Source: Candidatus Hermodarchaeota archaeon
GTDB taxonomy: Archaea; Asgardarchaeota; Heimdallarchaeia; Hodarchaeales; Hodarchaeaceae
Reading direction: 5' to 3'
Assembly: GCA_048886185.1 (NCBI GenBank)
Contig: JBHLKY010000017.1
Coordinates: forward strand, 30,001 to 62,000
DNA length: 32,000 nt
Shown: piece after piece, positions 1-32,000 of the stretch
Numbering within the stretch: the stretch's first letter is position 1
Layout of the letters: every line of letters begins with the position of its first letter
Notes under the pieces: generated by a model
Seen by the model: only the letters and a program-made list of their open reading frames with translations
Databases searched by the model: none
What the model was told of the DNA's origin: nothing
Made by a program: the position numbers and the translations under genes

Positions 1-48
1 CTCACATCCGATACATTTTTCAATGAATATTTGTGCTGTCAATTTCAC
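1..48 (-). CDS. HgcB-like 4Fe-4S ferredoxin, 5' fragment (runs off the left edge; not in ORF track)
   Basis: Reverse complement of 48..1 reads GTG AAA TTG ACA GCA CAA ATA TTC ATT GAA AAA TGT ATC GGA TGT GAG = (M)KLTAQIFIEKCIGCE. EKCIGC is the start of a CxxCxxCxxxC ferredoxin motif. It starts 12 nt after the stop of the hgcA-like gene, with GAGGA at 55..51; the alternative start is TTG at 42. Confidence 0.75.
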   Translation of the reverse strand, partial: MKLTAQIFIEKCIGCE

Positions 49-60
49 TTTCCTCTAAAA

Positions 61-1722
61 TTATAATAACATGTTAATTGCCGAACTCACCACTGGCAGT
101 AGTAAGGCAATCACCGCAAGAACTAACGCAGGGATTGAGAACAATACGAGGTCACTTTCCACATCAAGATGATTGGTGAATGGAGTACTACCTGCAAAAT
201 CCAAAACGACAAACATACTTACAAGTAATACCAAAGCTATCCAAAAAAGAACTGTACCAATATTATTTCCTTGATTAATGACATAGATAAAAACCAAAAC
301 TGCGTTTATTCCGCCTAAAAGAATTCCTTTCTTGAAAAACGACCTTACTGGATTCAAAATAGGATAAATCCATGCAAATAACATAGATACAGTACAACCG
401 ATAATTGTCATCTGGATCATAACATTAAACCAAAATAAAGCACCAATAATTCTTAAATATCCCAGGAAACCTGTTAAGAAGCATAAAGGAAGAAAAACGA
501 CGATTAGTATGAAAAAAGTATGTTGTATCCCCATTAAGGTCCTATAGGAAAAATCAAACTTCACTTTTCCTTGATTTTGTGTTTTATTACCGTCCCTGAT
601 AAAATCATCTATAGAATCAATATAAACTGGACCGAATTTCGGTTTCCATCCAAAATCTTTGAGTTTCTGGTGATCAACACCTGTTGCAGAGAGTTGGGGG
701 AGTATCAAATTTCTATGATTTACTACTAACTCTGCATTAAACAGACGTAATGCATCAATAACTTGAGAATGGCTAAAATGTCCACCCCCAGCAGCACACC
801 AGACATTAATGCCTGCAGAATCAATAACTAACAAGTAACAATCAATTTTTTGCTTGATTAGAGAGGAATAAACAGAATGGAGCGTCCAATAATAATTACC
901 AGTAACAAGAAAAGGTGATGTTTGTTTGGGTGTTCCTACTTTATAAAGTCCAGGTGGGACTTGTTTGCGTGTTAACAATCCATTTAAAATACACCAAGCA
1001 ACCTTTATTCGACTAACTCGGCCCAGAACAGAGTTTATTGGAGTAAAACTCACCCTCTTGGAATCAAGAGTCTCTTTCAATCTACATTGATAAAATTGGA
1101 CTGATTTCTTTAAACCCTTGTACAAGAGTTCGCATGAATAATAATCACTTAAAAGAACCTCAAAATTTCTGATTGGGGTTGTTGTTGCACTACTTCTTAA
1201 TAACATTATCTGGGAATTAATGGCCTGTTTCATTGAATATACAAATCGCTTAAATAATGAAGTGGGGATGGTTTCAGCTGCGATAAGCAAGCTTCCTGTT
1301 GTTTTTAGCAACTGACTGGTCTGTTTTATGAATAGTTCTTGTTGAAGGGGACTAAATTCCGAAAGAACAAATGTTGAAACTATAAAGTCAAACGGTCCTA
1401 GATTTTTCAGGTTATCAAATATTTGAAAATCGATAAAACTTCCTTGTATGAAATTAATGCTAACTTGTTCCTTTTCAGCAGATTTACGAGCATGATTAAT
1501 CATTTCTACTGAAATGTCCACAGCTACTACATCAAGGTCTTGTTCTGCTAATTGGATGGCTAGCTGGCCTGTGCCACACCCAATCTCTAAAATTCGGCCA
1601 ACCTTCCCGACTTTTTTTCTGATTATTTCATAAATCGAAGATGATTCAGGAAAAAGCTTATGAAACTCCTCATCATATTTATCAGGTTCCTTTTCTAGGA
1701 TTTTCATGTAAATAAGACTCAT
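61..1722 (-). CDS. Fusion: class I SAM-dependent methyltransferase + HgcA-like (CdhD/AcsD-related) corrinoid domain + HgcA-type transmembrane domain
   Basis: N-terminal ~215 aa: motif I RILEIGCGTG, motif II VVAVDIS, FDFIVSTFVLSE. Middle: VPPGLYKVG-P---SPFLVTGNY, YLLVIDSAGINVWCAAGGGHF, LILPQLSATGV, FGPV, all hallmarks of the HgcA corrinoid domain. C-terminal ~165 aa: several hydrophobic helices with DFAGSTPFTNHLDV, matching the HgcA NFTGS(T/S)xxTSxSGV motif. The symbol is withheld because the canonical GK of the cap helix is GG. Confidence 0.9.
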   Translation of the reverse strand: MSLIYMKILEKEPDKYDEEFHKLFPESSSIYEIIRKKVGKVGRILEIGCGTGQLAIQLAEQDLDVVAVDISVEMINHARKSAEKEQVSINFIQGSFIDFQIFDNLKNLGPFDFIVSTFVLSEFSPLQQELFIKQTSQLLKTTGSLLIAAETIPTSLFKRFVYSMKQAINSQIMLLRSSATTTPIRNFEVLLSDYYSCELLYKGLKKSVQFYQCRLKETLDSKRVSFTPINSVLGRVSRIKVAWCILNGLLTRKQVPPGLYKVGTPKQTSPFLVTGNYYWTLHSVYSSLIKQKIDCYLLVIDSAGINVWCAAGGGHFSHSQVIDALRLFNAELVVNHRNLILPQLSATGVDHQKLKDFGWKPKFGPVYIDSIDDFIRDGNKTQNQGKVKFDFSYRTLMGIQHTFFILIVVFLPLCFLTGFLGYLRIIGALFWFNVMIQMTIIGCTVSMLFAWIYPILNPVRSFFKKGILLGGINAVLVFIYVINQGNNIGTVLFWIALVLLVSMFVVLDFAGSTPFTNHLDVESDLVLFSIPALVLAVIALLLPVVSSAINMLL

Positions 1723-1761
1723 TGTTGATCAAAACCCGTAATAGGGAAATTTAGTTTCATC

Positions 1762-1768
1762 TTATATA
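1762..1768 (-). promoter_or_regulatory. Candidate TATA box for the methyltransferase-hgcA-like gene
   Basis: Minus strand reads ...CCAGAGATATATAAG...: TATATAA about 40 nt upstream of the ATG at 1722, preceded by a purine-rich BRE-like stretch. Positional inference only. Confidence 0.35.
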
Positions 1769-1859
1769 TCTCTGGATTGTGGTGCAGCACAATATTTCCG
1801 AACATTGATATGAGATAATGGATTCAATACATTTGATTAACTTTTGGAGTTAACAGCGA

Positions 1860-2846
1860 ATGAAGGTGAAGTGTCAAGCCTACTGCAGCAAATGTTACCA
1901 TGAAAAAGGGAGGACACAAGAATATGATCCCAACGATTTAATCTGGTTCTGTTCGAGTTGTAAGAAGAATTTTTTATGTGAGATTGGTGTTACAAAAGGT
2001 TTTCAGGCAGGTACCACAGTCTACTCGTGCACAATTTGCAGTAGACCCTTAATTAAAGAAGAAGTTGATAAATCTATAATAACAAAAAAATCTGTTCCTA
2101 GCCAACAAAAAAAGACGAGGGATCTATATCAAAAGCTTTTGGTATCAGAAAATAAGTTCAAAACAAGGAAATGGTGGCAGAAGTCTAATACTCAAATAAT
2201 TCCTTTACCTCGTTTAGAACAGTCACAAATCAGTGAATTATGTGATATTGATGGGTTAACAGTCCCTCTTCTAATAGAATTCGCGCATGAATTCCATATC
2301 AAGAATTTTAAAGCTTATGATAAAATTAAGACAGTTCAAGAGCTTCTATCTAGGTTGGCAAAAGAGGATCAGACAATTACTTCAACCTTATACTCAGCTT
2401 TAGTTCAAAGAGACTCGATACCACTTGCTTTTAAATTACGATTTGCAGTTTTTTGTAACTCTCAATTCAAGGAAAAAAGACGAATAATTTTACCTCATAA
2501 TTCAATTGATTATGAAGGATATGATATGAAACTAGTTGAACCTTCAATGAAGGAAACATGGATATTTTGCTTGGAAGAGGACATAGATATAGACAATTTG
2601 GAGAGATTAGCAAAAAGAGTTTTTAATGTTGATTTTAAGAATTTTCCAAAGCTAAAAGAGATTTTTCTTGTTGCAAAATCATTTTCTTATCTTGCAAAGG
2701 GATTGTTAGCTAAATATCAATCTGTTTTCACAGGTGTTGACACTCCTCCTGATGAAAGCACTACTGGATTGTGGCGATCAATTCCTCTCTCATTATGGCA
2801 ACCTAAACATTGTAAGAACGATTTTGAAAATGTTTCACTTAAATGA
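1860..2846 (+). CDS. Hypothetical protein with N-terminal Cys-rich Zn-binding domain
   Basis: 8 Cys + 1 His in the first 60 aa (C5, C9xxC12, H14, C31xxC34, C40, C57xxC60). The remainder is soluble alpha/beta and not confidently assigned. Confidence 0.7.
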   Translation: MKVKCQAYCSKCYHEKGRTQEYDPNDLIWFCSSCKKNFLCEIGVTKGFQAGTTVYSCTICSRPLIKEEVDKSIITKKSVPSQQKKTRDLYQKLLVSENKFKTRKWWQKSNTQIIPLPRLEQSQISELCDIDGLTVPLLIEFAHEFHIKNFKAYDKIKTVQELLSRLAKEDQTITSTLYSALVQRDSIPLAFKLRFAVFCNSQFKEKRRIILPHNSIDYEGYDMKLVEPSMKETWIFCLEEDIDIDNLERLAKRVFNVDFKNFPKLKEIFLVAKSFSYLAKGLLAKYQSVFTGVDTPPDESTTGLWRSIPLSLWQPKHCKNDFENVSLK

Positions 2847-2905
2847 ACACTTATAGAAGAAACTTTTGTATCCCCATTTAACGATGTGATATCTATTTGT
2901 GAGGT

Positions 2906-3439
2906 TTGATGTTCTTGAAACCCGAAGAGAATAAATCATTTCTAGATAAACTTCGAAATTTCATGTATTTGCCCGAAATATTTGCCATCATTCTACCCCA
3001 AGCTGGTTTAATTATTTTTTTCCTTGTCTATTCAAATTCAGAAATAAATACTGTACCTGAACTAAACCTTATGATCTATTCATTTTGGATTTACCTTGCT
3101 ATCCCTGGACTTATCAGTGGTATATTAACACGAAATTCTAATAATGGATTTGAAATTACCTTTCTTAGTGGAATAATTGTATTTCCGATTTTAGCTAATA
3201 GTAGTTATATACTAGGATTTATCCTCAAAGGATCAGAGTTATCCCTATGGACATTTATAATAATAATAATATTTGGAATAATAATCGGAATTTTTACAGG
3301 TTGTTTTGGCTATATAGGAGGATGGATTGGCAGTAGAGTCTTTTCTTATTCATATCCCAAAGAAAAACGCCCCCCTTTCGAAATAATAAAGCAAACTGTT
3401 CAAAAAATTATCTTTAGAATTAAAAATTTTGAGTCTTAG
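2906..3439 (+). CDS. Small integral membrane protein, hypothetical (likely ATG start at 2909)
   Basis: 4-5 hydrophobic segments with Gly-rich helices (GLISGILT, GIIIGIFTGCFGYIGGWIG). GTGAGG RBS upstream. Confidence 0.7.
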   Translation: MMFLKPEENKSFLDKLRNFMYLPEIFAIILPQAGLIIFFLVYSNSEINTVPELNLMIYSFWIYLAIPGLISGILTRNSNNGFEITFLSGIIVFPILANSSYILGFILKGSELSLWTFIIIIIFGIIIGIFTGCFGYIGGWIGSRVFSYSYPKEKRPPFEIIKQTVQKIIFRIKNFES

Positions 3440-4440
3440 TTTTGATTGAGATGAATGATGACTTCTGCTTCAATAAATGAGGCTGTGAGACCATAAAATC
3501 GGTTTTGAGCATCTCTAAGAGTATCCAAACAGGATATCTCCCATAGATGTTCTATTTCATTAAACGTAACGTTCCAAGCAATACGAGTATCAGAACCAAG
3601 TTGGAACTTGAATTTTTGATAATCTAAAGTTCGTTTTGCTTCTTCAATAACAGATTCAATGGCAGAAAAATCCCAATCCGACTGATTATAGGTTAGAGAA
3701 GTATAATTGTATGTTTTCACGGGAGTTTGAGATAATTGATTTACATAGGAAATTGAGATAGCTTTGTCCTTTTCCTTTATTGTCCAACGAAATATTGGAA
3801 TGATATCAGGGGAGGTGGAAGTGGGGGAGTGAATGACAATTGTTACGACTTCAAAAGATCCATAAATACCCAAGAGAAAAATGAAGAGGATACTGATAGA
3901 GGTAGCGACCCTTTTAAACTGGATAGATGAATATTTTTCTGGATCTGTAATCTTTCTATAAAGAAAGCGGAGAACAAGTATAGAGGAAAGTATTGTAATC
4001 ACGGGATCGAAAACAGAGATAGTACTACTGGTAATTCGCTGATCAACGAGAGGATAAAACAGTGGTAAACCCCCTTGAGTAATAATATCCATAAAAAGAT
4101 GCAAACAGAAACCAAGCATACCCCAAACAACTGTTTTAAAACTCAATTTTGTATGTAGCCCATGAAAGGGTACCTGTAACCGTTTAATGAATATTGTTTT
4201 TTCAAAATGTTTTGTTGAAAGAATTACTGCCATCACCATAAATGGGGCAATAAACACTGTATGAAATAAGCCTCGATGTTGAAGGATGAATAATTGTGGA
4301 ATGAGTGCTGGTAGCCATGTAAAAAATACATCAAAGTCAGGGGTTAATCCCCCAAGTAGGAAAGCACGGGAAGAATCTTCATCCTGACGAATCTGATTAG
4401 CAAGGGCAACACTAACAATGATATGGGTGAAGAAATCCAT
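3436..4440 (-). CDS. Membrane-bound metal-dependent hydrolase (YdjM/YbcI-like)
   Basis: Family motifs MDxxTH, GGLTPDFD, HRGLFHT, HLFMDII, GxPLFYP in a hydrophobic N-terminal half. Confidence 0.85.
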   Translation of the reverse strand: MDFFTHIIVSVALANQIRQDEDSSRAFLLGGLTPDFDVFFTWLPALIPQLFILQHRGLFHTVFIAPFMVMAVILSTKHFEKTIFIKRLQVPFHGLHTKLSFKTVVWGMLGFCLHLFMDIITQGGLPLFYPLVDQRITSSTISVFDPVITILSSILVLRFLYRKITDPEKYSSIQFKRVATSISILFIFLLGIYGSFEVVTIVIHSPTSTSPDIIPIFRWTIKEKDKAISISYVNQLSQTPVKTYNYTSLTYNQSDWDFSAIESVIEEAKRTLDYQKFKFQLGSDTRIAWNVTFNEIEHLWEISCLDTLRDAQNRFYGLTASFIEAEVIIHLNQN

Positions 4441-4802
4441 AGTAAAGAAGTTTTAACGTCTTATCTTAAACTTATCACATTACACTTCAAATACTGAAAT
4501 TCGTAATAATTGGAGTTTTTTTTGAGGGGGTGAAATGTATAATTGAGGAAAGCAGTTTGAAGTGAAATTGTTCAGATCTGTAAGAATAATATTTTTGTTT
4601 TAGCAAAACAGATTATCCAAATGTATTACTAATTCCGTAATAAGAATACTTTTTAAGATCAAATAGAGTAACACCTACTGCTATTAACTTGCTTAAAATA
4701 TCTCAAAGTGATCATTGAAACTAAATCATGGCTTTTATTTGGAGGAAGGGATTAATTACGCTAGCCGATATAGTAACCTATATATGGAGTTATATATTTA
4801 GC

Positions 4803-4926
4803 TATAGATAGAGATGATTGAAATTATAGAATGATCTCCTCCTCCAAAAATGGCAAACGGAATATAGATAGAGATGATTGTAGTTGTCGAATGATCTCCT
4901 CCTCCAAAAATGGCAAACGGAATATA
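4803..4926 (+). repeat. Tandem direct repeat, period exactly 60 bp, covering the padR RBS and first 14 codons
   Basis: 4803-4866 vs 4863-4926 are identical except 4 mismatches (4821, 4823, 4826, 4828). The identical block is GAATGATCTCCTCCTCCAAAAATGGCAAACGGAATATA (4829-4866 = 4889-4926). Confidence 0.95.
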
Positions 4927-5240
4927 AGAAGGGATTTTCAAAGCCTCTTATACTATTTACACTAGCTGAAATTGGGAGAAGTTATGCTTATCTTCTTACA
5001 AAGAAGATCTTGGAATTCACTAACGGAGAGATCTCTATTGCTGGATCTAATATCTATCCCATGCTTGCAAAACTTGAAGAGGATAAGTTAATCGTCAGTC
5101 AGCTTGATGAGAGCGAACGCAAGTTCTACAAGCTTACTGAAAGCGGAAAGGAATTTCTTAAGCAGTTAGAATTATCTTTGAAAGAATTCAATAAGATGAT
5201 GCTTGATTTGATTATTAAAAGTAAAGGAGATGGAAATTAA
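4884..5240 (+). CDS. padR: PadR-family winged-helix transcriptional regulator (TTG start)
   Basis: KGFSKPLILFTL, SYAYLL, GSNIYPMLAKLEEDKLI, RKFYKLTESGKEFL are typical PadR motifs. An in-frame TAG at 4881 makes TTG 4884 the earliest possible start. Confidence 0.9.
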   Translation: MSNDLLLQKWQTEYKKGFSKPLILFTLAEIGRSYAYLLTKKILEFTNGEISIAGSNIYPMLAKLEEDKLIVSQLDESERKFYKLTESGKEFLKQLELSLKEFNKMMLDLIIKSKGDGN

Positions 5241-5913
5241 AATGTCTGATAAACAAGCATCAGATCCTATTGATGGTTATGTGGCAGAAGTCAGTGGTTT
5301 CCTCCCCTATCCAGAAGTGAAAAAAGTTCCTGTTTTGGAGGAATTGAAAAAAGATGTACAGGACGCCATGGGATCTGAGAAACGTCCACCATCGTTTGTT
5401 TTTGGCTCTCCGACTGAAGTAGCAAAGAATCTAAGTATTGCTCATGATTGGGAGACTAAACCAGCTGGATGGGGAGTACGAGGTTTTGCTTCGTTCATCG
5501 ATTTTGCAGTAACAGGAGGTATCTTTGTTATTTTCGCTATTATCCAGCTTATCCTGTCAGATTTCCAAATCGATGAAATAGAATGGTATTCAATGCACAT
5601 TCCATTTGGTTTTCTTTTTCTGGGCATTCCACTAGTTGGATTTATGTTGAGCTATTTCATTGTATGTGAAAAAACCTACTCGACTACTCTTGGAAAATGG
5701 CTATTAGGACTAATAGTAGTTGATGAATCAGGAATTAAAATCACTTGGACTCAATCACTAATCCGTAACTTTACAAAAGTTCCATTCCTTACTTCTTTTT
5801 TACCATTTGATATCATATTCGGTATAATTTCAGAAAAAACAAGGGGAAGAAAACAAAGGGTGTTAGATTTTGTGGCAGGAACCAAAGTCATGCAAAAAAT
5901 AAATAATGATTAA
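5230..5913 (+). CDS. HAAS-like helical domain fused to RDD-family membrane domain
   Basis: N-terminus YVAEV...VLEELKKDV...FGSPTEVAKNL (HAAS/DUF1700-like). Then AGWGVRGFASFID, TLGKWLLGLIVV, SLIRN, RVLDFVAGTKV (RDD). Overlaps the padR stop. Confidence 0.8.
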   Translation: MEIKMSDKQASDPIDGYVAEVSGFLPYPEVKKVPVLEELKKDVQDAMGSEKRPPSFVFGSPTEVAKNLSIAHDWETKPAGWGVRGFASFIDFAVTGGIFVIFAIIQLILSDFQIDEIEWYSMHIPFGFLFLGIPLVGFMLSYFIVCEKTYSTTLGKWLLGLIVVDESGIKITWTQSLIRNFTKVPFLTSFLPFDIIFGIISEKTRGRKQRVLDFVAGTKVMQKINND

Positions 5914-5925
5914 TAAGGTGTTTTT

Positions 5926-8900
5926 ATGGGATTAAAAGCTAGTCTAAAGATTGCAAAGCGAGCATTGATTCGTAGAAAGACAAAAAACCTAAGTGCGATT
6001 CTTGCGATAACGTTAGGGGTTACTCTAATGGTAGGAATCCAAATTACAACGGATACATTAGAAAAATCGTTTCTCACAAGTCTTCTTGTGAGAGAAGGGG
6101 AAATTGATCTTCGGGTAACAAATGCCACAGGAAGTTATTTAGCTGCTGCAGATGAGGAAAACATTTCTGCTTTAGTAGAAGATGAGCTTGGAATTATGGC
6201 CGAGCTAAAAACACGAACACCTGTAATACTTGGTTCTCAGTTTGAACCTTCAGCTGAACTGGCAGGAATCCCTATCGATTATCCTGAAGCATTTGGTACT
6301 TTTTATGACTGGAAATCAGGAGAAGAATTAGAAATAGAAGATTATCTAATTGATAATACAAGTGTTTTGCTGTCAAGTAAACTAGCAAAGAATCTGGGGG
6401 TAAACAAAGACAATTATTCTTTACCTTTATCCCTAACAACAGAATTTACCAATATTACTCTTCTTCTATATCTCAATGCAAGCTTTCAACCCGTTATAGA
6501 GACAAATATTGTTAATGAAAGATTAAACCTGACTATCACTAATATTTTTGATTCCAATCGTCCTGGAATAGGCGCGCAGTATCGAGGTATTTTATTTAGC
6601 TTGCACCATTTACAGGAATGGATTAGTTTACAAGCATCTCCTCTACTTATTGATCAAATACTCTATCGAAAATACAATCGCACGACTGATTTTATTGGTT
6701 CCTATGTCATTACACTTCAAACTGATCATTTTAGTAATCCAATTGATAGGGATTACCTAGAAGATCATTTTAATGCTCTAGAAGAAGCAGTTCCTGAAAT
6801 ATTAATAGATGATGAACTGGTAAAAATCTATGCTATAGAATCCGCCCGCCTACAATATATTGTACTTATCGATCTTATCTTTAATATGATGTCAGCCTTT
6901 CTAAACGTACTAGGACTTCTTATCATAATAACAGGTGTTCTTTTGATAACAAATGTGCAATTAATGTCTGTGGAAGATCGAGAGTTCCAAACAGGAGTAA
7001 TGAGAGCAGTTGGAGCGAAAAGGCAAGGTATTTTTACTTCTATGTTGTTTGAAACGATATTTCAAGGAGTTTTTGGAGGAATTTTTGGTTTAATTGGTGG
7101 ATTGATCTTTGGGCAATTAGTGGCTTTATACTTAGTAAGTCTTTTTGGTACGGGAAGTGCTAGTGTGCAGCCCGTCGTGAAAGAGAGTGTTGTGATACTT
7201 TCTGTTATTATAGGTGTTACTTTGGGTATAATTACAGGTTTACTTCCAGCCCTACGAGCTTCACGTGTAAATATTGTGGAAGCATTAAGAGGGATAAAGA
7301 TAGTTTTACAAGAGAAATCTAGTCGTAACTTGGCTATACTAGGTGTTATTCTAAGTCTTGCTGGATGTATCTTTCTCTTAAATAATGGTTTCTTTAATGA
7401 TGATCTACAGTATATCTGGAAAACAACTGGTTGGGATAGCATTAAAGAATGGGAAAACATTCTTCTTGGGGCTGGATTCCTATTTTCTGGTCTTGGAATT
7501 ATTTTATCTCGATATATAAGTCGTTCTAAAGCTTTCAACTTAAGTGCCATCATTCTTTGGGCAACACCAGTTTTTATGTTTGTTGTCGCAATGGGTGAGG
7601 GTTGGATTTCTGACATGTCAGGAGAGGCACTAGACATTCTTATTATCAGCATTGTTGAAATAGTGATCGGATCTGTGTTAATTGTTGGAATGAACCTAGC
7701 ACCCTTAATGCGTTTTCTTAGAGGTAGCCTGATTAAAATCAGTGGACTGAAAGGAGTTGCACAGGTCGCCCCTGCCCTTATCTCATCCCACAAAACACGT
7801 TCGACACTTACTTTTGCTATCTTCGCAGTGGTCTTAACGCTGAATGTAACTGTTGCTTCTTTGGTAGCTACTAATATTGACAGCACTATAGGCCAAGCTG
7901 AAGAAGATTCCCGTGGGATTGATTTATTCGTTACTCTAGAACCTAGACCTGAGCCAATTTTAGAAAATACATCATACACAAAGGAATTATATTCATTAGA
8001 TCCTAGCATAACTGATGTTATTGGCGTTAAAACATTCACACCTTCTATATTTGACGAATCGAAAAATGTTAGATTGGAAGATCCAACGAATAATACTCTA
8101 GCTGATAAAGTCCCTATCGGATATGTTGAACTACGACCTGATCAAATTCGGGGAGATGCCTTGGATGCCTCTCATGATAATTGGCGATATGACTTTTATC
8201 TTAGTGCTTTTCCTGATGATATTCGGCCACCAGGGATGATATCATCAGGTATGGGTTTTTCAGGCTTGGATATGAGTGATGAAGAGCTATTGAACCTTTC
8301 TAAGAATGCTTGGGATGCTTTCTTTAATCCGTCCTATAGGATGACGGCCTATAATATTAGCTTCAATTTGGAGAGTTTATCTAATCTAGATATTAGTGAA
8401 TTGTCTGAACTTTTCTCGCAAGATCTAGATGAAGTGGAAAAACTAGTGGATGAAAATGGAGCTCTCATTAAAAACCCCATAGTATTCACAGATTCATTCA
8501 TCCTACCACTTGGTATGCAAATTTGGGTTCCAATGAATAATTCGAATGGAATAGTATATCAACCATTTACTATCGGTGGTAGATTTGATAGTGAGCGCGC
8601 AGGAGGTTTTCCTCTATCTGTTTCTGGTTTTGCTGGCGGAGGATTTACAGGTGGGGATTTTAGAAATACTTTAGGAAATATTTATCTTCCCGAGCATTAT
8701 GCTAAGCTTACTAGTTTTCTGGGAGAAGCAGACGGCGTAACACCAACATCAAGGTCTCCTAATCAGTTCGATAAATATCTTATAAAAACAAGTTATGCTA
8801 TTGATGATCCAGTAGTTGAAGATCTCGCTAGGAGCATCGAAGAATTTACTAACACCAAAGATAAAGGATATCGGCAGATAATTGGGGACAACTTCATAAT

Positions 8901-9345
8901 CGCGACGGCAACACCCTTATATTCCAAGCTGAAGTCTGAATTGGAAATAATGGAACAGATGACTAATTTCCTTCAGATTTATGTGAACTTTGGATTAATA
9001 ATCGGAGCTGTTGGGATGGCTGTGATTTCTGTTAGAAACGTTGCGGAAAGAAAACGAGAGATTGGTATGATGAGAGCTATAGGATTTCCTCGCACACAGG
9101 TAATGTTAGCAGCTCTTTTGGAACTATTAGTCCTCGGTATTATTGGTTTGGCGATTGGAGTAGTTAATGGATTGTTTATCAATGTCGGATTCGCAAACAT
9201 GTTAAATGTTCCTGTTGTTATCCCTTGGGGAACAATAGGGGCATATCTATCCCTCATTACATTTATTGGTTTACTTGCAGGAGCAGTACCAGGATGGGTC
9301 GCGTCGAGAATCCCCGCAGCAGAAGCTTTGAGATATGTAGGTTAA
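5926..9345 (+). CDS. ABC transporter permease with two FtsX/MacB-like modules and large extracytoplasmic domains
   Basis: Two copies of the FtsX signature (DREFQTGVMRAVGA; ERKREIGMMRAIGF), each preceded by a large soluble domain. C-terminal RIPAAEALRY. Confidence 0.9.
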   Translation: MGLKASLKIAKRALIRRKTKNLSAILAITLGVTLMVGIQITTDTLEKSFLTSLLVREGEIDLRVTNATGSYLAAADEENISALVEDELGIMAELKTRTPVILGSQFEPSAELAGIPIDYPEAFGTFYDWKSGEELEIEDYLIDNTSVLLSSKLAKNLGVNKDNYSLPLSLTTEFTNITLLLYLNASFQPVIETNIVNERLNLTITNIFDSNRPGIGAQYRGILFSLHHLQEWISLQASPLLIDQILYRKYNRTTDFIGSYVITLQTDHFSNPIDRDYLEDHFNALEEAVPEILIDDELVKIYAIESARLQYIVLIDLIFNMMSAFLNVLGLLIIITGVLLITNVQLMSVEDREFQTGVMRAVGAKRQGIFTSMLFETIFQGVFGGIFGLIGGLIFGQLVALYLVSLFGTGSASVQPVVKESVVILSVIIGVTLGIITGLLPALRASRVNIVEALRGIKIVLQEKSSRNLAILGVILSLAGCIFLLNNGFFNDDLQYIWKTTGWDSIKEWENILLGAGFLFSGLGIILSRYISRSKAFNLSAIILWATPVFMFVVAMGEGWISDMSGEALDILIISIVEIVIGSVLIVGMNLAPLMRFLRGSLIKISGLKGVAQVAPALISSHKTRSTLTFAIFAVVLTLNVTVASLVATNIDSTIGQAEEDSRGIDLFVTLEPRPEPILENTSYTKELYSLDPSITDVIGVKTFTPSIFDESKNVRLEDPTNNTLADKVPIGYVELRPDQIRGDALDASHDNWRYDFYLSAFPDDIRPPGMISSGMGFSGLDMSDEELLNLSKNAWDAFFNPSYRMTAYNISFNLESLSNLDISELSELFSQDLDEVEKLVDENGALIKNPIVFTDSFILPLGMQIWVPMNNSNGIVYQPFTIGGRFDSERAGGFPLSVSGFAGGGFTGGDFRNTLGNIYLPEHYAKLTSFLGEADGVTPTSRSPNQFDKYLIKTSYAIDDPVVEDLARSIEEFTNTKDKGYRQIIGDNFIIATATPLYSKLKSELEIMEQMTNFLQIYVNFGLIIGAVGMAVISVRNVAERKREIGMMRAIGFPRTQVMLAALLELLVLGIIGLAIGVVNGLFINVGFANMLNVPVVIPWGTIGAYLSLITFIGLLAGAVPGWVASRIPAAEALRYVG

Positions 9346-9359
9346 TTTGGAGGAATTAA

Positions 9360-10121
9360 ATGTCACACGGAGAAGTAATGATTGTTGATGGAATTAAATT
9401 CCAAATTTATGATGAATCACAACCCATTCTTAAAATAAAGGGTCTACACAAAAAATACAATGAAGGAAAGTCAAATGAAGTTCACGCACTTAGAGGTATC
9501 GATCTTGAAGTGAAAAGAGGAGATATGATGGCTATTATGGGCCCTTCTGGGTGTGGGAAGACCACATTATTGAATATGATTGGACATCTTGACACAAACT
9601 CTGGTGGAGAAATCATTATCAATAATATTAATACTAATAAACTCTCTGACGCAAAGATGACAGCATTTCGAAGAGATAATATTGGCTTCATTTTTCAGCT
9701 CTTTAATTTATTCCCATTCCTTACAGCGGTTGAGAATGTTGAAACCCCATTATTATTAAAAGGAATAAATTCAGCTATTGCAAGAGAGCAAGCGAAGATG
9801 CTCTTACGAGATCTTGGAATGGGTGACCGCTTATATCATGACCCCCTAGAGCTCTCAGGTGGACAACAACAACGCGTTGCAGTTGCTAGAGCTTTGATTA
9901 ATGAACCAGCCATAATCTTGGGAGATGAACCCACAGGTGACCTCGATTCAACTACTAGCGGAGAAGTGATGGCCCTGTTTCGACGAATAAATAGAATTAA
10001 TAACCAAACATTCGTTCTTGTCACACATAACCGATTTATCGCAGAAAAATGTGACTATATCATCCATATGATTGATGGTAAGATATCAAGTGTAGAATAC
10101 GGCCCTTTTATGGAGGAATAA
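9360..10121 (+). CDS. ABC ATP-binding protein, LolD/MacB-like
   Basis: Walker A GPSGCGKT, Q-loop FIFQLFNL, signature LSGGQQQR, Walker [13 protein letters not shown]-loop VTHN. Confidence 0.95.
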   Translation: MSHGEVMIVDGIKFQIYDESQPILKIKGLHKKYNEGKSNEVHALRGIDLEVKRGDMMAIMGPSGCGKTTLLNMIGHLDTNSGGEIIINNINTNKLSDAKMTAFRRDNIGFIFQLFNLFPFLTAVENVETPLLLKGINSAIAREQAKMLLRDLGMGDRLYHDPLELSGGQQQRVAVARALINEPAIILGDEPTGDLDSTTSGEVMALFRRINRINNQTFVLVTHNRFIAEKCDYIIHMIDGKISSVEYGPFMEE

Positions 10122-10124
10122 TCC

Positions 10125-11951
10125 TTGAAAGTTTACACAGCTGCTTTAATAGATAAACCTTTGAGATCTATCAATAGAGATCTAAGTAAAAAAGTTACCT
10201 CGGATATTAAAAAGGCCTTAAATGTCAAGGGAAGTGCCATAACAAGTCAAGAATTAAATACTTTTCTTTTTACTTCAGGAGAAACGAAAAATGGCACTCT
10301 TGATATTGGTGATCTGATTGAAAGGATCGAAAAAGGATCTGTTTATAATCGATTTGTTAAATATAACAAAGAAAATGAAACCCGTTTCAAACAGCTTCTG
10401 AATAATAATCAAGAATTACATGAAACTTCTCAAATTGTCAAGGATTTCATTAAAGAAATTAATCCGGGCTTGCCCAAAAAACTGGAAAAAGAGTTAGGAA
10501 AAATTAAAACTGAATTACCAAGGATTTTTTGTGAACTCAGTACAAGAAGCTTTATTACTCTCTGGGATCTTAATGAAACTCAGGATTATAGGTTTTATTT
10601 ATCTGGATTTGATTTTCCTGTTTTTACTGGCAAAATGGATATTTCCATGAATATAGGAGATATAGTTGATCAGATTTTAATAGTCAATTTTTTCATGACA
10701 TTCTTGAAACCAACAATTCAGCGTTTAGACAAGATGTATTCAATTCTTCACCAACTCGAACAGGAAATCTTGAAACAACATTATAGAACTAACAACCATA
10801 AACTTCAGTCCAAATTCGAACTTTTCCTGCGAATTTTAGTTGCTAAGTTGAGTGCATTACAAGAGTTGGATAATCTAATCTATCGAATTTTGAATCTGTT
10901 TGACATTCCATTTATGTCCTTAACACAATACAACTTAAAAAGTGACTTTCTTGATTTCAACACAGAAATTACCAGAATATCAGAGGAGATCCAAGCTGGA
11001 AAGTCAAAACTTCATGAGGTTAGTGAGTTCATTCAACGGTGCCAATTATGTATTCGAGATTACCTTGATGAAGGAATAAATGGAGTAAAAACAGCGGAAT
11101 CCATTGAGGAATTTAAAAGCGCATTAACACCTGTGGGTGAATTAAGTGTAGATCTATTTGTAGAAGCTGAGATACTTAAAATTTGGTCAGATTACTTTGG
11201 TTCTGATCTACCATATTTTAGCTTTAATTCTCAATTACTTCATTCAACTGAAACTGAAGCAGAAGAAATTGACAGAGATGTAATACTTGCAGTAAGAGGC
11301 TTATATAAAAATTATAATTTAGGACGTAATACAGTTTATGCAATCAGAGGAGTGAATCTTGATATAAAGGAAGGGGAATTCGTTGCTATTGTTGGTAGTT
11401 CAGGAGCAGGAAAAACAACATTGTTAAACTGCATGGCAAGCTTAGATTCCCCTGATCATGGAGCTGTGTATTTCCGTGGCAAAAATCTTCACCGAATGAA
11501 AGATTCTGAAAAATCTGAATTAAGATTAAAAGAAATGGGATTTATTTTCCAGAGTTATGCTTTATTACCACATTTCAATACCCGAGAGAATGTTACTTTA
11601 CCAGCAGACTTAGTTGGGGGATTAAGTAAAGGAATTAAGCGACGAATAGAAGATCTTCTCAAAGGAGTTGGTATTGATCAGCAAGCGAAACAATTTCCAG
11701 CACAATTAAGTGGAGGACAGATGCAACGTGTAGCAATCGCTCGCGCTCTCACTAATCGTCCTACAGTGATTTTCGCTGATGAACCAACAGGTGACCTTGA
11801 TAGTATGACTGGCACTCAGGTTATGGAATTACTGAAGAAGTTCCATGAAGAAACAAAAACAACGATCATAATAATTACTCACGAACAAGATATAGCAGCT
11901 TATGCCCAGAGGCAAGTCTTGATGGAAGATGGAATAATTTCACGTCATTAA
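10125..11951 (+). CDS. LolD-like ABC ATPase with a ~385-aa N-terminal soluble helical extension (TTG start)
   Basis: The C-terminal ~220 aa from ~11280 has [36 protein letters not shown]. The N-terminal part has no TM segments and no motif I recognise. Confidence 0.85.
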
Positions 11952-12193
11952 TCAAGTATTTATTTTTCCTCAGTACTTCTCTAGATATTTCATATAACTT
12001 AAGATGATTACAGCAGTTATGTTTAACACAAAGGGGAAGAAATAGAGAGAGAACAAGATTACAGCCCTTTGAATCTTGATTGCGAATAGTCTATCTAGAA
12101 AGGCAATTAAATAGCATTGAGGTGTCATTTAGACATAATTGAGTAGTCTTTCACTCAAATTCTCAGCCTTACTAATGAATTCATCTGAATCAA

Positions 12194-13186
12194 GTGAAAG
12201 GAGAATATCGCTTGAATAACCCGGATTATTTGACACGAATTCATTTGAAAGGTGCCGTACCCATAATCTTTGAGAATCTTTTCAAACATTGCCCTACTAG
12301 AGAACTTTCTGGGGATTTTTTTGCATCTATTGGTTTCAATAAACCAGGAAAAGAGTTAAACATTCAAGGTAAAAAAGTTCAAGTACTTCTAATTAATTGT
12401 CAAAAATGTAATTGCCAAGATGATTATTCTGATTCAACAGTAGTATTTGTGAAACTAAATGACAGAGGGAGCTTCAAGAAACTCAATAGCTATTTTAATT
12501 TAACTCAAAAGGTCAATGACAATTATAGACATCAAAGAACTATTATTGGATTGTTAGAGGAACCAGTGCAAGTTTCTCAAGCTGAAAGAGATGAATTAAG
12601 CACTAATAGAAACATAGAATATCATGAAATATCAGTCAATGAAATTGAAGACCTTGAGAAAATTCTTATTGATATAATAGAAAAGAGTCTTCTTCTTCCA
12701 CAGTATTTATTAAAAATAGCTTGCTTAGGTTCGGAAAAAAAGACTTCAATCATTCACAATTATGTCAAAGATAATTTAACTGCTGATTATTTACCAACAT
12801 TAGGAGTTGATATTACTAATAAAAGATTAAATGTCCATGGAGTAAGAGTTGATCTAATCATTGTTGATACAGCAGAGCAAAAAGACTTTGGAAAATTAAG
12901 ACCAAATTACTATCGAGGGGCCAATGGTGGTCTGATTTTCTTTGATTTTGAAAGAGAAAAAAGTTTTAACGCTATCAGGGGGTGGATCAATGAATTTTCT
13001 ACTTATATCAAAGATCCTATTCCCATCGCTTTAATTGGTATTGAGGGAGAAAGACAAAGAGTTCCTGTAAATGAAGCCAAGGCCTTAGCACAAGAATATA
13101 ACATGGAATTTTATAAAATACAAAAGAACAAACCTAAATTAAATGAAATAGCCAAAAAAATAACTGAAATAATTCTGACCAATTAA
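12194..13186 (+). CDS. Rab-like small-GTPase-fold protein, two tandem degenerate G domains (GTG start)
   Basis: C-terminal domain (~12704-13183): KIACLG, YLPTLGVD, DTAEQ, YYRGA, FFDFEREKSF..IRGW. The N-terminal domain aligns by eye to the same fold (SIGF..KELNIQGKKVQVLLIN; VVFVKLNDRGSFKKL; QVS..E..EL...NIEYHEIS). Confidence 0.8.
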   Translation: MKGEYRLNNPDYLTRIHLKGAVPIIFENLFKHCPTRELSGDFFASIGFNKPGKELNIQGKKVQVLLINCQKCNCQDDYSDSTVVFVKLNDRGSFKKLNSYFNLTQKVNDNYRHQRTIIGLLEEPVQVSQAERDELSTNRNIEYHEISVNEIEDLEKILIDIIEKSLLLPQYLLKIACLGSEKKTSIIHNYVKDNLTADYLPTLGVDITNKRLNVHGVRVDLIIVDTAEQKDFGKLRPNYYRGANGGLIFFDFEREKSFNAIRGWINEFSTYIKDPIPIALIGIEGERQRVPVNEAKALAQEYNMEFYKIQKNKPKLNEIAKKITEIILTN

Positions 13187-13257
13187 AAGTATGTATACTC
13201 TTTCTGATAAAAGAGTCGTTCAACTTATAACAAAACAAATGAATTATTTACTGAATA

Positions 13258-14361
13258 TTGATGGATAAAGTTCTGTTAAATAATAAAGGGGTCTCACTCC
13301 CATTTAGCGATATACTTCTGATATCATCGTATGCTTTATTTTATCCATTATTTTTGGGATTAATATTCATTGTTACAAGTTTCTTCATTGATGATGTCAT
13401 CCCATTTTACATCATTTTACTTATAGTATCTCTTATTTTATTGGTAATTATTGGCATATTCTTTTATAAATCTTATAAAGAACTTCGATTATATGCTACT
13501 GAAGTATCTTACGTTCAGTTTCAACCATCATGGCGAGATTTAGTCATCCAGATGATTTTTCAAATTTATTATATTATATTTCTTGGTTTAATACTTGCTG
13601 CATTCTTGGGATCAAGTATGACTGAATTTTTGCCTCAGTGGATGATTTTAAGTGCAGCACTGATAATTTCATTAGGATATCAAGGGATCCTAGTCTTTCT
13701 ATCAATGAACTCAAAAAGAAAATTATTAGCTACAGCTCAGCAACCTGTCAAACCTGAAATTGTCGAAAATGTAAAACAATTTCCCAATAGTCATTTGATA
13801 AGTATTTTTCGGTTTGCAGATATTCAGCTTGCCTCTCTATTCCTATCAGCTGGTGTTATGACTCTCGGATGGAAAAATATCTGTTTAATCTCTCAGTATT
13901 TCAATTGGAAACTAACAGATGAGGAGCTCATTGCTGTATTAGGTCATGAAGAAGGACATTTGGCAAGATATCATATAAGAACTGCTTATCTTATCATTGG
14001 AACAGAGGGATTCCTTCGTACTTTAAGGATTTTTTGTATTATTACAGGATTATTACTTGTTTTGAATAATTTACCTCTAATCGCGTTAAACTCAAGTTCT
14101 TCATTGATTTTTCTCTTTCTATTTGTTTTTATCTTTCTTACATCATCATGTTTAACAATAATTCAGCGTTACCGAGTTTATTTACAGGAAATTCGTGCTG
14201 ACAACTATGGAGGAAATCTAGTAGGTTATGAATTATTAGCTAATACGTTGAAAAAACTACCTACTCTGATTCCTGCACCTATTGGAACCCAGCAAATGGA
14301 TTTTTTAGGATTCCGAATTGCTCTCCTCCGTGAACAAGCTAAACATCTAAAACAAAATTAA
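13258..14361 (+). CDS. M48-family (HtpX/Ste24-like) membrane zinc metalloprotease (likely ATG 13261)
   Basis: LTDEELIAVLGHEEGH (HExxH), downstream QEIRADNYG (ExxAD), multiple TM helices. Confidence 0.85.
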   Translation: MMDKVLLNNKGVSLPFSDILLISSYALFYPLFLGLIFIVTSFFIDDVIPFYIILLIVSLILLVIIGIFFYKSYKELRLYATEVSYVQFQPSWRDLVIQMIFQIYYIIFLGLILAAFLGSSMTEFLPQWMILSAALIISLGYQGILVFLSMNSKRKLLATAQQPVKPEIVENVKQFPNSHLISIFRFADIQLASLFLSAGVMTLGWKNICLISQYFNWKLTDEELIAVLGHEEGHLARYHIRTAYLIIGTEGFLRTLRIFCIITGLLLVLNNLPLIALNSSSSLIFLFLFVFIFLTSSCLTIIQRYRVYLQEIRADNYGGNLVGYELLANTLKKLPTLIPAPIGTQQMDFLGFRIALLREQAKHLKQN

Positions 14362-14461
14362 AGAAAGGCAAATAAGAGGCTAGATTCCAGAAAAAAACCT
14401 TATTATTTCCCATTTCTCAAGATAGTACTTCAATCACCTTTAATCATAATCGTTTACATAT

Positions 14462-16003
14462 TTATTCTTTAAAATTACTTCTAAATGAGCGATCCTGAAA
14501 TTTTAAGGGATTGAAAACTCTGTCAAGAGCATTCCCAATGAACATAAATGCCGTAGCCATTAACACGATACATAATCCTGGAGGAATTATAGCCCACCAA
14601 GCTCCAATGGATAAACCACCTTCATAATGAGTCTCAGCTAACATGTATCCCCATGAAAGCCAAGCAGGCAATCGTTTTACTCTCCTTTCAATTTCCTCGT
14701 TTCCTCTTTGGATAGGATAATCCATAAAAGACAATCCAGCTTCAATATTGATAGCAGTTGCCGCGTTCGTGGTAAATTGGACAAAAATTAACCCAAGGAT
14801 GTTAGGTAATATATAACGAAAGATAATGTACCAATCACTGGCGCCAGCTGCTCTAGCGGACTCAATATAGAGTTGTTCGCGTTCAACAATGACTCTTGAT
14901 CGTATAATCCGTGCAGTTGAAGGCCAAATAAAAATTGCGATTAAAAAAGGTAGGAAGAAAGCAGAGACCTGAAATTGAGACAAAAGTAAGAAAATAATTA
15001 ATAAACTAGGATATATTAGCAGTAAGTCCACTGTTCCCATTGTCACAGTATCAAATAACCCACCACGGTATCCTGCAATGATTCCAGTTATCACACCCAT
15101 AACTAGGGAGGCTATTCCAGCTAAAAAGGCTACAAAAAACGATACTTGAATGCTGTAACAAAGCTGAACAAAAATATCTTGGCCTACGTGATTGGTTCCC
15201 AAAAGACCATGGGTTGGACGAGTAACAAATAGTTCAACCAGATCAAACCAAACATCAACAGATCCGATCTCAGCTGGATTTGTATATCGATAATCAACAC
15301 CAAATTCAAGGTTAATGGTCGAATTTGGCTGAAAAACATAAATTAACTGAACAAAAGGGAGATACCTTTTATATAGCATCCATTCTGAATGATCAGGAGG
15401 ATGTACACGGAAGTATGTAGTCCAAGCGGGTAAATTACTTCCTTCTGGAATAACTAATCTGATGTACGGCGAGATTGATGAAAAGCTTATATCTCCAGTT
15501 ATATTGATTTTCATCCACCAACTGAGAGTGGCATTGATAGGCATATTATATGGCCATTGAAATTCTAAGTTTCCTCTAGCATTTCCCTGATAACTAAGAG
15601 TGCTATCTTTATCCACAAAAGTGAAGTGTGCTGATCTTCCTCCAGTTATGAAATCTAATTTATCATAGTTGAATAACATGACTGAGGAATCTGAAACGTT
15701 GAAAGACCAACTATTGCTCCTAAGTTTCGTATCGGTTACAATATTCCCAGAAGCAGGGATTAAACTTTTGGGGAGAAACTCAACCCAGTCAGGTGGAAGA
15801 TTATTTGATGATACATAAGAAGCTAAACCAGAAGGAGGAGGGAAAGCACCATTTTCCGATAGGATTGGTACAATTATCCCCATTACCGCGAATAGGAGGA
15901 GGAGACAAAACCCAAAAACACCCCGCTTTTCTCTTAGAAAGCTATGAATATAACTCTCGTATCGCTCCTTCCGACTTTTTCGATATCTGATGTTTTTTTT
16001 CAC
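14462..16003 (-). CDS. DppC/OppC-like peptide ABC permease with large extracytoplasmic insert (paralog 1, GTG start)
   Basis: HGLLGTNHVGQDIF, EAA loop YIESARAAGASDWYIIFRYILPN, EAGLSF, WWAIIPPG, GNALDRVFNP. ~200-aa soluble insert after TM1. Confidence 0.9.
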   Translation of the reverse strand: MKKNIRYRKSRKERYESYIHSFLREKRGVFGFCLLLLFAVMGIIVPILSENGAFPPPSGLASYVSSNNLPPDWVEFLPKSLIPASGNIVTDTKLRSNSWSFNVSDSSVMLFNYDKLDFITGGRSAHFTFVDKDSTLSYQGNARGNLEFQWPYNMPINATLSWWMKINITGDISFSSISPYIRLVIPEGSNLPAWTTYFRVHPPDHSEWMLYKRYLPFVQLIYVFQPNSTINLEFGVDYRYTNPAEIGSVDVWFDLVELFVTRPTHGLLGTNHVGQDIFVQLCYSIQVSFFVAFLAGIASLVMGVITGIIAGYRGGLFDTVTMGTVDLLLIYPSLLIIFLLLSQFQVSAFFLPFLIAIFIWPSTARIIRSRVIVEREQLYIESARAAGASDWYIIFRYILPNILGLIFVQFTTNAATAINIEAGLSFMDYPIQRGNEEIERRVKRLPAWLSWGYMLAETHYEGGLSIGAWWAIIPPGLCIVLMATAFMFIGNALDRVFNPLKFQDRSFRSNFKE

Positions 16004-16309
16004 TAAAATACACCAAGTTTCAAAGTTTAAAACAAGTTTTGCTTAGTAACAGGAGCGTTTTCGGGAGTAGAGATTGCTAAATTTCAAATAGATTCATTTA
16101 CACCTACTTTTATGGGCTTATCCTTTTGTTGAAATTCTGACCTTTTAAAGAATTTTGATACAGGTAATTTATCTTCACCTAATGAAGAGATTTACATATA
16201 GAATCAGAGAATCTTCAAAATAATGTTTTGTAGAAAGTGCTACAAAACACATAACATCATTCAAGCAAATGGACTAATGTCAATTATTTGGAACAGATGG
16301 TGATAATTT

Positions 16310-17302
16310 ATGGAGTATGTTAAATTAGGTTCAACAGGATTAGATGTATCAAGAATTTGTTTAGGCATGATGTCGTATGGTGATCCTAGAGTATTAAAAT
16401 GGTGTTTAGATCTAGATGCGTCACGCCCAATTATTATGAAAGCTTTGGATTTAGGCATCAATTTTTTTGACACAGCTAATGTTTATTCTAGAGGACGTTC
16501 AGAAGAAATCACTGGTGAACTACTTAAAGAGTATCGTGACGATGTTGTAGTAGCAACAAAGGTTTTCTTTCCAGTAGAAGGTTTTGTTACTTCACCCAAA
16601 CCCAATAAAAGTGGTCTCTCAAGATATCATATCTCACGAGCAATTAAGGACTCTTTGAAGCGTTTAAATATGGATTATGTGGATCTTTACCAGATTCATC
16701 GGTTAGATCCCAATATACCAATTGAAGAAATTCTACGCTCGTTAAATCTCCTGATCAACAATGGTACCGTTCTTCATATTGGTGCTAGTTCTATGTTCGC
16801 ATGGCAATTCACTAAGAGCTTATGGTTGGCTGAACGTTATGGATTGGAACCATTCAAAACAATGCAGAATCATTATAATCTATGTTATCGTGAGGAAGAA
16901 CGTGAGATGTTACCTCTCTGCAAAAACCAGGGAATTGGCGTCATTCCGTGGTCCCCATTAGCTCGAGGATTCCTTTCAGGAAAGTATACTCGAGAGGGTA
17001 ACGCAGATGAATATACTAGAGCTCGAGCAGATAGATACCTGAAATCACGTTTTTTTAAGCCCTATGACTTCGATGTGGTTGAACGAGTTGTAGAAATTGC
17101 TCATGAAAAAGATGTCAAACCAACCCAGATTGCACTTGCTTGGTTATTTTCAAAAGATTATGTAACATCACCGATTATTGGCATAACAAAAATTGAGCAC
17201 ATTGAGGAAGCAGTTGAAGCACTCGACATTAAATTATCAGAAGAAGAGATTAAACGATTGGAAGAACCGTATATACCTCATCCAATAATAGGTCATTCAT
17301 AA
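16310..17302 (+). CDS. Aldo/keto reductase (YajO/aryl-alcohol dehydrogenase-like)
   Basis: LGSTGLDVSRICLG, FDTANVY (catalytic D,Y), VATKV (K), DYVDLYQIHR (H), IPWSPLARG. Confidence 0.92.
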   Translation: MEYVKLGSTGLDVSRICLGMMSYGDPRVLKWCLDLDASRPIIMKALDLGINFFDTANVYSRGRSEEITGELLKEYRDDVVVATKVFFPVEGFVTSPKPNKSGLSRYHISRAIKDSLKRLNMDYVDLYQIHRLDPNIPIEEILRSLNLLINNGTVLHIGASSMFAWQFTKSLWLAERYGLEPFKTMQNHYNLCYREEEREMLPLCKNQGIGVIPWSPLARGFLSGKYTREGNADEYTRARADRYLKSRFFKPYDFDVVERVVEIAHEKDVKPTQIALAWLFSKDYVTSPIIGITKIEHIEEAVEALDIKLSEEEIKRLEEPYIPHPIIGHS

Positions 17303-18840
17303 AAATTATGGCTAAAGGATCGATCCTGAAATTTCAGAGGGTTAAATACTCGATCGAGAGCATTCCCAATAAACATGAATGACGCTGCTATCAATACGAT
17401 ACATACTCCAGGGGGGATGATGACCCACCAGGCCAGATTGTGAAATCCTGCCTCAAAGTGAGCTTCTGCTAACATGAATCCCCACGATAGCCAAGTAGTC
17501 AATTGTTTAGAGCGTCTATCCAAATCAGGAGATGATAAGCTTTCAATGGGATAATCTAAAAACGATAATCCAGCTTCTATGTTTATAGCATTGGCAGCAT
17601 TTGTTGTGAATTCAACAAAGATAAGCCCAAGAATATTGGGGAGAATGTACCTGAACATGATATACCAATCACTCGCACCAGAGGCTCTTGCAGACTCAAT
17701 ATAGAGTTGTTCACGTTCTACAATTACCTTCGATCGAATGACTCGGGCAGTTGTTGGCCAAGCAAATAATGCTATCACATAAGGAAGGAAGAAGAGCGAG
17801 ATCTGAAATTGAGATGCGAGTAAAAAAATAATGAGTAAGTTAGGATAAACAAGGAGTAAATCCACCACTCGCATTGTAATGGTGTCAAGTAATCCACCAG
17901 CACGATAGCCTGTAATGACCCCAATTATCACACCCATAACCAGAGAGGTCATTCCTGCTAAGAAGGCTACAAAAAATGACGCTTGGATGCTATAACAGAG
18001 CTGTACAAATACGTCCTGCCCTAGATGATTAGAACCCATTAATCCATGTGTTGGACGATATACATAAAGTACAACGTTGTCGAACCATATTTCAATAGAC
18101 CCAACGGCAGCAGGGTTCGTGTACCGAAATTCCACCCCAATTTCGATGTGTACAGTCGAATTGGGCTGAAGAAGGTAATACAACTGAACCCAGGTGAGGT
18201 ATCGTGTATATAACATCCATTCAGTGTGCTGTGGAGGAAGTAAAATGAAATTTGTAGATTGAGGAGGGATTGAAGCCCCCTCAGGAAGGTGGAGTTTGAT
18301 ATAGGGAGAAAACGAACTACTTATATTCCCAGTCACCTTAGTTTTCATGTGCCATGTAAGCGAAGCATTAGTAGGTGGGATATAATTCCATGGAAAAAAC
18401 AGGTCTCCTTTAATGTTTCCTTGATGATTGAGGATAGTGCTATTATCTACGAGAGAAAAGCGAACTGATCTAGACCCAGTAATGAAATCAGTTGTATCAT
18501 AATGACTTTCCATGACAGATGGGTCTGAAACATTGAAAGACCAACTATCGGTCTTTGAAAATTTCGAATCTGGCACAATGTTCCCTGTACCAGGAACTAA
18601 ACTCTCAGGAAATAATCCAATCCAAATCGGAGGAAGATACTCTGAAGTCACATACGAATCCAAACCTCTTGCAGGCGGAAGTGCCCCAATATCGGCTAGA
18701 ATCGGGACACCAATACCCATTATACCAAAGAAAATAAGCATAAACAGACCGAACATACCCCGTTTTTCTTTAGAAAAAGCATGAATCTTCTCTTTAATCC
18801 GCTCGTTACGACTTTTCCGGAATTTCATCGTTTTTTTCAC
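17293..18840 (-). CDS. DppC/OppC-like peptide ABC permease with large extracytoplasmic insert (paralog 2)
   Basis: Same motifs as paralog 1. Start revised from 18861 to GTG 18840 because GGTGTTTTCTA-GTGAAAAAAAC mirrors GGTGTATTTTA-GTGAAAAAAAAC at the paralog 1 start. 3' end overlaps the AKR gene by 10 nt. Confidence 0.9.
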   Translation of the reverse strand: MKKTMKFRKSRNERIKEKIHAFSKEKRGMFGLFMLIFFGIMGIGVPILADIGALPPARGLDSYVTSEYLPPIWIGLFPESLVPGTGNIVPDSKFSKTDSWSFNVSDPSVMESHYDTTDFITGSRSVRFSLVDNSTILNHQGNIKGDLFFPWNYIPPTNASLTWHMKTKVTGNISSSFSPYIKLHLPEGASIPPQSTNFILLPPQHTEWMLYTRYLTWVQLYYLLQPNSTVHIEIGVEFRYTNPAAVGSIEIWFDNVVLYVYRPTHGLMGSNHLGQDVFVQLCYSIQASFFVAFLAGMTSLVMGVIIGVITGYRAGGLLDTITMRVVDLLLVYPNLLIIFLLASQFQISLFFLPYVIALFAWPTTARVIRSKVIVEREQLYIESARASGASDWYIMFRYILPNILGLIFVEFTTNAANAINIEAGLSFLDYPIESLSSPDLDRRSKQLTTWLSWGFMLAEAHFEAGFHNLAWWVIIPPGVCIVLIAASFMFIGNALDRVFNPLKFQDRSFSHNFYE

Positions 18841-19067
18841 TAGAAAACACCGATTATTCAATTAAGATTCTTGTAAAATAGTTGGATCGAACAGAGAGGG
18901 AGTAAAGATGTAATATTCCTATTAATCTAAGGACATATTTCAAACGCTTTTATTTATACTAAGCTTAAAAAGTCTTCATATGATTGCAATCGCTGTTTTC
19001 CAGTATGGGTAAATTTTATCCTCAACTGAACTTAAGTGTTGGCGAGAAGCTGATAATAATGGCACTT

Positions 19068-20351
19068 CTAAGATGTAGCAATAACTTCTTGCTTTTTCCT
19101 CACTCTTTCATTTCTCAAAATTCTTAGAGCAACAATAACTTGAATTAAAACAAAGAATCCTGCAACGAAAAAGGGGATACCGCCTCCGAAGAATCTATAT
19201 TCGATTAAAATTATTTCTAACGACTGTGAAACAAACAATTCGTAAATCCATGCTCCAATAATTGGACCAAATGTAGCACCAACGTTAAATGCTGATTGTA
19301 TCCGTCCCATTACCTTTCCCCTGACTAATGGAGGGATTTTATCTGCTTGAAACGCACGATAAGCTGGAATATAAGCCTGAAAAGCGGTGGAGCGAAATAT
19401 GAAAAAGATAATTGCCACAATGAGTGTTGTACTTAATGAAACTCCAATAAAAGCAAGACCTGTGAAAATCATTCCTACCCAAACAATTTGCATTCTTTCG
19501 ATTTTATCACTTAATTTTCCTGCTGGATAATTTACCAATAGGGCTATACTTCCGCTGATAGTGAAAATAAACCCAATTGTGCCTTCTGTCAAAGAAAAAG
19601 CATCAGTCATATGTAGTGTAAATATGGGGATGATTAAACCAATAGAAAAGCCACTTAAAACTCCTACAAACAAGAAAGATTTTAGATAGGGTGTTATTAC
19701 TGTATGTTTATCAGTGATCTCATCTGTGATTAATTTCTCAATTGTTTCTTGGTTAAAAATATCTTCAATAAAGATAATCACTGATAAGAGAGATGCGAAT
19801 CCAAGAAGACCAGTGACCGTAAAAGGGACAGTGAATGCTGCTAACGTATCAAGGAAAAAAATATCTGTTCCAACGGTAAATAATATTCCACCCAGAGCTG
19901 GACCAATGATAAATCCAAAATTAAATGTTGTAAAATATTTACCCATCCAAGCACCTCGATCTCTCATTGGTACCGAATCAACAAGTAAAGCTTCAGCGGT
20001 TGGAAATACTGCTCCTGCAGCAGCCCCTTCAATTATCCTTAAGAAGAATAACCAAAAAAAATCTCGGGCAAAACCAAGCATAGTTGTGGTTATGGAATAA
20101 AAAAGAAGAGCAATAATCAATATTTTTCTTCTACCAACCTTATCTGAAATATCTGGGATAATAGCGGATGAAATTGCACGAGCTACCATAAAAATTGAAA
20201 TTATGACCCCAATCTCGAGGGGACGTAATCGAATTTCGTCAGCAAGCAAGGTAATGAATATTGCTAGTAGTCCAAAGCCGATATTTACAATTTGAGAAGC
20301 GAAGAGAAGCATATAAGCATTTCTGATCGATATTTTCGGAATCAACATCAC
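19068..20351 (-). CDS. MFS transporter (DHA1/TetA-like)
   Basis: Motif A ISDKVGRR and LSDKIERM, motif B FFLRIIEG, motif C GFIIGPALGG, ~12 TM helices. Confidence 0.9.
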   Translation of the reverse strand: MMLIPKISIRNAYMLLFASQIVNIGFGLLAIFITLLADEIRLRPLEIGVIISIFMVARAISSAIIPDISDKVGRRKILIIALLFYSITTTMLGFARDFFWLFFLRIIEGAAAGAVFPTAEALLVDSVPMRDRGAWMGKYFTTFNFGFIIGPALGGILFTVGTDIFFLDTLAAFTVPFTVTGLLGFASLLSVIIFIEDIFNQETIEKLITDEITDKHTVITPYLKSFLFVGVLSGFSIGLIIPIFTLHMTDAFSLTEGTIGFIFTISGSIALLVNYPAGKLSDKIERMQIVWVGMIFTGLAFIGVSLSTTLIVAIIFFIFRSTAFQAYIPAYRAFQADKIPPLVRGKVMGRIQSAFNVGATFGPIIGAWIYELFVSQSLEIILIEYRFFGGGIPFFVAGFFVLIQVIVALRILRNERVRKKQEVIATS

Positions 20352-20380
20352 TGAATCACTTTTTGGAAATTTCCAATTGT

Positions 20381-21631
20381 TTAAAAGACTTTTCGTTTCT
20401 TTTTGAGAATTTTTTGGGTTGTTTTTACTGAAAGATTTCTTTGAGACTGATCAATTTTAATAAAAAGCACAATGACGATCAATGTACCAATAAATGTTAT
20501 CAAGAGTAGAGGCGAAAAACCAGCAGATTCATTATTTGTTAAAGTTGTTACATTCGAAAAGATAAAACCAGCAATAGCTGCACTAGGTACACCTCCTAAA
20601 CGTTGAATGAAAGACAGAATTCCATAATTGGTTGAAACTGCTGAAGGATCTAACTCAATAAAACTTAAAATAACTGAAGGTCTCCAAAATGCCACGCTAA
20701 TGCCCAACATCGCATAAGCAAAAATCAAAACTTCTTCTTGCTGAATAGCAATTGAAAAAAAGGTCAAAATAATCCACAAAATGCCAGCTATCTCTCCCAT
20801 TATTAATCCAAAGAGGCGCCCAAAACGATCTACTAATGAACCAGCAGGATATTGAAAAATTACAAGGATAACATTTAATGTTAAGTTTAACGTAGCAATG
20901 AATGAAACATCAACACCAAAAAGAATAATATAAATGCCATTGGCTATCGATAGAGGCAGTCCCCACACAAATGTATCAAGAAAGAAGGCAATTGCAGTTA
21001 AACGAGACTGTGGATTCTTAAATATATCAATGAAGGGAAAAGAAATCAGATTCTTATTTGGAGCAACATCACGCAATAATAAGAAATTAAAAATAATTCC
21101 AAAAACAAAGAGAATAAAACTAATTTGAAAATAGATAACGAATTCACTGTAAATTTCGTTCTGAATCATAAAGGAAGCAATTATACCAGCAATAGAAGAC
21201 GAGTTGTAAACAATGGAATAAGCTAAACCACGTTTTTTGATTGCAGATTCATGAATGAGTCCTTGTAGAGGGGGATCATAAATACCAATGCCTAGATTGA
21301 AAATAATGATACTAATCACTGATATCCATACTTCTGAGCTCCCAATAGAAAGGCCAAGGATACCTAATATGCTGATAATCTGCCCAACAATAATAAATCT
21401 TTTTCTCCCTGAAATATCTGCAGCGAATCCGAGTAGTAGAGGAAGTACAACAGAGAAACTTCCGATTGAAATAATATACCCTAAAATTTGAGCTGCTTCA
21501 GGAGTAGCACCATATATGTTCAAGAGGTAAGGTTGAATACTTATTACATAAATAGAATTGACAAATCCCCACAAGAAGTGAGTCACCGTCAAAGTAATAA
21601 TGTTCAGATGAAGAAAACTCGGCATTCTCAC
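20381..21631 (-). CDS. MFS transporter
   Basis: Motif A AADISGRK and LVDRFGRL, ~12 TM helices. Confidence 0.85.
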   Translation of the reverse strand: MRMPSFLHLNIITLTVTHFLWGFVNSIYVISIQPYLLNIYGATPEAAQILGYIISIGSFSVVLPLLLGFAADISGRKRFIIVGQIISILGILGLSIGSSEVWISVISIIIFNLGIGIYDPPLQGLIHESAIKKRGLAYSIVYNSSSIAGIIASFMIQNEIYSEFVIYFQISFILFVFGIIFNFLLLRDVAPNKNLISFPFIDIFKNPQSRLTAIAFFLDTFVWGLPLSIANGIYIILFGVDVSFIATLNLTLNVILVIFQYPAGSLVDRFGRLFGLIMGEIAGILWIILTFFSIAIQQEEVLIFAYAMLGISVAFWRPSVILSFIELDPSAVSTNYGILSFIQRLGGVPSAAIAGFIFSNVTTLTNNESAGFSPLLLITFIGTLIVIVLFIKIDQSQRNLSVKTTQKILKKKRKVF

Positions 21632-21778
21632 TGATTTGGTTCTCCGAAGTCATAAGTAGTTGGGTAAGCCGATTCTAAGCTCCTAGAACAAGTAATTTTT
21701 TATTTGAGGGTGGGAGAGGGGCAGTAATTTCTTTTTTAAGTGGATTATTCTTAGATGAAAATTCTTGTTTAGATTATT

Positions 21779-22999
21779 TTACCAAACCTGCTTAAGGAGT
21801 CGTAAAGCATTACCTCCGATGATTTTAGCAATCTCTTGATCAGAGTACCCATGTTTAACAAGCCATCGAGTAATATTAGTCATACACTCAGTTGGATTCT
21901 CCATCCCTTGAACATAATCTGGTAATAAATTAACATTTAAATCGCCTGTGTGTCTTGAATAATGACCTAATCCCGCACTTTTATATTCATCTTCAACTAG
22001 GTGATAATACCCCACATGATCTCCATAGAGGGTATCAGGTCCGCAGCCAACATGATCAATACCCATTAACTCAATACAATATTCAAGATGATCCATATAA
22101 GTGTTTATGCTAGGAATAGGATGTTCTGTAGTAGCAGTATACCCTGGAGCAGCTTCGATTCCTATAATCCCATTTTTTTCACCTAAAGCCTGAAGAACTT
22201 CATCTGGGAATAAACGTCTTATTGGTAACAGTGTTCGGGCACCTGCGTGAGAGACAACTATTGGCTTTGTGCTGGATTCGATAGTATCCAATGCTGTCTG
22301 ATCGCTTACATGACTGACATCAATGAGCATCTTTACCTTATTCATCCGAATAATGCAATCATACCCAAAATCTGTTAATCCCCCATCACGTAATTCGTTC
22401 AAACCAGTACCAAGCATGTTTGATTCGCTGTAATTAAGACCGATTGATCTAATCCCAAGCCCATATAGAATGTCGATCCGATCCACTTCATTCTCAACAC
22501 ATGAAGCAGATTCTAATACTGCAATCCAAGCTATTTTTCCAGTTTTATGAGCTGTGATGATATCTTCTACTTTTTTACAATGAATAACAAAATCCTGATG
22601 TGCAATATCACATAATCTTTGTCCCAAATCATGAATCGTATCAGTCCACTTCCATCCATGTTTGGAAGTAATGAGTGAACTTCCATTCATCAGATTATCA
22701 AACACAGCATCTAAGCTAGAGTGAGCTAGAGCTTCGTAGGCGGTAAATTCTCTCCCCTCCTTCCACATCTCGATTGATTGGCGTGAATCCTCTGGCATAA
22801 TCACTGGATGTTCATGAAGATCGATCAGAATATTGTTTTCAAGAATCTCGTCAACCCTTTCCTCCTCAGATTTTGAAACAGGAACCTTATACGCCCATTC
22901 TTCCTTGATGGCTTTTCTCAGTTTGAACGATTTATAATCTGTATCTGGACATAAATATTGAAATGCCTTATAACCATTATATTTCTTATTTCTACCCAT
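21779..22999 (-). CDS. Membrane dipeptidase family (peptidase M19, amidohydrolase fold)
   Basis: LIDLHEH, VLES, GIRSIGLNY, GLTDFG..I.RMN, IDVSHVS, SHAG, IDHVGCGPD. Confidence 0.9.
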   Translation of the reverse strand: MGRNKKYNGYKAFQYLCPDTDYKSFKLRKAIKEEWAYKVPVSKSEEERVDEILENNILIDLHEHPVIMPEDSRQSIEMWKEGREFTAYEALAHSSLDAVFDNLMNGSSLITSKHGWKWTDTIHDLGQRLCDIAHQDFVIHCKKVEDIITAHKTGKIAWIAVLESASCVENEVDRIDILYGLGIRSIGLNYSESNMLGTGLNELRDGGLTDFGYDCIIRMNKVKMLIDVSHVSDQTALDTIESSTKPIVVSHAGARTLLPIRRLFPDEVLQALGEKNGIIGIEAAPGYTATTEHPIPSINTYMDHLEYCIELMGIDHVGCGPDTLYGDHVGYYHLVEDEYKSAGLGHYSRHTGDLNVNLLPDYVQGMENPTECMTNITRWLVKHGYSDQEIAKIIGGNALRLLKQVW

Positions 23000-23193
23000 T
23001 GGAGTTCATACCTCACGTTTTTCGCAGATTGAGATGTTTGGGTTACTACTAAAAATTAAACCTTCGACACCAGTGAGTTCAATCCTCAATCATTTGTAAC
23101 ACCTTAGTTACCAAGGAAGTTTTAATAATGACCTCGCTTAAACGTGTCTAGTTATCTATCATTGAGGTAGAATCCTAAAGGACGCATCTGAAG

Positions 23194-24060
23194 ATGTCAA
23201 ATAGAATGTTAACAGTTCTGAAAGCAAATATTACTAGAAATTTACGGATCGATTGGAAATATAAGTTGAATTTCATCACAGACTTAGCGTGGCTTGCTGT
23301 AGATGTTATAACATTCCTCTTCCTGGGACAAGTCGTCGCTTCGAGTGATATTGATAATTTTCTTTATGAAGGCTTGCTAAAAGAATTTTTAGTTGTGGGG
23401 GTGATTTATTGGGTTATTTTTACGAGAGCTTATAAAGATGGAGTTTCTGTGATACCCAATGAAGCAGCTCTAGGAGCATTAGGATTCATTATAACCAATG
23501 ATATTACTTTAAGTGATCTAATAGCAGGCCAATTTTCCTCTAGTACTATCAAGACATCAGTGACTCTCATTATATTCGTGTTACCGATTGTATTCATATT
23601 ATCAAACATTCCAATTGGAGAAACTACAATTTTGCGACCTCTAATTTTATCTCCTCTTGAGATTATCATTTTTACCTTATTAATCCTCCTTATCTCCTGG
23701 ATCTTTATGTTAGGAATTACAATTCTTGCTTCTACTATTAATGTGATTTTTAAAAAGAGCGGACCATTAACATTTTTACTATCTTATCTCCTCACAATGC
23801 TAAGTGGATACTTCTTTCCTCTTGAAGTCCTACGAACATTCGGTTTAGCAGAACTAGAGCGAGTTTTACATTTAATTCCAACCACAGATATGCTCTATAG
23901 CCTACGATCTATGCTAATTATTGGTAAGATTCCTTCTAATATTCTTTTTACTATTATTGTCAATGGATTTATTTCAGTTGTCTTGCTTACGCTAGCTATG
24001 CTCATCATGAGGAAGGTTACACGAAAAGCGGCGTATAGTGGAACATTAGAGTTTTATTAA
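23194..24060 (+). CDS. ABC-2 type exporter permease
   Basis: ~6 TM helices, LSGYFFPLEVL and HLIPTT motifs typical of ABC-2 permeases; co-oriented with the downstream ATPase. Confidence 0.85.
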   Translation: MSNRMLTVLKANITRNLRIDWKYKLNFITDLAWLAVDVITFLFLGQVVASSDIDNFLYEGLLKEFLVVGVIYWVIFTRAYKDGVSVIPNEAALGALGFIITNDITLSDLIAGQFSSSTIKTSVTLIIFVLPIVFILSNIPIGETTILRPLILSPLEIIIFTLLILLISWIFMLGITILASTINVIFKKSGPLTFLLSYLLTMLSGYFFPLEVLRTFGLAELERVLHLIPTTDMLYSLRSMLIIGKIPSNILFTIIVNGFISVVLLTLAMLIMRKVTRKAAYSGTLEFY

Positions 24061-24076
24061 GGAGAGATGTTTTACA

Positions 24077-25045
24077 ATGACACAAATTGGCGATCGAGAA
24101 ATTATCGTAAAAGACATCCATAAATTCTTTGGAGAAAAACACGTGCTAAAGGGAATTGATTTTCATTTACCTGATGGAGAGAATTTAGCTATTATTGGGC
24201 CAAATGGAAGTGGTAAAACTACGCTTTTGAGAACACTAGCCAGTATTTACCTTCCTGACAAAGGCTCCATACGTATTGGTCCTTATGACCTTGTCACTCA
24301 AACACCCCAAGCGAGAAGATTATTATCCTATGTTTCTCCCAATCTCTCATTCCACAAGAAATTAACACTCAGAGAGACCCTTGAGTACTTTGCTGAATTA
24401 CAGGGTGTTTCATGGAAAAAACAACAAGAATTAATGGATGAAATTGATCTTACAAGAATGCTTGATTCTCCTATTGAAGGATTCTCCGAAGGACAAAAGG
24501 CTATGACCCGCTTTTTGATCGCACTAATGAAAAATCCCAAAATTCTTGTACTTGATGAAATCACAGCTACCCTTGACGTTAAGAAAAAAGAATCTATCAT
24601 TCAATATATTTACGAATTAGACAAAAAACGAGGATTAACAATTCTTTTGATAGATCATGATCCCAGTGTTGTTGACCGTCTCTGTGAAAAGTTGTTATTA
24701 CTGACTCAAGATGGGAAAGTCATGAAATATGGAAATACTTCAAAAATTATCAAACAAATTCCATATGCTTATGATGTAAAAGTCGTCCCCCACCCTTCTG
24801 TGGACATCAATGAGTTTGTTAAAGAGCTAGGATTTGCTTACAGAATTATGGGTCAGATGTGTCAATTTTATGCGGAAACGAAGAAAGAAGTTGATGAAAT
24901 AACATCAGAATTACTCAACAGGCAAGAAGAAGATATCCTTGAGTTTAGTGTCTCTGGATTAAGTATGGAAGATGTTTATTGGCATTGGCTCCTCTTACTG
25001 GACATCCCAATTGAGGATAGAACAAAAGAATTAAATTTTGGATAA
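24077..25045 (+). CDS. ABC-2 type ATP-binding protein
   Basis: GPNGSGKTT, signature variant FSEGQ, LVLDEITATLD, IDHD, C-terminal SMEDVY. Confidence 0.9.
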   Translation: MTQIGDREIIVKDIHKFFGEKHVLKGIDFHLPDGENLAIIGPNGSGKTTLLRTLASIYLPDKGSIRIGPYDLVTQTPQARRLLSYVSPNLSFHKKLTLRETLEYFAELQGVSWKKQQELMDEIDLTRMLDSPIEGFSEGQKAMTRFLIALMKNPKILVLDEITATLDVKKKESIIQYIYELDKKRGLTILLIDHDPSVVDRLCEKLLLLTQDGKVMKYGNTSKIIKQIPYAYDVKVVPHPSVDINEFVKELGFAYRIMGQMCQFYAETKKEVDEITSELLNRQEEDILEFSVSGLSMEDVYWHWLLLLDIPIEDRTKELNFG

Positions 25046-25236
25046 TTTACCTTTCTGTACATTTCTATTTTTATTTTATAATCTCATGATTCTAAAACTC
25101 TAAAAATTCTTCTAAACAAAGCAAAGATAATTTTAGAACTCGTAATTATTGCCATATCCCAAAAATTAATATTTATACAGCCATGATATCTCATGCTGAT
25201 TAATTCCCTGAATTTTTCTTTCATGAGTGACAATTT

Positions 25237-26571
25237 ATGAGTGAACCAAGAGAAGAAGCATTGACAACAAGAATTTTGAATCTGCAAACCAAAAGCTTAC
25301 TTATTCGATATGTGTTTACAGATTTCACTAGGTTAATCGCTTTCAGTATTTCTGGGATGTTTATTATCCTATATTTACTAGATACTTTAGAACCAACAGA
25401 AGCTGGCATCTTATTTGCTATTAGCTATCTTATAATTGCCTTAATTGACTATCCAACTGGTGTGCTAGGAGACATCATTGGATATCGCAAAGTAATGATT
25501 GTTGCCTACTTTTTTCATATATTATCGTTTATCTTTTTATTAGTCTCGGATTCGTTCATTCCTCTTCTAGTTTATAGTGGTCTATCTGCGATCGGGGCAT
25601 CCCAAGAATCAGGTGCACTGGAATCATGGTTTGATAATAGTTATCATCAACTCGCGGATGATCCTGACCGTGAGAAATACAAGTCGTTTCAGGCAAAAAG
25701 ATCACTAGTTAGCCAGTTTTTATATGGGATTTCATTTGTAATTGGTGGATTAATCGCTCAATATTTCTCAAGAAAGATTTTATTTGGAGTTTCATTACTT
25801 TTAGTTTTGATTGTCTTCATTCTTGTAAGCATCACAGTTAAGGACAGTTACTTGAATAAAACGGATTTTACTCCAAGAATCTACTTTCAACAATTTTTTT
25901 CTGGTTTTAAATTTCTATTTTCACAAAAAGGAATCTTTTTATTTTTTATAGGATCAACAGTTATCTGGGCAGCTAATAACAGTATTTGGGTTAATTTTCT
26001 ATTGTTTCCGACCTATGAAAGCTACGCTGGAGGACAAGATAATTTCACAGCAATGCTTAGAGCGTTGATGTTCGCATCAGGAGTATTCTGGCAGCTGTTT
26101 ATTGTTAAATATATCTCTAAGATCAAACGTGTGAAACTGTGGATCCTTATCACAACAACATTATCCAATCCAGCATTTTTTTTTCTTGTATATCTCTATT
26201 ATATCCAGTTCCCGCCTGTTGGACTACAAATTTCACTAATTTTTGGTTTATTTTTAATATTTCAATTACCTGGAATGTGGGAATCACTAGAATTTATTTT
26301 AAGAAATCGATTAAATCTGGATTTGGTTCCAGATGAAATAAGGAATGGAATTTATTCACTTCTACCTACCTTATCAACTGTGATTGGAATACCTGGAGCA
26401 TTAATGGGAGGATATGTCTTAAATATCTATGACTTTACAACCGCTATCTTTGTCACAGGCATCTTTAGCAGTATTGGGGTAATTATCACAGGGATTGGTT
26501 TAGCATTGTTACCCAGAATTAGTGAAAGAATGGGGAATTCTAATACCAAAAAGAATTCTGCTGACCCATAA
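25237..26571 (+). CDS. MFS transporter
   Basis: DYPTGVLGDIIGYRK motif A variant, SGALESW, PDEIRNGIYS, ~12 TM helices. Confidence 0.85.
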   Translation: MSEPREEALTTRILNLQTKSLLIRYVFTDFTRLIAFSISGMFIILYLLDTLEPTEAGILFAISYLIIALIDYPTGVLGDIIGYRKVMIVAYFFHILSFIFLLVSDSFIPLLVYSGLSAIGASQESGALESWFDNSYHQLADDPDREKYKSFQAKRSLVSQFLYGISFVIGGLIAQYFSRKILFGVSLLLVLIVFILVSITVKDSYLNKTDFTPRIYFQQFFSGFKFLFSQKGIFLFFIGSTVIWAANNSIWVNFLLFPTYESYAGGQDNFTAMLRALMFASGVFWQLFIVKYISKIKRVKLWILITTTLSNPAFFFLVYLYYIQFPPVGLQISLIFGLFLIFQLPGMWESLEFILRNRLNLDLVPDEIRNGIYSLLPTLSTVIGIPGALMGGYVLNIYDFTTAIFVTGIFSSIGVIITGIGLALLPRISERMGNSNTKKNSADP

Positions 26572-26643
26572 GGTTTTACACAATGATAACTTAATAAATG
26601 CAAAAATCATTTCAAAAGCTATCAAATTCATGAGAGGTATTGA

Positions 26644-27927
26644 ATGATTTACTGTCCATCTTGTGGGAAAGAAATGAATCTCCCGAAGCTACCTAAATTT
26701 TGTACTTACTGTGGTGCCGATTTGAGAAACTATACCGAACCCTCAATAAAACCTACTCAGATCCCTCAAAGAAAGGTTAACAGCAAACCCTCACCCTCAT
26801 ATCGTCCTTCGATTATTATAGCAGGGTGCTTGGTTATTGGTATCATTGTGATAGCTCCTATCGTGATGATTTTTCTTCTTTTAGGGTCTCTATTCGGGCC
26901 CCCCTTAGGCCCAGGTATCGAAATTTATACTGATGCAGATTTTATTAACTACAGCTCCTCTGGGACAGGAACATCTGAGGACCCTTACATCTTGTCAAAT
27001 TATACTCTTACGGAGCAATTTATTGGGTTTACGATTCATTCAACAACAAAACATTTTGTTATCACCAATTGTTCAATCGAAATCTGCTACGAAGGCATTA
27101 ACGTGGAAAATGTCGCACCTGGAACAGCAAAAATCGTTAGTAATAAGATTACATATGATGATTGTTGGGTTTGGGAAACTGGTCCTCACGCTGGAATCAC
27201 GGTCTATTCATCACCAGGCATAACTATTTCTAATAATACTATTGTCAATGCTGGTTCTGAGGGAATTCTAATTGTTGATTCAGCAGAATGCCATATTTCT
27301 AATAATACTATTTCAGAACAATCGACAGGTATAGGCTTAGAATTTTGTAATTCCTCAGTTATTGATAATAACAGAGTGTTTTACTGCTATGAAGCTATTA
27401 CTAGCTTCGAGTCCCATAATGTGAATGTTACCAATAATATCTGTACTGATAATTATTATACTTGTATTGTACTTGGAGATTCAGATCACTTACAGATCAT
27501 TAACAATGTTTGTTCTAATAATACCAGTACTTGGTATTCTTGGTCTACTGGTATCAGGTTAGAAACATGTAACAACGTTACTATCGCTAATTGTACAATT
27601 ACTGATTGTTCTCAAGGAATATATATGCCGTCTTCTTCCAACTGCGAAATCTATTACAACCGTATTGAATTGAATGCTTTGTATGGTATCGTTATTTTAG
27701 ATGCATATGAACCAGCTCAATCCAATACAATCTATTTCAACTCATTTATCTTTAATAACCAAAAAGGGTTATCTCAGGCATCAGATAATGGAACCTCTAA
27801 CTATTGGTATAACTCAAGATTAGAACGAGGAAATTACTGGTCAGATTGGACTGGTTCTGGTTATTATTCCATCGCTGGGACAGCAAACGCATTCGACCTT
27901 TATCCACTCTCTTCTCTACCAATTTAA
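26644..27927 (+). CDS. Zinc-ribbon + single TM + right-handed beta-helix (NosD/pectin-lyase-like) cell-surface protein
   Basis: CPSCG...FCTYCG, one TM helix (IIIAGCLVIGIIVIAPIVMIFLLLG), GTGTSEDPYI, repeated ISNNTI/IDNNRV/IINNVC beta-helix turns, C-terminal GNYWSDW...DLYPL. Confidence 0.85.
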   Translation: MIYCPSCGKEMNLPKLPKFCTYCGADLRNYTEPSIKPTQIPQRKVNSKPSPSYRPSIIIAGCLVIGIIVIAPIVMIFLLLGSLFGPPLGPGIEIYTDADFINYSSSGTGTSEDPYILSNYTLTEQFIGFTIHSTTKHFVITNCSIEICYEGINVENVAPGTAKIVSNKITYDDCWVWETGPHAGITVYSSPGITISNNTIVNAGSEGILIVDSAECHISNNTISEQSTGIGLEFCNSSVIDNNRVFYCYEAITSFESHNVNVTNNICTDNYYTCIVLGDSDHLQIINNVCSNNTSTWYSWSTGIRLETCNNVTIANCTITDCSQGIYMPSSSNCEIYYNRIELNALYGIVILDAYEPAQSNTIYFNSFIFNNQKGLSQASDNGTSNYWYNSRLERGNYWSDWTGSGYYSIAGTANAFDLYPLSSLPI

Positions 27928-28158
27928 GAGTAAATTTTCCCCAGCACAAAAATATTGTCGTTATCATTAGAATTATTCAACCATACCCGTTCTAGGCTTA
28001 AATAAAACAATTTTCTGTCAGGAATAGGAGAATATTAATGATTCAAAAAATTTCACTTGCTTTAAGGTTAAAAAGTAACTTATATTGGTTTTTACCTATT
28101 TTTTTCCTAAAAAATCCATCATTATTTATAAACAACTAATAGATTTTTCTTCTTCAAT

Positions 28159-28986
28159 ATGAAAATAGGCATTTTCTACTTCTCTGCGACTGGAGTAACC
28201 AAAGAATATTCTAGATTTTTTGAGAAAGTGTTACGAGCAGAGAATCATGAAGTGGAACTATATAATATTCTATTTAAAGAGGTGAGAACAAGAAGAATCG
28301 AATTGAATTATGATGGATGTATATTCGGATTTCCTGTGTATGGGGGCCGATTACCAACTGTGTGTGAGGAGTGGATTAAATCACTGGAGGGAAATAACTC
28401 ACGATGCTCAATGTTTTTTACATACGGTGGACGTGCTTTAGAATATGCACATCAGATCACTTTCTATTTATTAACCGAAGTAAATTTTAAGGTGGTCTTA
28501 TCCGCTGAATTTCTTGGAAGGCATTCTTTTAATGTGGCTGATGGGTGGTCTCTTGCTGCAGATCGGCCCAATAGTGAAGATTATAAGATTGGGAAAGAAT
28601 TTATTAAAAAAACCTTGGAACTTTTTAATGCAGATTCAATAGAATGGAAAATTGATCTTTCACGGTTTAATTATAAACCAAAAGTTCAAAAACCAATAAA
28701 AGGACCATTTGCAATCTTTCTTCCTAGACGAGTAGATCAACACTGCAGTATGTGCCTTCGCTGTGAAACTGAATGTCCAACACAAGCCTTTGTTGCAAGT
28801 ACTGGTCAAGCGATAAATAGACAATGTATTCTATGTATGTACTGTGTCACCATATGTCCTGATCAGGTAATTGAAGTTGGGAATGCTACATCATTATTTC
28901 AACGATTTCAACAAACTCATTCCTTATCAAAAGAAAATGTCAAACAAAAATCTAGTAAAATAATTTATACAAAAACTCAATCTTAA
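28159..28986 (+). CDS. Flavodoxin-fold + 2[4Fe-4S] ferredoxin fusion (EFR1-like)
   Basis: YFSATGVT flavodoxin loop, FGFPVYGG, TYGG; CSMCLRCETECP and CILCMYCVTICP. Confidence 0.88.
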   Translation: MKIGIFYFSATGVTKEYSRFFEKVLRAENHEVELYNILFKEVRTRRIELNYDGCIFGFPVYGGRLPTVCEEWIKSLEGNNSRCSMFFTYGGRALEYAHQITFYLLTEVNFKVVLSAEFLGRHSFNVADGWSLAADRPNSEDYKIGKEFIKKTLELFNADSIEWKIDLSRFNYKPKVQKPIKGPFAIFLPRRVDQHCSMCLRCETECPTQAFVASTGQAINRQCILCMYCVTICPDQVIEVGNATSLFQRFQQTHSLSKENVKQKSSKIIYTKTQS

Positions 28987-29168
28987 AGTTTCTCCCAGAT
29001 CTTCTTCAGGGTATTTTCACTGTATTGCTTGACCCAATATTCAATACAATCTTCTAAAATTAATCCAGCAATAGCAGAGGGTCTGATTCTAAGAATTTCA
29101 GCGTATTCATCTAATTTCTCTCTCACCTCATTGGGAACTCGCACTGAAATGACTGCAGTCTTGGTCAT
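28983..29168 (-). CDS. Ribbon-helix-helix (CopG-like) DNA-binding protein
   Basis: From ATG 29168: MTKTAVISVRVPNEVREKLDEYAEILRIRPSAIAGLIL, an alternating beta-strand followed by two helices. The ORF track's upstream TTG at 29189 is less likely. Confidence 0.7.
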   Translation of the reverse strand: MTKTAVISVRVPNEVREKLDEYAEILRIRPSAIAGLILEDCIEYWVKQYSENTLKKIWEKL

Positions 29169-29240
29169 AAAAAACGCCTGTATTAACAAATAGACTTGTG
29201 CTATAAGAGTCTTTGTCTTGAGGAAAAATCTCAGAAGAGC

Positions 29241-30005
29241 TTAATTGAGTTCATTGAGTAATAAGGAATAATTAATTTTATCTATGATTTTCCAGATTGA
29301 GCTACTTTGTATAAGTAAAAGGAAACTAAAGACAGGTAATAAAAAAAATTGAGAAAAAAAAGCTAAGTTGTACAAATCGCTTGAAATAAGGATGCTAATA
29401 AACCAAATTAAGTCCCCGAATTGATAAACTAAGAATACAATTAATATAATCATTAAATGGGTTAATAGAGCCCGTTCAGCCTTTCGATCTATAAATTTTT
29501 CGCGTACCTTGCGTAATCGGATCAGAAGAACAATAATCATTGCGTCAACAAGAAATCCAAGCATAATGAGCCCAAAGAATGATAGTTCTTCCATAAGCTC
29601 AACATCATTATTATTAAAGAGGGAGGCTATTAACCACCCTAAAAACAATGCAGGAATGATTGGAATATATTTCTCAATTAAGAAAAGACGATTCGAGGAA
29701 AGATTAACATATGTGAAGGAAAATTCTAGTATTGTCAGTAACATGAAAAAGATTATTACTATTAACAAATATGGGATTTTCATCATTCCAAGATCCTGAA
29801 TTGTACTGAACATGGTTTCAGGGAAGAACAATACGAAAAGTCCTGTTACCATTATTGTGGTTGCAAAAAGAAATAATGTTAAGGTCATATGAAGAAATAT
29901 CTCATCACGAGCTTTTCTGAATAGAGGAAAAGTGAGGATTGCAGACAGGAATAGAAAAAAAGAGCTTATTAAAGCACCTAATCCCGCAATAATGATGAAT
30001 GACAT
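29241..30005 (-). CDS. Hypothetical ~7-TM membrane protein
   Basis: About seven hydrophobic segments by inspection; no soluble output domain. Confidence 0.7.
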   Translation of the reverse strand: MSFIIIAGLGALISSFFLFLSAILTFPLFRKARDEIFLHMTLTLFLFATTIMVTGLFVLFFPETMFSTIQDLGMMKIPYLLIVIIFFMLLTILEFSFTYVNLSSNRLFLIEKYIPIIPALFLGWLIASLFNNNDVELMEELSFFGLIMLGFLVDAMIIVLLIRLRKVREKFIDRKAERALLTHLMIILIVFLVYQFGDLIWFISILISSDLYNLAFFSQFFLLPVFSFLLLIQSSSIWKIIDKINYSLLLNELN

Positions 30006-30214
30006 ACTATCTACTCACTTATGGTAATTTGTTATTCAAATAATCTAACTCTTTTTTTTGCAATTAGGTTTTTAAATGTGTGTAAGCTTTGTAAGCTATC
30101 CTTACATCACTTATTTTGTAGCAGAAAAATACGAAGATTAATTAAAGCTAGTATAAAGAATGATAACAGATTATTGATTTGATTAAAATCGAATTATGGT
30201 GCATGTGATAGATT

Positions 30215-30919
30215 TTGTTGAAAATTGAACAAGTATCTAAACATTATAAAATGGGAGAAATCATGGTTAAAGCATTAGATGGCATTTCCCTTCATATTGA
30301 ACAGGGTGAAACCGTAGTATTACTAGGGCCATCAGGGAGCGGTAAAACAACCTTATTAAATTTAGTGGGAGCGTTAGATAGACCAACAAAAGGACAAATA
30401 ACGTTTAATAAAGCTAATATAACAAGTTATAATCGACAACAACAATTCTCTTTTCGCCGAAGAACAATCGGATTCATATTTCAAACATTTAACTTGTTTC
30501 CAACATTATCCGCATTAGAAAATGTCCAATATGTCGCAGATTTAGCAAAAATGAAAAGAAGTAAGGAAAAATCGATTGAGGCCTTAAACGCGGTTGGTTT
30601 AGAAGAACGAATACATCATTTTCCCCATCAACTTAGTGGTGGAGAGCAACAAAGGGTAGCTATCGCTCGTGCCTTGGTAAAGAAAGCTCCCCTTATATTA
30701 GCTGATGAACCAACAGGAGAATTGGATTTTAAAACTGGAAAACAGATATTACAACTATTATTAGAACAACAAAATACCGATACGACTGTTTTATTGGTAA
30801 CACACAATCGAGAAATTGCACGGATCACTGATCGAGTTGTAGAGCTGCATTCAGGAAAGATTGCGGAGGATGGTTCCCCCAAGAATGGGAAGGTTCCGAT
30901 TGAAGAGCTCGTGTGGTGA
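30215..30919 (+). CDS. ABC ATP-binding protein, LolD/MacB-like (TTG start)
   Basis: GPSGSGKTT, FIFQTFNL, LSGGEQQR, LADEPTGELD, VTHN. Confidence 0.95.
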   Translation: MLKIEQVSKHYKMGEIMVKALDGISLHIEQGETVVLLGPSGSGKTTLLNLVGALDRPTKGQITFNKANITSYNRQQQFSFRRRTIGFIFQTFNLFPTLSALENVQYVADLAKMKRSKEKSIEALNAVGLEERIHHFPHQLSGGEQQRVAIARALVKKAPLILADEPTGELDFKTGKQILQLLLEQQNTDTTVLLVTHNREIARITDRVVELHSGKIAEDGSPKNGKVPIEELVW

Positions 30920-32000
30920 TAAACTTGGTTAATGTTAAACTTCTCCTCCATTGGTCTTTTCGTGATTTAAAACAGCGAAAAATCCAGGTACTAGCGATCG
31001 CATTGATCATTGGATTAGGAACAGGGATTTATACTGGTTTAAGTAGTACAACACCATGGAGGGAGTATGCATTTGAGCAAAGTAATGAACTCCTGAATAT
31101 GTTTGATCTTAAAATGACATTTCCAGGAAGTTGGATTTCTCAAAGTGATATTTCTTCAGCAATCCAAAATTTATCACATAAAGATTGGATTGAATCTCTA
31201 GAATATCGCTTGAGCTTTCCGACAACAGTTAATGCTTCTACAGACGATGAGACTATTTTAGTGAATGGTAGGATAATTGGTATTAATGTGACTAAAGGAT
31301 CTAAAAATCTAGATGTTAATGGCATTTATGTCACTAATGGTCGTCATATTAAATCTACAGAAACTAGTGCAAATGTTTGCCTAGTAGAAAATAATTTTGC
31401 TAGTTATTACAATTTAACTCCAGATGATCAGTTAATAACAATTGCAGGAGGTGTTGAATTAAAATATATAGGAACAGTACTAACACCTGAATATTTTATG
31501 GTTATAGAGGAAAATATGGTTTTTGGCCAATCATCTTTTGCAGCCTTATTTATCCCTCTGAAAACAGCTCAAGCGATTCTCTACCAAGCCATTCATCTGC
31601 CTCCAGGTTATGTAAATGAAGTTTTATTCCTATTGAATTCGGCGTTAACCGAACAAGATCACGAAACGTTCTTAATGGAAATAGAAGATTATTTCCAAAC
31701 TCATTATTCACATTTGAATTATGAATTCATGGAAAAAGAAGAGCATCCTAGTTATAAAATGCAGAAAGAAGACATCCCTAGCGATCAAAATATGTATTAC
31801 ATATTCTCCTTTCTTATTCTTATCATCTCAGCTTTTGGGGCATATAACTTAATTTCAAGAGTGGTGAACTCCCAGCGCCGGCAAATAGGGATAAATATGG
31901 CCCTTGGGGTTCCAGCTCGAGCTATAGCGTATAGATACCTTCTATTAAGCCTAGAAATCGCGTTAGGAGGTGTAATATTTGGTTATATTATTGCTTTAAT
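30916..32000 (+). CDS. FtsX/MacB-like ABC permease, 5' part (runs off the right edge; not in ORF track)
   Basis: GTG at 30916 overlaps the ATPase TGA (alternative TTG 30925). It reads (M)INLVNVKLLLHWSFRDLKQRKIQVLAIALIIGLGTGIYTGL, and in the same frame from 31801 IFSFLILIISAFGAYNLISRVVNSQRRQIGINMALGVP (FtsX signature). I did not translate every intervening codon. Confidence 0.85.
   Translation, partial: MINLVNVKLLLHWSFRDLKQRKIQVLAIALIIGLGTGIYTGLSSTTPWREYAFEQSNELLNMFDLKMTFPGSWISQSDISSAIQNLSHKDWIESLEYRLSFPTTVNASTDDETILVNGRIIGINVTKGSKNLDVNGIYVTNGRHIKSTETSANVCLVENNFASYYNLTPDDQLITIAGGVELKYIGTVLTPEYFMVIEENMVFGQSSFAALFIPLKTAQAILYQAIHLPPGYVNEVLFLLNSALTEQDHETFLMEIEDYFQTHYSHLNYEFMEKEEHPSYKMQKEDIPSDQNMYYIFSFLILIISAFGAYNLISRVVNSQRRQIGINMALGVPARAIAYRYLLLSLEIALGGVIFGYIIAL

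What the first reader, a model, noticed from the sequence alone, without database searches (positions are those of the whole stretch)
1..60. Unlisted hgcB-like ferredoxin starts 12 nt downstream of the fusion gene
Seen: the minus strand after the TAA at 63..61 reads TTTTAGAGGAAA-GTG AAA TTG ACA GCA CAA ATA TTC ATT GAA AAA TGT ATC GGA TGT GAG (KLTAQIFIEKCIGCE). The ORF track misses it because it is cut by the window edge. Established: hgcB is a 2[4Fe-4S] ferredoxin lying directly behind hgcA, with CxxCxxCxxxC motifs and C-terminal Cys residues needed for Hg methylation. Inference: the locus is a complete MTase-hgcA-like + hgcB-like operon, which argues against the corrinoid domain being a stray CdhD remnant.
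Basis: partly seen in the sequence, partly recalled or inferred. Interest (0 to 1): 0.8.

Follow-up and report, generated by a model that had tools for sequence, protein, structure and literature searches.

The report
HgcB-like ferredoxin behind methyltransferase-HgcA-like fusion
The window edge cuts through a real small iron-sulfur protein gene that closely resembles HgcB, the partner of the mercury-methylating enzyme; it always sits behind a gene fusing a SAM methyltransferase to an HgcA-like vitamin-B12 membrane protein, forming a widespread but untested methylation system that is probably not a classical mercury methylase.

Summary
The minus-strand ORF that starts at window 48 (GTG), or more likely 42 (TTG), runs 222 nt past the window edge. 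It encodes an 87-89 aa ferredoxin with two CxxCxxCxxxCP motifs, the HgcB signature CIECGAC, a GCGC at the place of HgcB Cys73, and one terminal Cys.

Its best NCBIfam match is HgcB, at 69 bits against a cut-off of 99. It is 43-50% identical to bona fide HgcB.

The upstream 553-aa gene is a CpaM-type SAM methyltransferase fused to an HgcA-like corrinoid and 5-TM protein. Its cap helix reads NVWCAAGGG and lacks the canonical Lys. It lies outside the canonical HgcA clade.

The fusion plus ferredoxin pair is conserved in all 75 assessable related loci (Asgard archaea, Bathyarchaeia, Chloroflexota). Fully fused A-B and MT-A-B forms also exist, so this is one functional unit.

In a distant Loki subclade the pair sits behind arsR and acr3. 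This locus does not.

Most likely it is a SAM to cobalamin to thiophilic-acceptor methyl relay, with the ferredoxin acting as reductant and thiol arm. The substrate is unknown.

It is a variant architecture of the catalogued CpaM / HgcAB-like system. This scan found the same system before in other genomes (Asgard, Anaerolineae).

The parts
1..48 (-). 5' end of the hgcB-like ferredoxin gene: 16 codons from GTG 48..46, or 14 from the likelier TTG 42..40. The whole gene is G000:C17:29779-30048 (L001 9779..10048), 87-89 aa.
   Evidence: NCBIfam HgcB_ferredoxin 69.1 bits, E 2e-19. Public gene call P0123 is 87 aa.
52..55 (-). Shine-Dalgarno-like GAGG in the 12-18 nt spacer between the two genes. It lies 3 nt before the GTG and 9 nt before the TTG.
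   Evidence: Read directly from the sequence. Its function is inferred.
61..1722 (-). 553-aa fusion gene: CpaM-type SAM methyltransferase :: HgcA-like corrinoid-binding domain :: 5-TM domain.
1147..1719 (-). Class I SAM methyltransferase domain (residues 2-192; EIGCGTG).
   Evidence: NF043040 CpaM 140.5 bits (cut-off 180). Pfam Methyltransf_25 E 1e-17. Foldseek matches to SAM methyltransferases.
82..966 (-). HgcA-like region (residues 253-547).
   Evidence: NF043039 HgcAB_like 208.9 bits, NF040863 HgcA 189.2 bits, PF03599 E 1e-15. The top Foldseek hit is the deposited HgcAB model 9a0b_A.
781..807 (-). Cap-helix motif NVWCAAGGG (residues 306-314). Cys309 is the presumed lower cobalt ligand. The canonical Lys is replaced by Gly.
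   Evidence: C309 is invariant in 28 fusion proteins. GK is present in the canonical clade only.
88..552 (-). Five predicted transmembrane helices (residues 391-545).
   Evidence: AlphaFold2 model, pLDDT 86.4, helices 391-422, 428-456, 462-483, 488-512, 518-545.
1762..1768 (-). TATATAA, a possible archaeal TATA box 40-46 nt upstream of the ATG of the fusion gene.
   Evidence: Read from the sequence. Inference only, not tested.

Best explanation
Window 48/42..1 (-) is the start of the gene for the ferredoxin subunit of a two-gene, membrane-bound SAM/cobalamin methyl-transfer system. Gene 1 is one polypeptide with three parts: a CpaM-type SAM methyltransferase domain, an HgcA-like corrinoid domain (Cys309 cap helix) and five TM helices. 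Gene 2 is this HgcB-like 2x[4Fe-4S] ferredoxin, which follows 12-18 nt later behind its own GAGG.

Proposed mechanism, all steps inferred from homology:
1. The two clusters of the ferredoxin deliver low-potential electrons that make or restore Co(I) on the corrinoid.
2. The fused methyltransferase domain binds SAM and methylates Co(I) to CH3-Co(III).
3. The methyl group passes to a thiophilic acceptor. That acceptor is held or delivered by the ferredoxin's extra thiols (C65/C67 at the start of the C-terminal helix, and terminal C89), as proposed for HgcB Cys73 and Cys94/95.

The acceptor is unknown. A soft metal or metalloid is the most likely class. The system is a deep-branching relative of HgcAB, not a canonical member.
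For: Shown here:
- The full ORF has two CxxCxxCxxxCP motifs, CIECGAC, GCGC and a terminal Cys.
- HgcB is the best family, at 69.1 bits, E 2e-19. The protein is 43-50% identical to ferredoxins that pass the HgcB cut-off (P0129/P0130/P0134, 128-134 bits).
- C67/C65 align with the single conserved Cys of true HgcB, and the tail ends in Cys.
- The partner gene matches CpaM (140.5 bits), HgcAB_like (208.9) and HgcA (189.2).
- The AF2 model has pLDDT 86.4 with 5 TM helices. Its best Foldseek hit is the HgcAB model 9a0b_A, E 4e-12.
- Conservation: 697 relatives at E<=1e-10 (the best 120 listed nearly all share the architecture) and 514 loci in species genomes. A ferredoxin gene directly follows the fusion gene in 75 of 75 assessable loci; 5 more are cut by contig ends. 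Of 71 complete partner ferredoxins, 62 have both motifs, 61 have the Cys at +10..16 and 61 have a C-terminal Cys.
- Rosetta-stone fusions: A-B and MT-A-B single polypeptides exist (P0107, P0178, P0184).
- 9 of 18 same-genus genomes keep a full-length orthologue.
- Complex prediction of the HgcA-like part with the ferredoxin gave weak support: ipSAE 0.51, best of 3 controls 0.02. The mark was reached by 58 of 80 solved complexes and 2 of 110 mismatched pairs. At 0.60 or under it was reached by only 7 of those 80 and by both mismatches. The runs agree in >=87% of contacts and the partner pLDDT is >=68. A deposited HgcAB model exists, so likeness may contribute to the score.

From the literature:
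- Purified HgcAB uses SAM to methylate cob(I)alamin (PMC11588087).
- HgcB Cys73 and at least one C-terminal Cys are needed for activity (PMC7305189).
Against: - Both proteins are below the curated cut-offs: HgcB 69 < 99, HgcA 189 < 275, HgcAB_like 209 < 285, CpaM 140.5 < 180.
- Canonical HgcAB needs no separate methyltransferase to use SAM (PMC11588087). The role of the fused domain as the corrinoid loader is therefore an inference. It could instead methylate a second site or substrate.
- No neighbour of this locus points to a substrate. The flanking genes are an uncharacterised Cys-rich ORF and an Arf-like GTPase on the other strand.
- There is no expression or biochemical evidence.
- The complex score is only a weak pass.
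Confidence: 0.8

Rival explanations
1. It is a bona fide mercury methylase: a functional HgcAB whose HgcA has simply acquired its own SAM-binding methyltransferase domain.
For: - All four sequence features tied to HgcB function are present: two cluster motifs, a Cys73 equivalent and at least one C-terminal Cys (PMC7305189).
- The cap-helix Cys and the 5 TM helices are present.
- SAM is the HgcAB methyl donor (PMC11588087).
- The ferredoxin of this clade is the most HgcB-like of all partner ferredoxins tested: 69-71 bits against 49-51 or less for the others, and it shares CPHQ and CIECGAC.
- Most fused HgcAB-like proteins lack the Cys tail: 20 of 30 have no Cys there. This one keeps it.
Against: - It is below both curated cut-offs.
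- The cap helix lacks the Lys of N(V/I)WCA(A/G)GK, which nearly all of the 78 rows of the canonical clade carry.
- The HgcA-like domain lies outside that clade (SH-aLRT 100) in trees with and without a CdhE outgroup.
- The only tested non-canonical relative named in the text I read, the fused HgcAB of P. furiosus, did not methylate Hg (Podar 2015 as cited in PMC10083202).
Confidence: 0.12
2. It methylates arsenic or another metalloid (As, Sb, Se, Te) as part of detoxification. It would be a cobalamin-dependent route distinct from ArsM.
For: - In a Lokiarchaeial (Promethearchaeota) subclade, 25 of the 71 loci with a complete pair have an ACR3 arsenite efflux gene (TIGR00832, 274.7 bits), usually directly upstream of the fusion gene (median 43 nt, same strand), and 30 have an ArsR/SmtB regulator nearby, mostly divergent upstream.
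- The ferredoxin offers three free thiols (C65, C67, C89). Three-thiol coordination is typical for As(III); this point rests on established knowledge and is an inference here.
- An earlier report of this scan (e1-3561924) reached the same idea on another Asgard genome.
Against: - The ars context belongs to proteins only about 30% identical to this one.
- The query's own clade (L012-L019), this locus and the Chloroflexota clade have no ars neighbours.
- ArsR/SmtB regulators also sense other metals.
- No assay exists.
Confidence: 0.2
3. The ferredoxin is a generic electron carrier that merely happens to lie next to the fusion gene.
For: Small 2x[4Fe-4S] ferredoxins are abundant. 29 places in this genome match the HgcB model at E<=1e-5. 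Many unrelated ferredoxin families also score E 1e-8 to 1e-11 on this protein.
Against: - It is by far the best HgcB match in the genome: 69 bits against 49 or less elsewhere.
- Adjacency holds in 75 of 75 assessable loci across Asgard archaea, Bathyarchaeia and Chloroflexota.
- Covalent A-B and MT-A-B fusions exist.
- The HgcB-specific extension with conserved Cys is retained.
Confidence: 0.03
4. The corrinoid works reductively (for example halomethane dehalogenation) or on an organic acceptor (natural-product or lipid methylation), not on a metal.
For: - A 2026 preprint reports CCl4 dechlorination by heterologous HgcAB (10.64898/2026.04.26.720869).
- Earlier reports of this scan found CpaM/HgcAB-like pairs inside biosynthetic clusters in bacteria (e1-3861353, not tested here).
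- A QueG/reductive-dehalogenase-like Fe-S gene lies 1.2 kb away (L001 7903-8601, below cut-offs).
Against: - A fused SAM methyltransferase has no obvious role in reductive dehalogenation.
- The conserved thiol tail is best explained by a thiophilic ligand.
- There is no biosynthetic context at this locus.
Confidence: 0.1

Closest known systems
HgcB, mercury-methylation ferredoxin (NCBIfam NF040864; D. desulfuricans ND132 HgcB)
   Same: It has a similar size (87-89 aa against 93-100) and two CxxCxxCxxxCP motifs, and shares C(I/M)ECGAC and CPHQ. It has a helical C-terminal extension that begins with a conserved Cys, and a C-terminal Cys. It is encoded directly behind the corrinoid membrane protein. 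It is 43-50% identical to proteins that pass the HgcB cut-off.
   Different: It scores 69 bits against a cut-off of 99. It has GCGC (two Cys) instead of GxGC, and one terminal Cys instead of the usual CC. Its partner is not a canonical HgcA (no Lys in the cap helix, outside the clade, fused to a methyltransferase).
CpaM + HgcAB-like fusion protein pair (NCBIfam NF043040 / NF043039; the 'fused HgcAB' of Podar 2015 and Lin 2023, e.g. Pyrococcus furiosus)
   Same: The three modules are the same: SAM methyltransferase, HgcA-like corrinoid/TM protein and dicluster ferredoxin. They are always encoded together. The cap helix lacks Lys (NVWCAA(G/T/C)GG). The function is untested or negative for Hg.
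   Different: The fusion point is permuted. Here the methyltransferase is fused to the N-terminus of the HgcA-like protein and the ferredoxin is a separate gene. In the catalogued pair, CpaM is separate and the ferredoxin is fused to the C-terminus. This ferredoxin keeps the HgcB-type Cys-bearing tail, which 20 of 30 fused forms lack. In trees the query clade is a separate deep lineage, not nested in the A-B fused group.
CFeSP / CdhE (AcsC) corrinoid iron-sulfur protein of the Wood-Ljungdahl pathway
   Same: The corrinoid-binding domain is homologous (PF03599; PDB 4djd_C and 2h9a_A E 1e-7, residues 255-376). An Fe-S centre reactivates the cobalt.
   Different: CFeSP has no TM domain and no cap-helix Cys (CdhE has ...GVESAVAGG). 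It takes its methyl group from methyl-H4folate or H4MPT through a TIM-barrel methyltransferase, not from SAM. This genome has no CdhD/E.

Membership tests
HgcB (NF040864; features from Cooper 2020, PMC7305189) | Two CxxCxxCxxxCP [4Fe-4S] motifs | tested here: met
   C12/15/18/22-P23 and C43/46/49/53-P54.
HgcB (NF040864; features from Cooper 2020, PMC7305189) | Strictly conserved Cys about 12-13 residues after the second motif (ND132 Cys73) | tested here: met
   C65 (+12) and C67 (+14). C67 aligns with the GxGC Cys of three proteins that pass the HgcB cut-off.
HgcB (NF040864; features from Cooper 2020, PMC7305189) | At least one Cys at the C-terminus | tested here: met
   Terminal C89 (...QSSC). 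The orthologues end in CC or a single C.
HgcB (NF040864; features from Cooper 2020, PMC7305189) | Score at or above the curated equivalog cut-off (99 bits) | tested here: not met
   69.1 bits. True HgcB controls score 128-134 bits.
HgcB (NF040864; features from Cooper 2020, PMC7305189) | Partner is a canonical HgcA (N(V/I)WCA(A/G)GK cap helix, canonical clade) | tested here: not met
   The motif is NVWCAAGGG. The protein lies outside the GK clade, which has SH-aLRT 100.
HgcB (NF040864; features from Cooper 2020, PMC7305189) | Supports Hg(II) methylation | not testable with these tools
   This needs an enzyme or in vivo assay.
HgcA (NF040863), for the upstream gene | Curated cut-off of 275 bits; cap-helix Cys; C-terminal 5-TM domain | tested here: inconclusive
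   The score is 189.2 bits, so the cut-off is not met. Cys309 is present and invariant. Five TM helices are predicted.
HgcAB-like fusion protein (NF043039) | HgcA-like and ferredoxin in one polypeptide, at or above 285 bits | tested here: not met
   The score is 208.9 bits over the HgcA-like part only. The ferredoxin is a separate ORF behind a TAA.
CpaM, corrinoid protein-associated methyltransferase (NF043040) | Class I SAM methyltransferase at or above 180 bits, encoded with an HgcA-like corrinoid protein | tested here: inconclusive
   It is the best methyltransferase family for residues 2-192, at 140.5 bits (below the cut-off). The association is met in the strongest form, as a covalent fusion. 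The genome's second, unfused copy scores 134.4 bits.
2x[4Fe-4S] dicluster ferredoxin (Pfam Fer4, Fer4_9, Fer4_7) | Pfam gathering thresholds | tested here: met
   PF00037 43.7 bits (cut-off 21.1); PF13187 42.6 bits (cut-off 27).

The most novel reading that the evidence does not exclude
The Asgard MT::HgcA-like + HgcB-like pair is an active, self-contained SAM- and cobalamin-dependent metal(loid) methylase. Its substrate would be arsenic or antimony in the ars-linked Loki clade, and possibly mercury or another soft metal in this HgcB-most-like clade. That would be a second enzymatic route to methylated metalloids beside ArsM. It would make sediment Asgard archaea overlooked producers of methylated toxic elements. 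The natural fusion would also be independent genomic support for SAM as the ancestral methyl donor of the whole HgcA superfamily.
Probability: 0.25. Interest if true: 0.8.

Novelty: new variant of a known kind. Interest (0 to 1): 0.45.

Why it matters
HgcAB is the only known enzyme that makes methylmercury, and its native function and evolutionary origin are open questions. SAM was shown to be its methyl donor only in 2024 (PMC11588087).

A conserved natural fusion of a SAM methyltransferase to an HgcA-like protein gives a tractable sister system. It is always paired with a ferredoxin that keeps the HgcB thiol residues. This system could be used to ask what the superfamily methylates and how SAM, cobalamin, Fe-S clusters and cysteines cooperate.

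There is also a practical point. hgcAB surveys of sediments that rely on loose HMM hits could miscount these Asgard genes as mercury methylators. The cap-helix Lys and the curated cut-offs separate them.

Tried and rejected
- RNA evidence: the look-up of sequencing runs listed no RNA holder. Only sediment-metagenome DNA runs hold the stretch, two of which may be the source. Read laying was therefore not run, and nothing can be said about expression.
- Literature: searches for 'CpaM', 'corrinoid protein-associated methyltransferase' and 'HgcAB-like' found no paper that uses these names. No paper I found describes the N-terminal methyltransferase fusion. Lin 2023 trimmed the first 327 poorly aligned alignment columns, which may be where it was lost; that is my guess.
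- Rooting: adding five Asgard CdhE C-terminal domains as outgroup left the base of the HgcA superfamily a polytomy. I therefore make no claim that the query clade is sister to canonical HgcA. The midpoint-rooted tree had hinted at that with only 78-91 support.
- Substrate from neighbours of this locus: none was found. Conserved neighbours of the query clade (for example methyladenine glycosylase in 5 loci) look like plain synteny.
- YdjM link: the window's YdjM-family gene is only 20-30% identical, over the YdjM domain, to the YdjM genes downstream of the Loki operons. It is absent from L012-L019. I rejected it as evidence.
- No solved HgcA or HgcB structure exists in the PDB sequence set. Only CFeSP and generic methyltransferases matched by sequence.
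- I could not read the coordinates of the AF2 model, so the distance between the SAM site and the cap helix was not measured.

Full report
**1. The observation**

The window is G000:C17:30001-62000 of a 4.84-Mb, 35% GC, 75-contig genome. On the minus strand the 553-codon gene ends with TAA at 63..61. After TTTTAGAGGAAA comes GTG AAA TTG ACA ...

Reading on into the contig gives an open frame of 89 codons from the GTG, at L001 9779..10048. Numbering from the GTG, its features are:
- motif 1: C12, C15, C18, C22-P23
- motif 2: C43, C46, C49, C53-P54, inside CIECGAC
- then LGCGC (C65, C67), a basic helix, and a terminal Cys (C89)

The public gene call on this same contig is 87 aa (P0123). That corresponds to the TTG at window 42..40, which lies 9 nt behind a GAGG. 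It also matches the N-termini of the orthologues. I therefore prefer the TTG start. The difference is two residues.

**2. Family assignment of the ferredoxin**

NCBIfam puts HgcB_ferredoxin (NF040864) first, at 69.1 bits and E 2e-19, but below the curated 99-bit cut-off. Generic ferredoxin families follow at E 1e-8 to 1e-11. Pfam sees only dicluster Fer4 families.

In the genome, this is the best of 29 places that match the HgcB model. The next best, at 49 bits, belongs to the second HgcA-like locus.

A word-indexed search found few relatives. Among them, P0129, P0130 and P0134 pass the HgcB cut-off (128-134 bits) and are 43-50% identical to the query. In the alignment:
- the single extra Cys of true HgcB (GxGC; ND132 Cys73, 13 residues after the last cluster Cys) aligns with C67
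- C65 is an additional Cys two residues earlier
- the CC at the end of true HgcB aligns with the single terminal Cys

Cooper et al. 2020 (PMC7305189) state three things. Cys73 is strictly conserved and essential. Either Cys94 or Cys95 suffices. The tails vary in length and Cys number. By these sequence criteria the protein has every residue known to matter in HgcB.

**3. The partner gene**

The 553-aa protein matches the following:

| Region | Family | Score |
|---|---|---|
| residues 2-192 | CpaM, 'corrinoid protein-associated methyltransferase' (NF043040) | 140.5 bits (cut-off 180) |
| residues 254-517 | HgcAB_like (NF043039) | 208.9 bits (cut-off 285) |
| residues 253-547 | HgcA (NF040863) | 189.2 bits (cut-off 275) |
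| residues 254-378 | acetyl-CoA decarbonylase/synthase gamma subunit, CdhE (NF003195) | E 3e-20 |

An AlphaFold2 model built on 28 homologues has pLDDT 86.4 and pTM 0.79. It shows a Rossmann-fold methyltransferase, an alpha/beta corrinoid domain and five long helices at 391-545. Its best Foldseek match is the deposited HgcAB model 9a0b_A (E 4e-12, 29% identity over 337 columns), followed by class I SAM methyltransferases.

The genome has no CdhD/CdhE. Its only PF03599 members are this gene and a second HgcA-like gene on contig C4.

**4. Is it canonical HgcAB?**

I searched 1.84 billion representatives with residues 236-553. This gave 950 hits at E<=0.001. I sorted the best 150 by simple features:
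- proteins of 320-400 aa without extra domains carry NVWCAAGKG
- proteins with a C-terminal ferredoxin (A-B), an N-terminal methyltransferase (MT-A), or both (MT-A-B: P0178, P0184; also P0107) carry G, R, T or C where the canonical motif has K

The query reads NVWCAAGGG.

In an IQ-TREE (LG+C20, 133 rows) the GK proteins form one clade with SH-aLRT 100. The query sits outside it, in a small MT-A clade with P0019 and P0026 (support 99). With five Asgard CdhE domains as outgroup, the canonical clade is again 100% supported. The query clade is one of several lineages in an unresolved basal polytomy. So it is a deep relative. It is not a member of canonical HgcA, and it is not clearly a member of the A-B fused clade either.

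Lin et al. 2023 placed Asgard sequences in their 'fused HgcAB' subtree. They note that the P. furiosus fused protein does not methylate Hg (PMC10083202).

**5. Conservation of the pair**

The fusion architecture is common. There are 697 relatives at E<=1e-10. Of the best 120 listed, nearly all are 520-560 aa with methyltransferase plus PF03599 domains. They come from Hod-, Hermod-, Heimdall-, Loki/Promethe-, Odin- and Thorarchaeota and from Anaerolineae. Sources name them only 'methyltransferase domain-containing protein'. The species-genome collection holds 514 loci.

Among the 80 loci fetched:
- 71 have a complete ferredoxin gene, 70 of them starting within 65 nt of the stop of the fusion gene (L060: 200 nt)
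- one more is cut by the contig end
- three that my first pattern missed also have it
- the remaining five end within 112 nt of the fusion gene

That makes 75 of 75 assessable loci.

All 78 aligned ferredoxins match the HgcB model (E <= 1e-5). Of the 71 complete partner ferredoxins, 62 have both full motifs, 61 have a Cys at +10..16, 59 read GCGC, and 61 have Cys in the last six residues. The ten exceptions are the Chloroflexota versions. These have a degenerate first motif and no tail.

The query's closest clade is L012-L019, with fusion proteins 48-56% identical. Its ferredoxins are 87-91 aa and end in CC (Hodarchaeota-type) or a single C (Thor/Heimdall-labelled, and this one). Nine of 18 genomes of the same GTDB genus keep a full-length orthologue.

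Covalent A-B and MT-A-B fusions, invariant adjacency and the weak-pass complex prediction together make a physical complex very likely. The prediction gave ipSAE 0.51 against a best control of 0.02. The mark was reached by 58 of 80 solved complexes and 2 of 110 mismatches, but scores at or under 0.60 were seen in only 7 of those 80 and in both mismatches. The runs agree in >=87% of contacts, and the partner pLDDT is >=68. Canonical HgcAB is purified as a complex (PMC11588087).

**6. Clues to the substrate**

I clustered the flanking ORFs of the 71 loci and annotated the recurrent ones. In a Loki subclade:
- an ACR3-family arsenite efflux gene (TIGR00832, 274.7 bits) lies next to the fusion gene in 25 loci, in 24 of them upstream on the same strand (median 43 nt)
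- an ArsR/SmtB regulator lies nearby, mostly divergent upstream, in 30 loci
- two small unknown ORFs and often a YdjM-family gene follow the ferredoxin

This confirms on independent loci the arsenic link that an earlier report of this scan proposed (e1-3561924). However, those proteins are only about 30% identical to the query. The query clade, this locus and the Chloroflexota clade have no such neighbours. Here the operon is flanked by a divergent uncharacterised 328-aa Cys-rich ORF and a convergent Arf-like GTPase.

Most A-B fused proteins lack a Cys-bearing tail; 20 of 30 have no Cys after the second cluster. The ferredoxin of this genome's own second locus also lacks it (72 aa). The tail is therefore a specific, retained feature of this system. 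I read it as a thiol arm for a thiophilic ligand. That is an inference.

**7. Mechanism**

The steps I propose are these. The ferredoxin clusters reduce cobalt to Co(I). The fused CpaM domain transfers the methyl group of SAM to Co(I). CH3-Co(III), ligated by Cys309, hands the methyl group to an acceptor presented by C65/C67/C89.

Each step is inferred from three sources: the HgcAB biochemistry (PMC11588087), the HgcAB model (PMC7305189) and the domain content. None is shown for this protein.

The main uncertainty is the role of the methyltransferase domain. Canonical HgcAB uses SAM without one.

**8. Novelty and verdict**

The gene is real and correctly interpreted. The three-module system is already catalogued by NCBIfam in its other arrangement (CpaM plus the A-B fusion). 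This scan has already met both arrangements in other genomes.

I found no paper describing the MT::A + B arrangement, its HgcB-type thiol tail, or any assay of it.

I rate it a new variant of a known kind, of moderate interest. The two HgcA-like systems in one genome, one with and one without the thiol tail, would be a good experimental contrast.

Noticed in passing
G000:C4:110800-114591 (L003 704-1357, 1447-2430, 2434-2652, all +): The genome has a second, unfused system. It consists of a separate cpaM-like methyltransferase (217 aa, NF043040 134.4 bits), an HgcA-like protein (327 aa, GVNVWCSAAGGHF) and a 72-aa ferredoxin. The second motif of that ferredoxin ends CE rather than CP. It has no Cys73 equivalent and no C-terminal Cys.
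   Followed up: partly
L021-L089, e.g. L042:1888-2967:+ (acr3) and L046:2433-2825:- (arsR): In a Lokiarchaeial subclade the fusion + hgcB-like pair is embedded in arsR / acr3 - fusion - hgcB-like - two small unknown ORFs (106 and 111 aa) - YdjM. ACR3 is present in 25 loci and ArsR in 30 of the 71 loci with a complete pair.
   Followed up: partly
P0107, P0178, P0184 (proteins): Triple fusions exist: methyltransferase, HgcA-like protein and dicluster ferredoxin in one polypeptide of 582-589 aa. In the tree they nest within the A-B fused group.
   Followed up: partly
window 3436-4440 (-): A YdjM-family membrane protein (PF04307, 78 bits) lies 1.7 kb upstream on the operon's strand, with two opposite-strand genes between. 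YdjM genes also follow the Loki operons, but the similarity is weak (20-30% over the domain). The closest clade has none.
   Followed up: yes
L001 8818-9765 (+), ending 13 nt from the hgcB-like stop (236 nt left of the window): A convergent Arf-family small GTPase (PF00025, E 6e-37) with a C-terminal extension of about 140 aa. It is typical of Asgard archaea and has no apparent link to the operon.
   Followed up: no
L001 7903-8601 (+): A 232-aa Fe-S protein weakly like QueG / reductive dehalogenase (71 and 59 bits, both far below their cut-offs) lies 1.2 kb beyond the ferredoxin gene. I mention it only because a preprint links HgcAB to halomethane dehalogenation.
   Followed up: no
L033 (DATKTW010000069.1, labelled Candidatus Nanopelagicaceae bacterium): This contig carries a typical Loki-type arsR-acr3-fusion-hgcB-like cluster. 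Its ferredoxin is nearly identical to that of an uncultured archaeon (L035). The contig is probably mis-binned into an actinobacterial MAG.
   Followed up: no
window 1860-2846 (+): A divergently transcribed 328-aa ORF has several CxxC pairs at its N-terminus and no Pfam or NCBIfam match. It is not conserved next to the operon in relatives.
   Followed up: partly

What the first reader, a model, noticed from the sequence alone, without database searches (positions are those of the whole stretch)
61..1722. SAM methyltransferase fused to a full HgcA-like corrinoid membrane protein: a one-polypeptide methyl relay
Seen: three domains in one ORF, namely a class I SAM MTase (GCGTG), an HgcA-type cobalamin domain with the Cys-bearing cap helix, and an HgcA-type TM domain including the FxGSTPFT motif. 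Established: HgcA with the ferredoxin HgcB methylates Hg(II) via a Cys-ligated corrinoid; canonical HgcA has no MTase domain, and SAM has been reported as the methyl donor for HgcAB in vitro. From memory (unverified), the N-terminus MSxxxMKILExxPxxYD resembles the family labelled corrinoid protein-associated methyltransferase (CpaM), whose function is unknown. Inference: this is a self-contained SAM -> Co(I) -> acceptor methylation machine in a probable Asgard archaeon. It could be an atypical mercury methylase or, more likely, an HgcA paralog that methylates another metal(loid), thiol or membrane-bound substrate, and so may inform what the ancestral HgcA did.
Basis: partly seen in the sequence, partly recalled or inferred. 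Interest (0 to 1): 0.92.

Follow-up and report, generated by a model that had tools for sequence, protein, structure and literature searches.

The report
SAM methyltransferase fused to HgcA-like protein
An Asgard-type archaeon encodes a membrane vitamin-B12 protein related to the mercury-methylating enzyme HgcA, fused to its own SAM methyltransferase and followed by an HgcB-like iron-sulfur partner. It is a real and widespread but untested cousin of the mercury methylase, and its target is unknown.

Summary
Window 61..1722(-) is one 553-aa ORF with three parts: a CpaM-type class I SAM methyltransferase, an HgcA-type corrinoid domain with the Cys cap helix (GINVWCAAGGGHF), and a five-helix HgcA-type membrane domain (GSTPFT).

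It is not self-contained. An HgcB-like 2x[4Fe-4S] ferredoxin starts 12 nt downstream and is cut by the window edge.

It is not an assembly artefact. More than 100 protein clusters share the architecture, and independent contigs bridge the domain junction.

It is not canonical HgcA:
- It scores below the NCBIfam cut-offs for HgcA, HgcAB-like and CpaM.
- It lacks the diagnostic Lys (NVWCAAGK) and 12 other canonical-specific residues.
- It falls in its own strongly supported clade outside the canonical HgcA clade, and well apart from CdhE.

The three modules occur in every fusion pattern. This genome also carries an unfused copy of the system.

The best reading is a ferredoxin-activated SAM -> Co -> acceptor relay whose acceptor is unknown. 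Mercury is unlikely but not excluded.

The kind is already catalogued (NCBIfam CpaM / HgcAB-like), and this scan has noted it 27 times on other DNA.

The parts
61..1722 (-). Whole 553-aa ORF: CpaM-type methyltransferase, linker, HgcA-like corrinoid domain and 5-TM domain
1147..1722 (-). CpaM-type class I SAM methyltransferase domain (residues 1-192). It includes the N-terminal MKILE..P..YD helix, motif I GCGTG (1567..1581), D69 and invariant E122.
   Evidence: NF043040 140.5 bits, against about 51 bits for the next methyltransferase family. Invariant columns M6 L9 E10 G48 G50 E122 across 92 fusions. Motif read.
964..1146 (-). End of the methyltransferase fold (beta hairpin 195-215) and the two-helix linker (residues 193-253) to the corrinoid domain
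   Evidence: Secondary structure of the AF2 model. Contigs bridge this stretch without any indel.
589..963 (-). HgcA/CFeSP-type corrinoid-binding domain (residues 254-378)
   Evidence: Pfam CdhD 254-366. PDB CFeSP large subunit 4djd_C aligns at 256-376. The top Foldseek hit is the HgcAB model 9a0b_A at 32% identity.
775..813 (-). Cap-helix motif GINVWCAAGGGHF. Cys309 (796..798) is the predicted axial Co ligand. Gly313 replaces the Lys that is invariant in canonical HgcA.
88..552 (-). HgcA-type membrane domain with five predicted TM helices (residues 391-545). It carries family-invariant R394 and G511 within GSTPFT (175..192).
1..48 (-). First 16 codons (GTG start at 46..48, GAGG 5 nt upstream) of an 89-aa HgcB-like 2x[4Fe-4S] ferredoxin. 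The rest lies beyond the window edge (G000:C17:29779-30000).
   Evidence: Best NCBIfam match is HgcB NF040864 at 69 bits (cut-off 99). It has CIECGAC, GCGC and a C-terminal Cys.

Best explanation
The gene and the ferredoxin gene behind it form a two-gene cassette. This cassette is a fused-form variant of the CpaM / HgcA-like / HgcB-like system, a sister of the mercury methylase HgcAB.

Proposed mechanism (all steps inferred, none shown):
1. The HgcB-like di-cluster ferredoxin reduces the corrinoid bound to the HgcA-like domain to Co(I). Cys309 of the cap helix is the axial ligand.
2. The fused CpaM domain binds SAM and methylates Co(I), giving CH3-Co(III).
3. The methyl group passes to an acceptor held at the membrane domain and/or the Cys-rich tail of the ferredoxin.

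The acceptor is unknown. A soft, thiol-binding species such as a metal(loid) is the most economical guess. Hg(II) is unlikely but not excluded.

Shown here: domain identities, gene order, conservation, phylogenetic placement and the Rosetta-stone pattern.
For: 1. All three modules are found in every arrangement:
- CpaM~HgcA-like plus a separate Fd (types A and B; this gene is type B).
- CpaM, HgcA-like and Fd as separate genes (type C; also in this genome at C4).
- CpaM plus an HgcA~HgcB fusion (type D; L010 scores 438 bits on NF043039).
- All three fused in one protein (P0108, P0164, P0168).

2. In 41 genomes of the same class, every HgcA-like hit is fused to a CpaM-like hit or has one on the same strand of the same contig. 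Most are adjacent; in G005 three plus-strand ORFs lie between them. The exceptions are one CdhE-type hit and a few short or weak fragment hits.

3. Methyltransferase domains from all non-canonical lineages hit CpaM best (122-278 bits, next family 90 bits or less). They form the same strongly supported clades as their corrinoid partners.

4. SAM-binding G48, G50 and D69, the cap-helix N306, W308 and C309, and R394 and G511 are invariant or nearly so across 92 fusions.

5. AF2 gives pTM 0.90 for the whole three-domain chain, which implies a fixed packing of the methyltransferase against the rest.

6. In 9 of 9 clade-B loci an 87-92 aa ferredoxin follows 11-45 nt downstream. It has HgcB's CIECGAC, a GCGC after cluster 2 and a C-terminal Cys or CC. 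These parallel HgcB Cys73 and Cys94/95, which PMC11588087 cites as important for methylation.

7. Purified canonical HgcAB uses SAM to form methylcob(III)alamin with Co-thiolate ligation (PMC11588087). SAM -> Co chemistry therefore has a precedent in this family.

8. No other methyl-donor module (pterin-binding or MtaA-like) is conserved beside the cassette.
Against: - There is no biochemical evidence for any CpaM or HgcA-like paralogue.
- No class I Rossmann methyltransferase is known to methylate a corrinoid (my own knowledge).
- Canonical HgcAB uses SAM without any CpaM, so CpaM may do something else.
- The model coordinates could not be inspected, so I do not know whether the SAM pocket faces the Co site.
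- The acceptor is not hinted at by gene context: none of the 9 clade-B loci has ars, mer or other conserved neighbours.
- The genome shows no CobS or CbiC, so the cofactor would have to be salvaged.
Confidence: 0.6

Rival explanations
1. It is a genuine, atypical mercury methylase: the CpaM domain loads the corrinoid from SAM and the methyl goes to Hg(II).
For: - It keeps the Cys-bearing cap helix, the HgcA-type TM domain with GSTPFT, and an HgcB-like partner with CIECGAC plus extra Cys residues in HgcB-like positions.
- Its best structural match is the HgcAB model 9a0b_A.
- HgcAB itself uses SAM (PMC11588087).
Against: - It fails the Hg-MATE high-stringency motif: NVWCAAGG rather than NVWCAAGK (PMC10087281).
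- It scores 189 bits against a 275-bit cut-off for NF040863.
- It lies outside the 100/100 canonical clade.
- It lacks 13 residues that are at least 90% conserved in canonical HgcA, including K313 and T510.
- All organisms with non-canonical 'fused HgcAB' tested so far make no MeHg (PMC10087281, PMC10083202). None of those was a clade-B protein.
Confidence: 0.12
2. The CpaM domain is only a repair module, like the AdoMet (reactivation) domain of methionine synthase. Together with the ferredoxin it re-methylates oxidised Co(II), while the routine methyl donor is a different, unidentified compound.
For: - The trio of reductant, SAM-binding module and corrinoid domain parallels MetH reductive reactivation (flavodoxin plus AdoMet), which is established biochemistry.
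- The ferredoxin is always present.
Against: - No second methyl-donor-binding protein is conserved next to the cassette in any of 9 clade-B loci or in the type A, C and D loci examined.
- In canonical HgcAB, SAM is the turnover donor (PMC11588087).
Confidence: 0.12
3. The methyltransferase domain methylates the final substrate (or a product) directly from SAM. The corrinoid/membrane part does a different job, such as demethylation, substrate delivery or a second methylation step.
For: - The methyltransferase fold is a generic small-molecule class I type. Its nearest structures are C-, O- and N-methyltransferases of small molecules and lipids, and TehB.
- Canonical HgcAB needs no CpaM to use SAM (PMC11588087).
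Against: - The partnership with HgcA-like proteins is obligatory, and fusion has recurred in at least four separate strongly supported clades. This argues for direct hand-over between the two domains.
- CpaM-specific invariant residues (M6, L9, E10, E122) are conserved across lineages whose corrinoid domains differ widely.
Confidence: 0.08
4. The fusion is an assembly or gene-calling artefact, or a decaying gene.
For: None found.
Against: - The frame is open for 553 codons.
- More than 100 clusters at 90% identity from independent assemblies share the architecture and length.
- Contigs from other samples and another study cover the junction without indels.
- The AF2 model has mean pLDDT 93.8.
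Confidence: 0.01

Closest known systems
CpaM + HgcAB-like fusion protein system (NCBIfam NF043040 + NF043039; the 'fused HgcAB' clade of Podar 2015, Gilmour 2018 and Lin 2023)
   Same: It has the same three modules: a CpaM-type SAM methyltransferase, an HgcA-like corrinoid plus TM protein with a Cys cap helix lacking the Lys, and a di-cluster ferredoxin. CpaM is by far the best methyltransferase match. The function of this system is also unknown.
   Different: - The fusion point is shifted: here CpaM is fused to the HgcA-like part and the ferredoxin is a separate gene.
- All three parts score below the curated cut-offs (140/180, 209/285, 69/99 bits).
- The protein forms its own clade (B), outside the 100/97 clade that holds the HgcAB-like fusions.
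- The ferredoxin keeps an HgcB-like Cys tail.
HgcA/HgcB mercury methylase (NF040863/NF040864; P. mercurii ND132)
   Same: - Corrinoid domain with the NVWC cap helix.
- Five-helix membrane domain with GSTPFT.
- Downstream ferredoxin with CIECGAC and extra Cys residues.
- SAM as the likely methyl source (shown for HgcAB in PMC11588087).
   Different: - It has an N-terminal 250-residue methyltransferase plus linker that HgcA lacks.
- Gly replaces the invariant Lys after CAAG, and 12 other canonical-specific residues differ.
- It lies outside the canonical clade and scores below the cut-off.
- Mercury methylation is untested.
Corrinoid iron-sulfur protein large subunit (CdhE/AcsC, PF03599; PDB 4djd_C, 2h9a_A)
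   Same: The corrinoid-binding domain is homologous (residues 256-376, E 1e-7).
   Different: - It has no N-terminal [4Fe-4S] domain or TIM barrel, and no CdhD partner.
- It is membrane-anchored.
- Its axial ligand is predicted to be Cys.
- It separates from CdhE at 100/99 in the tree.
- This genome has no CdhE at all.
Methionine synthase reactivation module (AdoMet domain plus flavodoxin)
   Same: The logic matches: a low-potential reductant plus SAM converts an inactive corrinoid to CH3-Co(III).
   Different: The SAM-binding fold is unrelated (class I Rossmann here). The analogy is one of function only, and it is drawn from knowledge rather than tested.

Membership tests
HgcA, mercury methylation corrinoid protein (NF040863; Hg-MATE criteria) | Cap-helix motif N(V/I)WC(A/S)(A/G/S)GK with the conserved Cys | tested here: not met
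   The motif is NVWCAAGG. Cys is present but Lys is replaced by Gly313. Lys is 100% conserved in 51 canonical representatives. The motif list comes from PMC10087281.
HgcA, mercury methylation corrinoid protein (NF040863; Hg-MATE criteria) | Score at or above the curated cut-off (275 bits) | tested here: not met
   189.2 bits. The control canonical protein P0177 scores 395.5 bits.
HgcA, mercury methylation corrinoid protein (NF040863; Hg-MATE criteria) | Placement inside the canonical HgcA clade | tested here: not met
   The canonical clade has 100/100 support. The window protein is in a separate 100/99 clade.
HgcA, mercury methylation corrinoid protein (NF040863; Hg-MATE criteria) | Corrinoid domain plus C-terminal multi-helix membrane domain | tested here: met
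HgcA, mercury methylation corrinoid protein (NF040863; Hg-MATE criteria) | Methylates Hg(II) | not testable with these tools
   This needs a MeHg assay.
HgcAB-like fusion protein (NF043039) | Score at or above 285 bits, with the ferredoxin domain fused at the C-terminus | tested here: not met
   208.9 bits, covering only profile positions 15-280 of 350. The ferredoxin is a separate gene.
HgcAB-like fusion protein (NF043039) | Partnered with a CpaM methyltransferase | tested here: met
   The CpaM-type domain is fused at the N-terminus.
CpaM, corrinoid protein-associated methyltransferase (NF043040) | Score at or above 180 bits | tested here: not met
   140.5 bits over profile positions 1-192 of 216. 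The next methyltransferase family scores about 51 bits.
CpaM, corrinoid protein-associated methyltransferase (NF043040) | Class I SAM-binding motifs, and physical association with an HgcA-like corrinoid protein | tested here: met
   GCGTG, D69 and the invariant N-terminal M-x-x-L-E. It is fused to the corrinoid protein.
CpaM, corrinoid protein-associated methyltransferase (NF043040) | Transfers methyl from SAM to the corrinoid | not testable with these tools
   The family is itself a 'hypothetical equivalog'; no assay exists.
CdhD/CdhE corrinoid iron-sulfur protein (PF03599, NF003195) | Groups with CdhE and has the Fe-S and TIM-barrel parts | tested here: not met
   It separates from five CdhE outgroups at 100/99. 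Only the last 112 of 387 Pfam positions match. NF003195 scores 72.6 bits against a 306-bit cut-off.
HgcB ferredoxin (NF040864), for the downstream gene | Score at or above 99 bits | tested here: not met
   69.1 bits, although this is the best of all families.
HgcB ferredoxin (NF040864), for the downstream gene | Two CxxCxxCxxxC motifs including C(M/I)ECGA, plus additional Cys after cluster 2 and at the C-terminus | tested here: met
   It has CIGCEWCVNVCP, CIECGACTLQCP, GCGC and a terminal Cys. These are conserved in 5 of 5 clade-B and 2 of 2 type-A partners.

The most novel reading that the evidence does not exclude
The CpaM domain is a new kind of corrinoid methyltransferase: a class I Rossmann enzyme that loads Co(I) from SAM. 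Its partnership with HgcA-type proteins predates the split of the family. On this reading the mercury methylase HgcAB descends from a CpaM-coupled ancestor and lost the domain, and its 'unexpected' use of SAM is inherited.

The 111-row tree places CpaM-fused lineages as the sister (95/91) and next sister of canonical HgcA. A reduced data set, however, collapses the backbone, and the AU test does not reject a single non-canonical clade (p 0.17).
Probability: 0.3. Interest if true: 0.75.

Novelty: new variant of a known kind. Interest (0 to 1): 0.45.

Why it matters
HgcAB is the only known route to methylmercury, yet its native function and the way SAM reaches its cobalamin are open questions. 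A large sister group carries a dedicated SAM methyltransferase that is fused, adjacent or triply fused. That is independent genomic support for SAM as the family's methyl source. It also offers a tractable system, with two genes and no other partners, for studying SAM -> Co -> acceptor chemistry and for finding out what HgcA-type proteins do when they do not methylate mercury.

There is a practical point too. Some CpaM-fused relatives carry the NVWCAAGK motif that surveys use to call 'true' hgcA, so motif-only calls may include them.

For this particular locus the value is confirmatory rather than new.

Tried and rejected
- **Complex prediction.** Complex prediction on the methyltransferase domain (1-200) against the HgcA-like part (240-553), with SAM riding along, gave no verdict (0.30 against a mark of 0.32). 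I do not use it as evidence either way.
- **AU test on the full tree.** The AU test on the full 111-row tree did not finish in two runs. I reran it on 57 rows.
- **'Canonical HgcA nested within a CpaM-coupled grade'.** The large tree suggested this, but it is not robust (AU p 0.17), so I keep it only as the novel case.
- **Radical SAM link.** A radical SAM gene abuts the orthologue in a congener (L016). Its 61%-identical orthologue in this genome lies on another contig (C5), and no other clade-B locus has one. I rejected it as a conserved partner.
- **Arsenic or mercury context.** None was found in 9 clade-B loci.
- **Expression.** No RNA holder was listed, so nothing can be said about expression.
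- **Literature.** The search for 'CpaM' or 'corrinoid protein-associated methyltransferase' found no paper. The likely source (J Bacteriol 205:e00259-22, PMC9879109) is not held.
- **Model geometry.** Model coordinates are not returned, so the distance from the SAM pocket to the Co site could not be measured.
Full report
**Observation.** Window 61..1722 on the minus strand is a single 553-codon open frame.
- Pfam finds a class I methyltransferase domain (Methyltransf_25, residues 44-143, E 1.2e-17). It also finds the C-terminal corrinoid part of PF03599 CdhD (residues 254-366, E 1.4e-15).
- NCBIfam names the parts more precisely. CpaM, 'corrinoid protein-associated methyltransferase' (NF043040), covers residues 2-192 at 140.5 bits. 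HgcAB-like fusion protein (NF043039) covers 254-517 at 208.9 bits. HgcA (NF040863) covers 253-547 at 189.2 bits.
- All three scores are far beyond chance, but all are below the curated cut-offs (180, 285 and 275 bits).
- An AlphaFold2 model built on 92 homologous fusions has mean pLDDT 93.8 and pTM 0.90, with five TM helices between residues 391 and 545.
- Its best PDB match is the deposited integrative model of HgcAB (9a0b_A, 32% identity over 333 columns). The N-terminal domain matches ordinary small-molecule class I methyltransferases.

**Not an artefact.**
- Of the 120 best near-length homologues, 117 carry both domain types at 520-590 aa. They come from NCBI, JGI, ENA and Logan assemblies.
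- A separately assembled 11-kb contig from another sample of the same study covers window 1-2000 with four substitutions and no indel or joint.
- A contig from a different study covers 1018-1336. This overlaps most of the domain junction (about 964-1146), although 964-1017 had no cover in that run.

**Surroundings.**
- The window starts at G000:C17:30001. Twelve nucleotides after the TAA of the fusion gene, behind a GAGG, a GTG opens an 89-aa ferredoxin gene. Only 48 nt of it lie in the window.
- The ferredoxin has two CxxCxxCxxxCP motifs, the second being CIECGAC. Its best NCBIfam match is HgcB (69 bits, cut-off 99).
- In all nine clade-B loci examined, an 87-92 aa ferredoxin follows 11-45 nt downstream, and nothing else is conserved. 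There are no ars or mer genes.
- These ferredoxins, and those of the related type A, share a GCGC (GCRC in one) right after the second cluster and a C-terminal Cys or CC. This echoes the HgcB cysteines (C73, C94, C95) cited as important for methylation in PMC11588087.
- The machine is therefore a two-gene cassette, not one polypeptide.

**A Rosetta stone in four arrangements.** The same genome carries a second, unfused system on contig C4: CpaM-like (217 aa), HgcA-like (327 aa, cap GVNVWCSAAGGHF) and a 72-aa ferredoxin. A search of 41 genomes of the same class gave these results.
- No hit reaches the HgcA cut-off.
- Every HgcA-like hit is fused to a CpaM-like hit or has one on the same strand of the same contig. 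Most are adjacent; in G005 three plus-strand ORFs lie between them. The exceptions are one CdhE-type hit and a few short or weak fragment hits.
- Four architectures recur:
  - Type A: fused, CpaM above cut-off, cap AARGDKF.
  - Type B: this gene, cap AAGG[GK]HF.
  - Type C: three separate genes.
  - Type D: CpaM above cut-off plus the catalogued HgcA~HgcB fusion (L010, 438 bits).
- Triple fusions also exist (P0108, P0164, P0168).
- Single genomes hold up to two of these paralogous systems.
- Methyltransferase domains from nine of ten proteins sampled across the non-canonical lineages hit CpaM first (122-278 bits, next family 90 bits or less). P0138 has a different N-terminus.
- In a separate tree these domains fall into the same strongly supported groups as their corrinoid partners.
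- This is strong genomic evidence that the three modules act together.

**Phylogeny.** I built a careful IQ-TREE (LG+C20+F+G4 PMSF) of 106 HgcA-family corrinoid+TM regions with five Asgard CdhE outgroups. The 106 regions were thinned from the 150 best representatives of a 1.84-billion-protein search plus the fusions and the loci above.
- The family separates from CdhE at 100/99.
- Canonical HgcA (NVWCAAGKGTF; P0177 passes NF040863 at 395 bits) forms a 100/100 clade.
- The window protein sits in a separate 100/99 clade of fusions only.
- The HgcAB-like fusions form another clade (100/97). That clade also holds bacterial CpaM fusions and triple fusions.
- In this tree, CpaM-fused lineages are the sister (95/91) and next sister of canonical HgcA.
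- A 57-row reanalysis collapses the backbone. The AU test does not reject a tree in which all non-canonical lineages form one clade (p 0.17). The order of events is therefore open.
- Column by column, the window protein keeps every family-wide invariant residue: G258, G263, P265, N276, G304, N306, V307, W308, C309, A311, F316, P342-L344, A346, G364, P365, F389, R394 and G511.
- It differs at 13 positions that are at least 90% conserved within canonical HgcA, including K313G and T510A.
- It also fails the Hg-MATE high-stringency motif list (PMC10087281).

**Mechanism.** The most economical reading has three steps.
1. The ferredoxin reduces the Cys-ligated corrinoid to Co(I).
2. The fused CpaM domain transfers the methyl group of SAM to Co.
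3. CH3-Co(III) passes the methyl to an acceptor at the membrane domain or the ferredoxin's thiol tail.

- Support comes from the obligatory partnership and the conservation of SAM-binding and cap-helix residues across 92 fusions.
- The confident fixed packing of the domains (pTM 0.90) adds to this, as does the absence of any other conserved donor module.
- The precedent is that purified HgcAB forms methylcob(III)alamin from SAM with Co-thiolate ligation (PMC11588087).
- None of the chemical steps is shown for this protein.
- Rivals are a true mercury methylase, a MetH-like repair role for CpaM, and direct substrate methylation by the methyltransferase domain. They are listed with their tests.

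**Organism and distribution.**
- The nearest homologues (47-61% identity) are named Hod-, Hermod-, Heimdall- and Promethearchaeota. An Arf-family GTPase is the next gene.
- The runs that hold the sequence are sediment metagenomes.
- The fusion architecture also occurs in Thorarchaeota, Anaerolineae/Chloroflexota, Poribacteria, Desulfobacteraceae, Nitrospiria and others.
- The genome (96% complete) has no CdhE, so these proteins are not part of a Wood-Ljungdahl pathway.

**What is known.**
- NCBI curators already model CpaM and the HgcAB-like fusion as a pair.
- The 'fused HgcAB' clade, including Asgard members, is discussed in PMC10083202 and PMC10087281. Those papers note that tested organisms do not make MeHg.
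- None of the papers I could search mentions the methyltransferase partner or this fusion.
- This scan has noted the same kind of system 27 times in at least 23 other genomes.

**Verdict.** This is a sound observation of a fused-form, below-cut-off variant of a catalogued but uncharacterised system. Its interest is moderate.

Noticed in passing
G000:C4:111503-113451 (locus L002 752..2700, + strand): This is a second, unfused copy of the system in the same genome: a CpaM-like methyltransferase (217 aa, 134 bits), an HgcA-like protein (327 aa, cap GVNVWCSAAGGHF) and a 72-aa ferredoxin. That ferredoxin lacks the GCGC and C-terminal Cys of the type A and B partners.
   Followed up: partly
P0065, P0071, P0099, P0109 (proteins): These 529-aa CpaM-fused proteins carry the cap-helix motif NVWCAAGK, which Hg-MATE uses as its high-stringency mark of true HgcA. 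P0065 has CpaM at 230 bits (over the cut-off) but HgcA at 232 bits (below 275). It is 63% identical to P0055, the sister of the canonical clade. Motif-only hgcA calls may include such fusions.
   Followed up: partly
L016 4684..5826(-) (G001:C5) and G000:C5:133962-135095: A 380-aa radical SAM gene ends exactly where the orthologous fusion gene starts in a congeneric genome. Its 61%-identical orthologue in this genome is on another contig. Other radical SAM genes, one with a B12-binding domain, lie near the type A and D loci (L014, L010).
   Followed up: partly
whole genome G000: No CobS or CbiC match was found in a 96%-complete genome, yet nine B12-binding (PF02310) domains score above the cut-off. 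The organism probably salvages corrinoids rather than making them.
   Followed up: partly
L001 255..1202(+) = G000:C17:28818-29765, just left of the window: This is a 315-aa protein with an Arf-family small GTPase domain (E 6.5e-37) and a C-terminal extension of about 140 residues with no Pfam match. It converges on the ferredoxin gene. Such GTPases are typical of Asgard genomes.
   Followed up: no
window 1860..2846(+): A 328-aa protein is divergently transcribed from the fusion gene. It is Cys-rich at the N-terminus (several CxxC pairs) and has no Pfam family at E <= 0.001.
   Followed up: no
P0108, P0164, P0168 (582-589 aa): These single polypeptides carry all three modules: CpaM, HgcA-like and a C-terminal di-cluster ferredoxin.
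   Followed up: partly

Follow-up and report, generated by a model that had tools for sequence, protein, structure and literature searches.

A maintained Hodarchaeales protein built of two degenerate Rab-like G domains, predicted to act as a nucleotide-independent adaptor

A gene of a Hodarchaeales archaeon encodes a protein of two consecutive halves, both of which are homologous Ras-superfamily G folds as judged by sequence profiles and predicted structures. None of the motifs G1 GxxxxGK[ST], G3 DxxG, G4 [NT]KxD and G5 SAK is canonical in either half, and purifying selection has kept both halves in a small family of Hodarchaeales proteins. In our reading the protein derives from a Rab-like subfamily of this order whose signature is YLPTLGVD and KLRPSYYRGA. 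We consider it moderately probable, from the pattern of lost and retained residues, that the two fused Rab-like folds act as a nucleotide-independent adaptor or regulator trap.

The window, a stretch of 32,000 nucleotides (G000:C17:30001-62000), belongs to a 4.8 Mb, 96% complete Asgard genome of the Hodarchaeales, within the Heimdall group, a placement based on related contigs and on the names that public records give to relatives of the protein. According to the ORF list and its translation, the longest ORF runs from a GTG start at 12194 to 13186 on the plus strand and encodes 330 aa (P0001), as the earlier note had it; all motif strings quoted there are found in the translation, including SIGFNKPGKELNIQGKKVQVLLIN, VVFVKLNDRGSFKKL and VQVSQAERDELSTNRNIEYHEIS from the N-terminal half. 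Residue numbering throughout follows this 330-aa ORF. The real start is probably the TTG at 12212, six codons after GTG 12194, because in L074 and L002 a stop codon immediately precedes the homologous start position, L004 has an ATG at exactly the position homologous to TTG 12212, most orthologue N-termini read M-T/S-x-P-D at this column, and a GGAG lies 8 nt upstream. The GGAG (AGGA in L004) recurs at the equivalent spot before the homologous start in L074, L002, L003 and L004. At its other end the protein terminates in ...EIILTN, which agrees with the reported absence of a C-terminal Cys; no C-terminal Cys prenylation motif occurs in the protein, its orthologues or its intact paralogue, as is normal for the lineage. 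The features discussed below are as follows.

12200..12203, plus strand: GGAG, putative Shine-Dalgarno-like element, 8 nt 5' of TTG 12212
12212..13186, plus strand: CDS of the tandem Rab-like protein, stop included; probable TTG start set by orthologue comparison, 324 aa
12212..12694, plus strand: N-terminal degenerate G domain, ORF residues 7-167 (profiles, AF2 pLDDT 84.5, Foldseek, VIA)
12293..12352, plus strand: P-x-R-E-L-S-G-x-F...G-F-x-K-P-G-K, the segment of the N domain with the strongest conservation, located where switch I / beta2 would lie
12695..13183, plus strand: C-terminal Rab-like G domain, residues 168-330 (Pfam Ras, PDB relatives, VIA Z 20.9)
12728..12748, plus strand: P-loop remnant GSEKKTS, residues 179-185 (alignment to Rab3B and the intact paralogue)
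12788..12811, plus strand: switch I / RabF1-like YLPTLGVD, residues 199-206, conserved in 11 members
12866..12922, plus strand: G3 DTAEQ (225-229), then switch II FGKLRPNYYRGA (232-243), whose surface is strongly conserved
13040..13051, plus strand: IEGE at the NKxD (G4) position, residues 283-286, unconserved among orthologues
13112..13126, plus strand: YKIQK at the ETSAK/SAK (G5) position, residues 307-311, unconserved among orthologues

The C-terminal half is readily recognised as a G domain. Pfam Ras (PF00071) matches it with E-values of 1e-28 to 1e-32; the whole protein scores 113.1 bits and this half 100.4 bits, above the curated cut-off of 21.6 bits. Its nearest solved relatives are Rab3B, Rab21 and Sec4 (~1e-20). 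In an AlphaFold model the C half superposes on Ypt32, Rab23, Rab3C and Sec4 at Z 20-21 over ~160 residues with an rmsd of 2.4-3.0 (for Ypt32, VIA Z 20.9, 164 residues aligned, rmsd 2.6), and Foldseek matched it at E 1e-11. At G1/G3/G4/G5 it reads GSEKKTS/DTAEQ/IEGE/IQK, compared with GSGSVGKTS/DTAGQ/NKKD/TSAK in the intact paralogue, so that alignments uphold the degenerate GSEKKTS and DTAEQ, the IEGE in place of NKxD and the loss of SAK that had been reported from the sequence by eye. Relative to GxxxxGK[ST], GSEKKTS has two residues fewer and the Gly before the Lys is replaced, with the Lys-Thr retained; across the family this loop has six residues, or seven in two members, instead of the eight of a functional P-loop. 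The Gly position of DxxG is occupied by E here and by E, G or S in orthologues, some of which have a full DTAGQ. Because the G4 and G5 positions and the length of the P-loop vary among orthologues, we infer that there is no conserved base pocket.

Other parts of the C half are far more constant. Among the 11 members, the invariant columns of the P-loop and switch I are G179, K183, T184, Y199, L200, G204, V205 and D206, and those from G3 to switch II are D225, T226, F232, L235, R236, Y240 and G242; T202 (the G2 Thr) and A227 are nearly invariant, and Q229 is mostly kept. The RabF-type switch and interswitch motifs LGVDI and YYRGA are kept in this half and absent from the N half, and the survival of the Rab-type surface motifs PTLGVD and YYRGA, which the earlier note had remarked on, extends across the orthologues. 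That note had also described both folds as missing their nucleotide-binding motifs. For the N half this stands, but for the C half it is an overstatement, given that K183-T184 and D225-T226 are invariant and T202 is nearly so. Judged by its residues, the C half has lost the geometry of the phosphate-wrapping loop together with the base pocket but still has the ligands for Mg and phosphate. As the residues that contact Mg and phosphate are retained, it may fall short of a clean 'class i' pseudoGTPase, and atypical ligand binding through these residues may occur.

The N-terminal half is far more degenerate. Strand beta1 reads RIHLKG, KGAVPIIF stands at Walker A with the P-loop Lys and Thr absent, NCQKC occupies the DxxGQ position, LLEE that of NKxD and SVN that of SAK, and the switch II helix is deleted. 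Invariant or near-invariant columns are L38, G40, F42, G52 and K53. Pfam Ras gives this half alone 17.3 bits (E 0.0037), which falls under the cut-off of 21.6 bits. Family profiles do reach small GTPases: an HMM built from the N halves of seven orthologues recovers the C half of the same protein (i-E 2.7e-7, positions 10-161) and, along their entire length, dozens of single-domain Rab-like proteins of Asgard archaea (E 1e-15 to 1e-4), the reverse comparison of a C-half HMM with the N half gives an i-E of 5.5e-7, and hhalign of the two profiles returns a probability of 95.6% (E 1.3e-8, 133 columns). The alignment of the two halves that had been drawn by eye was reproduced by both hhalign and MAFFT, the latter pairing RIHLKG with KICAIG, SIGF with TLGVD, NCQKC with DTAGQ, LLEE with NKKD and SVN with SAK. 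When the N profile was compared with PDB sequences it found Rabs only (Rab35 at 2.5e-5, a Ypt7-like Rab at 2.8e-5, Sec4 at 4.9e-5). Among 1.84 billion representative proteins it found 50 at E <= 1e-3, comprising the family, fragments, two spurious repeat proteins and further matches; Pfam assigned all eight that were scanned, out of about 35 such further matches, to the Ras family. The repeat proteins, giant Branchiostoma sequences (P0045 and P0051), were judged spurious on account of their many matches to one 38-residue stretch.

Predicted structure leads to the same assignment. A separate AlphaFold (AF2) model of the N half (pLDDT 84.5, pTM 0.83) has the order b1-a1-b2-b3-b4-a3-b5-a4-b6-a5, without a switch II helix. 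Foldseek matched this model to Rab1b, Rab11 and Rab8 at E 1e-7 and TM 0.5-0.63, with an identity to Rabs of 14-16%, and VIA-align placed Gem, Ypt32 and NRAS at Z 11.9-12.3 (Rab, Ras and Gem range 11-12.3), with CENP-M (7pkn_M, Z 9.7), p190RhoGAP-B pG1 (Z 9.4) and EhRabX3 (5c1s, Z 9.1) lower in the list. Thus, with the halves searched separately, both profiles and predicted structure bear out the suggestion that the N half has the same fold with every G box lost.

The full-length AlphaFold model (one model, built with 10 sequences) has a pLDDT of 82.3 and a pTM of 0.78, the latter of which suggests that the halves have a fixed arrangement and form a fixed two-domain unit. No rigid match of the full model to a tandem GTPase was found among the best 50 matches in 48,161 PDB representatives; the tandem EhRabX3 structure 5c1s is not among these 50, and the only two-domain entry listed is Miro1, at an rmsd of 21. 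Word-indexed searches found neither stand-alone N-half proteins nor longer proteins carrying the N half, a weak negative for split or fused forms because of that indexing.

Full-length members of the family number 11, at 33-61% identity and with lengths of 322-335 aa apart from one longer gene call. All named members come from Hodarchaeales or Promethearchaeota MAGs, where the public label is 'Rab family GTPase' or hypothetical. Its distribution is narrow and patchy: of 23 further genomes from this order, three have a clear match (E <= 1e-28), and a 50%-identity library has seven clusters at E <= 1e-30. In both halves and for every orthologue pair, pN is 0.18-0.45 and pS is 0.5-0.9; as synonymous sites are saturated, we report this as pN far below pS instead of as dN/dS. 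An upstream ABC ATPase gene is common only to the close relatives L074 and L002, and the neighbours in distant orthologues are unrelated (a TPR protein, ADH, DUF3795 and an aminotransferase). Since no conserved neighbour or partner emerged from the orthologue contexts and neighbours are not conserved beyond close relatives, no function can be assigned through guilt by association. None of the listed sequencing runs in which the sequence occurs is an RNA run.

To place the two halves among other Rab-like proteins we used a quick maximum-likelihood tree. The C halves of the family form a clade (99) nested in a group of mostly degenerate proteins of the YLPTLGVD/LRPSYYRG type. The N halves group in a clade of their own whose stem measures 2.45 changes per site and which lies among long branches, where placement is unreliable. 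The N half may have arisen by internal duplication or by fusion with a neighbouring paralogue. Rab-like genes often stand next to each other in pairs (L037 5938-6501 and 6505-7044 are one example), so that gene fusion would be a plausible origin. The nearest intact paralogue, G000:C6:207313-207849 (L106:314-847), shares YLPTLGVD and KLRPSYYRGA with our protein; it is a single domain with GSGSVGKTS, DTAGQ, NKKD and TSAK, all of which the C half lacks.

Since neither half is predicted to bind guanine nucleotide canonically, the protein would not be a switch and would instead serve as a constitutive binding module without GTP cycling. Contacts are likely to be made by the C half, through the conserved face that switch I, the interswitch and switch II form there. 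This face is near-identical to that of the intact paralogue and would engage the same kind of partners as working Rab-like GTPases do; because the invariant surface is the Rab GEF/effector face and is shared so closely with the paralogue, competition for the same partners, or their anchoring, is the simplest model. The scaffold or effector-decoy role that the earlier note had inferred is a reasonable proposal. As to the partners, we would favour GEF-like regulators over effectors, with the protein as their stable anchor or trap, because a GTPase with an empty pocket binds exchange factors most tightly. Substitution of the Gly before the P-loop Lys, as in Ras G15A and RhoA G17A, is known to yield nucleotide-free proteins that bind GEFs tightly and trap them. 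The N half could provide a second platform, stabilise the empty C half, or do both.

Several alternatives to an adaptor or regulator trap have to be weighed, of which the most serious is that the C half binds a ligand in an atypical way, either nucleotide without base specificity or some phosphate-bearing ligand, through its Lys-Thr, switch I Thr and G3 Asp, with the dead N half as an intramolecular regulatory partner, comparable to EhRabX3 with its unequal G domains. In its favour, K183, T184, D225 and T226 never vary among the 11 members, and T202 and A227 hardly do, although these proteins share as little as 33% and at most 61% identity. K183-T184, D225-T226 and T202 are the residues with which a working GTPase contacts Mg and phosphate, so that residual or atypical binding has to be entertained. 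The mostly retained Q229 and the full DTAGQ of some orthologues point the same way. Some small GTPases without G4 and G5 still bind GTP, as in IFT22 (PDB 6ia7), and this structure is among the matches of both our N-half and full-length models. However, a P-loop of six residues (seven in two orthologues) in place of eight, of a length that is not fixed, with the Gly before its Lys replaced and with unconserved G4 and G5 positions, speaks against such binding, and sister degenerate lineages lose the Lys or Thr of the P-loop freely. Taken together, we regard this possibility as somewhat unlikely, although it deserves to be taken seriously.

Two further explanations both appear very improbable. 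One is that a decaying or mis-assembled Rab gene without function has been mistaken for a maintained one. The non-ATG start codon would fit decay, as would the patchy distribution in only three of 23 other genomes at E <= 1e-28 and a faster evolution than that of the neighbouring gene (62% identity to L074 for this protein vs 82.6% for the neighbour). Nevertheless, the frame is open over its full length in 11 members down to 33% identity, pN lies far under pS in both halves, and the identical sequence is present on five contigs and in four sediment runs, all from a single study and perhaps the source samples themselves. By contrast, stop codons do interrupt the true Ras pseudogenes of this genome, at C17:21728-22234 and C12:149229-149744. 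The earlier note had envisaged a decaying pseudogene should no intact orthologues exist; intact orthologues were found, and they are under purifying selection. It is just as hard to believe that the N half has some other three-layer alpha/beta fold, CheY- or flavodoxin-like, that resembles a GTPase by chance. Its sub-threshold Pfam score (17.3 vs 21.6 bits) and its identity of only 14-16% to Rabs would permit such a reading, but sequence profiles reach Rabs over the full domain length without recourse to structure, and all top structural matches of this half are Ras-superfamily proteins.

The nucleotide-independent adaptor that we propose has its closest counterparts in eukaryotes. In p190RhoGAP, pG1 and pG2 are tandem 'class i' pseudoGTPase domains with proposed scaffolding or regulatory roles (Stiegler & Boggon 2017, PMC5593906). 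By the sequence and fold definition of that class (PMC5593906), our protein would belong with them, in that it has predicted G folds whose motifs are lost. Like pG1-pG2, it has two consecutive Ras-like folds with degraded G motifs, and pG1 of p190RhoGAP-B matches the model of its N half (Z 9.4). The p190 domains, however, lie inside a large metazoan RhoGAP with a working N-terminal GTPase domain, whereas here two dead folds make up the whole protein; the origin here is a Rab-like archaeal paralogue, the C half keeps its Lys-Thr, Thr and Asp-Thr, and no common descent is implied. The second counterpart, EhRabX3 of Entamoeba histolytica, is a tandem G-domain Rab in which one domain is without several G motifs (Chandra et al. 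2014, as summarised in PMC5593906), and it has been reported as an active hydrolase (PMC8514894). Both proteins are of Rab type with two G domains per chain, and EhRabX3 (PDB 5c1s) matches our N-half model (Z 9.1). Unlike EhRabX3, our protein has no intact P-loop in either domain and so, as far as activity can be judged from motifs, no domain that would bind and hydrolyse nucleotide. CENP-M and other single-domain class i pseudoGTPases likewise have a G fold without nucleotide-binding motifs, theirs serving as a scaffold; CENP-M (7pkn_M, Z 9.7 to the N half) is a eukaryotic kinetochore component of an unrelated lineage, with a single domain. Among archaeal proteins, the Asgard Rab-like GTPases (Tran et al. 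2024, PMC10933270), represented here by the nearest intact paralogue, have the same fold and share the lack of a prenylation Cys.

Our literature search found no paper that joins pseudoGTPases and Asgard archaea, and nothing relevant on tandem GTPases in Asgard archaea. For pseudoGTPases and archaea together, the portions of the literature that came up consisted only of general pseudoenzyme and pseudokinase reviews, and the words 'tandem', 'pseudo' and 'degenerate' are absent from the Asgard GTPase paper (PMC10933270). In the literature searched we thus found no description of a stand-alone archaeal 'dead switch' made of two dead Rab-like folds, similar designs being found only in eukaryotes, within larger proteins.

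Within its own genome and order, the protein has company. The genome contains 63 Pfam Ras matches. Of its 47 ORFs with a Rab-like domain, 10 are without GxxxxGK[ST]; besides this protein, these are a truncated fragment and eight further intact ORFs. Orthologues of several of these Walker A-less Rab-like ORFs occur elsewhere in the Hodarchaeales. In eukaryotes, pseudoGTPases are emerging as a class of signalling scaffolds, pseudoenzyme control of small-GTPase networks is thought of as a eukaryotic elaboration, and Hodarchaeales are among the closest archaeal relatives of eukaryotes. We put forward, as a speculative extension that is more likely to be wrong than right and in our view unlikely as a whole, that Hodarchaeales maintain a radiation of Rab-derived pseudoGTPases, made up of the eight other Walker A-less ORFs and at least three stand-alone tandem families, which would mimic Rabs in a naturally nucleotide-free state and so hold or titrate GEF-like regulators of the longin, roadblock or TRAPP type; such pseudoenzyme control would then predate eukaryotes.

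Two consequences are more immediate. Tallies of 'Rab-like GTPases' have been used to argue for a membrane-trafficking capacity of Asgard archaea, and as public records name family members 'Rab family GTPase' or hypothetical, such tallies include proteins that probably cannot switch. Furthermore, if dead copies bind the regulators of live ones, the protein would provide a small, soluble and nucleotide-independent bait for the GEFs, GAPs and effectors of Asgard Rab-like GTPases.

At least two more families of tandem degenerate G domains are present in Hodarchaeales. One comprises P0010, P0011, L019:5728-6810 and L051:5764-6888 (plus a zinc ribbon), and P0059 and P0077 of Ca. Hodarchaeum mangrovi are tandem proteins with both halves degenerate. 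Like the protein studied here, these have ~320-375 aa and two halves of Ras fold that both lack a canonical GxxxxGK[ST]; they differ in the type of their N domain, and the tree assigns their C halves to different clades. P0077 and our protein can be aligned colinearly across the domain linker. Other ~300-aa ORFs with Ras matches in the genome were considered as tandem G domains and turned out to be Arf with an extension, or Rag/Gtr1. Lastly, L045:4039-5805, which we group with P0010 and its relatives, encodes three G folds.

The tandem Rab-like gene (12194-13186, forward strand) lies in the window with the following features in its surroundings:

5230-11951, forward strand, a run comprising an RDD-family protein, an FtsX-type permease of 1139 aa and two ABC ATPases
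10125-11951, forward strand, the second of these ABC ATPases, 608 aa
13258-14361, directly downstream of the tandem Rab-like gene, a multi-pass membrane protein bearing the motif HEEGH

The membrane protein gave a weak match to Peptidase_M48 (E 1e-9), and it is not kept beside orthologues of the tandem Rab-like gene. The second ABC ATPase carries an N-terminal extension of ~400 residues without a Pfam match, and is 82.6% identical to its counterpart in L074, the close relative that also holds an orthologue of the tandem protein.

Within the N half of the tandem protein, the former G3 position is occupied by a C-Q-K-C-N-C cluster (residues 69-74; window 12398-12415). Only the closer orthologues share Cys 69 and Cys 74, in the form DC....C. 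The confidence of the predicted structural model is low at this cluster.

Other proteins recovered by our searches also contain degenerate Ras-fold domains. A 589 aa Hodarchaeota protein (L045:4039-5805) contains three Ras-fold stretches, all of which lack a canonical Walker A motif, and a 375 aa Heimdall-group protein (L051:5764-6888) carries a zinc ribbon at its C terminus, after two degenerate Ras-fold halves. P0059 and P0077, both from Ca. Hodarchaeum mangrovi, represent a third family of ~322 aa with two Ras-fold halves in which the G boxes are entirely absent; the best match of this family in the source genome is the tandem Rab-like protein, and the alignment crosses the domain linker. 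In the products of two further loci (L019:8331-10097 and L079:6620-8452), a Ras/Roc-like domain lacking Walker A comes after leucine-rich repeats, a layout that is ROCO-like with a degenerate G domain.

Head-to-tail pairs of Rab-like genes are frequent, both in the related contig L037 (5938-7044), where the spacing is only 4 nt, and in the source genome (C16:21263-22553, C5:135168-136356 and C16:33438-34530), and such pairs could be the raw material for tandem fusions. The profile built from N halves of the orthologues also weakly matched P0054 and P0060, in which two Rab domains stand in tandem; their G boxes are largely intact, and their KLQIWDT(A/S)G motifs are of the eukaryotic type. Elsewhere in the source genome, stop codons fall inside two Ras-family matches, C17:21728-22234 (one TAA) and C12:149229-149744 (one TAG and two TAA), and both probably represent genuine pseudogenes derived from Rab-like genes.
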